This document shows positions 1-64,000 of a stretch of 64,000 nucleotides of DNA, in pieces. The stretch covers positions 558,001-622,000 of the forward strand of contig NW_013657676.1 of NCBI RefSeq assembly GCF_000142905.1, read 5' to 3'. This stretch comes from Thecamonas trahens ATCC 50062 (Eukaryota; Protista; Apusomonadida). Position numbers and translations under genes: made by a program. The notes under the pieces were generated by a model that did not search any database, was not told the origin of the DNA, and saw nothing but the letters and a program-made list of their open reading frames with translations. Every line of letters starts with the position of its first letter. Positions within the stretch are counted from its first letter, which is position 1.

Positions 1-204
1 GGGAGTGGCGGAAGGTTCACCTCGGGCGTCTCTCCGTATGCTACCGCTACCACATGCTCATGGAATATACTGCCATCGTACTCTTCGTCTTCTATCTCGC
101 TCAATTATTTCGCAACAGAATGTGGTTGGGACTTTGCTTTCATCTTTCAAGGCTCTCCTCCTCAAGCCCGTCTCATCGCTGCTCTCTCTGGATCCATACT
201 GCGC

Positions 205-325
205 CCACCCTCATCACCCTCACCCTCATCATCATCATCACCCTCACAACCATCATCATCATCACCCTCACCCTCATCATCATCATCACCCTCACAACCA
301 TCATCATCATCACCCTCGTCATCCT
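205..325. repeat. Low-complexity CAT/CAC repeat, probably intronic
   Basis: Repeated CATCATCATCACCCTCAC units. Confidence 0.75.
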
Positions 326-360
326 CCCCACTCCCCTCGCGTTATGCTTCTTCTCGATCA

Positions 361-1464
361 TTGACCTCTCCGGTGACCTACCCAATCGCTGTCACTCACG
401 GTGAGCCAAGTGATCTACGGGTGTTCTTTGTCTCGGACTCGTTTGTGGCTGATGACGGCTTTGATATGACTTTTGTCTCCACTCCATGTGTTTACGGCTG
501 TTCGGGCCACGGAGTGTGTGATGCTTCGGCTTCCGCGTGTGTGTGCCAGGCTGGTTGGACCGGCTTCGGCTGCGAACGCCCAGGCCAGACTCCGACCGGC
601 GGCAGCGACAGCAGTGCCGATCTCGACACCGCCGCCCGCCGCGTCGCGGGTCCATGGGCCACGCTTGATCCCGCCGGCGTCTGTGTCTGCGAACCAGACT
701 TTGCGCCATCATACGCAGAGTGGATGCGCCGCTCCCGCGGCGGCATTGTCCAGTCGTTCCTCCGCGGTCCGCCCGGCACCGACTGCGGCGCCACCGACTG
801 CTCCCACCTGCAAGCTTGTCCCATGTGCGAACCGCTCTCGTCATCTGCCCAGGGCTGGTCGGCCTGCAACGCCGCCGGCGAGCCCTGCGCTCGCTTTCTC
901 CTCGATAACTGTCACCGCGATACTCCCCGCCCAGCCTCGCGCGTCCTCATCTACCTCTTGCCGGGCATCGTCTTACTCATGGGCTGGGGCTGGGCCTGCT
1001 GCCTCTACCCAGTCTACTCGTACATGCATCGCTCATCGCCGGTCGGCCCCGAAGGCGAGTATCAGCACTTTGTCCGCTTCATGCCCGAAGACATCCAAAC
1101 CTTCCGCATCCTCGTGCTCGACTCGACGACGACACCGTCAACTCCGGCACCGGTCCGTGCCGCCCCGCTCCTCTCGCCGTCGCGCTCCGACTCGTCCTTG
1201 CTCTCGGACTCGAGCGACGATTCGTCGCGCCGCCGCTTCAGCGTCATCCCACCGCCGCGCCATTCAGACGCATGCCACATCATCCACCCCTGGGAGTCCG
1301 ACGACGCCGCCATGATCGCCATCCTCCGTCACCCCACTCGAACCTCCACCACTCTCGCTGGCCTCTCACTGGGCGTCGCCAAGCCGACGCTCGCTGCCGC
1401 TTCCGACCACCGCCACGCCCTTCGCCCTTCCTCCTCTCTCTCCTCTGCGTCCTTCGACAAATGA
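361..1464 (+). CDS. CUB/EGF-like single-pass membrane protein, 3' part (5' exons unresolved or outside window)
   Basis: DLRVFFVSDSFVADDGFDMTF resembles a CUB C-terminus. It is followed by the EGF-like PCVYGCSGHGVCDASASACVCQAGWTGFGC, a further Cys-rich region, a hydrophobic TM (VLIYLLPGIVLLMGWGWACCL) and a Ser/Pro-rich tail. Start not defined. Confidence 0.6.
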   Translation: MTSPVTYPIAVTHGEPSDLRVFFVSDSFVADDGFDMTFVSTPCVYGCSGHGVCDASASACVCQAGWTGFGCERPGQTPTGGSDSSADLDTAARRVAGPWATLDPAGVCVCEPDFAPSYAEWMRRSRGGIVQSFLRGPPGTDCGATDCSHLQACPMCEPLSSSAQGWSACNAAGEPCARFLLDNCHRDTPRPASRVLIYLLPGIVLLMGWGWACCLYPVYSYMHRSSPVGPEGEYQHFVRFMPEDIQTFRILVLDSTTTPSTPAPVRAAPLLSPSRSDSSLLSDSSDDSSRRRFSVIPPPRHSDACHIIHPWESDDAAMIAILRHPTRTSTTLAGLSLGVAKPTLAAASDHRHALRPSSSLSSASFDK

Positions 1465-1465
1465 T

Positions 1466-4400
1466 TTACACCAGCATCAATGACGCTAGCTGCGTAAACT
1501 GCGCCTCGTTGAGGACCAACTGCGCTCCGCCTGCCGCGCCTTGCTTGCCCAGCCCCGAGCTCACCGTCACTTCGGCGATCTTCGCCCCGACGTCGCCCTC
1601 AGCGAGCGCCTTGTTGAGCTGCGGTGAGCCAAAGGCGCCAAAGGCCACCCCGGACCGGCGCCTGGCAGCCCACGACCAAGCACCCGTCGGACTCGGTCAT
1701 TCACCTCGGCGGCCTTGACGCTCAGCGACGCCGCGTACTCTTGCTCCGCCAGCCACCGCGCCCGCGCCTGCTCGTCTGCCAGCGACACGACTCGCGGCTG
1801 CGCCAGCGCCGTCCGCGTCTCCCGCAGCAATGAGCCGAGCTCGCCGCGTGCAGTCTGCACCTCGTCGGCAAACGCTTGCAGCGCCGCCGCTCGCTTTGCC
1901 GCCGCCGCCCCACTTCGCGCCTTGGCCGGGCCCAGCGCCAATGCGTGCTTGGCCTGCCGCGCCTTGAGCGCTGCCGCCCCGGGGGTCGCCTCGGCCTTAC
2001 CCTTGCCCACCCCATACTCTAGCTTGGGCAAGTCCGCAAGCGTCGCTGTCGCCAGTTGCGCCTTGAGCTCCTGAACCTGCGCCCGGAGGTACCGGATCGC
2101 CCGCATGTGTGCCGTCGAGCTCACCGCAGACCCACTGCCCGAGCCGACAGAGCCTGACCGCCCCCGGCTGAGAATCGGGTTCTTGTGCCCGCCGCCTGAC
2201 AGCGCTGCCAGAATCGATTTGCCCTTGGCCACGTCCGGCGTCGGCGACTTGGGGCTGCCCGGCACCGGTGTGCTGCCAGCCGACGGGCCAGCGGACCCAC
2301 CCTCGTTGCTTCCGCCCGCGCCCGCCACCGACCGCGTAAACGCTGCCAGCGGCGACATGGTGTTCGCCTTGGCCGCCGCCGCCTTCAACTCATCGTTTTC
2401 CTTGCGCAGCGCGTCGATCGCCTCGCGGTATGTCGACTCGGAGCCCTTGAGCTTGCGCACCTGTGCCTCGAGCTCGTCGACTGCGTCGATCCGCTCTTGC
2501 AGCACCTCGATTCGCTTGCCGAGCACGTCCGACTGCACTCGCGCCTCTTGCAGCGCCTGCTCGCGGCCTTTGGCCGCACGCTGCAGCCGCTCCTTCTCGG
2601 CCTCGGCAGCCTCGAGCGCAGGCCGCATGGCCTCGGCCTCGGCCACTGCCGCGCGGTACGCCTTGGCCACCACCGCCCACGTCCCGCCCGGCGCATTCCC
2701 GTCGTTGCTCTCCTCGAGTGCCAGCCATGCCGAGCCGGACCTCGGGCCCTGGCCACCCAGCGTGGCGTCAGACGTGTCGTCGTACTCGCCAGCGAGGAAC
2801 GCCTCCACCAGCGACTTGACGTGCCCGCACGCAGTGAAGAGCGCATCACCCAGCTGTGGCAGCGCACGCGCAGCCTCGCCATCACCGGCATCCGGCAGAC
2901 TGTAGCCCTGAACCACAACAAGGTCCGAGCTGGCCACGTGCTCGACCACAACCGCCGCCACCACGTCCGCCAAACTCGCCAAATCCTCGGCAGGGTTGGC
3001 CAGCAACGCTTCCTTGACTGCACCGGCTGCCGCCGCTGCTGCCGGGGCCAGCGCATGCAGCAGCGCAAACGCCGTGTCCAGCATGGTCCACGCCTCGTTC
3101 GACAGGTCCAGCGGCGCGTCGCCCAGGTTCTTGACTAGCTTGGCGCAGAGCCGGAGGCACGACCGCAGCTCGTCCGCCCCACCGCTCAGCGCCCCGAGGA
3201 CTGCTGCTGTCGGCGCGCCCGGCCCATTAAGTGCCGCGCCCACCACTGCGGCCTGCGTCGCACCTGCACCTAGCTCTGCCCGCGCGCGCGCCAGCGCCTC
3301 GTCGTCTGGCACCGCGCCGGTCTTGACGCTCGCCTCCAGCGCCGAGAGGTGCAACAGCGTGCTCGCCGCAGCGGCCGACATGGCGCGGAACGCGCCCGAG
3401 AGCGAGATACCTAGCGGAACGGCCGCCGGCGCCCGCGCCACAAGCTCCGACGCCGTCATCGACGCCGCACCCAGCGACGGCCCGATCTCCGACGCCTCTG
3501 AGCCCGACGCCGACGCCCCGGCGAGCGCGTCAGGGCTCGCACGGGTGCAGTACGCCAGCAGCGCAGAGACGCGGTCGGTCACCAGCTCCACACCCTCCAG
3601 CGACGTCCCGACCACGAGCCCGTCGTCGACCACAAGGTCCAACAGCTCGTGTAGGTGCTTCTCTGCCGGCGCAAGGTCGCCCGCCCGCGCCGCCAGCGCC
3701 ACAACCTCGGCCGGCGAGCCAGCAGCCACGCCAGCCGCGAGGAACGTCAGCAGCGTAGCGAGCTTGCGCAGCGGGCCGACAACCCGCGCCACTGCAAGCA
3801 TGTCGTCGAGTAGCGCCGGCGCACCCGCCCGTGTAAACGCTGCAAAGTCGTATGTGGCATCAAAGTGGTCGAGCAACAGCCGGACCGCTGCTTGCATGCG
3901 CGAGACAACTCCCACCATGGCCACCGTGTTTGCCGGTGTCGCCGCACCTCCGTCGACGGCCACGCTCTGCGCAAACGACGCCGGCATGCACGCTGCCAGC
4001 AGTGCCTCACACTGGCGCGCAGACTTGACCGCGAAATCGGCCGCCGCCGCCTTGAGCGCCGCCGCCGCCCGCTTGGCCGCTGCTGCCAACGCCGTCGTGT
4101 CAGGCACCCCATCGGCCGTCGTCAGCGCCGCCGACGACGCCATGAGCGCAGAGAGCTTGAGGGAGGCCTCGGACGCCCCGCCACTAGACTCGGACGCCGC
4201 GTCCAGCTGCGACTGCAGGTCGGCCACCAGCACCCGGAACTGCGCAATGGTATCGCGCGACGCCTCTAACTGCTCGTACATGGCCTCCATGTCCCCAAGC
4301 AGGGCATCGGCCCGAGCGTCGGCATCGAGCGCGGCCTCGGTCAGCCGGATCTCCTCCTCCAACTGCGCCTCGATCGTGTTCTCGGCGAGCTCGAGCATGT

Positions 4401-6135
4401 GGTTGAGGTCCGAGACTTCGGCCCGGAGGCCTGCTGCCTGCTCCTCGGCCAGCAGCTTCTCCTCGGCCATGGCCTCCAGCTCACCGGCGGCGTCGGTGGT
4501 CGCGTCAAGCTGGTCGCGCAGGTGCTCAATGTCGTCCTGCAGGCTCGCAACCTCGTCCTCAAGCTCGACAATCCGCGCCTGTGCCGCCGGATACTGCGCC
4601 GACACCGCTGCCAGCTCGTCGAGCTGCCGCTTGTACTCGTTACGGTCCGAGGCCGCGACCTCGCGGACGTCGACCAGTGCGTCACGGAGCCGCTTGTTCT
4701 GCTTCTCCATCGACTTGTAGAATAGCTTCTGCACCGCAAGGTTCTCGGCCGAAGCCTCCTCAAGAAGCGCCAGCGAGTACTCGCCCTCGCGCGCCCGGTA
4801 CAGCTCGACATCCAGCCGCAAGTCCTCGAGCTCCAGCCGGACTGTATCAAGCTCAATCTTGTAGTTGGCGGCCTGCAGTGCGGCAATGTCACGGTCGAGG
4901 TTGATCGCCTCCAGGTCCGAGTCCAGCGACGACAGCCGCGCCACGTCGGCCTCCAGCTGCGCAATCCGCTCATGGCGGTGCGCGAGCTGCTTCCGCTGGC
5001 TCACCACAATCATCGCCAGCTCGTCCGACGGCATCTCGGCCAGCCCGCCTGCGGAGGTGCCTGGGTCGGCAGCGGCAGCGGCAGGGGTGGCGGAGGCGGA
5101 GGCGGAAACGGCCGCCGTGCCACCGGCTTTGGCCGTCTTCTGCGCCGCCTTGAGCTTGGCTTGCAGCTCTTGGCACATCTTCTTATACTTGACCGCCAGC
5201 GCCTTGTACTTGTCGCTATCCTCCGAAGTCGTGGACGCGACTGACACGACCGACGCGGTCTCATCGCCATCGGCCGAATGGCTTGCTGCCGCGGCCTTAC
5301 GCGAGAGGTCCTCGATGAGCGCCTCTGACTTGCGGTAGAGCGCCTTGGCCTTGGCCAGCTTCTTCTTGTCCTCGTCAGTCGCGCTCTCACCAGCAGCTTT
5401 GTACGCAGCCATCTCCTTTCGCAGCCGATCCTTGATCACCTTGTGGTTGGCCTGCCGCTTGGCCAGCTCCTTTTCCACCGCCGAGCTCGCACTAGAGCTG
5501 CCATCGCCGCCGGAAGAGCTTTGAGCTGCGGCCAGCTTTTGCATCAGTGACTTGCACTTGAGCTTGAGCTTGCGGATGAGCTCGGCATCACCGGCCGAGC
5601 CTCCTCCACCAGCGCCGCTGTCACCTCCAGCCGATGGCGACTTTTTCATCTCTGCCTTGAGCTTTGCCTTGAGCTTTGCCACCATGTTCTTCTCCTTCTC
5701 CAGAGCCTTGTTGAGCTCGGCGAGCTTAGCTGCTGCCTCAGCCCCATCTCCCACAGGAGCCACAACAGCCACGGCCCCACCAGCTCCTGCAGCTCTCTCC
5801 AGTGCAGCCACCTTGGCCTCTGCAGCCTCTGCCTTTGCCTTGAGCTTCTTGGCCATCGTCTTGTACTTTTTCACATCGGCCTCCAGCGCCGCAACCTTGG
5901 CCTCCTATGCCCATGTGTACACAGCCCACCAGTGGCAACCAGAGCCCACCAGACACGCGTGAGTATACCAAGTGTAGGGTTATGTACTTGGTGCATATGT
6001 GTGTATACGTGTGTGGTTTGTGCAGGGGGGAAGACCAAGCGGGAGGAGGGGGTGTGGGGCGGTGTGGGGCGTGGGGGGGGGGGGGTGGGAATGGAAACTA
6101 TATGTGGTAGTTGGGAGGGTACGTACGTCTGCCAT
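1466..6135 (-). CDS. DCTN1: Dynactin subunit 1 (p150Glued) homologue; exon 1 6135-6127, intron 6126-5905, apparent frameshift near 1650
   Basis: QNKRLRDALVDVREVAASDRNE, LRDQLDATTDA and TIAQFRVLVADLQ match p150 coiled-coil motifs. The C-terminus in the shifted frame (FGAFGSP...QLVLNEAQFTQLASLMLV*) matches the p150 tail. ATG GCA GAC|GTACGT and TAG|GAG GCC give an in-frame splice. Confidence 0.85.
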
Positions 6136-6344
6136 GGTTGCTGCCTCTTGGGTGAGACGTGTGTTGCAGTGTGTGCTTGGGAGGACGGGGGGGGGGGGGG
6201 GGAGGGAGACGGGAGACAGCAGCCAATGGTAGGCAGTAGGCAGTAGGCGCCAGCCGGGTATCAGGCCAGTCGAGCTGGTAGTGTGATAGTTCAGACGGTA
6301 GATACAACTCGCCACTGACTCTGATCTAGCATGCAATCCTTTTG

Positions 6345-7374
6345 TTACGACTCGGACGGCTCGTCCTCGCGAGGTTGCGGGTAGGTGGTGTCGATCTGGG
6401 CAACGATGGCATCGGCGAGCTCGCGGGTGGAGGCGACAAGCATGCGGCGGTCGTACAGGTCAAAGGGCGAGCCGTCGGTGGAACAGACAGTGGCGCCGGC
6501 CTCGGTGGCGACAATGGCGGCGGCGCAAAAGTCCCAGCAGTGCGGGCCCCACTCAAAGTAGGCATCCTGGGCACCCTTGGCGACGTAGCAAGTGTTGCAA
6601 GCTGCTGAGCCGAGGAAGCGCAGCGAGTGAGCATGGACACCTGGTGTGTCGCCGATGAGCGCGCCGTAGTTGGTCTTGAGGAAGTCAACCTTGTCGGTAG
6701 TCCGGGTTGAGCCGACCTCCTGAGCGATGAGGGCGTCGTTGATGGCGGTGATGCCTGAGGCCGAGATCTTGGCGCCATTGAGTCTGGCGCCGTGGCCCTT
6801 GGCTGCAGTGTACAGCTCGTTGAGCATGGGCATGTACACGACACCGAGCACGGGCTCCTTGTTGATGGCCAGACCGATGCAGACGGCCACAAACGGGAAG
6901 CGATGGACAAAGTTGGTGGTTCCGTCGAGCGGATCGCAAATCCATGTCGGCGCGTCGGTGAGCGGTGGGACAACGCCCGACTCGGCCGCAGACTCCTCGC
7001 CAATGCGGGCAAAGTCCGGAAAGGCAGCAGCTAGGCGGGTGAAGATCAGCTTCTCGCTTGCGACATCGGTCTCGGTCACCAGATCAACCTCGGTCGCCTT
7101 GGTCTGCACCCTCGAGTGCTTAGCCGGCTTGGCGTATGCAGCCGCAATGAGAGCTCCGGCCTCTTTGGCCACCTCCTACACAATGAAGAGTCAGTCTCCA
7201 TGACGGTGGGTGAGTGCGGCGTTAGCTTTGGCAGTGGTAGTGGCAGTGGAAGGGGGGACGTCGGCGCTGCCTGCTCGAGGCCATGCTCGGGTTCCGTACG
7301 GTGACAATGTCGAGGTAGCCGAGCAGGTCGTGGTCTTCCACGCGGGTGGACGGGATGGCTTGGGTCTCGGCCAT
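6345..7374 (-). CDS. IMPA: Inositol monophosphatase; exon 1 7374-7300, intron 7299-7176
   Basis: DLVTETD, GEE, WICDPLDGTTNFVH, GSAA and WDFCAA motifs. Phase-0 intron GTACGG...CTGAC...TAG. Confidence 0.95.
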
Positions 7375-7484
7375 GGTGAGTCAGGTGTCGGGAGTGGGGT
7401 GGGGAGTGTATGGGGGAGGGTTTGGCGTTGGCGGTGTGTGGTGGTGCAACGTGGCTGGACGCCAGGCTCGAGCGGCAAAGCCGC

Positions 7485-9030
7485 TCAATTAGGCGACTCG
7501 CGGCCAAGGGGCCGGGCGCGCTTGGGTGGTGGCGATGACGTGAGATCGATGGTGGCTGGGGACGGGCGATGCCGCTTGCGGACGGCGGCCTTGAACTCGG
7601 AGGCCCAAAGGAAGAACGAGCAGCGCCAGCGGAGGTCGCCGCGCGGACCGCGCGGGCGGGCGCAGATAAAGAACTCGCGGCCTTGGTTGAGCCCGGGCTT
7701 GTTGACCACCAGTCGCTTGGTCGGCTCGCGATGGCCGCGGCATAGCGGGACTGCGTCCTGGGTCTGCGGCTTGAGTAGCTGCGTCCACGCTTGCATTGTG
7801 GACGTCGAGTTGTGGACGGCGCGGGTGGCGGGCGATGCCGCCACGGGCGGCGGCAAGGTGGCCGGACGGCGAGGCTTGGCGGCGTGCGGGGTGAAGAACT
7901 GCCGCAGTGTCACTGGCTTGGACGCGGGTGCCGACTTGGGCTTGGATTTGGGCGCCGGTCTTGGCAGCGACGACGGGGCCGGCTCGCAGCTGCGTGCAGC
8001 GGCCACAAACGCGTCGATAGTCGCCTGCGAGCCTGCGAGCTCGGGGAGGTAGATAGAGGCGAGCGGCGGTGGCGCGCGCGGGAGTGGAGCGAGCGCTGCC
8101 AGCTGCAAGTCTGCCACGACCGGGGCGTGATCCGAGCCCATCCTGTCGGCGTCGATCCAGCAGGCAGCGACGGCCGGTGCGAGCACAGCATCGACAAGGA
8201 CATAGTCGATACGCGAGCCATGATTGGCCAGCCGCGCCTCGGTCTGGGTGTTCCAGCAGGTAAAGGCTCGGGTGGCGTCCGGGTGCAGGGCGCGAAAGGC
8301 GTCGACCATGCCGAGGCCACCGTCCTGCGGAAGGGCGAGCAATCCGTCGAGCCAGCGCCATGTCGACGACGGCTCCCAGTCGGACGGCAGCTCGTCCGCG
8401 TATGCCATGTCGCGCATATCGTGGACAGCGTTGAGGTCGCCGACGAGGACGACCGCGTGGCCGCGGGCCATTTCCAGAGTCATCGCCGCCCGCAGCGTGT
8501 CGTTGAACTCGGCCTTGAACTGAGCCCGGTCCTCCGTCGCGCCCGAGTTGGGACAGTAGACGTTAAAGACAACCACGCAGCCGGCATGGTGGGTCACCAC
8601 CGCCCGACCCTCGTCGTCAAGCTCGTGCAGCCGGCTGCTGCTCAGCCCGGCCGTCCCTGGCGGCAGGTCAACAAAGGCCTGCGCCCTGGCGGCGTCTGGG
8701 CGAGCTGTCGCACTCCTCACATACGTGGCCGTCCCCGAGTAGCCCGACTTGACCCTCGCTCGCGCAAAGAATGCATCGTATCCGTCGACTCGGACCTGGT
8801 CTGGTGCCGACCCCACCGTCCCGAACCCCATCTTGGTCTCCTGGAAGCATATCACGTCGGCTTGGAACGAGTCTAGTAAGCTGCGCAGCCAAACAACAGT
8901 TGGGTGAGACCTGCCTTCCTCCCCCCTCCCCCCCCCCCCCCCCCCCAAAGGGAGCAGCATACCTCTTGAACTCTGCCGCACCCGCTGGCAACGACCGTAG
9001 GCCATTGACATTCCACGTTACTACCCTCAT
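7485..9030 (-). CDS. APEX2: AP endonuclease 2 (ExoIII family with PIP-like box and GRF zinc finger); intron 8962-8881
   Basis: MRVVTWNVNGLR spliced (AG|GTATGC...CAG|C) to LLDSFQADVICFQETK. Also GYSG, NVYCP, GDLN, GSRIDY, GSDHAPV, QATIDAF and the C-terminal PLCRGHREP...GREFFICARP...CSFFLW. Confidence 0.93.
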
Positions 9031-9064
<34 letters not shown>

Positions 9065-9084
9065 AGCGAGAGTGAGAGAGAGAG
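9030..9084. repeat. (GA)n microsatellite in the APEX2/MZT1 divergent intergenic region
   Basis: Direct AG dinucleotide run. Confidence 0.9.
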
Positions 9085-9365
9085 CGGTAGGCACGCGTGT
9101 GGCCGAAAAAAGGTCGTGGTTTGTCGAGTGTGTGGCAGACGGGCAAGTTCGCGCCAAGACGCCCCACCGATGTCAGCACACGCACCGTCCCACCACCACG
9201 CTCGACACCCACTACGCCCACACCCACCACACCCACTACCTCACTCACACCCACATTCTCCCGTCTCTACCCTTGCCCTTCCATCCTTCATCCCTCCTCT
9301 CAGTCTACACGACTCCGCCTACCTCAAACCTTCACGAATCCTTGCCCACCCCAACCCCCATCATC

Positions 9366-9645
9366 ATGGAGCACCAGGTCCAACAGGCCATGGAGGGTAC
9401 GTCCAACCTATAGCATCCATTCTCCCTCTCTCTCTCCCATCCCCCTCCACTCTCCACTCATCTATTCTTTTGCAGTCATTACGGAAATGTCCGATATGCT
9501 CAACACTGGGCTCACTCGTGAGCAGCTGGCACTGGTGGTCGACCTGTGCGAGAAGGGCGTGAACCCGGAGGCTCTGGCAGCTGTCATCACAGAGATCCGC
9601 CGTGAGGCCGAAGCACTCAAGGCTGAGGCTGCTCATACACCGTAG
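9366..9645 (+). CDS. MZT1: Mitotic-spindle organizing protein 1 (MOZART1); exon 1 9366-9396, intron 9397-9475
   Basis: The spliced product MEHQVQQAMEVITEMSDMLNTGLTREQLALVVDLCEKGVNPEALAAVITEIRRE carries the MZT1 signature LNTGL...LCExGVNPEALAxVIxE. GTACGT...TTTTGCAG intron. Confidence 0.93.
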
Positions 9646-9998
9646 GGCGAGAGTGGCCGACCCAAGACGCAGATGTGGTGAAATCTCCCGCAACGGTGGT
9701 GATGATGCGACGATTGGCTTCTCGCTCGACTTTCTCCTCCTCCTCCTTCTCCCCCCCCGCCACGGTCCCGCCACGGTCCCGCCTCGATGCGCCTACACTG
9801 GATCGGACCCTCCAGCCTCAGATGGGCTCAATGTCTTACCCGCCCTCGCCCCTGCTGCTCCTCCTCGCCGCCCCGCGGTAAATCGAATCCGGGCTCCATG
9901 CATGTTACCGATTTCTGGGCGCGGCTCCGCAAAGCAAAAATGGCGGTCGTTGCGACCGCTGCTCTCGACTTGGCGATTGAGACACTGCACCCTGAGCC

Positions 9999-11282
9999 AT
10001 GGAGTGTACTTGGGTTGTCGATGGTGTCTTTGTCACCGCTGACCGCGATATGGTGAACGAGCGGACGAGCGAGGACGCTCAATCCGTCTTTGATGTTTCG
10101 TCCCCACTCACATCAAGCACAAGTGGCGCCGACGCCCGCCCGCGGTGCGATGTGTGTGGCAAGCCGTTCGACGGCTGGTCGGCTGTCTTTGCTCACAAGG
10201 GCTCCGGCGAGAACTGCGATCCGGGCGCGGGCGCTGCGGGCGAAGCCGAGGCGACGGTGACAATGTCTGCGCGCGTCGCGGACGAAGTCCGCGACACGGT
10301 CCACGCTCTTGGCCGCGAGCTGGTCGAGTCTAGCGATGGGCGGTGGAGTATGAAGTATCTGGCGCGGAGCGTCGAGTTTGCGCTAGACCAGCTGACCTAT
10401 GCTCGGTGCAACGCGTACAACCTCGAGCGGTGGTACCCCGCAGTCGAGGCCGCGTACGATGCGGCCGGCAAGCCTCTGCCGACCGCCCGCTCGATCTTCT
10501 TGCCGCTCTCGGACCCCGACATTGACATCCTGTGCAAGACGTTCTCGCGTGGTGAGTTTGGCTCGAGCCTCTCGCGGGCCGAGTCGGAGACGCTCGCGGC
10601 ACTTGAGCGACGGGTCCAGGCCGCAATGGACGAGGCGACCTTGATGTCAACGCGGTTTTTCGTGCGGCTCTCGACGCGCTCGCCCAAGGACGCCGTGACT
10701 AGCCAGGACGGCACCGCCAAGGACGCGCTGGCAGTGACCCGGGCGCGCGAGGCTCTCGCGCTCATCGGCCGCTCGATGCGCTGCTACTCAGACTTGCAGG
10801 CGCACCTCAAGTTTCGGGCTTTGCCCAACTTGCCAGCGATGAACCTCATCTTGCGCGAGTGGGTTGACATGCCGTTTGACTACGAGTTCCGCTGCTTTGT
10901 AGCCAGCGGCGCGCTTACCGCCATCTCACAGTACGCCTGCTTCGATGTGGTGCCCGAGCTTCACGACACTGCGACACTCGATGCGATCCGCGACGCCATT
11001 GTCGAGCTCCACACTTCGCTCGACCCGCTGCTGTCTCTCGACTCGTATGTGTTTGACGTGGTATGGATGCCGGACACGGGCTCTGTCTCGCTCATCGAAA
11101 TCAACCCGTTTGGAGCCGAGCTCTCATCGGGCGCATGCCTGTTCTCTTGGACCCGCGACCGCGCACTGCTCTACGGCGACGAGCCGGCTGCCGGCAGCCA
11201 GCCCGCCGTCCGAGTTCTCCGCGAACTGATCGGCAAGGCCTCTGTCCCGCGCGTGGCACCGTCGGCCATGTTTGGCGTCTGA
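9999..11282 (+). CDS. Cdc123/D123-related (R2K-type) ATP-grasp protein with an N-terminal C2H2-like finger
   Basis: FFVRLSTRSPKDA, LILREW, EFRCFV, LTAISQY, YVFDV and LIEINPFG motifs, plus CDVCGKPF...H. The true start may be ATG 9940 across a frameshift. Confidence 0.8.
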   Translation: MECTWVVDGVFVTADRDMVNERTSEDAQSVFDVSSPLTSSTSGADARPRCDVCGKPFDGWSAVFAHKGSGENCDPGAGAAGEAEATVTMSARVADEVRDTVHALGRELVESSDGRWSMKYLARSVEFALDQLTYARCNAYNLERWYPAVEAAYDAAGKPLPTARSIFLPLSDPDIDILCKTFSRGEFGSSLSRAESETLAALERRVQAAMDEATLMSTRFFVRLSTRSPKDAVTSQDGTAKDALAVTRAREALALIGRSMRCYSDLQAHLKFRALPNLPAMNLILREWVDMPFDYEFRCFVASGALTAISQYACFDVVPELHDTATLDAIRDAIVELHTSLDPLLSLDSYVFDVVWMPDTGSVSLIEINPFGAELSSGACLFSWTRDRALLYGDEPAAGSQPAVRVLRELIGKASVPRVAPSAMFGV

Positions 11283-11569
11283 AGAGTGTAAACGTTGGCC
11301 GCGTCTGCCATGCTTGTCGCGATGACGTTCGCCTGAGCGTGGCAACCGCTGCCACCGCAACCAAAGCACGCGCTTTGCTGGCGCCGCGTCTACTTTCGGT
11401 ATCGCGTCGAGGACCTTGCGACGACCCTCCTGCTCCGTCTCATCCTTCGCGGTTTGTGTCACCTTTGCCTCGCACTGTGATGGTGCGACAGCATTCTCGA
11501 CCAGGTTGTGCTGATCACGTCAACGCTCGTATCACGGCGCACTCCTCTTCAACCTCGAATTGGCCCAGC

Positions 11570-14500
11570 ATGTTGGGCCACGATAGGATTGGAGTGGCCT
11601 TGAGTCTTGCAATGGTAGCGACGACCATACTCACGAGCCACATTGCAGGAGGAATTCTCACAGGCTATGTCCCTCCTATCAATGTGACCATCGTCGGCCT
11701 GTACCCTGTGACAGGTTCACTTGCCTCTCCAGGACAGGATATTGCATCGGCGGCAAAGCTGGCTGTGTCTCACGTAAATGCCGAGCCGCTGCTCCTCCCA
11801 AACGTACGCCTTCTGCAGTTGATCCTTGCCTCCTCCTCCCCCCCATGCCTTCCTCCTTCCCATGGCCACCGCCATGACACCCTCACCCCCCATACCCCCT
11901 ATATCCCCCCCCCGTCCATACCCCCTCCATACCATGCCCCTTCCCCCATCTCAATGTCATTTCCCGTTCTATGTCTCCCATTGGCGTCGGGCGCCCTTGC
12001 TGTGACAAACGCGGCGGAAACCGTTTCACCCTTCCTCCACCACCACCGCCACCACCACTACCTCCACCACCACTACTACTACCACCACTACCACCACCAA
12101 CTTGTGGTGACAGACCTGTTGTTGGAAATGAGACTCATGTGAAGACCATGCTCCGGCTGGTGGGTGTTTAGACTCGGATTATTCTGGAGGCTGTGGATAC
12201 ACAAGCTAGTGCGGCTCAAACAACGTTGTCGTTGCTGGCTACGTTGAGGAACGTTCAGCGCATTGTGGCTATCTCTGGAGCAGCAGTGTCATCGGTCTCG
12301 CGATCTGTGCAGAACATCGTCTCAGTCTTCAATATTCCGATGATCTCGCCAGCTTCAACAGCAGCTGTACTCTCCAACAAGGCATTGTATCCTACGTTCA
12401 TGCGAGTTGTTCCGCCTGACACGCTCCATGGCTCTGCAACAGCGTCGACAATCAAGAGCATCGGCTGGCGGCGAATTGCAACAATCTTTCACGACGACGA
12501 CTACGGGATCTCGTCGAGCCAGTCTTTGGTGACCAAGGCAGTGGAGCTCGGCATCGAGGTCTCGGCGCAGATCTCGTTTCCGTTTGGGACGACCGACTTT
12601 GTTACTGTTGTTGACGCAATAGAAAAGCTCTCGGACACGCACGTCCTGTTCATCGCATGCTACACTTTTGAGGCTGTGGAACTCTTTCGTGAGCTCATCA
12701 AGCGTGACCTGACCACCGGGCGGTTTGTCTTCTTTGGCTCGGATTGGCTCGTCGACGAGTTTTTCGAGTCGGATCTGGACCAAGACAAGCTCCACGGCCT
12801 GCTTGTGCTGCAATACCTGCTTGATTCATCGCCGCTGATGGATGCGTTTACCGACGAGTGGGAGACGCTCAACTCGACCGAGTATCTCGGCGCCGGCGAC
12901 CGTACGTACAGCCAGTTTGCACCGCTCTCATACGACACGGTCATGACTACGGCGTACGCGCTGCAGGCTGCGATCGACGATGGCGTCGATGTGTTTGACG
13001 GCCAGGTCCTGCTTCCGTATATGGCACAGACCACGTTCATTGGGCTGACCGGCAACATCAGCTTCGACGTCAACTACGACCGTATCTCACCGCTGGCCAT
13101 TCGGAACTACAAGGGCGGCGCAGCATTGCAGACGGTCGGCCAGTGGGACACCGCGTCGAACTCGCTGGTATTTACCGACTCGATCATCTACCCTGGCAAC
13201 ATGACACGGCCGCCGCACCTCCCTATTGTGGCGTCGCCCGAGTCTGACAAGCTTTTCATTGTGTTTGTCACGGTCGGCGTGGCCATCATTGTGATGGCGG
13301 CGATCATGCTCACTGTGAGTATAGTGATCATTCGGCGGCGGCGGGCGCAGGTTGCGTCGCTGGAAGAGCAGAACAAGCAGCTCAACCTGGAGGCGCGGGC
13401 ACTCAACTCGCGGCTGGACGTGCTGTCAGAGCAAACAGCGATGGCATCTGGCCGGCAGAGCGGGCCGGTCATTGACATGCCAGTCAATCAGGTGCTCGGC
13501 CTCTTGTGGCGACTGCAAGGCTCTGTCCGCAACCCCATCGACGTCCGCGACATCAACTCGGCCATCGAGGCCATCCAGTCGAACGTCCTATTCACACCCG
13601 AGACCCGCGACGACGCCTCGGTCTCTTCGAACCGCGACAACCTTACCCGTGACTGGATCCGCAAAACGCTCATCGGAGGAACTGGGCCGGCTGCGGCCGG
13701 AACCCACGGTTCGGCCTCGTACACCCGCAGAGGCTCCCACGTCCGGTCCGGCTCGCGGATTCTGCTCCCGATCTCGCCCTCCCCGCCCTCCCCGCTCGAC
13801 TTGGGCGTGTCGAGAGAGACTGCGTTCAAGCCGGCGCCGCACCTGGCACCACTGCTGGAAAACCTGGCGTCGCTAGAGTTTGACATCTTTGCGCTCGCCA
13901 TCCGCGACACGTGCACGCTGCGATCGGTGTTTTTGGCCATCTGCACCGAGAAGCAGCTGTTCACCCAGCTCGGCCTCGACTCGTCGGCTCTGGCACGGTA
14001 CATGATGGTGTTGGACAAGGCGTGCGAGGGCATGTCGAACCCATACCACAACGTGCTCCACGCCGCGGACATGGTCCAGTTTGTGCACTTTCTCCTCTCG
14101 ACCTCGGGCCTGTACGCGGTCCTCTCACCGCTCGAGTCGTTCGCTGCGCTGTTTGCGGCTGCGATCAAGGACGTGGGCCACCCCGGCGTCGACTCTTCAT
14201 ACCTGATCAAGACCAAGTCGGTTCTCGCCATCCGGTACTCGAATCGGTCTGTGCTTGAGCAGCACGCATTGGCGATGGCATTCCAGCTCGCCCTTGCCGA
14301 CAAGTTTGACGTGTTTGCGCCACTGAGCGCCAAGTCCTTTGCCGCCTTTCATGAGCTCGTTGTCGAGCTCGTGATCGGAACCGACATGCACAAGCACGTC
14401 GAGGTTATGTCGCGCTTCAAGATTGCGTTCGGACTCGGGCGTGAGGGCGGGTCGGAAGCATTACCGCAGCATGGCCAGGCACCGCTCCAGGGCTCGCAGC

Positions 14501-15135
14501 TGTTGGAAGGCATCCAGTCGAACGCCAAGCTGAGAACGATTGTGCTGCAGCTGATTGTCAAGATGGCGGACGTGTCGTATCCGTCGCGGCCGTGGGCTAA
14601 GGCCAATTCGTGGGCGCACCGGTACTCACGCGAGGCGTTCCAGCAGGGCAAGCAGGAGCGGGCGCACGGGTTGGCTGTCTCGCCGTTCATGGACGGCATG
14701 GCGTCGTCGGTGGCCAAGGCGCACGTGTCGATGATCCGCATCGTGGCGCTCCCCATGTTCCAGGCCTGGTGCGAGCTCTTCCCCATCGACGAGTGCCTTG
14801 GCCACATGCGACACTGCCTGCGGCACTGGTCGTCGGCGTCGACTGACGAGATGGAGCACGCCCACGAGACGGCGCTCGCGGCCATGGACGCCTTTGACCG
14901 GACATTCTTTGCCTCGGACGGCGGCTCGCCGGTAGTCACCAACGGCGGCATGCAGAAGAGCACGCTAGCGCCCAACCAACCCAACTACATCGAGTCGGTC
15001 ATCTCAGGCCTTCTCGACGTCCTTGACGACGATGAGCTCTGTGAGGAAGATGAGGACAACGAAGCGACGCCGGTCGCGAGTGGGGCCGATGCGGACATCG
15101 CCGTTGCTCTTGACGCGCACGGCGGCGAGGAATGA
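11570..15135 (+). CDS. Venus-flytrap (ANF-receptor/class C GPCR type) ectodomain + single TM + coiled coil + degenerate class I cyclic-nucleotide phosphodiesterase; exon 1 11570-11803, intron 11804-12171
   Basis: Signal-like N-terminus. VFT motifs IVGLYP, AVSHVN, PMISPAST, LSNKALYPTFMRVVPPD, IGWRRIA, DDYG, SYDTV and FIGLTGNISFD. TM about 13250-13330. PDE motifs NPYHNVLHAAD, DVGHPG, LAIRY, TDM and KMAD. In-frame phase-0 intron AAC|GTACGC...TTTAG|ACT. Confidence 0.88.
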
Positions 15136-15175
15136 AGCACACAGCCCTACTCTCGGTTCTGCAGCTATCATAGTG

Positions 15176-18058
15176 TTAATCGAACCAGCGCTTCTTCTTC
15201 TTGCCACCGGCAGAGGCGAGGACGGCGCGGAACTCGTCGACCAGCGAGCCACCGGCGTTGTTGCCACTCTCAGCCTTGCGCTTGCGCGATTTGTTGTCGC
15301 TGCCACCAGCGTTCTTGCTGTTCTTGCTCCTTCTGTGAGCATCCTGGGACGACGACGAAGCGGCGGCGGCAGCAGCGGCCTCGGCCTTGCGCTTGGCCTT
15401 GTTCGCCTTGCGACGCGAGAGCTTCTTCTGTGGCACTTCGGGCTCGACGACAGCGGCGTCATCGAGGGCATCGCGGGCGGCGTTGAGCTTGCGGCGCTTG
15501 GCGGCGCGTCGCTCATCGTTGGACGGCTGCTTCTCGATCGAGTCGTTGCCGGCGGCGAGCTCACGCCGGCGCTTGCGAACCTCGTTGTCTGAGCCAAACA
15601 GCGAGAGCTTGTTGCTCTTGGCAGGCGCCTTTCTGCCAGCGCGCGAGGAGGCGTTTGCGGACTCGGGGGCAGTGCGCGAGGCTTTGACGGAGAGCTCGTG
15701 GCGCTCGATGGCCTCCTTGGCGTCGACAGCAAACTCGACGATGAGGCGCCGTTCGTCAGAGTAGAACTCCGGATTGTTGTTGAGGAGCTGGAGAGCCTTG
15801 AGGGCGTCGTCGTGATGGGCAAACTGGACGAAACCGTAGCCGCGCGAGCGGCCGATGCCTGCGGCGGTGATGCGGTTCTTGTCGCGGACAATCTTGACCT
15901 GCTTGATGATCTTGTGGCGGACATTGCGGTTGAGGGCCTTGAGAATGTCGGCCTTGAGCTCCTTCTCGGTCTTTGTCAGCGGGATGTTGCGAATGGCGAG
16001 GCGCTTCGTAGAGACCATGTTGTTGGGGTTCTTGAGAGCAGCCTGCTTCTCCTCGTAAGCCTTGACGCGCTTCTTGAGGTCCGACTCGGACATGCCGACG
16101 GCGGCGGCGGAGCCCGGGAGGATGACTCCCTCGTTGGCGATGGCCACGTTGCGGGCGTCGCGGCGCTCGGCCTCGGCACGGGCCTCGGCGCGGTGGTTGA
16201 CCAACTCGCGCTCGCGCGACTTGTCGACGGCGAGGACGACAAAGAGGCGGCGCTGGTTGAGGAAGATGCCCTGGCCGGCGTGGGCCGGCTTGCCCTCAGT
16301 GTCAAGCTCAGGCTCGTCGTCGTCGACGTCCTCGTCGTCGAGGCGGAGGCCCATCGAGGCGACGACCGATCGGCGGTTGAGATGCGACTTGGACTTTGCG
16401 GTGGACTTTGAGATGTTGAGGTCGTCCGAGCGGATGGCGGCGGCATCAATGGCGGCGGCGGCCTGCGCGGCGGTGTCAAACTTGACAAAGCCGACGCCGC
16501 GTGACTCGCCCGAGACCTTGTCATACACGATGCGGGCAAAGAGGACGTTGCCAAAGGCCGAGAAGGCCTCGGCGAGCTCGTGGTTCTGGGTCTCAAACGA
16601 GATGTTGCGGATAAAGACGGTGCGCTTCTCGTTGACGTCGGACGGGGCCTCGCGTGCGGGCCGGGCCGGGCGGTCGCTGGACTTTGAGCGACGGCGGGCG
16701 TCCGAGTCCGAGTCCGAGTCGCTGTCCGAGTCGTCCGAGCCTGAGCCCGAGTCCGAGCCCGAGTCCGAGCTGGCGTCGCTCTCGTCGTCCTTGACGGCGG
16801 CCTCAAAGACGCTCTTGGCAAAGGCAAAATCGACGGCAATGGGCCTGCGGAACGGTTGTGCGGCGTTGACGGCGGCGATGGCGGCGGCGGCGTGCTCGCG
16901 ACGCGAGAACTCAACAAAGCCAAAACCGCGCGACTTGCCCTCGCTGTTGAGCGGGAGGTGGACGTCGACGAGCGGCCCGTGGACTTCAAAGACGGCGCGG
17001 AGCTTTGCGGCGTCGACAGACCACGGCAGGTTGCGGACGATGAGGCGGCCGGGCTTGCCCGAGACCTTGGCCTTGCGCAGCGGGTCAAGGACAATCCATG
17101 CCTGGAGCGGGACGCCCTTGTGGATGCGGTCGTCGAGGGCTTCGACGGCAGCGCGGGCGAGCTTGGGGGTGAGGAACACAAGGTGGGCCTGAATCTCTGC
17201 GGGCGACTCACCGGCGAGCTGGCCGAGCATGTTGAGCTCCTCGGGCGTGAGCTTGTCGACGTCGACGGTGTGAGCCGATGAGGCGTTGTACTTTTCCGAC
17301 GAGAGCGGGCCCGAGGTCGGCGTCACCTCCATCTTGTCGCTGCCAAGGACAGGAAAGGCGAACGAGTGGAGCGAGCCGAGCTTGATCTTGAGAGCCTTCT
17401 TGAGCAAGACGCGGAGGGCCTGCTTGCCCTTGGTCACCTCGGAGATGGTAAAGCCGCGAACAACGACCGTCCGGGCAAGCATCTTGTTCCTCGTCCACGA
17501 CTTGGCCTCGACGGGTGCGCCGGACTTGCCCTTCTTGCCCTTCTTGCTCTTCTTCCCCTTCTTGCCCTCCTTGTGGCTCTCGGCCTTGGCCTTTTCCGAT
17601 GCGAGCAGCTCGAGCTTGTCGGTAGCCGGATCGGCGGCCTTGCGGGCAGCCTTTGCCTCTTCGGCCTTTGCCTTTGCTAGCGCAGCCGGAGGCATGGCGA
17701 CGGGAGCCTTCTTTGCCTTGGCATCATCATCATCCTTTGTCCCGATGACGAGACCAGGCGCATCCGATTCACCGTCAGCACCAGGCAGCGGCTCCCGAAG
17801 ACGACGAGAAGAGTAGACGACAGTCAGAGAATGACCCTTGACGGATCGCTTGTGGAACTTTGAGATGGCCTTTGCGGCATCTTCCTTGAGCGCAAAATGA
17901 ACGTAGCCAAAACCACGCGAGACCATTGAGCCCTTTTCGGTGACCACAAAGGCATGTCGGAGCGGACCGACTTCAGAGAAGAGCGCTTCCAGCTGTGCAG
18001 TGGTAAACGACGGCGGGAGGCCACGGACATGGACCATAGTCTCGGACTTCTTCCCCAT
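15176..18058 (-). CDS. RBM28: RNA-binding protein 28 / Nop4 (multi-RRM nucleolar protein)
   Basis: RRMs with SRGFGYVHF, RLIVRNLPW/SRGFGFVEF, TVFIRNI/SRGVGFVKF and RLAIRNIP/SRGYGFVQF; ALQLLNNNP, RLIVEFA and a C-terminal RWFD. Likely start MGKKSET at 18058. Confidence 0.92.
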   Translation of the reverse strand: MGKKSETMVHVRGLPPSFTTAQLEALFSEVGPLRHAFVVTEKGSMVSRGFGYVHFALKEDAAKAISKFHKRSVKGHSLTVVYSSRRLREPLPGADGESDAPGLVIGTKDDDDAKAKKAPVAMPPAALAKAKAEEAKAARKAADPATDKLELLASEKAKAESHKEGKKGKKSKKGKKGKSGAPVEAKSWTRNKMLARTVVVRGFTISEVTKGKQALRVLLKKALKIKLGSLHSFAFPVLGSDKMEVTPTSGPLSSEKYNASSAHTVDVDKLTPEELNMLGQLAGESPAEIQAHLVFLTPKLARAAVEALDDRIHKGVPLQAWIVLDPLRKAKVSGKPGRLIVRNLPWSVDAAKLRAVFEVHGPLVDVHLPLNSEGKSRGFGFVEFSRREHAAAAIAAVNAAQPFRRPIAVDFAFAKSVFEAAVKDDESDASSDSGSDSGSGSDDSDSDSDSDSDARRRSKSSDRPARPAREAPSDVNEKRTVFIRNISFETQNHELAEAFSAFGNVLFARIVYDKVSGESRGVGFVKFDTAAQAAAAIDAAAIRSDDLNISKSTAKSKSHLNRRSVVASMGLRLDDEDVDDDEPELDTEGKPAHAGQGIFLNQRRLFVVLAVDKSRERELVNHRAEARAEAERRDARNVAIANEGVILPGSAAAVGMSESDLKKRVKAYEEKQAALKNPNNMVSTKRLAIRNIPLTKTEKELKADILKALNRNVRHKIIKQVKIVRDKNRITAAGIGRSRGYGFVQFAHHDDALKALQLLNNNPEFYSDERRLIVEFAVDAKEAIERHELSVKASRTAPESANASSRAGRKAPAKSNKLSLFGSDNEVRKRRRELAAGNDSIEKQPSNDERRAAKRRKLNAARDALDDAAVVEPEVPQKKLSRRKANKAKRKAEAAAAAAASSSSQDAHRRSKNSKNAGGSDNKSRKRKAESGNNAGGSLVDEFRAVLASAGGKKKKRWFD

Positions 18059-18730
18059 CTTTGCACCGTCTGGAAATAGGTGGTGGTTTCGGACTTGGTG
18101 CTTTGGCGTGAGGTGGCGGTAAGTGGTTGGTGCGTTGGTTGAGTTGTGTGAGGATGGCGGTGGGATGGATGGATGGATGGGTTTGGGGTGGTGGCGGGAT
18201 TGGGGGGTTGGGGGTTGGGGGTTGGGGGTAGTGATCATTGGCGGGATTGGGCCGGGGGATTGAGGAGGAGGGATCTATGGAGGGGCTTGGTGGTGGGGGT
18301 GGTGGTGGTGGGTGGGGGGGGTAATGATCGGGAGGAGGCGCAGTGATCGGATCGGATGGGAAGGGAATCGAGTCGGGATCGGATCGGATGGGAAGGGGGA
18401 GGGGGAGGGGGGTTAGGGATGCGATCTGGAGGAGGGCATTGTCCAGAGCGGGCGGGATCGGGGCAGTGATCGCGAGGTAGACCAATCTGTAAAGGAGTGT
18501 GTGGGAGAGTACATGTCTTAAAATCGGCTTTCATGCCCCCCCCCCCCCCTCGCCCCGCCTCAGGACTCAACATTTCATTTTCACCCTCACCACCAACCAC
18601 CGACCACCATTCGCCTTTACCTTGTGCCATCGCGAGCGCACGCGCTGCCACTCGGTCACCCACCCGTCCCCACCCCCCCTACCGCCACCCACCCCTACCC
18701 CCCCTCTACCCCACCCAGCCCAAGTTGGGC

Positions 18731-21700
18731 ATGTCCCAAACATTCTATGATGCGGTCAAGACTGCTGTAGCGCAGCACAGGCCACATAGTACACAGGAGA
18801 TGATGTGGAAGGTCCAGGCAGAGCGAAGGCTGTTGCCCTTGCCCCAGCCTGCTCCTGCTCTCGCTGCGCAATCGGTTGTCTTTAGAGATGATGCTACATG
18901 CCCACAGCAGACTGCGACTGCGACTGCGACTGCGACTGACGCAACGTCGAGTTCTCTCGCTGCTTTGTCCTCGACCTCGCCCTCGTCGTCGGCATCGACT
19001 TTGGGCCCGGGTTGTTCTCACAACGGTGATCTTGACCGTGACCGCGATGGTCACCGCCATCACCATGGCGGCCATCGTGGTTCCTCGGCAGACGACGTTG
19101 TCGTTCGTGAGGGGCAAGTATCATCGCAGGCGTCATCATCGTCGTCATCAGGCGGCCAGGGCCTTGTCAGCAACAACGAGTTGATGGCCATTGTCCAGGC
19201 GCTGGGCTTGTGGCGGGCCGTGCCGTCGGCAGCTGTTCCAGCAGAGTTTGTGGCTGTCTTTGCCAAAGAAGCAGGAAAAGCGCAAGAGGCCGAAGAGTCG
19301 GGCGCAGCTACTTCGTCGATGACGCGATCGCGGCAGTACTCGCTGTCGGACATGGCTGCGGCCGCTCGCTCGTCAGCGTCGCCGCCAGACTCGCCGGCAT
19401 CCGGCGTGGCACCAGTCGGCGTTGCTGCCCGCCGTTCCGCGCTCCAACGGAACAGCAAGCGTGTTGACAGCCGCATGAGCTCCGGCGGCCAGAGCCAATC
19501 GTCAACCTTTGACGACTCGTTCACATTTTTCGGCCCGCCGGACTCGGATCGCCGCCGTGTCTTTGCCCGTCTTCGCCGCAAGGAGATGCCCACTACCGAG
19601 TTTGAGCTCCTCCCCCATTTGCAGGACGAGCTCGACCGCGAGCGCGCTGCACAGCGGTTTGCCGTCATGGCCTCCAAGCAGCGCGCTGCCGCCGGCCAGG
19701 CCGATGCCGCCGACGTCCTCGCCCAGCCCAACTCGCTCGACAAGACAGGCACTTTTGACGTGGGCGCGTCTGGTGGCGCCGTTCCGCCACCACCGAGTGG
19801 CGGCGATGCTGCTGCTTCGGGGGCGCAGCCCGCTGCCACTGCCGCGGCCGCGTCTGCCGCCGACAACGACGTCGTGGCTGAGCGTGCCGAAGTCGTCCCG
19901 CTCCGCACCATGCTCGAGAAGCAGCACTGGGTCAAGGACTCGCACGCTTGGGCATGTTATCACTGCGGTGCGTCCTTTTGGCTCTTTACCCGCAGGCACC
20001 ACTGCCGGCTGTGCGGCCAGGTCTTCTGTCGCAAGTGTGCGTCGTGGTTCATCCCCGCCCGCCTTGTCCTCGGCTCCAAAGGCAAGGACGTTCGCTCGTG
20101 CCAGTACTGCTACGACCACGCACTCGAGTCAGCTGCCACCTCTGAGGCCGCCGCCGCCGCGCTTGCCGCCAGCGAGGCCAAGGCCGCCGCTGCCAACCAG
20201 GCCAAGGCCAAGGCGGCCAAGGTCAAGGCCAAGGCCAAGGCCAAAGCCAAGGCAGCCAAGGCTAAGGCCCGTGCTGCCAAGAGCAAGGGCAAAGCTGCCC
20301 GCGCCGCTGCCGCTGCAGAGCCCGCCATCGACCCGACGCTCATGACGGCTGCGCGCATCTCGTTTGTCCTCGGCATGCGTCGCTCGGACGTGACCAGCTC
20401 GTCCGAGCCACAGGCTCCGCCCGTCCGCACCACCTCTGTTGTCGCCGGCTACCGCACACTCTCCACCATCAATCCACACCCGGCGCTCGACGACGACTGG
20501 GGCTCCGCCGCACCGTCGACGCTCACGCCCCCATCCCTCGGCCCACACGCCTCGGCTGACCCAGACCCGATGGCCTCGACCGGCGTCTCGGTTTCGGTCT
20601 CGGTCTCTGGCTCTGGCTCTGGCTCTTCCTCGTCCACCTCCGCCTCGACGGCCTCAAGCCCATCTTCGTCCGACAACGACAAACAAGGTTCATCCTCCTC
20701 TTCTTCCTCCTCTTCGTCTTCCTCCTCCGACGGCACCACCCACGTTGACAGATCGGGCACGCCCGCCATCGCGCCGCTCGCCAAGACCCGCTCGCGCCGC
20801 TCGGGCTCGGGCTCGGACTCTGACTCGGCTCGCCCGTCTGGCCTTGGCGAGCAGGACCGGACCGTCTCGCGCCCGTTCTACGCGTCTGACTTTGACATTA
20901 CAGACCGCAAGAACTCAGTATGGGGCTTTGATGCCCACGCCTCTGACGCCACCAGGCCGCGCAAGCCAGCGACGCTTCTCAGGCAGGTCTCAACTCCAAC
21001 AAGCATCCTCGCTAGTCATCTCCCCGCCTCGCCCACTACCGGCACCACACCCTCGGGCATCAACGCCTCGTCCGACTCGCTCCATCGTCTCACCCTCAAC
21101 ACCTCGGTCGAGAACTTCCGAGAGCTCGTGACAAGCAAGGCGAGGGAGGTGGGCGAAGGAAGCGGTTCTGGCTCTGCAAACGTCTCGGACACTCCGGGCT
21201 CCCCCGACGCTGTTTTCGCGCCGCTTGCTGACAATGCAGTCGTAGGCGTCGAGCGGCACTTTGCCACGGTCGTGCCATTCCTCCGCCCACTCGTGGCACA
21301 ATTGCTGGGCGATGCCAACCTCGATGACAGCCGCTACGGTGATGGCGTGACTCAGCTCGCACTCTGTGCTGCTCAGCACATCGCCCCGGTCCTCGCCGCC
21401 GGCGACTCGATGGACGTCCGCGAGTACGTCCGGTACGAGGTGCTGGCCACCGGAAACTTTGCAGACTCGGAGCTCATTCACGGCCTCGTGACTCCCAAGA
21501 ACATTGCACACAAGAAGATGGTCAACCACATGACCAACCCCAAGATCATGCTCCTTGGTTGCCCTCTGCAGTACTCGCTCACTGACAACGTCATGTCCTC
21601 GTTTGACACCATCCTCACCCATGGCCGCGAGTTCCTCAAGTCTCAGGTCTCGCGCGTCCTCAAGCACACGCCCGACATCATCGTGGCCCAGCACTCGGTC

Positions 21701-24700
21701 TCGCGGCTCGCCCAGGAGTTCCTCCTCAAGCGCGGCATCACTCTTGTCCTCAATATGGGCCCGACGTTCATGGCCCAGCTTGCGCGGTTCACCGCCGGCC
21801 GAGTCGTCACCTCGCTCGAGGACTTTGCTGCTTCGGACCTTGGAACCTGCGGCGAGTTCCGCGTCCGCAGCTTTCTCGACTCGTCGCGCTCACGCAAGAC
21901 GCTCATGTTCTTTGATGGCACGCCACCGGCCGTCGGCGCCACCATTCTGCTCCGCGGCCAGGAGCTGGCCACGCCGTCGGTCCATCATGGTCTCACCGGC
22001 GCCATGTCGTTTGCCATCTACGCCGCCCGCGCCATGCTCACCGAAGCCGCGCTCCTCGACGACCTCGCTATCGACCTCGCGCCTCACTCGGTCCACATGC
22101 GGTTCCAGCTCGATGCTCTTGCTGCCGAAGCCGCCCTCCCGGGCTTTGGCAAGCTTTATGCCTCCCGCATTCTGTCGACCTCGCTCGCCACCGCCTTCCC
22201 GCTCCCATCGAACGAGGGTCTCGGGCTCGTCACCAAGGCACATGACCAGAGCAAGCCTGGGCACAATGTCGATGGCGATAACGTCAAGGGCAAGGAACCC
22301 TCTGACGACGGGAGCGATTGCGACGCTGCTGCAAATAACGACAGCAAGGAGCTGCTCACCGAGCCGCCGGCCTCGATCTATCCACAGGACTATCAGGGCA
22401 TCCAAGTCGTTTTTGCTACCCGCTCGCTCTCTGCGGGACGGATGTGCGTCTCGCCACAGCGGTACTTTTTCTCGTTCTTCAATGACTTTGACATCTCGCT
22501 CGGCCAGGCTGTTGAGCTTTGTGTGGGTAAGGACAACTTGTGCGTGGCATGCAATGGGCCGATGACCGACCACGTCATCGAGTACACCCATCTCGACACG
22601 ACGCTTGCGCTCTCGATCTCGGCCATCGAGGCGCCCAGCGACACCATCAGCGATCTCGCGCCGCTGGTATGGTCTTCCTGCACCGAGTGCGGTGCGCTGT
22701 CGGGCCTCTCGGAGCTCTCACACCACGGTTGGCACTGCTCGTTTGGCAAGGTCATCCAGGGCGCCGTCTACCAGGGCGCCGTCTCGCGGATGTGCGGGCA
22801 CTCGGCGCGGTCACTCGTCCGGTTCTTTGCCAGTGGCGACCGGGTTGTCTCGATTGCGTCGTCGTCGGCAATGGTGCTGCGCCTCCGGCGCCCGGCCCGC
22901 TCCCTCGAGTTCAACACGGAGCTTCAAGTCAGGCTTTGGATCTACGAGCTCAACCAGATCCGACGCGACGCGCACACTGTCTTTGATGCCATTGCGCGTC
23001 AGCTCGACATTGCTGCCGCGCTCGACGACTTTGATGCTTGGCTCGCCCGCTACCGCTCGCCGCGCTTGTCTACCTCGCAGTCGCGATCGCCGACCCGCTC
23101 ACCCGTACGCTCAGCACACTCCGAGGCCACAGTCAGCGAGTCTGCCGCGGCTAGCGAGGCTGCAGCGGACGACGCAGAGAGCGAGGCTGCTGTGAGCAGC
23201 GATGCCGGAGCAGCAACGCCGCAGCCGGCATCGGCGACCCGACTCACGGTGGCAGTTGAGACCGGGGCCAGCCAACCGCCGCCGCGCTCGCCGTTGGCCC
23301 GTCCGTCGTCGACCGATCCAGAGCTGATGATGGTGGTCAAGCCGAGCCACGTGCCCGCGGCCCAGGTCCGCTCCCGGCTCGATGCCGAGCGTCAGGCCTT
23401 TGACGACACCCTCACCGAGCTCCGCGCCCACTCGCTCGCCGATCTCTCGTCGGTCAAGCGCATGCTGCTGCAGGCCGCCCAGGAGTGGGACGAGGTCTTG
23501 GGCAAAGATCTTGTGCTTCCGACACGACTGGCGTTCGCCGAAGCCAACCCGGCAAGAGTCCATGCGTTCAACAACGCGTGTGCACCTGCACCTGCCGCTG
23601 ACGACTCGAGCGTCACCAACTCGAGCCATCTGACGCCGCCGTTGGAGCCGCGGATGCTCGACGTGGCAAGCGCAATGCGGACGGTGGCTTCCTCAAACGC
23701 GCTGTCGGCTCTGCAGGCATCGGTCGAGGAGGCGGACGATGACGCGGGCGAGAGTGCGTCGATGACGCTTGGCGACGGTGGTCGCCGGCGTGCACACTCG
23801 ATCGCCGGCGACGCCCCCCGCCCGGATGCGCTCGACGGCGCGCCGCCGACGCTCGATCTTCAGGCGGCGCGCGAGACTCGAATTGGGAGCTCTCTCCGGG
23901 CGCTGCTCTCGGACCAGGGGTACCGGCACCTTGCGCTGCCCGGTGGAATGCACCGTTACATCAATGTGATCGACAACGAGCCGTCCACGGTCATTGCGTA
24001 CGCGCTCTCTTCACTGGCGTATGGTGCCAAGCTCACCGAGCTGTTCACCACCCACTACGCGCCGGTCTTTGCCGAACTCGGGGAAACAGCTTCGGCGGCG
24101 ACGACCAGCAGCGGAACGCGCGGGGAAGAGCGCGCGGCGCGTGGGGAGCTCTCAACACCGCAAATCGACGCGCTGCTTGCGTCACGGCGGACTGACCACT
24201 ACGAGCAGCGGTTTGCGGACGAGTTCTTTGAGGCCAAATGCGTGATGTACTACCCAGTGCAGTTCCACGCGCTGCGCACCCAGTACGTGAGCGAGATGGA
24301 CCAGTTCCTCATGTCGCTCTCGCGGTGCCGCGGGTGGAAGGCGTCGGGCGGAAAGTCCAATGCCTCGTTTGCCAAGACGCTCGACGACCGACTTGTCCTC
24401 AAGGGCATCTCCAAGTCTGAGCTCGACTCGTTCCTTGGGCTCGGACCCGAATACTTTAGCTTTGTCTCGAACTTTCTCTTTGGCAAGAACGATGAGCGCG
24501 AGGACGACTCTAGCGGCGCGTCCCCATCGACGCTCTGCATGCTCATTCTCGGCGTCTTCCAGATTGAGGTCACTCTTCTCAAGCGGCGGCGTGAGCGGTT
24601 CCGACAGACGTTCATTGTGATGGAGAACCTGTTTTACGATGCACCCGAGATCTCGGCCCGGTTTGACCTTAAGGGCTCTGAGCGCTCGCGGTTTGTGACG

Positions 24701-25096
24701 CCGTCGCCCGAGGCCAAAGACCAGGTTCTGCAGGACGACAACTTTAAGGAGTTTCTCTCGCGGTATCCGCTGTATGTGGGCGAGAGCGATCTCGCGCTGC
24801 TCTCCAGTTCTGTTGTTGCTGATTCGCGGTTTCTGGCACGGTGCAAGGTCATGGACTACTCGCTATTGCTCGGCATCGACTACTCGACCGCCACCATGTA
24901 CTGCGGCGTCATTGACTACATCCGCCAGTACACGTGGGACAAGCAGGTCGAGTCAATCATCAAGTCATCGGGCCTGATGGGAGGCGGCGGTAAGGCGCCG
25001 ACAGTGGTCATGCCCGAGCAGTACAAGGACCGCTTCCGGGCCGCTATGCGGACGTACTTTACGCTCGTGCCCGACAAGCACTCGACGTTTGTGTAA
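18731..25096 (+). CDS. PIKFYVE: 1-phosphatidylinositol-3-phosphate 5-kinase (Fab1/PIKfyve)
   Basis: FYVE (WVKD...CYHC...RRHHCRLCGQVFC), CCT-like domain (KNIAHKKM, NPKIMLL, KTLMFF) and PIPK domain (GGKSNASFAKT, FDLKGS, MDYSLLLG, IDYIRQYTWDK). Start chosen at the first plausible ATG. Confidence 0.95.
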   Translation: MSQTFYDAVKTAVAQHRPHSTQEMMWKVQAERRLLPLPQPAPALAAQSVVFRDDATCPQQTATATATATDATSSSLAALSSTSPSSSASTLGPGCSHNGDLDRDRDGHRHHHGGHRGSSADDVVVREGQVSSQASSSSSSGGQGLVSNNELMAIVQALGLWRAVPSAAVPAEFVAVFAKEAGKAQEAEESGAATSSMTRSRQYSLSDMAAAARSSASPPDSPASGVAPVGVAARRSALQRNSKRVDSRMSSGGQSQSSTFDDSFTFFGPPDSDRRRVFARLRRKEMPTTEFELLPHLQDELDRERAAQRFAVMASKQRAAAGQADAADVLAQPNSLDKTGTFDVGASGGAVPPPPSGGDAAASGAQPAATAAAASAADNDVVAERAEVVPLRTMLEKQHWVKDSHAWACYHCGASFWLFTRRHHCRLCGQVFCRKCASWFIPARLVLGSKGKDVRSCQYCYDHALESAATSEAAAAALAASEAKAAAANQAKAKAAKVKAKAKAKAKAAKAKARAAKSKGKAARAAAAAEPAIDPTLMTAARISFVLGMRRSDVTSSSEPQAPPVRTTSVVAGYRTLSTINPHPALDDDWGSAAPSTLTPPSLGPHASADPDPMASTGVSVSVSVSGSGSGSSSSTSASTASSPSSSDNDKQGSSSSSSSSSSSSSDGTTHVDRSGTPAIAPLAKTRSRRSGSGSDSDSARPSGLGEQDRTVSRPFYASDFDITDRKNSVWGFDAHASDATRPRKPATLLRQVSTPTSILASHLPASPTTGTTPSGINASSDSLHRLTLNTSVENFRELVTSKAREVGEGSGSGSANVSDTPGSPDAVFAPLADNAVVGVERHFATVVPFLRPLVAQLLGDANLDDSRYGDGVTQLALCAAQHIAPVLAAGDSMDVREYVRYEVLATGNFADSELIHGLVTPKNIAHKKMVNHMTNPKIMLLGCPLQYSLTDNVMSSFDTILTHGREFLKSQVSRVLKHTPDIIVAQHSVSRLAQEFLLKRGITLVLNMGPTFMAQLARFTAGRVVTSLEDFAASDLGTCGEFRVRSFLDSSRSRKTLMFFDGTPPAVGATILLRGQELATPSVHHGLTGAMSFAIYAARAMLTEAALLDDLAIDLAPHSVHMRFQLDALAAEAALPGFGKLYASRILSTSLATAFPLPSNEGLGLVTKAHDQSKPGHNVDGDNVKGKEPSDDGSDCDAAANNDSKELLTEPPASIYPQDYQGIQVVFATRSLSAGRMCVSPQRYFFSFFNDFDISLGQAVELCVGKDNLCVACNGPMTDHVIEYTHLDTTLALSISAIEAPSDTISDLAPLVWSSCTECGALSGLSELSHHGWHCSFGKVIQGAVYQGAVSRMCGHSARSLVRFFASGDRVVSIASSSAMVLRLRRPARSLEFNTELQVRLWIYELNQIRRDAHTVFDAIARQLDIAAALDDFDAWLARYRSPRLSTSQSRSPTRSPVRSAHSEATVSESAAASEAAADDAESEAAVSSDAGAATPQPASATRLTVAVETGASQPPPRSPLARPSSTDPELMMVVKPSHVPAAQVRSRLDAERQAFDDTLTELRAHSLADLSSVKRMLLQAAQEWDEVLGKDLVLPTRLAFAEANPARVHAFNNACAPAPAADDSSVTNSSHLTPPLEPRMLDVASAMRTVASSNALSALQASVEEADDDAGESASMTLGDGGRRRAHSIAGDAPRPDALDGAPPTLDLQAARETRIGSSLRALLSDQGYRHLALPGGMHRYINVIDNEPSTVIAYALSSLAYGAKLTELFTTHYAPVFAELGETASAATTSSGTRGEERAARGELSTPQIDALLASRRTDHYEQRFADEFFEAKCVMYYPVQFHALRTQYVSEMDQFLMSLSRCRGWKASGGKSNASFAKTLDDRLVLKGISKSELDSFLGLGPEYFSFVSNFLFGKNDEREDDSSGASPSTLCMLILGVFQIEVTLLKRRRERFRQTFIVMENLFYDAPEISARFDLKGSERSRFVTPSPEAKDQVLQDDNFKEFLSRYPLYVGESDLALLSSSVVADSRFLARCKVMDYSLLLGIDYSTATMYCGVIDYIRQYTWDKQVESIIKSSGLMGGGGKAPTVVMPEQYKDRFRAAMRTYFTLVPDKHSTFV

Positions 25097-25126
25097 CGCC
25101 TTCATTGAACACACATGCATGTCAGG

Positions 25127-28100
25127 TCAACACCGGTCGAGGCGCGGCCGGCTGGGTGAGGCCGGCGATGTCGGCGACGAGGCCCGCGCCGGAACAAAGG
25201 TGGGCGAAGCCGACGAGTGGAGCTGAGGCAACTTGCGAGCGTGCGGGGTTGACTGGTGCAGAGAGACGACCGAGGGCGAGGGCCGGTGTGGCGAGGTCGA
25301 GCGGCCGGCGTCCGGACTCATCGAGCTAACCAGTTCGGCGACCGTTAGTGAGGGCTTGTCTTGGCTTTCCAGTGGAGGACGGGCGCGGCGTGGGCGGAGT
25401 GGCAGCGACGAGCGCGGCGTGACGTTAGCCGAGTCGAGACCGTAAATAGAGGCAACAGTGTCAACAACAGGCGCAACAAGACCAAGACGCTCCATTGCGG
25501 CGTCTGCATCATCGCTGTCGACGATGGTGGCGATGTGGGACGGGGCAGAGGGCGGCGCCTCGGCAGTGGCCTTGATGGCCCATCGATCAAGCTTGGAGAG
25601 GTCATCGATGGAGACACCGACGCCGAGGGTTGATGCGCCGGAGCGGATGTGCGGGCCAAAGACTGAGCGGGTCTCCCACTTGCGGAAGAGGTCATTAGTG
25701 GAGCAAGTGAGTGGATGGGCAAGAAAGACAGCGCTGGCGTCGATGGTGCCGAAGGAAGAGTGGGTGACCGAGCGGGTGTAAGCAAGCTCGTAGAGCTTGT
25801 TGTACAGGTCGGCCGCAATGACGCGCGAGGGAAGCTTGCGAAAGAGCGGGTCAGCTTCGACGGCAGCATCGCTCGACGGATCGGGAATGCCTTCTGCGGC
25901 GCGAAGGAGGTGCGAGCACGACGAAAAGTGGTGCGGGTAAACAAGGAGGAGGCCGCGGATGGTGACGAGGGCGATGTGTTCGGCTACGTCGAGATAGTAG
26001 GCAGAGAGGACTGGGATGTTGAGTGGAAGCGTCCGCAGGATGTCGCCAGAGCGGACGTTGATGATCGAGAGGTGGCGTGCGTCGAGGACCATGGCGTGGG
26101 CGGTAGAAGCACAGACATCGACCGAGAGAACCGGACGAGCACCTGGCATGATGGTCTCCATCCGCGGCTGGGTGACCATTACGCGGTCGGCCATAAAGAC
26201 GAGGCCGACGACGACGACCCGACCCGAGCTGGAACCGGCAATAAGATTCTTGCCTCCCCAAGCAAGCGCGGCCGAGACCGACTCTCCTACAGGAAGGCAG
26301 CGCATAAGCGAGGTCGGAACTGGGGCCACCAGCGATTCGCCGTCCGGGGCGATGTAGACCATGGAGACGAGCGAGGACGAACTGAGCAGAAGGAAAGGAA
26401 ACTCGTGGCGCTCCGGGGCAGAGACCGGCTGGGCCAAGACAACGCTGTCTGTCACGCCACCGCCAAATGGCCACAGCGCGGCAAGGAGCTGGAGGCAGCG
26501 CTTGCACCAGACAAAGACGCGACCAGTGACACTTGCAGAGAAGACGTACAGCGTCGGCGTGGCACCTGCAGGCGAGGCAGCCGACGGCGAGCACGAGATG
26601 GTGACCGGTGATGCGCGAGTGGGACTGGAACTAGAAGACGAAGCCGAGACAAAGCGCGGCAGGGGCCTATCGTCACCGTTGCTCTCCAGGCTGTTTGGGG
26701 CGATGGTAGCAAGCGAGGGGTGCGAGGCCGACGGCGTGTCAGTGCTGTCGAGTGAGACAAATCGAGTTGCGCCCTGAGTAAGCGGCGAGGGAATGCGGGG
26801 CTTTGGCGAGGTGACGGGCCCAGGACTTGGCGGCGACAGTGACGACGGCGGTGCGACACGAGGAGAGAGCATGGTTGACAGCAGCAAGCTGTGAGGCGAG
26901 GAGCGGGCGAGAGCGAGGCGCCACGGGTATGTTCCCTACTGGGTGGCGAGACAGTCAGACTTGCCATGGCTCGATCGCGTGCCCCCGAGAGCGTGTCCGC
27001 GTTGACAGAGCGGGCAGAATTCGGTGGGCGAGGCGAGACGACAGAGGAGAGCGATGAGACGCGCGACGAGCAATGCGAGGAAGAGTGGCTCGAGGTGCGA
27101 AGGCGCGTGTCGGCGATGGTTCGCTGGGCTTTGAGGCGTGACGAGATGGGCATGGGCCCACCACTCACATCCGCCAGAGAGTCTGAGGCCTGACGAAGTT
27201 TGTCAAGGAAGCGGGTAGCGGTGGCGGTGCCGAGCGAGTTAACTCGCCCGGCATCGGGCGGAGGGCTAAGGTTACCGCGATCGCGGAGGCGAACAATAAA
27301 CGACGACGAAGCCTTCAGCGAGAACGAGGTGTTGCGCGGCGGAAGGGACTTTGGCGGCGGGCTCTGCGGGCGCGAGACGTCGGCGGTCGAGATGGTGGGA
27401 ATGAGCGAGGACGGATGGTGGACGAGATCGGAGACCGGATCGGGCGAGTCGAGGGGTGCAAGGCTCGGCGACGACTCGTTGGCTTCAGCGACGAGGTGGC
27501 ATTTGCGACAGAGGGCGCGCGGGGCGGCGACAAGAGTGGCGCACTTTGTGGCGGCACGATGGGTCTTGGTCTTGTACACCGCAGTTTGCTCGAGGTCGTA
27601 CGGGAGGGCGGGCGGCGGTGGAACGGGATTCCGGAAGCGCCAGGAGAAGAGAGCGACGTCGCCATTGGAGCAGCCGACGATGACGTGCTCGGCCCATTCA
27701 ACACAAGTGACGCACGAGATGCAGTCGCGTGCAAGAACAAGTGACGACCCGTCCTGGCCGCGAAGCGCGGAAGAAGAGTGGGCAGCAGCTGCACCACCGA
27801 TGGCAGAGCGGAGCGAGTACTGGCCGACCAGGGTGTAGCTCTCGGCCGGATCAAGGAGTGAGAGCATGTCGTTGTCGGTGTGAACAAAAGTGAGCGGCGG
27901 GGCGTCGGCAAAGGGCGGAGCAAACTCTGCCGAGACGAGGGCCGGCTCCCCGACAAGCTCACAGAGCGGGCGCGGCAGCTCCCAGAGGCCGATGTTGTAG
28001 ATGACTGGGCCACAGGCGACGAGGAACGAGACGTCGAGCTGATGAGTCCGGGCCGGGTCGCGGAAGATGGTGACGGCGGAGGACAGGGCGAGATTGACCT

Positions 28101-29124
28101 CGCCGTAGAGGTCGGTCCGGGCATCGAGCTCTGCACCTGTGGCGGCGTCGAACAGGTGCAAGACCGGCGTGGTGTCGAGGACGGCGAGTGTGTTGGTGAG
28201 GGCATCATAAGCGAGGCCTGCGACCGACGCCCGTGTCCCACCGTATTTGGCGACGTTGAAGACGGCGCCCGAGGCGGCGACAACATCCCAAGCGGCGAGG
28301 GCGGTGCCTGCAGCCGTAAAGATGAGGCCGGTCTCAACGTCGCAGGAAATGGCGGTGATGGCGCCGGAGAGCCTGACAGCGAATACCGGCGAGCCAGTGT
28401 CGACGGCGATGGCACGGAGTGTGTCGCCGTCGGCACCGACGATGCCGTCGATGCTTGGGACGTCTGCCAGGCGAGTGAGCGAGCGGCACGGGAGGGTGTA
28501 CTCATGGAGCACATCACGAGTAATGACCAGCACGTGTTCCCAGTGGGCAGAAGATGTGACCGGCAAGCGGGCAGCATGCGAGAGAGTCGCCGGAGCAGGC
28601 TCGGCATCCGGGCCTTGAGCAACGCGAGCAAAGACCTTGTTGGCGCGCCAGACTCTCAGCCATCCATCGGATGAGACCATAGCCAGAGCACCTGGACGAG
28701 CTTGAAGCGTAGTCAGCGAGATGATGGGCGAGAGGAGCGGAAAGAAGGCGACACGAACGAGGAGTGGCGAGAAGAGAGCGAGAGCGGGACCGCCATCCGG
28801 ACCCGAGTCTGACCAATCTAGAGCAAAGAGAGCTCTTGAAGCAAGATACGCGGCATTGTTGATGGTAACTGATGAAGGGTATGGCAGCGGATCAATGACA
28901 AGTCGAAGAGCATCGGTTGCCCACATGAAGAGTGACTCCCTTGAGATGTACAGCATGCGAGAGATACTTGGAGCAAAGACCAGAGCCTTCACATCCGTTC
29001 CTGCTGATGGAAGGGTATAGCATGACGAGAGGTGAAGCGCATTACATGCCTCACCACTACTTAGAGAGAGTGCCCTTGCCAGTGACCTTACGTGCGGTAT
29101 GAACTCCACTGGCTTGTTCTCCAT
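25127..29124 (-). CDS. Large beta-propeller/WD40-like protein of unknown function; two ORFs joined by an apparent frameshift near 26905
   Basis: Repeated beta-strand units (LAMVSSDGWLRVW, VIVGCSNGDVALFSW, SASVTGRVFVW, LIAGSSSGRVVV) flank a Ser/Pro linker that is continuous across the frame switch. A small upstream exon (29637-29627, AG|GTGAGT...CAG|G) is possible. Confidence 0.55.
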
Positions 29125-29379
29125 CCACCTGCTGGTAGAGTCGAGTGGTCGGCTGCTGATGCTGCTGGTGGTGGTTGCCCGTGGCCGTGGCGGTTGGCGG
29201 GTCACTGTGTGGCGGTTGGCACTGGGGCGGGGGATTGTAGAGGAGGGGAGGGATAAAGATGGTAGTTGTGGTGGCGGTGGTGTGCTTGGTGGTGTTTGGC
29301 CGGTTCGGGTCGGTGGTGGCGCTGATCGGGCCTTACCAGGGTATTGTCTGTGCGTCGTTCGGTACGGGTGATCTGGTGG

Positions 29380-29530
29380 CGGGTGATATCGGGTGGCGGG
29401 TGATCTGCTGGCAGGTGATCGGGTGGTCGGCCGGCGAGTGGTCGGTCGGCGGGTGGTCGGCCGGTGAGTGGTCGGTCGGCTGGCGGGTGGCCGGCTGGCG
29501 GAGTGGTCGACCAACAGGTGGTCGGTGATC
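29380..29530. repeat. Imperfect 15-bp-period repeats (GGTGGTCGGTCGGCG-like), probably intronic or UTR
   Basis: Visible tandem GTGGTCGG units. Confidence 0.6.
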
Positions 29531-29868
29531 ATGGAACGACGCGTCGCCCCGGCCAATTGCACACGCCGCCAGTCGCCAGTCTCGAGCCTCCGCCAATTGG
29601 CCTGCGTAACACTTACCCTCACTCACCTCCCCCACATTTCATCACCTTCACACGCACGCGAGAACAGAACACATAGCCAGCTACCCACTACAATTGTTTT
29701 CATCACGTTGCTCAATCTCTGCCGCCCAAGCGAGCTCATTTAGCACCCTCGCATCCCGCCTCGCTCGAGCAACTCGGCCGACCTGTCATCGACACCGTCT
29801 TCAATCAGAAACTGATTGACACGTAGTCTCAGCAACTTCCATCACATCCTCATCACACACAGACAACC

Positions 29869-30902
29869 ATGTTTCGCTGGTTCAGAAGATGGTTTCGATG
29901 GATGAACATTTACGAGCGCATTCTCTATGTCATCATTCTCATGGCATGGATCAATGGTAATGGCGGAAACGTGTACTTTCGGTCGAAAAGTTCATCGAGG
30001 CCAAGGATAATCCTGCCACCGCCGCAACCATACGTGAGCGGTCAATCGCGCCAGACGATGTGCTGTTTGTCCTCTGCCCTTCGCAACCTACGGATCCCAT
30101 TGCTAAGCTGACCTGCTTCGAGTCGCTCCTCTCGCCTTTGGGGGTGTTCTCGATGGGGGTGTTCCCCTGCAACGCGAGACCCATCACGCTGTTCGGCTTC
30201 AACTGCACCGCCGTTCCCGCCATCAACGTACTCTCGAGTACTCGTGGTACCTTTGGACAAGTCGTTACGGGTGCCACATCGAGCTGCCTCGCCAATAGCA
30301 CGCGCTGTGTTTTTGACAACGTCTACCTCACTGTCGCCTCGACTTTGTTTACCGAAAAGCTCGCCGCTGATCCCAGCGCCAAGCTGACCGACGTCCGCTC
30401 ATTCCCGCTTCCAAGCGAAGGCGGCTCGTTTCTCTCTGTGGGGATCTCCACCACTGTCGACCTTCGCGGGCGTGAGGAGACCATCTACATCGCCTCGGGT
30501 GTTCAGATGCGCGCCCACGACCCATCATCCGGCCCGGTCTCCTTCAGTTTCGAGCTTAACCAGTTCTCGTGGGATCTGCGCGAGCAGGTAGTCAGCGAGT
30601 ACGTCGTCTACGACATCTTTGATCTCTTTGCCAGCATCGCCGCCGTCGCATCGCTCACTACAGGCTTGTTCCTCTTCCTCTTCCCGGTCACTCCGTCCAT
30701 CCCGCAGCACTTTCGCTTCGGAACCCACCACACTGCGCGCAACATCGGCGACCTGGCCCACTCGGCCTCGGTTGCTCCGCGCGCTTCGCTCGCGCAATCG
30801 CCAGAGACAAAGCTCACCAGCCTCCGGCGGCGGCCAGGAACGGCCTCGACCTCGGCCTTCAGCGGTTCGAGCGGCAGCATATCGAATAATTCGCCGGTCT
30901 AA
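29869..30902 (+). CDS. Two-TM protein with a Cys-containing ectodomain (DEG/ENaC/PAC-like topology), paralog 1; frameshift within 29953-29981
   Basis: The N-terminal ERILYVIILMAWI and, in the shifted frame, VEKFIEAKDNPATAATIRERSIAPDD align with the downstream paralog. TM2 is YDIFDLFASIAAVASLTTGLFLFLF. Confidence 0.65.
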
Positions 30903-31294
30903 CGACTCGTGTGCGAGACAGCGACACAGGCGCAACGTAACTCGATTGGCGCGTTGCCGTCAGTTCACGAGCACTCCTTGTCTTGGATGTCGTCCTCGCC
31001 ACAGCCGGTGGTGGCGCACTCGAAATTGGTCGCCATCTCATTTGCCAAATCGCCAGCCGCAACACGCTCATCTCACACCACACTTCCATACACCTGACCC
31101 ACTCTCCACCAAACTACTCGATCCTTCCTTAACTACCACCAAGCAACACAACGGCTTGTCCTTTCCCCAATCCTCGCGTCGCACCGGTCCGCTGCTTCGA
31201 CACGTTGCGCACTCTTGTCACGGTCGCGCAGCTCACTTGAGCAATTTGCTCACAAAGATTGGCTTTCTAGCAAACGTTTAGCGCACCCTGAATC

Positions 31295-32614
31295 ATGTTG
31301 CTCTTCAAGGGCGTCCGCGCCATGTCTTCGCCAGAGCGAATGTTGTACATTGCAGTGGTCTTTACGCTCCTCCTCGCAAACATACTGTATGGCACGTACA
31401 ACATTCAGAAATGGCTTGATGCCCGGGACTCGCCGGCCACCTCGGCCACCGTCCGCATCCGCAGTTCGGCGCCCGACGACATCTTTGCAGCGATGTGCTC
31501 GTCGCGCCCACTTCAGCCGATTGTCGAGGGCGTGTGTCTCCAAGGAGCTTTCGAAGGGCCATTGTTCGAGACGCATGTGGTTCCGTGCAACGCCACTCGG
31601 TTCAGACTCTTTGGCTTTCAGTGTTTGGCCTTTCCGCTGCCGAATCTGAGACAGGAGGACAGCAACCTGTTCTCGTACACAATCGCCGGATGGACGGCGG
31701 CGTGCCGGGCATCGCACGAGGTGTGCCGATCGGAGAATGTGTACACGACGGTGTTTGAGAGCGCAAACGTGGAATTCCTGACCTCGCTGCCGCCAGAGGC
31801 TCTCGATGAGGCCATCTCCTTCCCGCTCCCTTCACTCGGCTCGGCGTACCTCTCGATTGGCATCTCGACCACCATCGATCTCAAGGGCCGCGAGTCGACC
31901 ATCTTCCCCACCAATGCTGCGCTCATTCGCGACGTCGATAGCGTGTTTGGGAGGAACACTTCCTTTGCCATCGAGCTCAATCGCTTCTCGTGGAATCTCC
32001 GTGAGAATGTGGTGACTCAGTTTATCACCTACGACGGCTTTGACTTGCTCGGCGCCTCGGCCGCCCTCCTCTCGCTCTCCATGGCCATCTTTATGTACCT
32101 CTTCCCCGGTACTGAGAGAGTGGCTCAGTACTTTTGCTTCAAGCGCCATCGCCCGCCGACGGTGGTGCCAAAGTCCCAGCCAGTCGACAAGGAGGTCACG
32201 ATCGAGCTGCATCTCTCGTCGCTCTCATCCTCGTCGTCTTCGAACGTGCCGCCCACACGGATCATCACCGAACGATCGATGGCTGGAGCTGAACACCTGG
32301 CCTACAAAAGCCCGCGGACTCATCAGCGGGTTCCTGGCCCGCTTCGGGTCGGCGACCTTCGCCTCAACGCCAGCATGCCCGTCGCGCTAATGGCGTCATC
32401 GGAGCCAGCTGCTGGCCCTCGTGCGAAGGTCGTTGCTGACTCTCCCGAAATGGTTTTCCACGTTCCGCCTGTCTGTATCAACCGATCGCCTTCGTGCCCG
32501 TCATACTCGATGTCACGCTCGCGGACGTCGCTTCATTCCAACCCTAGCCCGCGCGGCATTGTCGAAGGTCTGGAGCCCAATGTTACCATCCCGGCTGCGC
32601 TCACCTCCAACTGA
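31295..32614 (+). CDS. Two-TM protein with a Cys-containing ectodomain (DEG/ENaC/PAC-like topology), paralog 2
   Basis: TM1 MLYIAVVFTLLLANILYGTY; ectodomain of about 210 aa with 6 Cys shared with paralog 1; TM2 YDGFDLLGASAALLSLSMAIFMYLF; Ser/Pro-rich tail. Confidence 0.75.
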   Translation: MLLFKGVRAMSSPERMLYIAVVFTLLLANILYGTYNIQKWLDARDSPATSATVRIRSSAPDDIFAAMCSSRPLQPIVEGVCLQGAFEGPLFETHVVPCNATRFRLFGFQCLAFPLPNLRQEDSNLFSYTIAGWTAACRASHEVCRSENVYTTVFESANVEFLTSLPPEALDEAISFPLPSLGSAYLSIGISTTIDLKGRESTIFPTNAALIRDVDSVFGRNTSFAIELNRFSWNLRENVVTQFITYDGFDLLGASAALLSLSMAIFMYLFPGTERVAQYFCFKRHRPPTVVPKSQPVDKEVTIELHLSSLSSSSSSNVPPTRIITERSMAGAEHLAYKSPRTHQRVPGPLRVGDLRLNASMPVALMASSEPAAGPRAKVVADSPEMVFHVPPVCINRSPSCPSYSMSRSRTSLHSNPSPRGIVEGLEPNVTIPAALTSN

Positions 32615-32943
32615 GGACTTTATGTACGCCCGGCGAGCCTGCAGACAAGGAATCGCACAAACTTCGTTGATACTCTCTTCCTAAACCGCGCGATCCGATG
32701 CCAGTCTGCGCATGTGGGCAGTAGGGCAGCGGCCGCCGGGCTTGCCGACGATCGGGCAATGGCCGATGCTGGCACGACGGCGATGAGCACGACTCAAGAT
32801 TAAGTGACTCGAGCACGTCCTCGCTCAGAAGGCAGCCATTGGTCCGGCGATGATTGGCGGCGACTAGGCTGCAGCCTTCAGGTCGGACTCTAGATTGCCG
32901 TCATTTGCGGCACCTGACTCACCTCGCTCAGCATTTCTTTGAG

Positions 32944-33552
32944 ATGTTCGCCGCCGTCCGCACCGCTGTCGCCGCTCCATGGACGTGGAGCAGGGCAGCG
33001 ATAGCAATGCACCCAACAGTGTCTGGCAAGCGTAGCATGTCGACGCGAGTGGGATGGATTGGAACAGGAGTCATGGGTGCGTCTATGGCGAAACATGTGG
33101 CCTCAGCTGGCTTTGACCTCTCGGTCTATGCGCGGTCACCGGAGAAGCCAGCTGTGGTCGATTTGGTGGAAGCCACAGGCGCGCGTGTCTTTGACTCACC
33201 AGCGGAACTGGCATCCTCGGTCGATGTGCTCTGTTCCATTGTTGGGTTTCCTGATGATGTGCATGCCGTCTTGCTTGATGATGTTGACGGTGCTCTTGGC
33301 AAGGCTGTCACCAATCCGCCGTCGTTGGTCATCGATCTGACCACATCACAGCCGGCGCTCGCCCTCAAGATTGCTGCGGCTGCCCAGGCGCAGGGCTCGG
33401 ATGCTCTGGACGCGCCGGTCTCAGGTGGTGATGTTGGGGCGCGGAACGGCCAGCTCTCGATCATGGTCGGCGGCAGTGACGCGGCCTTTGCAGCTGGCCT
33501 GCCGATCCTGCAGCCTATGGCCAAGGTTGTGACTCACATGGGTGGGCCTGGA

Positions 33553-33584
<32 letters not shown>

Positions 33585-33954
33585 TGCCATCGCCGGCGGC
33601 ATGATCGGAATGGTCGAGGGCCTTGTCTACGGTCATGCTGCTGGTCTCGATCTCGAGACGGTGCTCGAGGCCATTTCGGGCGGCGCCGCCGGCTCATGGT
33701 CGCTCTCCAACTACGCGCCGCGGATGCTCAAGAGGGACTTTGCCCCGGGCTTTTACGTCGAGCACTTTGTCAAGGACCTCGGCATTGCCCTCGACGAGGC
33801 CCGTGCTATGAATCTCTCGCTCCCAGGCCTCGCTCTGGTCCAGCAGCTCTACCTTGCGCTCATCGCCCAGGGTGGCGCCGCCCGTGGTACCCACGCCTTG
33901 CAGCTCGCCCTCGAGTCGATGAACAACATCCAGATCAAAGACTACTCGGCGTAA
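32944..33954 (+). CDS. Beta-hydroxyacid dehydrogenase (3-hydroxyisobutyrate/tartronate semialdehyde reductase family), probably mitochondrial
   Basis: VGWIGTGVMG, DAPVSGGDVGA, catalytic K in GQHTKMVNQ, and FAPGFYVEHFVKDLGIAL. Arg/Ala-rich transit-like N-terminus. Confidence 0.93.
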
Positions 33955-33957
33955 CGC

Positions 33958-36831
33958 TCAGTTGGAGTGGGCCCGTCGCCCGCCGCCTCCCTGCGGCGAC
34001 GCAGGCAAGCGCCGTGCATCGGCCGCACCTCCGCCGTCACCAGCCGCCCGCCAGTAAATGGTATCGCCGTCGTTGAGCAGGTCTGCCGACGAGATGCTGT
34101 CGACAAAGCCGGCATCCTCAAGCTGTGATATCGAGAGCAGGACTGGCGGGCCGGGCGGCGCCACAGGATCCGGGTACGGCTCCGGCCCAGACACATGCCG
34201 CATCCGACCGGGCTTGCGCCCGGGCACCCGCCGGGTGCGGTACTTGCCCGCGGCAGCAAGTTCGGCGTAGCTCCCGCCGCCGCTGTGGAACGCGGTGTAC
34301 GAGGCGCGGACGTGGGCCTCGATCGCCGGCTGCGGCAGTGGCGGCGGGGCCGGAGCCGGCCGGTTGGCAAACGGGTCCTCCTCCTTCAGCAATGCGTCCG
34401 ACCCAAACTCGCGGAGGTGCATCCATGCCTGCGGGTCAACGGCCTGCACCAGCGGGTAGTCGATCGAGTCGATGAGCGGCACATCGCCGTAGAACCGCAT
34501 CGACTGCTCCAGCTCCTGGACTCGCGACGAGAGTATGAGCTTGACCTTGAGCAGCCGGTTGACTTCGGTCACCAGGTCCTCATTCTGCTGCTCTACAGTT
34601 GCGATATCTTTCGACACCATGCCCTGCGCCCGGGCCAGCTCGTATTGTGTCTTTTCGAGCTTGCCTTCCAGGCGGGCCACCTCGTACAACAGCTCCTCGA
34701 CCCGCGCGTCTGCCGTCTCGCACCGCTCGTGCATGGTGTACCACTCTTGCTTGACAGCAATCTTCTCGTCCATCAGATCCTGGATCATACCCGAGAGCGA
34801 GTCGACAAGCGCCGCGTTTTCGTCATCGTTGCCGAGCGCACCGCCGCTCCCGCCACCGCGCACTCGCTGAGGCGAGGCGACAAGCGAGCTCTGGACTGCT
34901 CTGCTGCTTCTGCCACGGCCACGCGAAGAGTCGCTCTCGTCGTCGCTTCCGTCCGAGCCGCGGGCGTCTGGCGAGACAACGACCATGGCGTTCGAGTCAG
35001 GCGCAAACTTCTCGACTCGGACCGAGACAAAACCGCCATCGCACCGGTGCCGGTTGAGCATGTCCTTGAACAAATCGCGCTCCGCCGTTGCCATGTCCAG
35101 CTCATCTTGCAGCATGGCGACCTCGTGCTCGAGCTCGGTGGTTCGCGGGTTGTTGACTAGGCTATCCTTCTCGTACAGCAGCTCGTAGAACTGCTGCTTG
35201 AGTTCGAGGAGCTCAAACAGGGTCTTGGACAAGTCGTGCTTGAGCTGCGCCTTTTCCGGATCGGCCTCGTCGCTTGCATCGTACGACTCGAGGACTCGCG
35301 ACGGCCGAGCCGGAGTCTTGGACGGCGAGACAAATGCTGGCGGGGCATCGGGCATACCAAAGAGCTGCCTTGGCGAGTCGTCGTTCTCGTCGCGCCCGCG
35401 TGATGGACCCGGTGGACCGAATCCGTCGTCCGGGAGCGGCTCCCCTGGCTTGCGCGTCGAGCCGAGGACCCGCACCCCGTATGCGTTGACAGCGTGCGGC
35501 GAGGGCGAGCCCCATTCAGCGGCAGCGACGGCGGCTTTGCGCCGGTGGTCCTCGAGCTTGCGCTCCCGCTCGGCGGCGGCACGGGCCTCGGCCTCAGCGG
35601 CGGCGGCCCGCTTAGCCTTTCGCCACCACCACCGCGGTCGGCGGGACGATGGCGATGCGGTGCCCTCGCTGCCAGAAGCGACTACGCCAGCCGACGGCGA
35701 CCGCGGGCTGCGAAACAGCGCGCTCAGCCGGCTTCGCAGTGCGCGGCGGCTCCGGACAGGCGTCTCTGACTCACTCGGTGTCGGCGAGTTGACCGAGAGC
35801 TCCGAGCCTGGCATCACGCCAGCGTCTGCATCATCGAGTGCTTCGTGCAGGCGCTGTTCCTGGGCGGCTCGTGCGGCGCGCGCGGCCGCGCGCGCGGCGG
35901 CGCTTTCGCCCTTGTCCATCTTGACCAAACCCATATCGGCGCGCAGCGCGAGCGCGCTAGTCGTCGAGCTCTTTAGCGCGGCGCGCTCGGCCTCGAGCTC
36001 GGCCTCGGAGCGGGGACGTGCGCGTCGGACCACAGTGCCCGAGTCATAACTGGGTGACGCCAGCGAGAGCGTGTCGTCCGAGTCTAGACGCGGCTCGCCG
36101 TCGGCCTCGCTTTCAGAGCCAGAATCGATCTCGTCTTTGCCCTTGTATCCGCTCGGGCTACCTTCAGTAGGCAGCATGAGCAGCATCGCGTCATGAGCGA
36201 GCGGATCTGTGTCTCCACTAACTGTTCGCCGCGGCGCGGTTGCAGACAGCGAGCCAAGTTGCGCAGGGGGCTCGTAGCGGCCGTACACGTCGTGGTTTCG
36301 AAGGCCGGGATCAAAATCGTCGATGACCTCGTGCGGCAGCGAGTCAAGGAGCTCGTCGTCGTCGACGCCAAAGGCTCCGACAGGCAGCGCACCGCCAAGG
36401 CTGGCGCCAAACGTGCCCGAAACCGATCTGCTGAGTGAGCTGGCACTCGAGTTGGAGCGGTTGAGCGAGAGGACTCCACCCGACTCACGCCCGGTCTTAG
36501 CCCGCACGCCACCGATCGACCTGGGCCGCACGCTTGGCGAGGCCTGGCCAGGGATCGGCCTCGCTTCTGAGACCGGCATTGCCAGCTGCCCATTCGAGCT
36601 CGTGTCAGAGGCCACACGCCGCTGGTTCGGAGACCCGTAGCTAGATGCCGAGGCCGGTGCACCCGATGTCCGCCTATAAGGAGTCTGTTGTGCCACAGGG
36701 CACCCGCATTGAAAGCAGAACGAGAACTGACCACCTGCATTAGGTTGCGAGGCGTAGAGGCATTGATTGTTGGCCATGGCGGTGATGGCGATGGTCATGG
36801 TTGACCATTGTTTGTCGTAGCCGTTGATCAT
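33958..36831 (-). CDS. Hypothetical coiled-coil protein with an N-terminal Cys cluster (FCFQCG)
   Basis: 957-codon ORF with heptad-rich segments (LKHDLSKTLFELLELKQQFYELLYEKD; LQDELDMATAERD). Start uncertain (36831, 36798 or 36777). Confidence 0.7.
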   Translation of the reverse strand: MINGYDKQWSTMTIAITAMANNQCLYASQPNAGGQFSFCFQCGCPVAQQTPYRRTSGAPASASSYGSPNQRRVASDTSSNGQLAMPVSEARPIPGQASPSVRPRSIGGVRAKTGRESGGVLSLNRSNSSASSLSRSVSGTFGASLGGALPVGAFGVDDDELLDSLPHEVIDDFDPGLRNHDVYGRYEPPAQLGSLSATAPRRTVSGDTDPLAHDAMLLMLPTEGSPSGYKGKDEIDSGSESEADGEPRLDSDDTLSLASPSYDSGTVVRRARPRSEAELEAERAALKSSTTSALALRADMGLVKMDKGESAAARAAARAARAAQEQRLHEALDDADAGVMPGSELSVNSPTPSESETPVRSRRALRSRLSALFRSPRSPSAGVVASGSEGTASPSSRRPRWWWRKAKRAAAAEAEARAAAERERKLEDHRRKAAVAAAEWGSPSPHAVNAYGVRVLGSTRKPGEPLPDDGFGPPGPSRGRDENDDSPRQLFGMPDAPPAFVSPSKTPARPSRVLESYDASDEADPEKAQLKHDLSKTLFELLELKQQFYELLYEKDSLVNNPRTTELEHEVAMLQDELDMATAERDLFKDMLNRHRCDGGFVSVRVEKFAPDSNAMVVVSPDARGSDGSDDESDSSRGRGRSSRAVQSSLVASPQRVRGGGSGGALGNDDENAALVDSLSGMIQDLMDEKIAVKQEWYTMHERCETADARVEELLYEVARLEGKLEKTQYELARAQGMVSKDIATVEQQNEDLVTEVNRLLKVKLILSSRVQELEQSMRFYGDVPLIDSIDYPLVQAVDPQAWMHLREFGSDALLKEEDPFANRPAPAPPPLPQPAIEAHVRASYTAFHSGGGSYAELAAAGKYRTRRVPGRKPGRMRHVSGPEPYPDPVAPPGPPVLLSISQLEDAGFVDSISSADLLNDGDTIYWRAAGDGGGAADARRLPASPQGGGGRRAHSN

Positions 36832-37140
36832 TAATCATTGTTTGTTGTTACCATTAATCGTTAAACATGGTGGAGCCACCAAGTCGGCCACAGAACGGAC
36901 AGAAAGGCAGGGGAAAGAGCGCGCGGGTGAGTGTGTACATGGTGAAGCAGGTGGAAATACATGGGTGCTCGAGTGTAGCATAAAGTCGGAACGTACGTGG
37001 CCAAGGGTCACCCCACACGAGGCGCACGACATGGCGGCGTCAGGTGGTGTCACTCGGTTCAGGATCGAGATCGTGCGGAGCGGCGGCAAAGTCGCTCCTG
37101 CGGATAATGGCCGGTAGGATACAGTAGTTTACAGCGGCGG

Positions 37141-40100
37141 TTAGGCCTGCGGAGCGACGGAAAAGTGACGGGCCGAGATGTGGAGGTGGACGTTGAGCGA
37201 GGAGAGGAGCTTGTACTTGCGCGCGACGGCGCGGTAGTTCGAAGCGCGACTTGGAGTGTAGCTCGGATCCTTGGCGATGCGGATGTAGAAGCGGAAGATG
37301 TTGCGGACAGTGTTGAAGCAGTCGTCAAAGACCGCGTCGCCGATGGCGAGGCCCGAGTACATGGCGGCGTAGCGCGGCCACGGCGGATGGCAGAGGATGA
37401 TCATGGAGAGCCGGACGATGGAGGCAGCGAGGACTGACGGCGGGTAAAAGGCGACGACGTACTCCATGAGGACCAGCTCGGCGAGGAACGAGGCGAGGTA
37501 CATGATGTCGGACCGCTGGAAGCCGAGGGTCTCGAGCTGGACCGATGAGAGCGAGGAGCCATGGATGGCGAGCGAGGGCGACATGTTAGCGAGGTCAATG
37601 CCGACCATGACGATGTATGTGTTGAGGTAGGTGAGCCCGATGATTGGCTTGAGCGTCGACCACGCGTCCGACGTTAGCTGCGCCAGCATGCTGCTCTTGA
37701 TGGCGCGCGCTTCGTCGAGGTTGTACGTTCCGTCACACATAAAGACGCAGTCGTCAAGCGTCAGCCGGTTGCCGTGGGTTTGCAGCGTCGAGATGTGCAT
37801 GGCGACGACGCCGACCAGCTGCAGCTTCTCGCGGGTCGTGGGCACTGCTGCGAGGTAGCGGTCGATGTAGTTGACGGCGTAGAAGAGGTTCTTGAGCTTG
37901 AGCGCAAACTCACCGAGAACTTCCGAGAGCCAGGCAATGAGGATGCCGCGCATCCGGGCGTTGAGCTCGGTCTGCACCACTTCGCCTGGCCCGGGCATCG
38001 GGGCATTGGGCAGTTCGGTCGCAAAGTAGTTGTTGAGCTTCAGCTGCTGTGCCAGCTTCTCGGCCGGCGAGAGGATGGGCTTGGCACCTGCGGTGACAAG
38101 GGTATGGACGACGTCATAGTGCATCTGGATCGAAGCCAGGCGCAGTGCAGTGTTGCCGGACGCATCGCAAGCGTTAATGTCAGCGCCGGCCTCCACCAGC
38201 ACACGCACGACATCGGCCCGGCCGCCCTCGGCCGCTAGCATCAGCGGCGTTGTGCCTTCGTCGAGCGGAGATGTGGCGTCGACGGCCGACCCGAGCTCGA
38301 GCAGTGTCACCACCGTTGCCTTTTGGCCCTCCTGAGCTGCAGCGTGCAGAGCGAGGATGCCGGTCCATGCGTCGGACATGTTGACAAGCTCACGGACAGT
38401 GAGCTCGTACTCGCGACTGCCGACGGCGGTTTCGAGCACGTCGAGCTTGACCAGCTCGAGAATGGTTTCGACATGCCCGTACGCAGCACAGACAAACAGG
38501 GCCGAGGCCAGTGCCTCTAGCGCGACGACCCGGGCGTCGCGCCAAGAGCGTGGATCCCACAGTGTGCCGAGCCCCGCGGCATTGAGCTCCTCAACCCGCT
38601 GCTTGGCACGGCGGCCCATGAGCCTAATGTCGCCCACCACAACTGGCGAGTGCGAGGCGACGAGTGACGGGACGGCGGCGCACGACGGGTAATGCGGCGG
38701 GGCATTGCCGCTGGTACCAGCAGCACCATTCTCCGAGTCTGAGCCTGAGTCATAGTCCGAGTCTGAGTCGTGATCGTGTGAGCCTCTGCGCAATGTTGAC
38801 GACGACTTGCGGTTTCCGCTGCCGCCCGCCGCGCTGCTCGCATCTGACGCCACCGCCATCAGCATGCACAGTGCAGCCATGGTGAGCGGGTAGGCGACCG
38901 GGGTCGGCGACACTAGCTGCGGCGCGCTGGAAATGACGCGGTCGGCAAGATGCGGCTCGTAGAGAGCGATGCCGCTGATCGCCACCGGGCAGTAAATCGC
39001 AGCCGGCGAGGCAGCCATGACGTCGAGGACAGGAAAGGCACGACGGGCCGAGACGCGCTCGCGCCAGAACAGCCGCGCCGAGCGCGGGGTCGAGAATACA
39101 AAGACATCCGAGGCGTCAACCGGAGCAGGCAAAGCCTCCATCAGGAGGCCGGGTACGTGGCCCCGGGTGGCGCGGCGCGAGGTCCGTGCTCGCAGTGCAA
39201 GCTCGTCCCAGTCGACAAGCTCGTCGAGGTTCGGGCCTGGGCGGCCGAGGAAGCCCGCAACATGAGCGGCGACCTGCAGCAGCTCGCGGCGCCAGAGGAT
39301 GGCACCAATGACCTCGCGGCTAAGCGCGGTGCACTTGCTGAGCAGGCAGAGGATGCGGCTGTTCATGGCGTACGAGGCGGCGTTGATGACTCGTGCCACG
39401 CTCGAGACTCGATGGGTGCTCGGCATGAGTGCCGAGTCGAGAACGTGGGCGACAGCTCGCGCCACCGCCGAGCAGTCGGAGCGGAAGAGCGAAAAGGAGG
39501 CGAGGGCGGCACGCGCGGTGCGCGACCCGGGCTTGCGCCCGATGCACGCCTCGATGACACCAATCAGCATGTCCCACACCTGCTCAGCGTCAAAGACCGG
39601 GACCGGAGTGTTTCCATTGGCACCGCAAACGAGCAGGTCATGGAGAGCACGGGTGATGGAAATCAACAGCCGCGAGCGGCGCTGGACGCCGATGGCGACC
39701 AGGGCGAGTAGCGGCTTGGTCACGTCGACATCGCGCACCACCAGGGCGCAGCGGACGACGACCCTGACAAACTTGTCGACGACAGTGGACTGCTTGCTCA
39801 GCTGCCAAATGCCAAGCGCCTCGACGATGAGGTCGAGGCCGCTTGGGGGCGCATGTAGGTCAGCGCCTCCAGAACCAGGCCCAGGATCCTGGTCTGCTCA
39901 TCAGCCAGCCGCGTGACAGGAGAGACAAGCTCGTTGGCGTCCTTAAAGTAGCCCGCGATGCGAGCAAGGAGCGTACACGCATGAACTTCGAGAATGTCGG
40001 CAACAACACGCCTGCTCTCGGGGCAATCGTCGACCATCCGTGCCCACGACACGACCACCTGCGACGGTGCCGATGACGTGCCCTCGATCTTCCCCATGAG

Positions 40101-40739
40101 CTCGAGGCTGTCGATAAAGTCCTTCGTTCCCTGGACAAGACCGCGCTTGGCCTTTTTGCGCACAACTGGACCGCCGCTGAGGCTCTTCATCCGCTTGGCG
40201 GCGCTCGGCCCGGCCGCGGCATCGTCCTCGGCATCGCTATCGGTGGTAGCCTCAGAGGCGAGCGGCGGATCATTGTCATTGTTGTTGTTGTTGTTGTTGT
40301 CGCCGCCATGAGTGGCGACCGACGAGGATGTTGTCGTGGCTGACTCGTTGCGCGAAGGGTGCCGGGACGAAGCGCGAGAAGAGCGGGAGCGCTTCCGAGA
40401 GGGCTGAGGCTCATTCTGCGACGAAAGCCCGACCTCTGAAGGGCTCCCACTCTCTTCCATTTGCATGGATGTCGGAGTGGTTGTTCCATGTGTTGGCGTT
40501 GTCTCGGGAACAGCCATGTCCGGGTGGCGAGTGGTTGAGGTGGAAGGCGGCGAAGATGACGGAGGAGGAGGCGGAGTGGGTGGCATGGCAGAAGGAGTCG
40601 ATCTTGCAGCCACGACGGTAGAGGAGGACATTACGGAAGAAACCGAAGGGTCAGCGTCATGACTACAACCATTATTACCTCTACTCCCACCATTGCTACC
40701 CATTCCCTCTCCCTCAACCCTATGCCTTTCCATGGACAT
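37141..40739 (-). CDS. Ankyrin-repeat + cyclin-fold fusion protein; apparent frameshift at 39845-39849
   Basis: Ankyrin repeats (ALHAAAQEG, TPLMLAAEGG, TALRLAS) precede a cyclin box (MRGILIAWLSEV, AVNYIDRYL, LQLVGV) and a cyclin C-domain (YLASFLAELVL, YPPSVLAAS, AVARKY). The frame of the 37141-39741 ORF stays open up to about 39845, where it meets the upstream ORF. Confidence 0.8.
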
Positions 40740-40986
40740 GATGGCTATGTAGAGTCTACCCAGTCAGCACCACACACACACACACACACTCTCTCTCTCT
40801 GTGCGACTCGTCCCCACTTTCCCGAGACGGTGCAAAAAAAGGTCGTGAAGTGGTGCCATCGAACGAGAGTTGGCTGTCTTGGTCATGTCACCTCGGCGAG
40901 CTCTCGACCCATCATGGGCTGTCTGCTCGCTCAGTCGCGGCCGAGTGAGCGGAGTGGAGCAGACCGACTACCACTGCACTTTAACC

Positions 40987-43320
40987 ATGGCTGGAAGACG
41001 GACGAGCACACGTGGGAATAAGGACAAGGGAAGCCATGGGAGTGCAGGTGTGGATGAGGATGTCGGGGAATCGTCGTCTTCTGTGGCTACTCCTCGTCGG
41101 AGTAGTGGACGTGTGAGTAGGCGGCCGGCTCGGATACCGACGAGCATGACCAAGCCGGCCAAGGCGGGCCAGGGGTCGCCCAAGGTGGGCAAGGGGTCGA
41201 CCAAGGCGGGCGAGGGGTCGGTGGGTAAGGGTTTGGGTAAGGCGGCCAAGACCAAAGCATCTGCAAGCAAGGCAAAGGCATCCGCAAGCAAGGCAAAGGC
41301 ATCCGCAAGCAAGGCAAAGGCATCCGCAAGCAAGGCAAAGGCATCTGCAAGCAAGGGATCAGGCAAGGCAGGCAAGGCAAAGGCATCCGCAAGCAAGGGA
41401 TCAGGCAAGGCAGGCAAGGTGGCAGGCAAGACGGCGGGCAAGGCGGCGGCTAGAAGAGGGACTCGCCGCTCGGTAGCCGTGCCATTCTACTCGGGCGATG
41501 CTTTTGTCAGCTCGGATGAGGGCGCGAGCTCAGGCAAAGACGAGATCGAGTCCATGGACGTGGCAAGTGGCTCCGCATCCGAGTCTAGTGCCGACGGCGA
41601 TTCCGACGACGATGATTTTGAGACGTACTCGGAGCCGAACGACGAGTACTCGTACACCGAAGCATACACTTACACCGAGGACGAGTCCGAAGGCTCCGAG
41701 GTTGGCGGCCACTCGCCGCTTTCGATGCTCAACCCTTACCGCAAGGAGAGCGCCAGCGCGGCCATGCGCCGGGTCAAAGTAGCTGTCCGCAAGCCGCGCA
41801 CAAAGCCACAGACCACTGCTCGCTCCAGCAAGTCCAAGTCGAGTAGGAGCAAGACGAGCAAGAGCAGGGGAACCAAGCGCCGCCGCGTCGACGACGGCAA
41901 GCTCATTAATGTGGCTGCCTTGCTGGCAGCCAAGACGCCGATTGCTGCCAAAAAGCCGCGGACCTCGCAGATGACCCGCGATCACCTCATGCGCTCGTTC
42001 TTTGGCTCGCGGACGCTAGAGCGCAAATCGCACGCCGCCGCCGCCGAGCGCGCACACATGCTCAAGCGAAGCCAAAAGTCAATGGCCGCCTTTCCGCTCA
42101 TCGACGACGGCGGCGAGTCGGGCGCCGACGAGCCCATCGACGAGGACGAGGTCGCTCGCATCAAGAGCATGTTCCTGCAGGCCCGCGCATCGCTGCGGCT
42201 CTCGGCTGTGCCCGCCACGCTGCCATGCCGTGAGTCACAGGCCAACGAGCTGCGGTCCAAGATCGAGACCTCGTTCCTGACCCGGACCGGCGGATCAGTG
42301 TTCATGGGCGGCTTGCCGGGAACCGGCAAAACTGCCACCGTCCACGAGGTCGTCCGCGAGTTGATGAGCGCAGCGGCCGCCGGCTCGCTTGATCCGTTCT
42401 GCTACGTCGAGATCAACGCCATGGAGCTGGCCACACCCAAGCACGCCTACGTCGCTATGGCCCGAGGTGTGTTTGGCGAGATCGAGGCGCCAAACCAGCC
42501 GCTCCGTGCTCAGCAGCTCCTTGCCAACGAGTTCAAGCATGCTGCCGAGCCGCGCGAGGTCGCCACCCTCATGCTGGTTGACGAGATGGACCTGCTTGTC
42601 ACCCGCAAGCAGACCGTCCTGTACAACCTCTTTGATTGGGCGGCGTCGCCCAACTCGCGTCTGTTTGTCGTCGGCATTGCCAACACAATCGATCTGCCGG
42701 AGCGCATGCTGCCACGGGTCTACTCGCGCCTCGGCGTCCACATTATTCGCTTCCCCTCCTACACCGTTGCCCAGCTCGAGACGATCGTCCACTCGCGGCT
42801 GGCCGAGCTCGATGCTTTTGCACCCACCGCCATCGCCCTCTGTGCCCGCAAGGTTGCGTCGATCTCCGGTGACGCCCGCAGAGCACTGGAGCTCTGCCGC
42901 CGCGCTGCCGAGCTCGCGGAGGCCGACCGCGAGTCCAATGTGGTCACGCCCGCACACATCTACGAGGCCATCAAGTCGATGATCTCCTCGCCCATCGCCG
43001 CCGCCATCTCGGGCGCCTCCTTCCACGAGCGTCTCCTTCTTGTAGCCCTCTTTCTCGAGTCGCGCTCGCAGGGCAAGGCCACCCTTGCCTTTCCGGACGT
43101 TGCGCAGCGGCACGTCATCCTCGCGCGGACCCACAACATCGAGCCGCCCTCGACTTCGGACCTCAAGGCCATCGTCTCACGCCTCGGCGCCACCCGCATT
43201 CTTCTCATCGAGGCGCCACACAAAGACCTTTACCAGCGCCTCCGCTTCAACGTCGCCCGTGACGACTTTGTCGCCGCCATGGCCACCGATCCTGTCCTCG
43301 GCCAGATTGTCCGGAAGTAG
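40987..43320 (+). CDS. ORC1: Origin recognition complex subunit 1 (AAA+ and winged helix, no BAH domain)
   Basis: ARASLRLSAVPATLPCRE, Walker A GLPGTGKTATV, VEINAM, Walker B LVDEMDLLVTRKQTVLYNLFDW, ANTIDLPER and SGDARRALELCRRA. Confidence 0.93.
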   Translation: MAGRRTSTRGNKDKGSHGSAGVDEDVGESSSSVATPRRSSGRVSRRPARIPTSMTKPAKAGQGSPKVGKGSTKAGEGSVGKGLGKAAKTKASASKAKASASKAKASASKAKASASKAKASASKGSGKAGKAKASASKGSGKAGKVAGKTAGKAAARRGTRRSVAVPFYSGDAFVSSDEGASSGKDEIESMDVASGSASESSADGDSDDDDFETYSEPNDEYSYTEAYTYTEDESEGSEVGGHSPLSMLNPYRKESASAAMRRVKVAVRKPRTKPQTTARSSKSKSSRSKTSKSRGTKRRRVDDGKLINVAALLAAKTPIAAKKPRTSQMTRDHLMRSFFGSRTLERKSHAAAAERAHMLKRSQKSMAAFPLIDDGGESGADEPIDEDEVARIKSMFLQARASLRLSAVPATLPCRESQANELRSKIETSFLTRTGGSVFMGGLPGTGKTATVHEVVRELMSAAAAGSLDPFCYVEINAMELATPKHAYVAMARGVFGEIEAPNQPLRAQQLLANEFKHAAEPREVATLMLVDEMDLLVTRKQTVLYNLFDWAASPNSRLFVVGIANTIDLPERMLPRVYSRLGVHIIRFPSYTVAQLETIVHSRLAELDAFAPTAIALCARKVASISGDARRALELCRRAAELAEADRESNVVTPAHIYEAIKSMISSPIAAAISGASFHERLLLVALFLESRSQGKATLAFPDVAQRHVILARTHNIEPPSTSDLKAIVSRLGATRILLIEAPHKDLYQRLRFNVARDDFVAAMATDPVLGQIVRK
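41253..41420 (+). repeat. 21-bp coding tandem repeat (KASASKA) in the ORC1 N-terminus
   Basis: About five AAGGCATCYGCAAGCAAGGCA units plus a duplicated KASASKGSGKAGK block. Confidence 0.9.
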
Positions 43321-43399
43321 CCCGCTGCGTTGTCAAATTTGTCCGTCTGTTCCGTAAAGGCTTCATTAACCCTTACCTTAGCCTGACGGCACGAGGCTC

Positions 43400-43897
43400 C
43401 CGTGCGCGGCGCCGACGTTGGACTGCGTCTCCTCGCTCGCCGACTCGGTCTTTGTCGCCGACAGCACGCCCCTCAACGTCTGTGCCGAGTTCCCGGGCGT
43501 CATCGACATCAACTCGGAGCTCGACTCGGCGCTCGCCGGCGCGTTCGCGTCGCGCGACATGCTCGTCCTCGCTCCTCATGTAGGCGTCGGCCACGTCATC
43601 CGGCAAGCACGCCCATCACAAGAAGATCCACAACGTCCTCGCGCTCCCCCGTCCGGCCGCTGGGTTTAACTTTGTGATGCTCTCCTTCCCGGTCGTCGGG
43701 GTCGCCACCGCGACGCCAGCTCGGGCGTGCTTCAGGCGGCCGTCTACGTGTCGGCCGCCATCACGTGCGGGCGCGCCTCCCACCTCAAGCTGCAGGCCGA
43801 GCAGGTGTCGCGTAGCGTCGGCCGGCGACCTGGAAATCAAGCATCATCGAGTTGTTCACCTTGAGACGCGCGACAACGCGTCCGAACGACCGTACCG
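43400..43897 (+). pseudogene. Degenerate coding fragment / dispersed repeat copy A
   Basis: Coding-like but frameshifted. 43613-43897 is clearly homologous to the reverse complement of 60021-60357. Confidence 0.6.
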
Positions 43898-44274
43898 ATA
43901 GCGGTTTAATTGCACTGTCGTCACCTGGGCTCGCACAAGTCGTCGGCACTCGACTCCCACTCCCACCTATGCACCGCGGAACTCGCCTTGCCATTCGCCA
44001 GCTACTGTCCACGGTTGCCGCGGCAGGTACGTCCCCACCGCTGCCTCTCCCTCGCTTCTCACACCCTTGCCTCTCCTTGTGAAGTACTCACTTGCGCATG
44101 GGGTTGTGTAGGCATCGGTGTCGCGCTCGGACGCTACGTCCTCTCGACCAAGGACGATCCGTCAGCTCCGCCGTCGCGGCCGCGGTCGCTGGAGGAGATT
44201 CTTAGCCCAGCCAGCGGGGAGCGGCCAAAGAGCAGCGAGTCGAGCCATGGCAAGTAGTGCTTGTACTGGCGGTG

Positions 44275-45948
44275 TTAGCGGAGGCTGGAGCTGCGCGTTC
44301 GTTTGGCCTTGACCGGGCTGCTCGGGCTGCCGGACAGCGACGAGGTGAGCGGGCTGTCTCGCTTGCGCTTGCGCTCTCGGCTGGCGCCCTGGCCCCCGGT
44401 TGCGACCTGCGACAGGGTCAGGTCGAGGCGGCGTGGGCGCACGCTGCGGATGGCAGCGCGGGCAGCGATGCGGCGGAGATGGTGGAGGCCGCGGTTGACG
44501 TTGTACAGCTCCTCGGGGTGAGTCCGCGCAAGAGGGAACAACGCCGGCGCGTAGTCGTGGCACCCAATGGTAATGCTCCGCGAACCTGGTTGGCCCAAGG
44601 CAGCAAATATGTCTGGAAGGACAAAGAGCCGGGATCGGCTGAGGTGCGCGAGCCACTCGCCGGTCGTCTCACAGCTCACGGTGTGGCTAGGGCTCTCCGG
44701 CGTATGCCATCCCCACGCGGCGAGTATGGCGTCGTCCAATGCAAAGGCGCCGCTAGGAGCAAGCTCGGCCGCGAGATGGACAAGTAGTGAGCGCTTGCGG
44801 GTGTGGCGCTCACGGAGAACCTCGCGATGGACGGCGGCCATAGTGGCAGAACACCAGGTGCGGAGTTTGACGCGCGACGGGCGGCGCGGCAGCTTGGATC
44901 CGGTACCACTGGGCGTCTGCAGCGAGTTGACTGCCCGTGTCCGCGCCGCAAACTCGACCGACCGCTCAACAGTCAGTGGGTCAAACGCGTGCCAGGCGTC
45001 GAGAATGGCGCCTGCGTGACTCCGCCACGAGCTGCCCCGGAACGGTTGCAAGAGCTGGTAGAGAAAGGCCGCCCGGGCCTCGGCCTCGTGGGTCCGCTCC
45101 TCCCGCGAGTGGACCGGTGCAATCGAGGGCTGGTAACTGGCCGGCACGAGGCCGATCCACAGAAATCGTAGCAGCTGGAGGTTAACCGAGGCTTCGATCC
45201 GCGCCACCAGCGTCTGGGCGAGCCTCCGCTGGTCCATGCCGGTCAGGAGCCACGGCAGAGCGCCGCGGACAATCTCGGGCGGTGGTGCGAGCGAGAGAGT
45301 ACCTTCGCGGTGATCTGACACATCGAGCGGGATGGCGGCTCCGATGGTGTCGTCGGCGCTCTCGTCCGAGCTAAGGCACGAGCCTGGCACGCCGAAGGTA
45401 TCGTCCAGGTCGAAGACGCCGGCCTCGAGCGGCTGGATGAGCGACCATTCGGGCATGTCGTCAAAGGCAAAGAGCTGATGCGAGGTGTCCTGGCTTACGC
45501 GAGGCGAGGACTCGCGCTGACAGCCGGCTGGCAGCTGTGGGACGAGGAGCGGCTGCGAGCGGGCATGCGAGGCGACCGATGCGGTGCTCAAAGTCGGCGG
45601 AAGGTTGCCGCGATAGGTGCTCGCCGGCATGACAAGCTGTCCCGGGCCAATGTTCTCCTTCTCCACAAGCAAGTGGATGCCTTCGGGCGAGTCGTTCTGC
45701 AGGCTGGCGAGCGTTGCAGTCAGCGCGAGACTGGGGGCGGGAGCCAGTTTACCATCTTTTCCGGTTTCACGACCTTTTTCTGCGAGCGAGCCCACGTTGC
45801 CGTCCCACACCGACGGGCATTCTGGCGGCGACCATGCAGTGAACAACGTTTTCACTGGCGACGAGGGTGGCAGCAGTGCGTGGGTCTTGTGCCGGAGAAT
45901 GTTGTTGGTCTTGGTCGGTGTCGTCGACTCCCAGGGCTTGGACTCCAT
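44275..45948 (-). CDS. Hypothetical protein (disordered N-terminus, helical C-terminal domain, basic NLS-like tail)
   Basis: ATG at 45948 (MESKPWEST) lies 106 nt after the DGK stop; open frame to 44275; RERKRKR near the C-terminus. Confidence 0.6.
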   Translation of the reverse strand: MESKPWESTTPTKTNNILRHKTHALLPPSSPVKTLFTAWSPPECPSVWDGNVGSLAEKGRETGKDGKLAPAPSLALTATLASLQNDSPEGIHLLVEKENIGPGQLVMPASTYRGNLPPTLSTASVASHARSQPLLVPQLPAGCQRESSPRVSQDTSHQLFAFDDMPEWSLIQPLEAGVFDLDDTFGVPGSCLSSDESADDTIGAAIPLDVSDHREGTLSLAPPPEIVRGALPWLLTGMDQRRLAQTLVARIEASVNLQLLRFLWIGLVPASYQPSIAPVHSREERTHEAEARAAFLYQLLQPFRGSSWRSHAGAILDAWHAFDPLTVERSVEFAARTRAVNSLQTPSGTGSKLPRRPSRVKLRTWCSATMAAVHREVLRERHTRKRSLLVHLAAELAPSGAFALDDAILAAWGWHTPESPSHTVSCETTGEWLAHLSRSRLFVLPDIFAALGQPGSRSITIGCHDYAPALFPLARTHPEELYNVNRGLHHLRRIAARAAIRSVRPRRLDLTLSQVATGGQGASRERKRKRDSPLTSSLSGSPSSPVKAKRTRSSSLR

Positions 45949-46054
45949 GGCGATCGGCCGAGACGAGTGGCGACGCGCGTGCTGGTTGGTGAGCGACGAC
46001 ACTTTTGCGCGTGAAATGAGGCCAAAAGCGCGCGAATGCAAGTGTCGTCTGTTC

Positions 46055-47880
46055 TCATCCGCTGCTGGCGGCTGGGCCGTCGCTGCTGCTTGCGCGAGCG
46101 GCGTCAGCATCGGGGTCGGCAGGAATAAGAATTGGCGCTTGGTTGCGGTGGGTAATGTGGATGATAGCCGGTTGCTGGAGCCACGGCTCGCCGTCGATCT
46201 GGACCGGGTGAGCGGTGTCGTCGAGCCAGCGGATCTCGAGCGACGAGGCTTGGGCCAGCTTGGTTGCCGACCCAACGCCGGCCTGGATGCGGCCGAGGTG
46301 TGCCGACGATGTGACGGCGAGCACTTCGAGCTTGCCATCAGAAAACGACGATGGGCGGACCTTGTCGCGCCAGAGATTGATGCCGCCGCCGTACGACGGG
46401 ATGTTGACGATGATGATGGCCTGAGCATGCGGGAGCGTGACCCGCTCGCCGTCCGCCCACAGCGCGATCGAGGTGGAGAGCTCCGGCGAGGCTGAGATGG
46501 CGGCCTTGGTGCCCTCCTTGGCGTAGCGGATCTTGTTGCCGGTTCGCGAGGTAAAGGCGCCTGGGTTAGCCTCGCGCGCGGTGTGAAAGGCGAGGGCAAC
46601 ACGGGCGTCGACACCGATGGAAAAGTAGTTGTTGATGACAGTGAGCGGTGGGCCATCGACTTCAAAGTTGTTGTCCATGAGCGAGACCACCACGTTCCAG
46701 CGATCGAGGCTGGCGTTTTTGGCGGTGAGCACGCTGTCGAGGATCGGACGGAGCGGCTTGCCGGCATAGCCAGGGCCCCAACCGGTGGCCCGCGCGAGGT
46801 CGTTGCCGGTCCCGAGTGGGAGGATGGCGACTGGCGGGCGGGTCGTCGGCAGATCGCCCATCTCGATCATGTCGTCGAGGACGGCAAGGATCCAGCCAAT
46901 GGTTCCGTCGCCGCCAGCACCGAGAATGCGGAAGGGTGTCGAGTCGCAGGCGACAGCAAAGCGGGCGATGTGGGCACGCGGACCACCATCGACGGCCATG
47001 TCACACACTTGGGTCGGCTGGAGGGCACCGCAGAGTCCTCCCAGCAGGGACCGGCCTTGCTGGCCGCCGCTTCGAGTGTTGACCAGGACAAGCAGCGGCA
47101 TATCACCGCCTGGAAGCAGCGCGGCAAGCGGGCCGCGACTGCAAGTTAGCGCCTTGGCCAGCGGCATCTTGGCCATACACGCCGAGTGGAGCGCAGCATC
47201 GCACCACACGCAGTGAAAGCCGGTCAATGATTTGGCCGACTTGGTCGACTTGAGGCAGACGATGCAGCCTGCGGCATCGGCATAGCCTGGCACGTTGCCC
47301 TCGATCCACTGATGGGCGCCATCAGCAGGCTGGACCTCGCTCTTGCAAGGGGCCACGCTCCAGACAGCAGGAGTGGCCCGTTTCGCACACTTGGCGTGGA
47401 CAACCATGGCGCATGTGAGGCACCGTAGGCCTTGCTTGCCAACTCCGTACAGCATCTTTCGGCAGATACGGCAATATGCCGGCGATGAGAAGTGATGGGC
47501 ATCAAAGACGTGGCCAGCAGCTGCGACATCGATTCCTGCGTCGGGTGCGAGATCGAGGTCGTGATCGGCATCGCTGTCAGTCTCCTGTCCGCAAGCATCG
47601 GCGCCTGCAACAACCTTCACAGCCGCCGGCAGGCAGAGAGAGGCAATGGCATCTACGCATTCAGCATGTGCATGCATGCCGCATGCTGTGCAAGTGTGTC
47701 CTTGATGGTAGAGACCCTTGAGAAGCTTTGTGCAGTGCCCGCACCAAGCTGTGGGCGGCTCGAACGGTGAGTTGTGGCCGCCACCCAGGTGAAGGCGGTG
47801 GTAGGCAAGGCGGCGAACGTACTGGGGGTGTTGAACTGGGCGACTTTGAAGGTGTGGGGAGGGCTTTGGGAGGCTGCCAT
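46055..47880 (-). CDS. DGK: Diacylglycerol kinase with three C1 domains; exon 1 47880-47823, intron 47822-47749
   Basis: Splicing A|GTACGT...CAG|CT builds C1a HTFKVAQFNTPTWCGHC...CTAC...HAEC. C1b starts HVF and C1c starts HQWIEGN. Catalytic motifs NTRSGG, GGDGTIGW, LPLGTGNDLAR, NNYFSIGVDA, SYGGG and PVQIDGEPW. Confidence 0.93.
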
Positions 47881-47911
47881 GAGTGGAGAGGTGTACAATT
47901 ACAGGCGCATA

Positions 47912-50415
47912 TTACTCGGCGCGAGCAGAGGCGGTCGAGCCAGACTTGCGAAGGGTGGTGATAGCCGAGTAGAGGAAGGCGTGAAGGCCGTCGAGGCCGC
48001 GTTCGCGGAGGTAGTCCAGGTACTCGGCCCGGCGGTTGCCGTCATTGGTGTTCTCGATGGATGCGAGGTCAGGGACGTCAAATCCTGGGCGGGCAGAGTC
48101 CGAGGCGGCGAGGGCGAGATAGTCTGCGGCGAAGCCTGTGCAAGAGAGGTTGGAGGCCATGGAGAGGGCAAAGCGCGAGGCGTCGTGAGTGGCGAGAGCG
48201 TCGATGAGCTCGTCCGGGACGTCGAACAGCTGGGTCTGTTGCGGCTGCAAAAAGGCGTTGCCGCGGTAGAAGACGTTGGTAGCGTCGACGATGTAGGCAT
48301 TGATGAGCAGGGCGCGCTCGGCGACCGACGGGTCAAAGTCGATGCGTGCGGCGTTGGCTGCGCGGTCGCGGGCGAGGCGCGGGTACTCAGCCTTGATGAT
48401 GGCAAGGACTCCTGCGATACGCGAGGTGGAGAGCGCAGCCGGCGAGAGGAGGCACGGGTAGACGATGCCCGGCGAGGGAACCCAGAGGAAGGGGAGGCGG
48501 AGGTCTGTGAGGGCGGTGGCGTACTGCTCGAAAAAGGCGAGGACGGCGTCCTCGAGCGCCGAGTGCGAGTTTGCGAGGGCGAGGGCGCGTGCGGCAGATT
48601 TGTCGACCCAGGCGAGAAGTTGGTACATGGAGAGCCAGTAGTTGGCGCCGATGTCAAGACCCTCAAAGATAAAGCCCGGGACGGGGACGGTGGGCGGCGG
48701 GTCAGAGCCGGAAGCGTCAGCGGCGGCGATGGCTGTGGCAACAGCGGCGGCGTGGGAGTCCCAGTCTGTGGCGAACCAGCGGAAGAGCATTGTCTTGAGG
48801 GCGTTGAGGACAGCGACCTGAAAGGCGACGCCCGATGCGACAAAGAGCTGCGAGAGCGGGATGAGGAAGCCGGTGTAGAGCGCGTCCCATGGGAGCGGGC
48901 GGAGGTAGGTTACAAGATCGAGGACGACGTCGGCGGCGTGAACACCGTTCCAGTCGGGGAGGAACGAGCCGAGCCAGACCTCGAGCACGGGCGGTAGCTC
49001 CTTGAAGAAGCGGGCAAAGTCGCGGACGGCCTCCAGCAGCTGGAGCGCCATCGGCCGCAGCGGCGAGGCGCCCCATCCAAGCTCGGCCTCAAGGCGCGCA
49101 GCGAGCCAGTGCGAGATGCGGGCGAGCGCGCCCGGCGTCGGGTCGAGGCTCACCAGATGCTGCAGCGAGCGCTCGGAGAAGACAGTAGCGAGCTGCTTGG
49201 GAAGCTTGATGGTGTCAAGCTGGGAGACGAGGTCATCGATGGAGGAGACCTGGTCGAGGGCGAGGGCCGACTCGCCCAGGCGAGGGCGGACTGGGCGGGA
49301 AGCGAGGTGGCGAGCGGCGGGATGAGGACTTCGGCGGAGAGGAGCTTACGCTTCTTGCGGCCACGGCGGCCGCGCGGGCGCATCGGGTCCGGGCGAGCCC
49401 ACGAGTCGAGAGCGCGCTTGGTCTGGGTCCTTGTCCCATGCGGGAGCGCAGCCTGGGCGGCATATGCTTGAGCGGCCAGCTCGGCTGCAGGGCGGGCGTC
49501 CTGGACGGCGCGCATGGCACGGAGCCACGGGCCGTGCGGAGCCTTGAACGACGGCTTGAAGCCGTAGGGACGGGCGATGGGGACCAGTTCAGGTGTGTAG
49601 TCCTTGTAGACCATGAGGAGAGCAATAAGAGCCGGCTCCTTGGCGACTACCTGGCGCTTGTAGATGGAGAAGAGCTTGCGGACCCGGAAGGGGACGACGT
49701 CCTCGCGCCGGGTGAGGAGCGAAAGGAGGTGGCAGACCCAGGGACGGAGCGAGTCGTACGCCACAAAGTGGAAGAGGGCGCCGTATAGCGAGTGCATGAC
49801 GTCGTAGCCGTCAAACGAGTCAAAGACGAGGACCATCCACATGAAGATGATGGAGCGGATGCCCGGCGAGCGCGGCTGGGCGATGCCAAGGAGCATGACA
49901 GCGACCGACTGCGGGACGACCGACGCCGGGAGTAGCGCATGGATGATGTGGCGGGCGGTGACGTCTTTGATGGCGTCGATGTTGTCTACGTAGAACGAAG
50001 CGATGGTCTCGAGCGCGTCAGGTTCGAGGCCCGAGCGCCATGCTCGGGCCTTGAGCTCTTTGGCGATGGTGGCGACCACGGCCTGCTCGTCGAGGCCACC
50101 CTGCATGGGCGACTTGGCCTCAAGCGCGACCAGCAGCGCAGGCGTCGACATGCTTGTGATCCGATCAATGAACGCTTGCTCGACCCGGGCCCGCGATCGG
50201 GGCGCCGGGAGGTTGGCAGCCTCAGCCTCGGCCGGGGTCAGCGGCACATTGCGTGGTGCGGCCTGCGACGGTCCTGCAGAGCCTGACAGCGGGGTAGTTA
50301 TAGGCCGTCGTCTCACAAGGCTGTGCTTCTCAGCAGGTGTGGAGGGTGTGGTTATGTCCATGGGTGCTAGTGATGAGGGTGGGGGGAGGGCCGGCGGCGA
50401 CGACGACGACGACAT
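47912..50415 (-). CDS. CENPI: Centromere protein I (Mis6/Ctf3); apparent frameshift at about 49275-49280
   Basis: SLYGALF, LRPWVCHLLSLLTRREDVVPFRVRKL and LLMVYKDYTPELV, then after the shift IKLPKQLATV, RISHWL and FLPDWNG, all characteristic of CENP-I/Mis6. Confidence 0.85.
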
Positions 50416-50872
50416 GGCGCGTGAATCTACCGGCGGGGTTGGGAAGGTTAAGGGGAAGCAAAGGTGTGGAGGGGGTGGAGTGGTAGGTGTGTATGAGAGA
50501 AAGAAGAGGAGGGAGGGTTGTGGAGAGGTGTGGGTGTGTTGCGTAGGGTGCGGTGCGTAGAGCGGGTGGTGGTGGTAGGTGTGGCGGGGGCGGAAAAGGG
50601 CTTCAAATGGCGCGAGCTGGTGACAGTGATCAGGCACACGGTTGATCAAGACGGCGGCGACGACGGCGAAAGAGGAAGCACTTGACCGAGTCTGTCTGTG
50701 GGTAGACCAAGGCATGAGCAAGGCCAAACGTGGGTTGTTGGCAACCAACCACCGACCAGACCTTCCGGGCAATGTGGGAATGCTTGTGGGAGGCGGGGTG
50801 CGGTCTTCGTCGAGTTGTGATGACTTTGGTGGCTTTGACTCGTCGGACGGTGGCGGCGAGGTCGGCGAGGGT

Positions 50873-52342
50873 ATGGCTGGCCGCAGTGGCAACGGTGTGG
50901 AGATGCAGAATGATTGGAGCATTCCGAACGCAGCAGGAGCCACGACGACGTTGATTATTCTGGGAAGCATGAACATGCTCAATTATGTTGATCGATATGT
51001 TCCGTCTGCCACCAAGGAGCTGTTCAAGGCTGAGCTGGGGCTTACGGATGCCCAGTCTGCGCTCCCGCTCTCGGTCTTTATTGTTGTGTACATGTGTGCC
51101 AGCCCGCTGTTTGGCTATCTGGCCGACTCGGGCATGGATCGCCGGATGCTGCTCACAGTCGGGGTGGTCATCTGGTCTCTGGCGACGGCGGCTGGGGCGC
51201 TAGCGATTGGCTTCTGGACCTTTCTTCTTGCGAGAGCGCTTGTGGGCGTTGGCGAGGCTGCGTACGCGACGATTGCGCCGCCGCTGCTGGCAGACGTTTT
51301 TGCACCGGCGCGGCTGCCGCGGGCAATGGCGTTGTACAACATTGGTCTGCCGGTCGGCGCGGCCATTGGGTTTGTGGTTGGCGGCTCGGTTGGGCACAGA
51401 CTCGGGTGGCGGTGGGCGTTTCTCATCTGCGGCTTGCCGGGTCTGGTTCTTGCGGCGTTCTTGTGGCGGATCCGCGACCCCGGCCGCGGCTACTTTGAGC
51501 GGCAGCGCAGTGCAGACTCGAGCGTGAGCGTGACCGGCAGTGCGAGTGAGGACGGCGGCGAGAGCGGCGAGGACAAAGTGACGCTGGTGACGGATGCACG
51601 ACTCTCATTGCTGGGCGGGGGCGGCGGTAGCGAGGCCAGCGATGGGGGCGAGGCGAGTCAGGCAGGCGGTCGTGACGGCGAGACGGGCGTTCTCGTCCTG
51701 CCGTGGCTAACGGTGGCGGGCATGCTCGCGCGCAACGCGCGGTACTTGTTGACGATGCTCGGGCAGACGGCACTGACGTTTGGGGCGGGTGGAATGGCTG
51801 ACTGGCTGCCAACGTTTCTGGTGCGATACCATGGGCTCACGCTCGAGACGGCAGGGCTTGTAGTGGGCGGGGTGACTGTGGTTGCGGGCATTTTCGGGAC
51901 GCTCTCAGGAGCGCAGGCTGCAGTGTTTGCTGCGCCGCGGACAAAGAACGCCAACCTGGCGGTTTCTGGGCTGGCAATGGTGCCTGCGACGGCCGGAGTC
52001 TTTCTCGCACTTGTGCTTCCGTCGGCCGGGAGTGTGATTGCGCTGACGGCAGCGGCACAGTACTTTCTGTGGTTCTTCCAAGGCCCGTCCAACTCTGAGC
52101 TTGCGTCTGCGACGCCATCGCTGATTCGGTCGCGAGCGTTTGCGGTCTCGATCTTCTGCTCGCATGCACTGGGCGATGCGGCGTCGCCGCCGATCATCGG
52201 CTTGGTTTCCGACTCGGAGTCGTCGCTGCGGACTGCGCTGCTGCTTGTGCCTGTGGCGATGGCGGTGTCTGCGGTGCTGTGGCTGTGCGCGTGGCGCGGG
52301 CTGGGCAAGTTTGTGCCGCCCAAGACATACTGGCGGGCATGA
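50873..52342 (+). CDS. Spinster-family MFS transporter
   Basis: NMLNYVDRY, SPLFGYLAD, RALVGVGEAAYATIAPPLLADVF, WRWAF and HALGDAASP motifs. Start uncertain; the frame is open from 50642. Confidence 0.9.
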   Translation: MAGRSGNGVEMQNDWSIPNAAGATTTLIILGSMNMLNYVDRYVPSATKELFKAELGLTDAQSALPLSVFIVVYMCASPLFGYLADSGMDRRMLLTVGVVIWSLATAAGALAIGFWTFLLARALVGVGEAAYATIAPPLLADVFAPARLPRAMALYNIGLPVGAAIGFVVGGSVGHRLGWRWAFLICGLPGLVLAAFLWRIRDPGRGYFERQRSADSSVSVTGSASEDGGESGEDKVTLVTDARLSLLGGGGGSEASDGGEASQAGGRDGETGVLVLPWLTVAGMLARNARYLLTMLGQTALTFGAGGMADWLPTFLVRYHGLTLETAGLVVGGVTVVAGIFGTLSGAQAAVFAAPRTKNANLAVSGLAMVPATAGVFLALVLPSAGSVIALTAAAQYFLWFFQGPSNSELASATPSLIRSRAFAVSIFCSHALGDAASPPIIGLVSDSESSLRTALLLVPVAMAVSAVLWLCAWRGLGKFVPPKTYWRA

Positions 52343-52493
52343 GAGTGAGATAGAGAGAGTGTGAGGTGTTGTGTGCACAGAAAAGCGCAGCGCCTTTGAC
52401 GTCAGGGAGGGCTGCCCTCTGCTGCGGAGAGTGAAATGCGGAGCGAGAGGTAATGGGCTGTTGATGGGTGGGGGGGGCTAAGCGATGGCCAAA

Positions 52494-54149
52494 CTAGAGC
52501 GCCTCAACGCACGCGGCAAGCATGGAGAGGGCAATGAGGATGGATGCAACAGCGAGCGAGAGCGAGTCGCGAGTGGCGGCCGAGGTGGAAGATCCACCCT
52601 CGGCCTGGACCTCATACTCGTCAGACGAGGTAACGGCGGACGAGACCATGGCGGACGGCGAGTCGTTGGAGCGGGTCGAAGTGGAGGCTGCGCGCGGGAT
52701 CTTGCACTCGAGGGTGACCGGGGCGACGCCGTCGGCGGAAGTGCGGGTGCAACGGGTGGAGCGGATGACCATGGTGCGGTACTTTTCGCAGACATCGTTG
52801 TTCTCGGCCTTGTCACAGTAGCGCTCGACGAGCTCGAAGATGATCTGGCGGACGTTGTTGGCCTTGAAGCGGCGGAGGACGTCGGCGCGGGTCGAGTTTC
52901 GCGAGTTGACGATGAAGCGGCGGAGGTCAAATGCGCGGCAGACAAACGGCTGGGCCTCGCCGTTGACGTCGCGTGGGCGGATGCAGATCTCCGAGTCGGT
53001 GCAGGTGGTGGTGCAGGTCGGCTCGGCCGGGCGGCACGAGGGGCAGCACGAGGTGGAGAGGAGGACGGGCTCCTCGCCCGAGGCACAGTCGCGAACAGTG
53101 GTGGCGCACTCGGCGACCGAGGTCAGATCGCAGAGAACCTGCGGGCGGCGGCATGAGCCGCAGCAGGCCTTCGACGGGTCAAAGACCGGGCGCTGGCCAG
53201 GCTCACACACCGGGCGGCGCTGCATGCATTTGCGGATGTTGTCTGCGGTGCAGGTGCCATCCGTACCAGGGCGATCGGTGCTGGGGTCCTCAATGCGGCA
53301 AGTCGGGCAGCATGTGGTCTCGTCAAAGGCAGGCGTCTCGCCGGAGCCACAGACACGGAGCTCGGCGAACGAGGACGCGCACGTCGCCGGGTTGCACGGC
53401 GGGCGCGGGCGGCAGGTGAGGCAGCAAAAGTTGGAGGCGTCCGGCTGCGGGAGGGTGCCAGTGGAGCAGACCGACGGCGCGCAGGTAGCGGTGGAGCAGT
53501 CGCGGTTCGACGGGATGCGGCAGCGCGGGCAGCCGGTGGTGACATCAATACCAGGGGCAAGCGTCGCCGAGCACTCGGGAACCGAGTCGAGGGCGGTGGA
53601 CCGGTCGCAGATCGGCGGCCGCTTGCACGAGAGCGTGCACGAAGTCATGTTGACCATCGGCGGACGGTTCGGGCTGCAGATGGGCGAGGCCGGCTCGGTG
53701 ATGCCGCTCTGGCACCGCGGGCTGCACGTCGGGCAGCAAGCGGGCGGATCGCCACGGATAGGTAGCTCGCCGGCACTGCACTCGCGCGGAGTCGAGCACG
53801 ACGAGCTCTGGGCCGGATCGCAGGTGGTCGACCCGCCGCCGCCGCCCGACGGCGCCGGGCAGGTGTCGATGTTGTTTCCGCGCTTGACATCAGCGCAAGG
53901 AGGAGTGGTCCCCGACTGAAGCTGGTGGCACACACCTGCGCCGCCTGCAGCCTCTGGCGGGCACCAACCACAGGGGCGGGGACCGGATGTCGAGTCGCCC
54001 TGAGTTGCCGACTCTGCGCAGGCGCGGCAGTTGGCGTTACGGAACTCGGAGCGGCATTGAGCGACAATGCCTGCCGCCGCGGTCGAGACGAGCAGCGCAG
54101 CAATGGCTGCAAAGATGATGACCTTCATAATTGTTCTGTCCCGTGCCAA
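52494..54149 (-). CDS. Secreted, probably GPI-anchored cysteine-rich surface protein
   Basis: Signal peptide MKVIIFAAIAALLVSTAAA, PSI-like CGWCP, about seven repeats ending in CCPTC-like motifs, a Ser/Thr stalk and a hydrophobic C-terminus. Confidence 0.85.
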   Translation of the reverse strand: MARDRTIMKVIIFAAIAALLVSTAAAGIVAQCRSEFRNANCRACAESATQGDSTSGPRPCGWCPPEAAGGAGVCHQLQSGTTPPCADVKRGNNIDTCPAPSGGGGGSTTCDPAQSSSCSTPRECSAGELPIRGDPPACCPTCSPRCQSGITEPASPICSPNRPPMVNMTSCTLSCKRPPICDRSTALDSVPECSATLAPGIDVTTGCPRCRIPSNRDCSTATCAPSVCSTGTLPQPDASNFCCLTCRPRPPCNPATCASSFAELRVCGSGETPAFDETTCCPTCRIEDPSTDRPGTDGTCTADNIRKCMQRRPVCEPGQRPVFDPSKACCGSCRRPQVLCDLTSVAECATTVRDCASGEEPVLLSTSCCPSCRPAEPTCTTTCTDSEICIRPRDVNGEAQPFVCRAFDLRRFIVNSRNSTRADVLRRFKANNVRQIIFELVERYCDKAENNDVCEKYRTMVIRSTRCTRTSADGVAPVTLECKIPRAASTSTRSNDSPSAMVSSAVTSSDEYEVQAEGGSSTSAATRDSLSLAVASILIALSMLAACVEAL

Positions 54150-54528
54150 TGGTGAGAGAGGGCCAGGCCTTGCAAGCGTGCGAGAGAAGGCAAGGGGGGG
54201 GGGGAAAAAAGGGAACGAGTAAGGAAAAAGTGCAAAGGGATAAAAAAATGTGAACTTTGCAAGTCAACAAGGTGGATTGGTTAGGGCGGGGGGCGGGTGG
54301 GGAGGGGGGGGGGGGAGAGTGTATATGGATGTGTGGGTGGGTGGGTGTGGGTGGGTGTGGGTGTTTGGGTGTGTGGGGCGTGCGTGAAAGGGAGAGGGGA
54401 GGGGGGGGGGGGGGGAGGTGCTTGCGTACATGTTGTGAAGAAGAGTCTGTTGTTGTCTGTCAACGTAGAGTTGTTCGGCAGGGTCGTGCGCGGGTATGCG
54501 GCTGGTTGAGGGAGAACAAGCGAAGGTG

Positions 54529-57500
54529 TTACTGCTGGTGGTGGTGGTGGTCATGATGGGGCGGCTGGGTCTGAGGCTGGGCCGAGGCCGGAACAAATAC
54601 CGGATATTCGGGGAGCGACAGGCCTGGCAGGGCCGGCATCGGTGTGACGGTGGGTGCAGGAGCGGGTGCGGTAGGGGCTGCGGCAGGGGTTGCGGCAGGG
54701 GTTGCGGCAGGGGTTGCGGCGAGCGAGGCCGGGGTGGGCGCAAAGGCACCGCCCACCATCTGCTGATGATGCATCTGGTGCATCTGCTGCTGCTGCTGCC
54801 ACTGCAGGTACTGCTGGTGCTGGAGCCACTGCTGGTGCTGGAGCCACTGCTGCTGTTGGGCCATGAGCTGGGCGTGAGACGGTACAGCGCCGACGGGCAT
54901 CGCCGGCACGGCGGCGCCTGGGGCGGGAGCGGGGGGAGGGACGACGGCGGGAGCGGGAGCGGAAGCAGGAGCACTGCCCTGGATCAATGACAGCAGCATC
55001 TTCCCGGCCTGGTTGGCATCGACAGGTGCGCGCTGCGGCGGAGCCTGGATGCCGGGCGCCGGAGGAATCGGGATGGCCGACAGCGGAGTCTTGGCGCCGC
55101 CCTTCTTCTTGCGGTTGCGGTTACGGCGCTTCTTCTTGCCCTGACCCTGGCTCTGACCCTGGCTCTGACCCTGGCTCTGACCCTGGCTCTGACCCTGGCC
55201 CTGACCCTGGCTCTGACCCTGGCCCTGACCCTGGCCCTGACCCTGGCTCTGGTTCTGCGGCTGTGCCAGCGATTGCGGCTTCTGAGCCTGCTGCTGGCCA
55301 GCGGGGTGGGCAGCCGGTGCACCCTGCTGCTTGCCACCACTGCGCGAAGACTGGCCTGACGAACGGCGCTGGTTGTTGGACCGCTTGCCTCGGCCGCCAC
55401 CACCACCACCACCACCGCCGCCGCCGCCGCGCGAACGCGACGGGCCCGCACTCGCAGCAGGCGACGGAGTGGCGGCCCGGCGCGAGGAGAGGTTGACGAG
55501 GACGCCGAGTGGGACAGACATGCCGCGCTGGTGCGAGACAAGGCCGCCAAGCGAGACGCCACCTAGCATCGGCTTGTCGAGAAGAACCTTGATCGACTCG
55601 TCGTCGACACCAACGACGACGCCGCGGACGCCAAACGGCATCTTACCAGCGGGCGCGACCGAGACGACGCGGTCGCCGATGGCAAACGAGGTCGTGTTGG
55701 CGTTGGCCGGCGGAATCCATCCAGTCTCCTCGCGGGCAAAAACATCGGCATACGAGACAGTGACCTCGGTGGGCTCAGATGTCTTGGCGTCGGCAGCCTT
55801 GACCTGCTTGTCGAGCGCGCGCTCGAGGTTGGCCACAACATCGGGCGCGGCGACTTGGGTGGTGACCGGGACCATCGGCGCCTTCCAGAACGGCTGCTGT
55901 CGGAACCAGGCCTCGATCTCCTTGACGTACCCGATACCGCCCTCGTTGGCAAAGAGCTTGTTGGCATCAAACTTGTCGAGACGCGAGTTCTTCTCGAGCA
56001 CCTTGAACACCGCCGGGAACTTGGCCTTGTACTCTTTGAGCAGCGCGACAGCGAGCGGCGAGTAGAACCAGTCGAACCGCTTCGACTTGGCGTCCCACAT
56101 TTCCTCGACGTAGCCGAGTCGCTTGAGCCGTTTCGAGTTGAGCTTGAGCTTGAGCCCAAGGTTGCCGCGACCGGGCTCGACAAAGACGAGGCCCATGAGG
56201 CGGGCGAGGGCGCCGAACGAGGTCTTAACCTTCTTCGCCATCGCACCCATGGTGATAAAGCCGGTGTTGGTGGCCGAGGAGTTGAGCACGCCGGCACCAA
56301 CATTCGCCACGTTCTTGGGGCCGGTCATGGAGACAACAACCTTGCCCTTGGCGTCGGGCGCAGGCCCGACGACAATGCCCGACGAGCCGTAGTACTCGAC
56401 GGCCTTGCCCTTGGGCAGGTGGACCACGAGCTGACCAGCCGGGTGGCGCTCCGCCGGCGGCACGGCGTTGCGGGTGGCAAACCGCGGGTCGCCAGCGCGG
56501 CCCTCGCCGTGAGCAAGGTCGTCCGGGCGGACAATGAGCGAGAGCGGAATCTTCTCCCGCACCTGCGCGTACTGGACTGAGGTGGCACCAGTCTTGGACG
56601 AGCGAAGCAGGCGTTCGGCGCGCTGCACAACGACAAAGACACCGACGCCGCGGCGGCCATCGTCTGGGTTCGAGACCTCGATAGCCTTCTGGAAGTAGTA
56701 GTCGCCAGCAGATGAGGCGTAGTCGCGGACAAAGCCTGAAGCCTCGGCCTTGGAAAAGGCGCGGTACTTGCCGGCAGCGTTGATGGCGCCATGCGGCGCC
56801 TCGAGGCCGACGACTCGGGCCTGGAACAAGTACGGCGCATCAACGTAGACCACCGTCGAGAGCAGGGTCGACGCGAGGTTCGAGAGCGCAGCAGCGTCGG
56901 CCTCGGCCACGTCCAGCTCGGCTTCAGTGTCGAGCTCGAGAACGAGCGACGGGTGCTTCGACGGGTAGTTGAAGACCTTGACCGGGACAGCGGTGAGTCG
57001 GGTCGAGACAATCGGCAGGTAGGCGAGCGAGGGAAAGAGAAACGGGCCAGCGGAACCAAGTGCCACGCCATCGGTCAGTCGCGACTGGTAGCGCACAATC
57101 TCTGGGAGCGAGTACGTCGCCACCGAAGTGTGGGTCTCGACAATGTCCGGCAGTCGCGCCGGGTATGGTGAGGTGTAGCCCTCGGTCACCGACGGGTCGT
57201 GCGCGTACAGCTTCTCGCTACCGTACGAGTTGCGGTGCAGCTCGGCAGCGGTGAGCGCCGACGCCGGAATCGAGTCGTGGGCAGCGACGAGTGAGGCTTC
57301 GTCGAGGAACGGGAGGAGGACGACACCCTCCCACTCGTTGCGCTTGCCGTTCATGTCGACATCAAAGTCCTCGGGGTACATGTCGATGATGGGCGAGTCG
57401 TCATCGGTCATCAGTCGCCGGTACGGCTCGGGGAGGAGCTGCGCCGAAGCGGCCGGCAGGACGGAGAGCAGCTGCTGGAATGGCTTGAACGGCGTCCCGA

Positions 57501-57845
57501 GCTCAAAGTGGAACTCGAGGTCGGCGAGGTCGCGCAAGTCGGACGTGATCGGCGCGTAGTGGTACGGGTAGAACCACGACCACGAAGCGACGCCGTGGTA
57601 GTAGTAGTGGAGGACCCAGAGTAGGCCCTCGATGTACGCCTCCTTCATCGCCTGTCGGTCGGCCTCGGCGTAGGTACCAAACTTGGACATGTAGTACGCC
57701 TGCTTCCACGCGTTCTTCTCCTCGGCGAGGTCGTCAGCAGCGGCTGCGGCGAGCACGGCAGCCTCGCCCGCGTCGAGCACCGCAGTGTCGGCGAGCGAGT
57801 CGGTGTTCGGGTCAAAGTAGACAACAACCTCGGCGTCCGAGCCGA

Positions 57846-57876
<31 letters not shown>

Positions 57877-59857
57877 AACGCCCATCGACGCGAGGTCAGC
57901 AGCAAGGAGCGAGGGCTTGGCAGCGCCGGTCTTGGCCTTGGCCTTAGTTTTCGGGCTGGCGCCCGGCTGCGGCGTAGAGGCCGAGGTGGTCCCAGAGCTA
58001 GCGGACGCGGTGGCGCCACGGCGGACAGCCTCGACGGCCGAGGCGTTTGCCGAGGCCGATGAGTCGGTGATGACACCATCGCCGGTGGAACGGGAGCCGA
58101 CCTTGGCACCCTTGCCGCGGCCGCGGCCCTTGCCCTTGCCCTTGCCGGACTTGTGGCCCTTCCAAGCCTCGTCGACAATGGACGAGGCAAAGAGGTCGAG
58201 CTCGTACTCGGCAAGTTCGGCGACAAAGACCTCCATGCGGGCGAGATTGAGCTCGCCCGAGTTGTTGATGTAGCCGCCGAGAGTGGGGAGGACACGCTTG
58301 TAGGTGTTGAAGATGGTGTCGAGAGCGCCCTCGGCAATGTCGAGGAACGGAAGCGTGGGCAGAAAGTCGTTGCCGATGAGGAAGCAAATGAAGATCCAGT
58401 CGTCAATGATGCGCTCGACGTCAAACTCGAATGGGAGCTCGAGCTCCGAGTACTCAAACTCGAGGTACTCGCGGAGGAGCGCCAGCGAGAGGAACATGAA
58501 CTTGTCCGAGCCACGCGAGTTGCCGCGGCCAAAGGTGACTTCCTCGCGGAGAAGCGCAAAGTGCGGCTCGTGGGTGAGGAGGCCGAGGAAGATGAGGTCT
58601 GCGTCCAGGCCGTACATGCAGTGGCGCACGTTCGGGTTGTAGCCCGGCTGCATCTTGGAGCGGCGGATGAACTCCATGATCTTGTGCTCGCCCTCGCCGG
58701 GCACCTCGTGGCCCGAAAGGATCACGTCCGGCACCTGCCAGTTGGCGTCGGTCTTGATCTTGCTCCGGATAAAGTACTCCAGGTACGCGGTCAGCCGCGC
58801 CATAAACTCGGTGCCCGGCGTAATGCAGTTGGAGTCAAACTGCTCCAGCTCGGCCAGCGCGGGGTTGACCTTCAGCTTCTTGGCGTACAGCACCTCACGC
58901 TCCTTGGCGGAGCGGAACCGGCGTGCACGCTGCTGGTTCATCTTGGCCCGCGGCGCCACGCCGTCGATGGCCATGAACAGCACCTTTTGCGGGCGGACAA
59001 GCTGAACAAGCCGGTCAAGGTACCGTCCGATGGCGGCAAACATCTCGTCCTCGGTCAGATGAAAGTTCGGATCGGTGTCGTCCGGATGGGTAGCGTTGTG
59101 CACAATGCCATTCATGTCAAAGTAGAGATTGTCTGGGATGTTGGAGAGGTGAGGAGATGCCGGCAGGAAGAGGAGGAAAGGGGGGAGATTACGGGCTGCA
59201 GGCCCCGAGAGAACGTGGAGAAAACCACAGAAGACCACGTAGAAGAGACCACACAGGGCAAGTTACAGCAAGTACGTACCAAAGACCGGATTGTGATCAG
59301 CATTGGTGATGAACGAGTTGATGAGAGCATACCGCTCCGAGACAAAGCGGTAGAACTTGGGCACCTGCTCGCGGTGACGGTGAGCCGGTTGGGGGTGGGG
59401 GGGGGGGGGGGGGGGGGGTGGGGGCTGAGTGTGGGGGGCNNNNNNNNNNNNNNNNNNNNNNNNNNNNNNNNNNNNNNNNNNNNNNNNNNNNNNNNNNNNN
59501 NNNNNNNNNNNNNNNNNNNNNNNNNNNNNNNNNNNNNNNGTCGCAGGCGTGCCGAATGACTATGATGTCGGCCCAAGCCCTGAAGGAAGACGACAGCATC
59601 CTTCCCGAGATCCCACCACGTCACCAGTCGCGTCAAGCATCCAGTGCTCCGCCTCCGAGCGCACAAAGCAGTCGTGGTACTTGCGCAGATGATACGTCCG
59701 TTTCTTGATCTCCAGACCAGACCCAGAATGCGGAAGCTCGAGGATGAGGTCATCGAGTGTGGGGGGCAGGGGCAGGGAAGGGAGACGAGAGGGGGTGGGT
59801 GGGAGGGTGGGGCGGGGGGCGGGGGGGCGGGGGTCTTGGCTGAGTGCGTACTCCCAT
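54529..59857 (-). CDS. XRN1: 5'-3' exoribonuclease 1; exons 59857-59852 (tentative, across gap), 59364-59280 and 59132-54529
   Basis: MG|VPKFYRFVSERY, DNLYFDMNGIVH, AIDGVAPRAKMNQQR, FDSNCITPGTEFM, PGEGEHKI, YGLDADLI, GNDFLP and SWSWFYPYHYAP. The long C-terminal extension (NLGLKLK, IGDRVV, PFGVRG) indicates XRN1 rather than XRN2. Confidence 0.95.
55138..55252 (-). repeat. 12-bp coding tandem repeat (QGQS/QGQG) in the XRN1 C-terminal disordered region
   Basis: About nine CTGACCCTGGCY units on the + strand. Confidence 0.9.
59440..59539. other. Assembly gap (100 N)
   Basis: N run next to a poly-G tract. Confidence 1.
59540..59760 (-). pseudogene. DEP-domain coding fragment with frameshifts
   Basis: Translates as LDDLILELPHSGSGLEIKKRTYHLRKYHDCFVRSEAEHWML...SRE/DAVVFLQGL/ADIIVIRHACD, matching the DEP consensus. 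Confidence 0.7.
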
Positions 59858-60020
59858 GGTGGGTAAGGGTGTGCGAGAGTGAGAGGTGGGTGGGCGTGTG
59901 AGGGCGGAAGTCAGTCACTTGCTTGAGTTGCCTGGAATGAGGTCGCTCTCGTTGTTATTATGCAATAATATTCGTTTCCGTTTCGATCGGCTGCAGAGGG
60001 AGTTTGGCCGTAACTCTAAG

Positions 60021-60357
60021 CGGTACGGTCGTCGTTCAGACACGTTGTCGCGCGTCAATAAGTGGACAACGCGATGATGCTTGACTTCCAGGTCACCGGC
60101 CGGCGCTGCGCGACGCCTGCTTGGCCTGCGGCTCGAGGTGAGAGGCGCGCATGCACGTGATGGCGGCCGATAGGTAGACGCCCGCCTGAAGAATGCCCGA
60201 CCTGGGAGTATGGGCGAGGCGCGCGAGGTGGCGTACGGCGCGGACGGTGCGGAGCTTGTTGTTGACGACCCCGACGACCGGGAAGGAGAGCATGACAGAG
60301 TTGAACACAGCGGCCGGACGGGAGAGCACGACGATGTTGTGGATCTTCTTGCGATGG
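60021..60357 (-). repeat. Dispersed repeat copy B (inverted relative to 43613-43897)
   Basis: Shares AAGAAGATCCACAAC, ATGCTCTCCTTCCCGGTCGTCGGGGTCG and GACCTGGAARTCAAGCATCATCG with copy A. Confidence 0.85.
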
Positions 60358-60607
60358 ACGAGCTGGCCGGTCGGCGTGGCCGTTGCCGACATGAGGAGCG
60401 ATGGCTGCAATCAGAAAAAAACAAGGTCAAATCGAGCCATTTTGCCTCGCGAGCAGTCGCGGCAACATCGGCAGCGCGCCGCAACAGCGCTAGCCACCCA
60501 AGCTTCGGGAGCCGAGACTACTGCACTAGTCGGACCAAGGCTTAGAGGACGAGCTAGGCTTGCATATAGGCGAGATTTTGCTGTCGTGAGTGTCGTTGTT
60601 GTCGAGC

Positions 60608-61990
60608 ATGCAAAGGTCAAGCTCGGGTAGGTTCACCGCGTGTGGATCGTGGGCGAGGCTGCTCGGCATGAATGTGCGGGTCGGAAGGGTGATCATGGTG
60701 GTGCTGCTGGGGTGGTTGATGTACCAAATGACGGTGACGCTTACGTATACGCTGCGACCGAGGGGTAGAGCAAGCCACGTGCATGATCAGGCGCAGAAGG
60801 CACGCGATGCCAAGGTTACAGCGCTCGAGGCCCGCATCGACCATCTCGAGCGGCTAGCGTCGACACGATCGCGGCAACACGCAGCGCTAGCGACGGCGCA
60901 ACTGGCCAAACATGGACAAGAGGCCGAGAGCTGGGCAACGTACCTTGGGCTTGATGATGCCGACGTGGCCGAGATCGACGACCGAAGCGTGCCGGATGAG
61001 GTGCGGCGGAGTAGTGGGAGCGGGCGCAAGGCTGGTGAGCCGCTGCGGGTACTTATCTTCTCATGGGCGACCGAGGACACATACACCAAGTACGAGACCG
61101 AGGTGTACTGGAAGGCATGCTATGCGGCCACCCACGGATATGATCTGATCATCACCGATGAGCTCGATCCCAAGCTTGTGGCCGCTGAGGCCGCCGATGG
61201 CGACGATGAGTACTCGCAGGAAGGCTGGTACCGTGAGGAGCGGATGTACGCGTGGCACAAGGCGCTGACGCGACATCTGGTCTCGGGCGAGTACGACCTG
61301 GTGTACATGATTGGCGCAGACACGCTCCTTGTCCCGCCGATGATGAACTTTGCACTCACACGGTACTACGAGGGCCACCCGCTGACCATCATGGATCAGA
61401 AGTTCCAGTTCTGGGGCTACAACCAGAACGCGCTGCTGTTCTCGACACAGGCGGCCGGATCGTGGCTTGAGGCATTTCGTGCCGTTTTCTTTGCGCGGCA
61501 CAAGCAGTTTACACTCCAGTCGGACAACGGCTCGTTCATGGAGACGATGCTCGAGTTTCTCGGCGCCGAGGCCGAGCTCAACGGACTCCCGGGCTATGAT
61601 GGCAAGTGCGGCAAGCTTGCAGTGCTGGACATACCGGCCGGCAAGCTTGCCAAGATAGACTTTTCGACCTACGAGGCGACGATGCTCGCTTACAGCGAGT
61701 GTTTCTTCCCGGAGCTCGGCCGGCTAGCCGGGCCGTACAACGAGCGCAAGTCGTCGTTCGTCAACTTTGTGGCCCACACCGACGAACGGCCGTGGGCCAA
61801 CTGCTGGGGTGGCCTCCGGCTCAACCATCCGGATGAGTGGCGCTCACGCTGCTTCGGTATCCATCTCAACGGCGCTGGCCGTGACGCGAGCATGATTAGC
61901 AACTTTCCGCACCCGGCGGAGTGCGAGGCGCCCGGCTTTGACTGGGACTCGCACGAGTACAACCCCGCCAACCGGGGCACGGCAGGATGA
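60608..61990 (+). CDS. Type II membrane glycosyltransferase, GT34 (Mnn10/GMA12)-like
   Basis: N-terminal TM and coiled-coil stem; WKACYAATHGYD, AWHK, YDLVYMIGADTL and YNQNALLF follow the GT34 motif order. Confidence 0.65.
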   Translation: MQRSSSGRFTACGSWARLLGMNVRVGRVIMVVLLGWLMYQMTVTLTYTLRPRGRASHVHDQAQKARDAKVTALEARIDHLERLASTRSRQHAALATAQLAKHGQEAESWATYLGLDDADVAEIDDRSVPDEVRRSSGSGRKAGEPLRVLIFSWATEDTYTKYETEVYWKACYAATHGYDLIITDELDPKLVAAEAADGDDEYSQEGWYREERMYAWHKALTRHLVSGEYDLVYMIGADTLLVPPMMNFALTRYYEGHPLTIMDQKFQFWGYNQNALLFSTQAAGSWLEAFRAVFFARHKQFTLQSDNGSFMETMLEFLGAEAELNGLPGYDGKCGKLAVLDIPAGKLAKIDFSTYEATMLAYSECFFPELGRLAGPYNERKSSFVNFVAHTDERPWANCWGGLRLNHPDEWRSRCFGIHLNGAGRDASMISNFPHPAECEAPGFDWDSHEYNPANRGTAG

Positions 61991-61992
61991 CG

Positions 61993-62639
61993 TCACGTCG
62001 CACTGTCAGCAGCCACGTACCAGGCTGCAGCCCGAGCGGCAGCGCTTGGCCCAAAGGCGTAGTCGATGACTATCTCGCTCCCGGCGGCAATGTCAGTGGC
62101 GGCGACGAGGGCCGCGCCATGGATGACGTTGTCGGCGGATGTGGTAAAGTCTGCGTTGGGGACCCGCGCAATTTGATCGCTATCCAGCGTAGTCAGATCA
62201 AACACTATCGACTGGACGCGGGCGTTGGAGCTTCTGGTCCGGCATGATTGGCAAAGTGGCCGACGGCGACGTAGCTATCGCCATCATCAAAGGCTCGCGC
62301 CAGGCTCGGCCAGCCCGCCGAGCGGTAGCGATCGACACAGGACCGCCATACCGTGGTAGACAAGGCCGAGATGGCGACAGCTCCATCAAGTACTCTTTGC
62401 ACACATGGGAGAGCAAGGAGGTACTCGTTGTCCACATACGCCGGATTGAGCGACATAATGGCAACCTGATCGTCAGAGAAAGACACGCCTGGGTAGAGGG
62501 CAATGACAGAGCCAGTGAGAATGGCGTCTCGGGCAAAGAGACCAGCACCGGCACCAGGTATGAGCGAGTCTTGTACAGTTACTTGGCTTTGGTAGTCTGC
62601 GTCGAGAAGCTCGAGCGCTGCGGAAGAGGTGGCGCTCAT
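61993..62639 (-). CDS. SET-domain protein (SETD9-like); apparent frameshift at 62225-62228
   Basis: SLIPGAGAGLF, ALYPG and GHFANH, then after the shift PN...LVAATDIAAGSEIVIDY...WY. Confidence 0.85.
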
Positions 62640-62711
62640 GCTGGTGTGGGCGATGGCGACAGGTGGTGAGCGGGAGCAGCAAGATGTGTCGGGCGGGGCA
62701 TTGACGGCATT

Positions 62712-64000
62712 TCATTCAAGATCATCACGATCGTCGAGATTGTCGAGATCGAGCGAGGGCGAGTGGAGCAAAGGTGTTGGGGCGATGGCGGCTGGCGAGG
62801 GAAGAGGTGGTGCCGCGGCGCGAGGCGGGCTGGAGAGTGTCGAGGCCGCGGGGACAATGTCAAGGACGGCGGCGTGGAAGGGGGCAAGGGTCGAGCGGTG
62901 GCCAACCGAGACGAAGCGGATGCCGTGGACATGGAGAAGGTTGTACAGACTAGCCTCGGTCTGCTCGTCAAGGGCAGAGGTGGCCTCATCAAGCACCGCA
63001 CAGCGCGGGCGGGCATAAAGCAGTCGCGCAAAGGCCAGCCGCTGCTGCTCGCCGACAGAGAGAGTAGCATGCAGGTCTAGCGGAGTGAAGAGGCCGACGC
63101 CGAGCTGGCGCGGTAGATCAGCAAGGCCGACGTCGGCAAGGACCTTGCGCAGCTCGAGCGCGTCGTCGCGAGTGGGAGAAGACGGAACTGGCGCCGGGTA
63201 GGCGAGCGCAGCAGCAAACGACGAGCGCGAGCCGCCCAGGTACGGGACCTGTGGGACAAAGGCGAGGTGCTCGGACGGGCGAGTGATGGTGCCGGCAAAC
63301 GGCCAGAGGCCAGCGATGGCGCGTAGAAGCGACGACTTGCCGCAGCCGGACGGACCGCGGATGAGGAGGCCGCCACGCGGAACAGACACACTCACGTCCT
63401 GCAGGAGAACGCGACCGGTCGGGGTGCAGACAGTGACGCAGTCAAGGTCAAGCATGTCCGAGTCGGCGTCGATAAGGATGCCTGCATCCGGCTCGGGTGC
63501 GCTGGCGTCGTCGAGCGCGGTGCGGAGGGTGGCAAGACGTGCGGTGAGGCCGGCGGCGAGGGTGAGCTGCTTGGACAGTTCCAGGAGCTGCGTGAACGAG
63601 TAGATGAGGTAGATGGCGTAGAACGAGGTTTTGGAGATGATTTCGGCGGTCTCGCCGGGCGACTTGTGCTCGTAGCGACCGTGAAAGATCGGGATGGAGA
63701 CAATGAGGTACGAGAGAATACCGCCGAGCCCAGCAAAGAACCGAGTGGAGAGGTCAAGCGGAAACTCTCGCCAGATGATGGCGCGCGCGTTGGAGACAAG
63801 GCGGCGGAGCGAGACGGCAAGGCCAGCGCTCTCGGCATCAGCGCCGGAGAGAAAGGCGATCGACTCGGCGTAGGTCCGGACTCGGGCGTGGCCGTAGCGG
63901 TAGTTTCCCTCGAGCCGCTCTTGCGCAAAGATGAAGGCCACGATCGGCGAGAGCAGGAACTTGTTGATGATGGTGGCGACGAGAAAGTAGCCGTAGATGT
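62712..64000 (-). CDS. ABC transporter subfamily D (ABCD4-like), 5'-truncated by the window edge
   Basis: EAA-like EGNYRYGHARVRTYAESIAF, Walker A GPSGCGKS, signature LSVGEQQRLAFARLL, LDEATSALD and SVGHR. Confidence 0.9.
   Translation of the reverse strand, partial: IYGYFLVATIINKFLLSPIVAFIFAQERLEGNYRYGHARVRTYAESIAFLSGADAESAGLAVSLRRLVSNARAIIWREFPLDLSTRFFAGLGGILSYLIVSIPIFHGRYEHKSPGETAEIISKTSFYAIYLIYSFTQLLELSKQLTLAAGLTARLATLRTALDDASAPEPDAGILIDADSDMLDLDCVTVCTPTGRVLLQDVSVSVPRGGLLIRGPSGCGKSSLLRAIAGLWPFAGTITRPSEHLAFVPQVPYLGGSRSSFAAALAYPAPVPSSPTRDDALELRKVLADVGLADLPRQLGVGLFTPLDLHATLSVGEQQRLAFARLLYARPRCAVLDEATSALDEQTEASLYNLLHVHGIRFVSVGHRSTLAPFHAAVLDIVPAASTLSSPPRAAAPPLPSPAAIAPTPLLHSPSLDLDNLDDRDDLE

Follow-up and report, generated by a model that had tools for sequence, protein, structure and literature searches.

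At the membrane, cyclic-nucleotide levels are controlled by receptor cyclases and, in the case of light, by rhodopsin-phosphodiesterases (Rh-PDEs). Receptor guanylyl cyclases and the receptor-type adenylyl cyclases of trypanosomatids act as dimers. Rh-PDE, whose sensor is a multi-pass (8-TM) light-driven rhodopsin, is to our knowledge the only characterised fusion of a membrane-receptor sensor to a phosphodiesterase (PDE). A chemoreceptor wired to a PDE fold would be the missing arrangement, with an outside ligand acting on the degradative arm and no intervening G protein. Here we describe such a protein from Thecamonas trahens ATCC 50062, a type I single-pass receptor with a Venus-flytrap (VFT) domain outside and a PDE4-like class I PDE fold inside. 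Its gene lies in a window of 64,000 nucleotides, the whole stretch of DNA that was analysed, and comprises the following features.

11570..11803, + strand: exon 1 (78 aa), with the start codon, a signal-peptide-like segment and the first flytrap strand/helix
11804..12171, + strand: intron of 368 nt, GT..AG ends, CT/CCA-rich low complexity
12172..15135, + strand: exon 2, a single open frame of 987 codons (12172-15132) with the stop codon TGA at 15133-15135
12193..13113, + strand: ANF_receptor (Venus-flytrap) core, Pfam 1.4e-49, six-frame match 4.0e-50
12289-12291 (S), 12358-12360 (T), then R, 12418-12420 (D), H for Q, 12502-12507 (Y-G) and 12742-12744 (D), + strand: residues of the amino-acid motif
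13249..13335, + strand: single TM helix, exon-2 aa 360-388, Kyte-Doolittle mean up to 2.97 over 19 residues
13336..13446, + strand: RRRR stop-transfer and juxtamembrane coiled coil, exon-2 aa 389-425 (coiled coil aa 393-425)
13477..13605, + strand: helix-turn-helix motif DMPVNQVLGLL...AIEAIQSNVLFTP / MPVNQVLGLL...AIEAIQSNVLFTPET, exon-2 aa 436-478
13606..13896, + strand: Ser/Pro/Gly-rich linker of low conservation, for the most part predicted to be disordered
14044..14784, + strand: PDEase_I domain with a degenerate metal site, Pfam 2.6e-61
14167-14169, + strand: Lys codon AAG in place of the HD-motif His (H200 equivalent)
14722-14724, + strand: His in place of the invariant purine-clamping Gln (Q369 equivalent)
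14731-14733, + strand: Met in place of the clamp Phe (F372 equivalent)
14872..15132, + strand: C-terminal tail, ending in the acidic stretch DDDELCEEDEDNE

Joined together, the two exons are letter-for-letter identical to NCBI/EukProt record P0001 (1065 aa, titled 'cAMP-specific phosphodiesterase-4 B isoform [Thecamonas trahens ATCC 50062]'), of which exon 1 supplies the first 78 aa, so that the coordinates and gene model of the initial annotation were correct. The exons were searched separately, and the joined protein was used only as that database record. Exon 2 holds the VFT, the TM helix, the coiled coil, the helical motif, the linker, the PDE-like domain and the acidic tail; since VFT and PDE share the same 987-codon frame, their joining is independent of splicing and the two belong to a single gene, as had been proposed. 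The gene is transcribed and spliced in nature. RNA contig X1, from a seawater metatranscriptome, covers 11554-11803 and carries the joint 11803>12172 with the intron skipped (29 nt on the short side of the joint, with Illumina adapter beyond), and RNA depth within the intron is zero in contigs X1 and X2. Both contigs, which represent two environmental RNA data sets, also span the Lys codon (X1 at 13992-14722 and X2 at 14044-14274), with no difference listed there. The loose 5' end of X1 (30 nt, before 11554) was considered as a spliced leader or upstream exon; with up to 2 mismatches allowed, it matched nowhere in the genome and was set aside as either a strain difference or an artefact of the library. 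A bacterial promoter and terminator scan upstream of the gene, a type of scan not relevant to a eukaryote, returned nothing.

The Pfam search of the open frame 12193-15132 returned both expected domains as significant, ANF_receptor (1.4e-49) and PDEase_I (2.6e-61; 207.8 bits against a cut-off of 24.8), separated by one TM helix in an unbroken reading frame. The ectodomain is also matched by Peripla_BP_6 (5e-19), the profile match spans both VFT lobes, and the missing first ~35 positions of the flytrap profile come from exon 1 (Peripla_BP_6 2-35, E 0.0012). By hydrophobicity scan, a signal-like segment lies at the N-terminus (exon 1 aa 7-25), RRRR directly follows the TM segment, and the only other window above threshold is marginal and falls inside the PDE fold (exon-2 aa 647-665, 19 residues, mean 1.70). 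The ectodomain carries the sequons NVT, NST, NIS and NMT. An AlphaFold2 model of the cytosolic part has a mean pLDDT of 83, dropping below 50 at model residues 118-150 within the linker. Among family members the linker is 18-39% identical, and the C-terminal tail is poorly conserved at 14-21%. The order given in the initial annotation, from signal peptide, VFT, one TM, RRRR, coiled coil and helical segment to class I PDE fold, was thus recovered.

We then asked how widely this layout is distributed. The Thecamonas genome contains three ANF_receptor loci, each followed by PDEase_I: C4, which is the window gene, and its paralogs C37 and C3. The flytrap fold is found in Thecamonas only in these VFT-PDE proteins, and the cyclic-nucleotide (cNMP) system of the organism is very large, with ~50 cyclase-domain matches and 14 PDE domains. 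Relatives were identified by a full HMMER scan; word-based searches gave the query, one Nowakowskiella paralog and a few partial matches. The full layout including the juxtamembrane module is present in marine environmental clusters P0007 and P0008, and independently assembled environmental relatives of 1056-1076 aa have the same layout. Among chytrids, ANF_receptor, one TM and PDEase_I occur together in Nowakowskiella sp. JEL0407 (KAJ3121466.1, HK098_003786) and Physocladia obscura (KAJ3116179.1). Similarly, two further eukaryotic proteins, P0021 (from Logan SRR23287145) and P0066, have the order ANF_receptor, one TM helix, PDEase_I. The apusomonad juxtamembrane motif is absent from the chytrid proteins, P0021 and P0066. 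In both FastTree and IQ-TREE phylogenies the catalytic domains of apusomonads, chytrids and P0021 fell apart on an unresolved backbone, and an AU test did not reject a single clade of all VFT-PDE proteins (p 0.395); by these sequence comparisons, a common origin of the chytrid, P0021 and P0066 proteins with those of Thecamonas is neither shown nor rejected. We found no paper on a VFT-TM-PDE architecture in the literature searched, in keeping with the initial annotation, which knew of no characterised example. The architecture itself is not unique: it is shared by two paralogs and by environmental and chytrid proteins that lie unremarked in public databases.

The same data bear on whether the gene is what it seems. 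Two adjacent genes could have been merged wrongly, or the locus could be a decaying pseudogene, and with such an artefact it would agree that all RNA contigs are short, none running from the VFT through the PDE, and that two 1-nt frame shifts are apparent in the C3 paralog. The 987-codon frame of the window copy is nevertheless uninterrupted, the C37 paralog repeats this layout within a single frame of 953 codons, the environmental proteins, assembled independently, share it, and environmental RNA contigs tile VFT, linker and PDE and leave the intron empty. Synonymous changes are also in excess: compared with an environmental strain, the gene differs at 8 of ~802 synonymous and 4 of ~2393 non-synonymous sites (dN/dS roughly 0.17), a pattern that indicates purifying selection and no decay. 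We consider an artefact effectively refuted and give it next to no weight.

The ligand of the receptor can be approached through its ectodomain, whose closest PDB sequences are mGluR5/4, GABA-B1 and CaSR (E 4e-20 to 1e-15). Residue numbers and roles in mGluR1 follow the established literature. The window protein was aligned with the eight-residue motif for alpha-amino-acid recognition, S-x22-[TS]-x13,14-R-x4-D-x2-Q-x24,25-Y-[GA]-x74,84-[ED] (Acher and Bertrand, as quoted in PMC12965686), and matches it at 7/8 positions, with His for Gln. All eight positions are matched in the C37 paralog, env8 and P0021, and the first seven are kept in P0066; in the three chytrid flytraps, which have diverged further, the motif is absent. 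Because the motif is matched at 7/8 positions here and 8/8 in C37, the flytrap ligand is probably an alpha-amino acid or a close derivative. The use of the flytrap in Thecamonas bears on the pre-animal deployment of class-C-type flytrap amino-acid sensing.

On the cytosolic side, the fold is confidently that of a PDE. Best sequence matches of the domain are PDE4C (1.5e-50) and PDE8A (1e-43), and the PDE-like part of the AlphaFold2 model superposes on PDE4B/D with Foldseek TM-scores, normalised to target, of 0.85-0.91. The catalytic site is degenerate. Residues are numbered here by PDE4D2, with numbers and roles following the established literature. Aligned to PDE4C/4A, the PDE4 segment AIHDVDHPG corresponds to AIKDVGHPG and KSQVGF to KAHVSM, so that of the metal set (H164, H200, D201, D318) and the general acid (H160) H200 is lost and the set is incomplete. 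H200, the HD His, belongs to the metal ligands that define the HD superfamily; each of the His codons, CAC and CAT, differs from AAG at two positions. The window copy keeps the equivalents of H160, H164, D201, H204, E230, T271, D272 and D318. The five members of the apusomonad clade have K, K, K, I and R in the HD-His column, in which His is found in 89/103 PDE domains compared, the exceptions being this clade and one other cluster. Further losses are scattered among the relatives: C37 additionally carries H164R and D201N, the D318 equivalent is gone from the C3 copy and P0007, the TD-motif Asp of P0007 is Glu, and P0008 has lost H160, H164 and D201. The purine-recognising Gln is present in 97/103 of the domains compared, and the Q369/F372 equivalents vary among the paralogs (H/M, Q/I and L/I). 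Within Thecamonas itself all catalytic residues are intact in 10 of the 14 PDE domains, and the deviants are the three VFT-PDE paralogs and one other.

With one of the four zinc ligands, the HD-motif His, replaced by Lys, the PDE domain is probably either inactive or a much weakened enzyme. The main rival is an active receptor PDE in which the flytrap ligand switches cAMP/cGMP hydrolysis and the Lys is tolerated or the metal centre altered. For this speak the general-acid His, 3/4 zinc ligands, the Mg-bridging Asp, H204, E230, T271 and D272, all retained, and with every other catalytic residue in place some residual or unusual activity of the window copy is possible. The four core residues kept in this one copy are not significant either way, because by a rough count the five clade members keep 13/20. 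The PDE4-like fold predicted by the model and the purifying selection on the coding sequence would also suit an active enzyme, and so would the canonical catalytic residues of chytrid proteins P0038, P0176 and P0154 and of P0021 and P0066: the VFT-PDE layout appears compatible with catalysis since these distant proteins share it, and catalytic versions probably exist in chytrid fungi and some other eukaryotes. Against activity in Thecamonas, the otherwise prevalent HD His is gone from every member of the apusomonad clade, other ligands have dropped out piecemeal in sister lineages, as expected after a loss of catalysis, and the purine-holding Gln and Phe are replaced in the window copy. We therefore regard an active receptor PDE as a serious rival, if on balance an unlikely one, and the direct ligand control of cNMP breakdown put forward in the initial annotation as doubtful. 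A more general form of this proposal, a class of ligand-gated (probably amino-acid-gated) receptor PDEs spread over apusomonads, chytrids and other protists, in which the Thecamonas member is active with a Lys in its metal site, seems to us doubtful as well, and a shade more so.

The initial annotation had also allowed for cNMP binding, which comes closer to the data than breakdown. A non-catalytic sensor of this kind would hold cAMP/cGMP uncleaved in the PDE-like pocket and would integrate an extracellular ligand with the intracellular cNMP level. In its favour, the fold persists together with much of the pocket lining, and the very large cNMP system of Thecamonas would give such a sensor something to read. 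The base-recognising Q369/F372 equivalents differ among the paralogs and the phosphate-holding metal ions are probably unbound, so a conserved nucleotide-binding role is not indicated and we consider this alternative improbable.

On somewhat better than even grounds we favour an amino-acid-sensing dimeric receptor with a dead or weakened pseudo-PDE as its output. An alpha-amino acid or close derivative would bind the flytrap of a receptor that probably acts as a dimer, as VFT and PDE families both dimerise, and lobe closure would reach the cytosolic part by way of the TM helix and the coiled coil. There the PDE-like domain would serve as a pseudo-enzyme, binding a partner or regulating other proteins, with no efficient ligand-gated hydrolysis. 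The transduction step is speculative; rigid mechanical coupling is unlikely, since a largely disordered linker of ~100 residues separates the helical motif from the PDE fold.

Sequence comparison within the family identifies the juxtamembrane helical module as the best conserved part of the protein, and it is likely the key transducing or effector-binding element. The coiled coil, predicted as one helix (cytosolic-model residues 2-38), is 41-76% identical among family members, above the flanking TM helix and linker. The helix-turn-helix motif is 79% identical to that of the C3 paralog and is modelled as two helices (49-63 and 67-81, pLDDT 81-90). Within the Thecamonas genome it occurs only in the three VFT-PDE paralogs, and it is weakly common to P0077 and P0037, multi-pass membrane PDEs of other organisms. 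The likeness of this segment to PDE4 regulatory helices, suggested in the initial annotation, found no support in sequence: a phmmer search with residues 389-489 that covered all PDB chains, UCR2-containing PDE4B/D included, gave no PDE match at E up to 10, and the module matched no Pfam family at E up to 10 (chance-level results). Foldseek ranks long-form PDE4B first for the cytosolic model, though with an rmsd of 15.3 A.

Overall, the VFT-PDE arrangement is real, expressed and recurrent, occurring in three paralogs, marine relatives, chytrid fungi and a solute-binding-protein variant. The Thecamonas protein is a candidate class I pseudo-PDE signalling module; no such module was found described in the literature searched. 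Apparently catalytic chytrid and apparently non-catalytic apusomonad VFT-PDEs form a natural experimental pair, and a ligand-controlled PDE would be of interest to tool builders, as rhodopsin-PDEs are.

Compared with known systems, the protein shares with NPR-A/B, GC-C and the trypanosomatid receptor-type adenylyl cyclases a single-pass type I topology, an ectodomain of the periplasmic-binding-protein type (ANF_receptor), a juxtamembrane/coiled-coil transducer and a cytosolic cyclic-nucleotide enzyme fold. The output differs, being a class I PDE fold here and a class III cyclase there. Unlike NPR, the Thecamonas protein has no kinase-homology or class III cyclase domain by Pfam, its ectodomain is nearer to mGluR, GABA-B and CaSR, and its enzyme domain lacks one metal ligand; across the genome, no VFT locus coincides with any of the ~50 cyclase-domain matches. 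Class C GPCRs (mGluR, CaSR, GABA-B) are the nearest relatives of the ectodomain, with S, T, R, D, Y-G and the acidic motif residue conserved, whereas the Thecamonas protein lacks the cysteine-rich domain (one ectodomain Cys) and the 7TM part and has one TM only. Pfam detected no 7tm_3 in the protein, and none was detected in the genome in a search whose control was silent too. From PDE4/PDE8 are kept YHNxxHAAD, GHPG, the Glu-His of LENHH (LEQHA here), TDM and the D318 equivalent; the HD His has become Lys, the Gln His and the clamp Phe Met, UCR1/UCR2 and PAS are undetected, and the membrane anchor with its ectodomain sets the protein apart. With choanoflagellate Rh-PDE it has in common a membrane sensor, a helical linker and a C-terminal class I PDE, but its sensor is a single-pass chemoreceptor ectodomain and the catalytic site of Rh-PDE is intact. 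The chytrid proteins, P0021 and P0066 have the same domain order and canonical catalytic residues, in contrast to the degenerate Thecamonas site. The initial comparison to a mirror image of a natriuretic-peptide receptor cyclase thus holds for the layout but is doubtful for control of the enzyme; if true, VFT-PDE would be the degradative counterpart of the receptor cyclases.

Thecamonas trahens belongs to the apusomonads, a protist lineage sister to Opisthokonta. In the window (G000:C4:558001-622000, on contig C4 of the genome of strain ATCC 50062), the receptor gene consists of two exons lying between ordinary neighbors.

Receptor gene and its neighbors
9999-11282, + strand: D123/CDC123-type ATP-grasp protein, upstream
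11570-11803: receptor exon 1, abutting GT
11804-12171: intron, closing AG at 12170-12171
12172-15135: receptor exon 2, a single open frame listed as 12193-15135 that can be lengthened 5' to 12172
15176-18238, - strand: convergent gene downstream for a 1020-aa protein bearing four RRM_1 matches; the two stop codons are 41 nt apart

Joined, the exons are letter-for-letter identical to the public 1065-aa model P0001, automatically named 'cAMP-specific phosphodiesterase-4 B isoform', and the exon boundaries and intron proposed in the initial annotation therefore stand. RNA contigs from two metatranscriptome studies, of seawater (X1) and subsurface (X2), are ~99% identical to the gene and tile 11554-11803, 12172-13143 and 13360-14812, with gaps; being contigs, they show presence and splicing but say nothing on level or transcript ends. 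In one X1 contig, 11803 is followed directly by 12172 (GT..AG, 368 nt skipped), with 29 nt on the short side of the joint followed by adapter sequence, and intron depth is zero in both RNA runs, in agreement with the splicing first predicted. Transcript continuity was recovered in part: RNA tiles the gene, but no X1 or X2 contig reaches from the Venus-flytrap (VFT) domain through the phosphodiesterase (PDE), which matters little because both share one uninterrupted frame. The gene differs from the environmental strain at 12 positions, 8 synonymous and 4 non-synonymous (~802 and ~2393 sites respectively); crude dN/dS is ~0.17 and the gene is therefore under purifying selection. That the fusion is an artefact is scarcely credible.

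Two smaller features were observed. The first X1 record begins with 30 nt, before position 11554, that are unmatched in the window and have no genome match at <=2 mismatches; their source may be a 5' UTR peculiar to that strain, chimeric assembly of the contig or an artefact of the library. The intron is of low complexity, unusually C/T- and CCA-rich with runs of CCACCACC at 12028-12105, and its translation would give proline-rich ORFs in more than one frame.

Pfam searches placed ANF_receptor (1.4e-49) and PDEase_I (2.6e-61) in one frame of exon 2, as anticipated; the opening 35 positions of the flytrap profile, absent from exon 2, are matched weakly by exon 1. Hydrophobicity revealed an N-terminal signal-like segment and one strong transmembrane (TM) segment (exon-2 residues 360-388) with RRRR directly after it; just one further stretch exceeded the threshold, marginally, and it is inside the PDE fold. 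Four N-glycosylation sequons are N-terminal to the TM helix. Given these three features, the topology is type I: the flytrap faces outward and the PDE fold is cytosolic. The cytosolic part was modeled with AlphaFold2 (59 aligned sequences, mean pLDDT 83).

Cytosolic model
Residues 2-38: long juxtamembrane helix
Residues 49-63 and 67-81: helix-turn-helix (the DMPVNQV...SNVLFTP segment), pLDDT 81-90
Residues 118-150: disordered stretch
Confident all-helical domain: superposes on PDE4B/D catalytic domains, target-normalised TM-score 0.85-0.91

Between the helix-turn-helix and the PDE fold runs a largely disordered linker of ~100 residues. Pfam, hydrophobicity and the model thus agree with the order originally read: signal-like segment, VFT, one TM helix, RRRR, juxtamembrane coiled coil, helical segment and PDE fold.

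A six-frame whole-genome search found ANF_receptor at only three loci, with PDEase_I ~1 kb downstream at each.

VFT-PDE loci of T. trahens
C4: window gene
C37:221043-223562: one 953-codon frame, AMSG_07791 (P0155)
C3:542667-545235: AMSG_11618

The C3 copy spans three reading frames, and NCBI annotates its middle 459 aa only. The alignment runs on contiguously across the switches, which are 1-nt shifts around L002:3150-3175 and 4565-4580 (L002 being G000:C3:540000-547500) and sit in short G+C/T-rich runs (GGCCGGC; GCCGCC then five T) where introns would not fit. They therefore reflect either errors of sequencing or a pair of genuine 1-nt frame shifts; in the latter case the copy would be a very young pseudogene. 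The 28.7-Mb genome holds ~50 class III cyclase-domain matches versus 14 PDE domains, a cNMP system very cyclase-rich for genome size. None of these ~50 domains lies at a VFT locus, and the ANF-type flytrap of T. trahens appears to be paired solely with the PDE fold.

An exhaustive HMMER scan added two clusters from marine metagenome and metatranscriptome assemblies, P0007 (1056 aa, 37% identical) and P0008 (1076 aa, 34% identical), which share the complete layout. Across these five lineages conservation is highest in the juxtamembrane coiled coil (41-76% identity) and in the helix-turn-helix (19-79%, the maximum being between the window protein and the C3 copy); the flytrap (36-44%) and PDE fold (30-47%) follow, with TM helix, linker and tail lower. 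Within the genome this juxtamembrane module is restricted to the three paralogs. It has no match in PDB or Pfam; these sequence searches gave no support for the likeness to PDE8/PDE4 pre-catalytic helices suggested by the initial annotation. The module is weakly recognisable in P0077 (E 2e-06) and P0037 (E 4e-04), multi-pass membrane PDEs of other organisms, where it follows the last TM helix.

The same layout (ANF_receptor, one TM helix, PDEase_I) also occurs elsewhere.

Further VFT-PDE proteins
Nowakowskiella sp. JEL0407 (chytrid): P0038 (KAJ3121466.1) and P0176
Physocladia obscura (chytrid): P0154 (KAJ3116179.1)
P0021: 71-kb eukaryotic contig, Logan assembly
P0066: environmental protein

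The architecture first read in the window is therefore confirmed but is not a one-off. A second kind of binding-protein ectodomain is wired to PDE in the P0124 cluster (8 environmental members, ~1085 aa), which combines a solute-binding domain of bacterial type (SBP_bac_1/SBP_bac_8) with a single TM helix and a canonical PDE domain. In catalytic-domain trees the apusomonad proteins group together with strong support (100 and 99), as do the chytrid proteins, on a backbone without resolution. Placing every VFT-PDE domain in a single clade is not rejected by the AU test (delta lnL 6.6, p 0.395), and these sequences would fit either one ancient fusion or several independent ones. Separately, P0046 (Logan assembly, 714 aa) matches Ion_trans at residues 75-195 (profile positions 5-120, a voltage-sensor-like region) N-terminal to a canonical PDEase_I domain, a possible voltage-sensor-PDE fusion. 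Among the best matches of the flytrap part are six giant proteins of 1950-3930 aa (P0010, P0011, P0012, P0014, P0016 and P0017), each with 5-10 matched stretches, the top-scoring one falling in the query's flytrap region.

Among solved structures the ectodomain comes closest to flytraps from mGluR5/4/7/8/1, GABA-B1 and CaSR (E 4e-20 to 1e-15), not to natriuretic-peptide receptors. Unlike class C GPCRs, the protein lacks both the cysteine-rich and the 7tm_3 domain, and as far as a six-frame search can tell the genome has no 7tm_3 match. GSSSVA, YSATS, VVPSD, GNYGESG and LGSDGW of mGluR5 align with AVSSVS, PASTA, VVPPD, DDDYGISS and FGSDW; the corresponding mGluR1 residues S165, T188, D208, Y236 and D318 bind the alpha-carboxylate and alpha-amino groups. 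A published 8-residue motif for amino-acid recognition, in the wording given by PMC12965686, was scored as a pattern.

Matches to the 8-residue motif
Window protein: 7/8 (Gln to His)
C37 paralog, P0008 and P0021: 8/8 each
C3 copy: 5/7 of the first seven positions tested (Asp to Glu, Gln to Arg)
Chytrid proteins: no match

The nearest flytraps and the motif point to an alpha-amino acid or close derivative as the likeliest ligand class. Thecamonas is a bacterivorous gliding flagellate, for which free amino-acid sensing would be a plausible use.

The PDE site is degenerate. In PDE4D2 numbering, following the literature, H164, H200, D201 and D318 bind zinc (D201 also magnesium), H160 serves as general acid, and the purine is held by Q369 and F372. 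AIHDVDHPG and EKSQVGF of PDE4C/4A align with AIKDVGHPG and AKAHVSM, so that H200 is Lys, Q369 His and F372 Met, the remaining checked residues being kept. The Lys codon (AAG, 14167-14169) is two substitutions from any His codon; environmental RNA contigs cover it with no difference listed, which excludes an assembly error. The His is missing from 5/5 members of the apusomonad clade, other ligands being lost differently by lineage.

Metal-site residues in the apusomonad clade
C4 (window): H200 = K; other metal ligands unchanged
C37: H200 = K; H164R, D201N
C3: H200 = K; D318 equivalent lost
P0007: H200 = I; D272E, D318 equivalent lost
P0008: H200 = R; H160R, H164R, D201G

His occupies this column in 89/103 PDE domains compared, and the site is canonical in the chytrid VFT-PDE proteins, P0021, P0066 and P0124. 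Ten of the 14 Thecamonas PDE domains keep all ten checked residues; the deviants are the three VFT-PDE paralogs and a domain at G000:C6:307419-308078 (- strand; H164R, H200F, D201Q, Q369R). The latter lies ~3 kb from an ORF with two cyclase domains (G000:C6:302505-304841, - strand).

An early shared metal-ligand loss followed by piecemeal loss, with conserved fold and purifying selection, is the signature of a putative pseudo-enzyme, and we lean toward a receptor whose PDE module would be dead or weak. The direct control of cyclic-nucleotide breakdown initially envisaged is doubtful: the fold and most ligands are retained, but H200 is Lys and the purine-holding Q369 and F372 are replaced. A truly active, ligand-regulated PDE seems rather unlikely: the window copy is the least eroded of its clade and its other metal ligands are intact, but the H200 His is gone clade-wide, and since 13/20 core residues are kept across the clade (own count), the 4/4 in the window copy are not strong evidence for retained catalysis. 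Weak or unusual activity may persist. A non-hydrolysing cNMP sensor we hold to be improbable.

With parts and order, topology, expression, family and degenerate site directly established, a mechanism can be proposed for the dead or weak module. An amino acid would bind between the flytrap lobes of a receptor that is probably dimeric, like VFT receptors and PDEs in general. When the lobes close, both TM helices would re-orient together with the parallel juxtamembrane coiled coil, altering exposure or packing of the conserved helix-turn-helix, and output would be non-catalytic or weakly catalytic. We favor, speculatively, a helical module that docks on or releases the PDE-like domain or a partner, as UCR2 caps PDE4; the long, largely disordered linker makes this preferable to the rigid transmission of receptor cyclases.

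Across the full text of open-access papers and bioRxiv we found no description of an ANF_receptor/VFT-PDE fusion, of any receptor-type class I PDE whose ectodomain is chemosensory or of a class I pseudo-PDE, and nothing relevant for Thecamonas with 'phosphodiesterase' or 'ANF', in line with the earlier impression that no characterised example exists. The one paper naming both Thecamonas and ANF_receptor (PMC3971589) treats 7tm_3 receptors only. VFT-PDE proteins are already public, automatically labelled as PDE4. What comes in addition, and was unexpected, is that the Thecamonas branch is catalytically degenerate by sequence. The individual parts are all known; by analogy, joining them gives a counterpart to the receptor cyclases and the chemical equivalent of rhodopsin-PDE.
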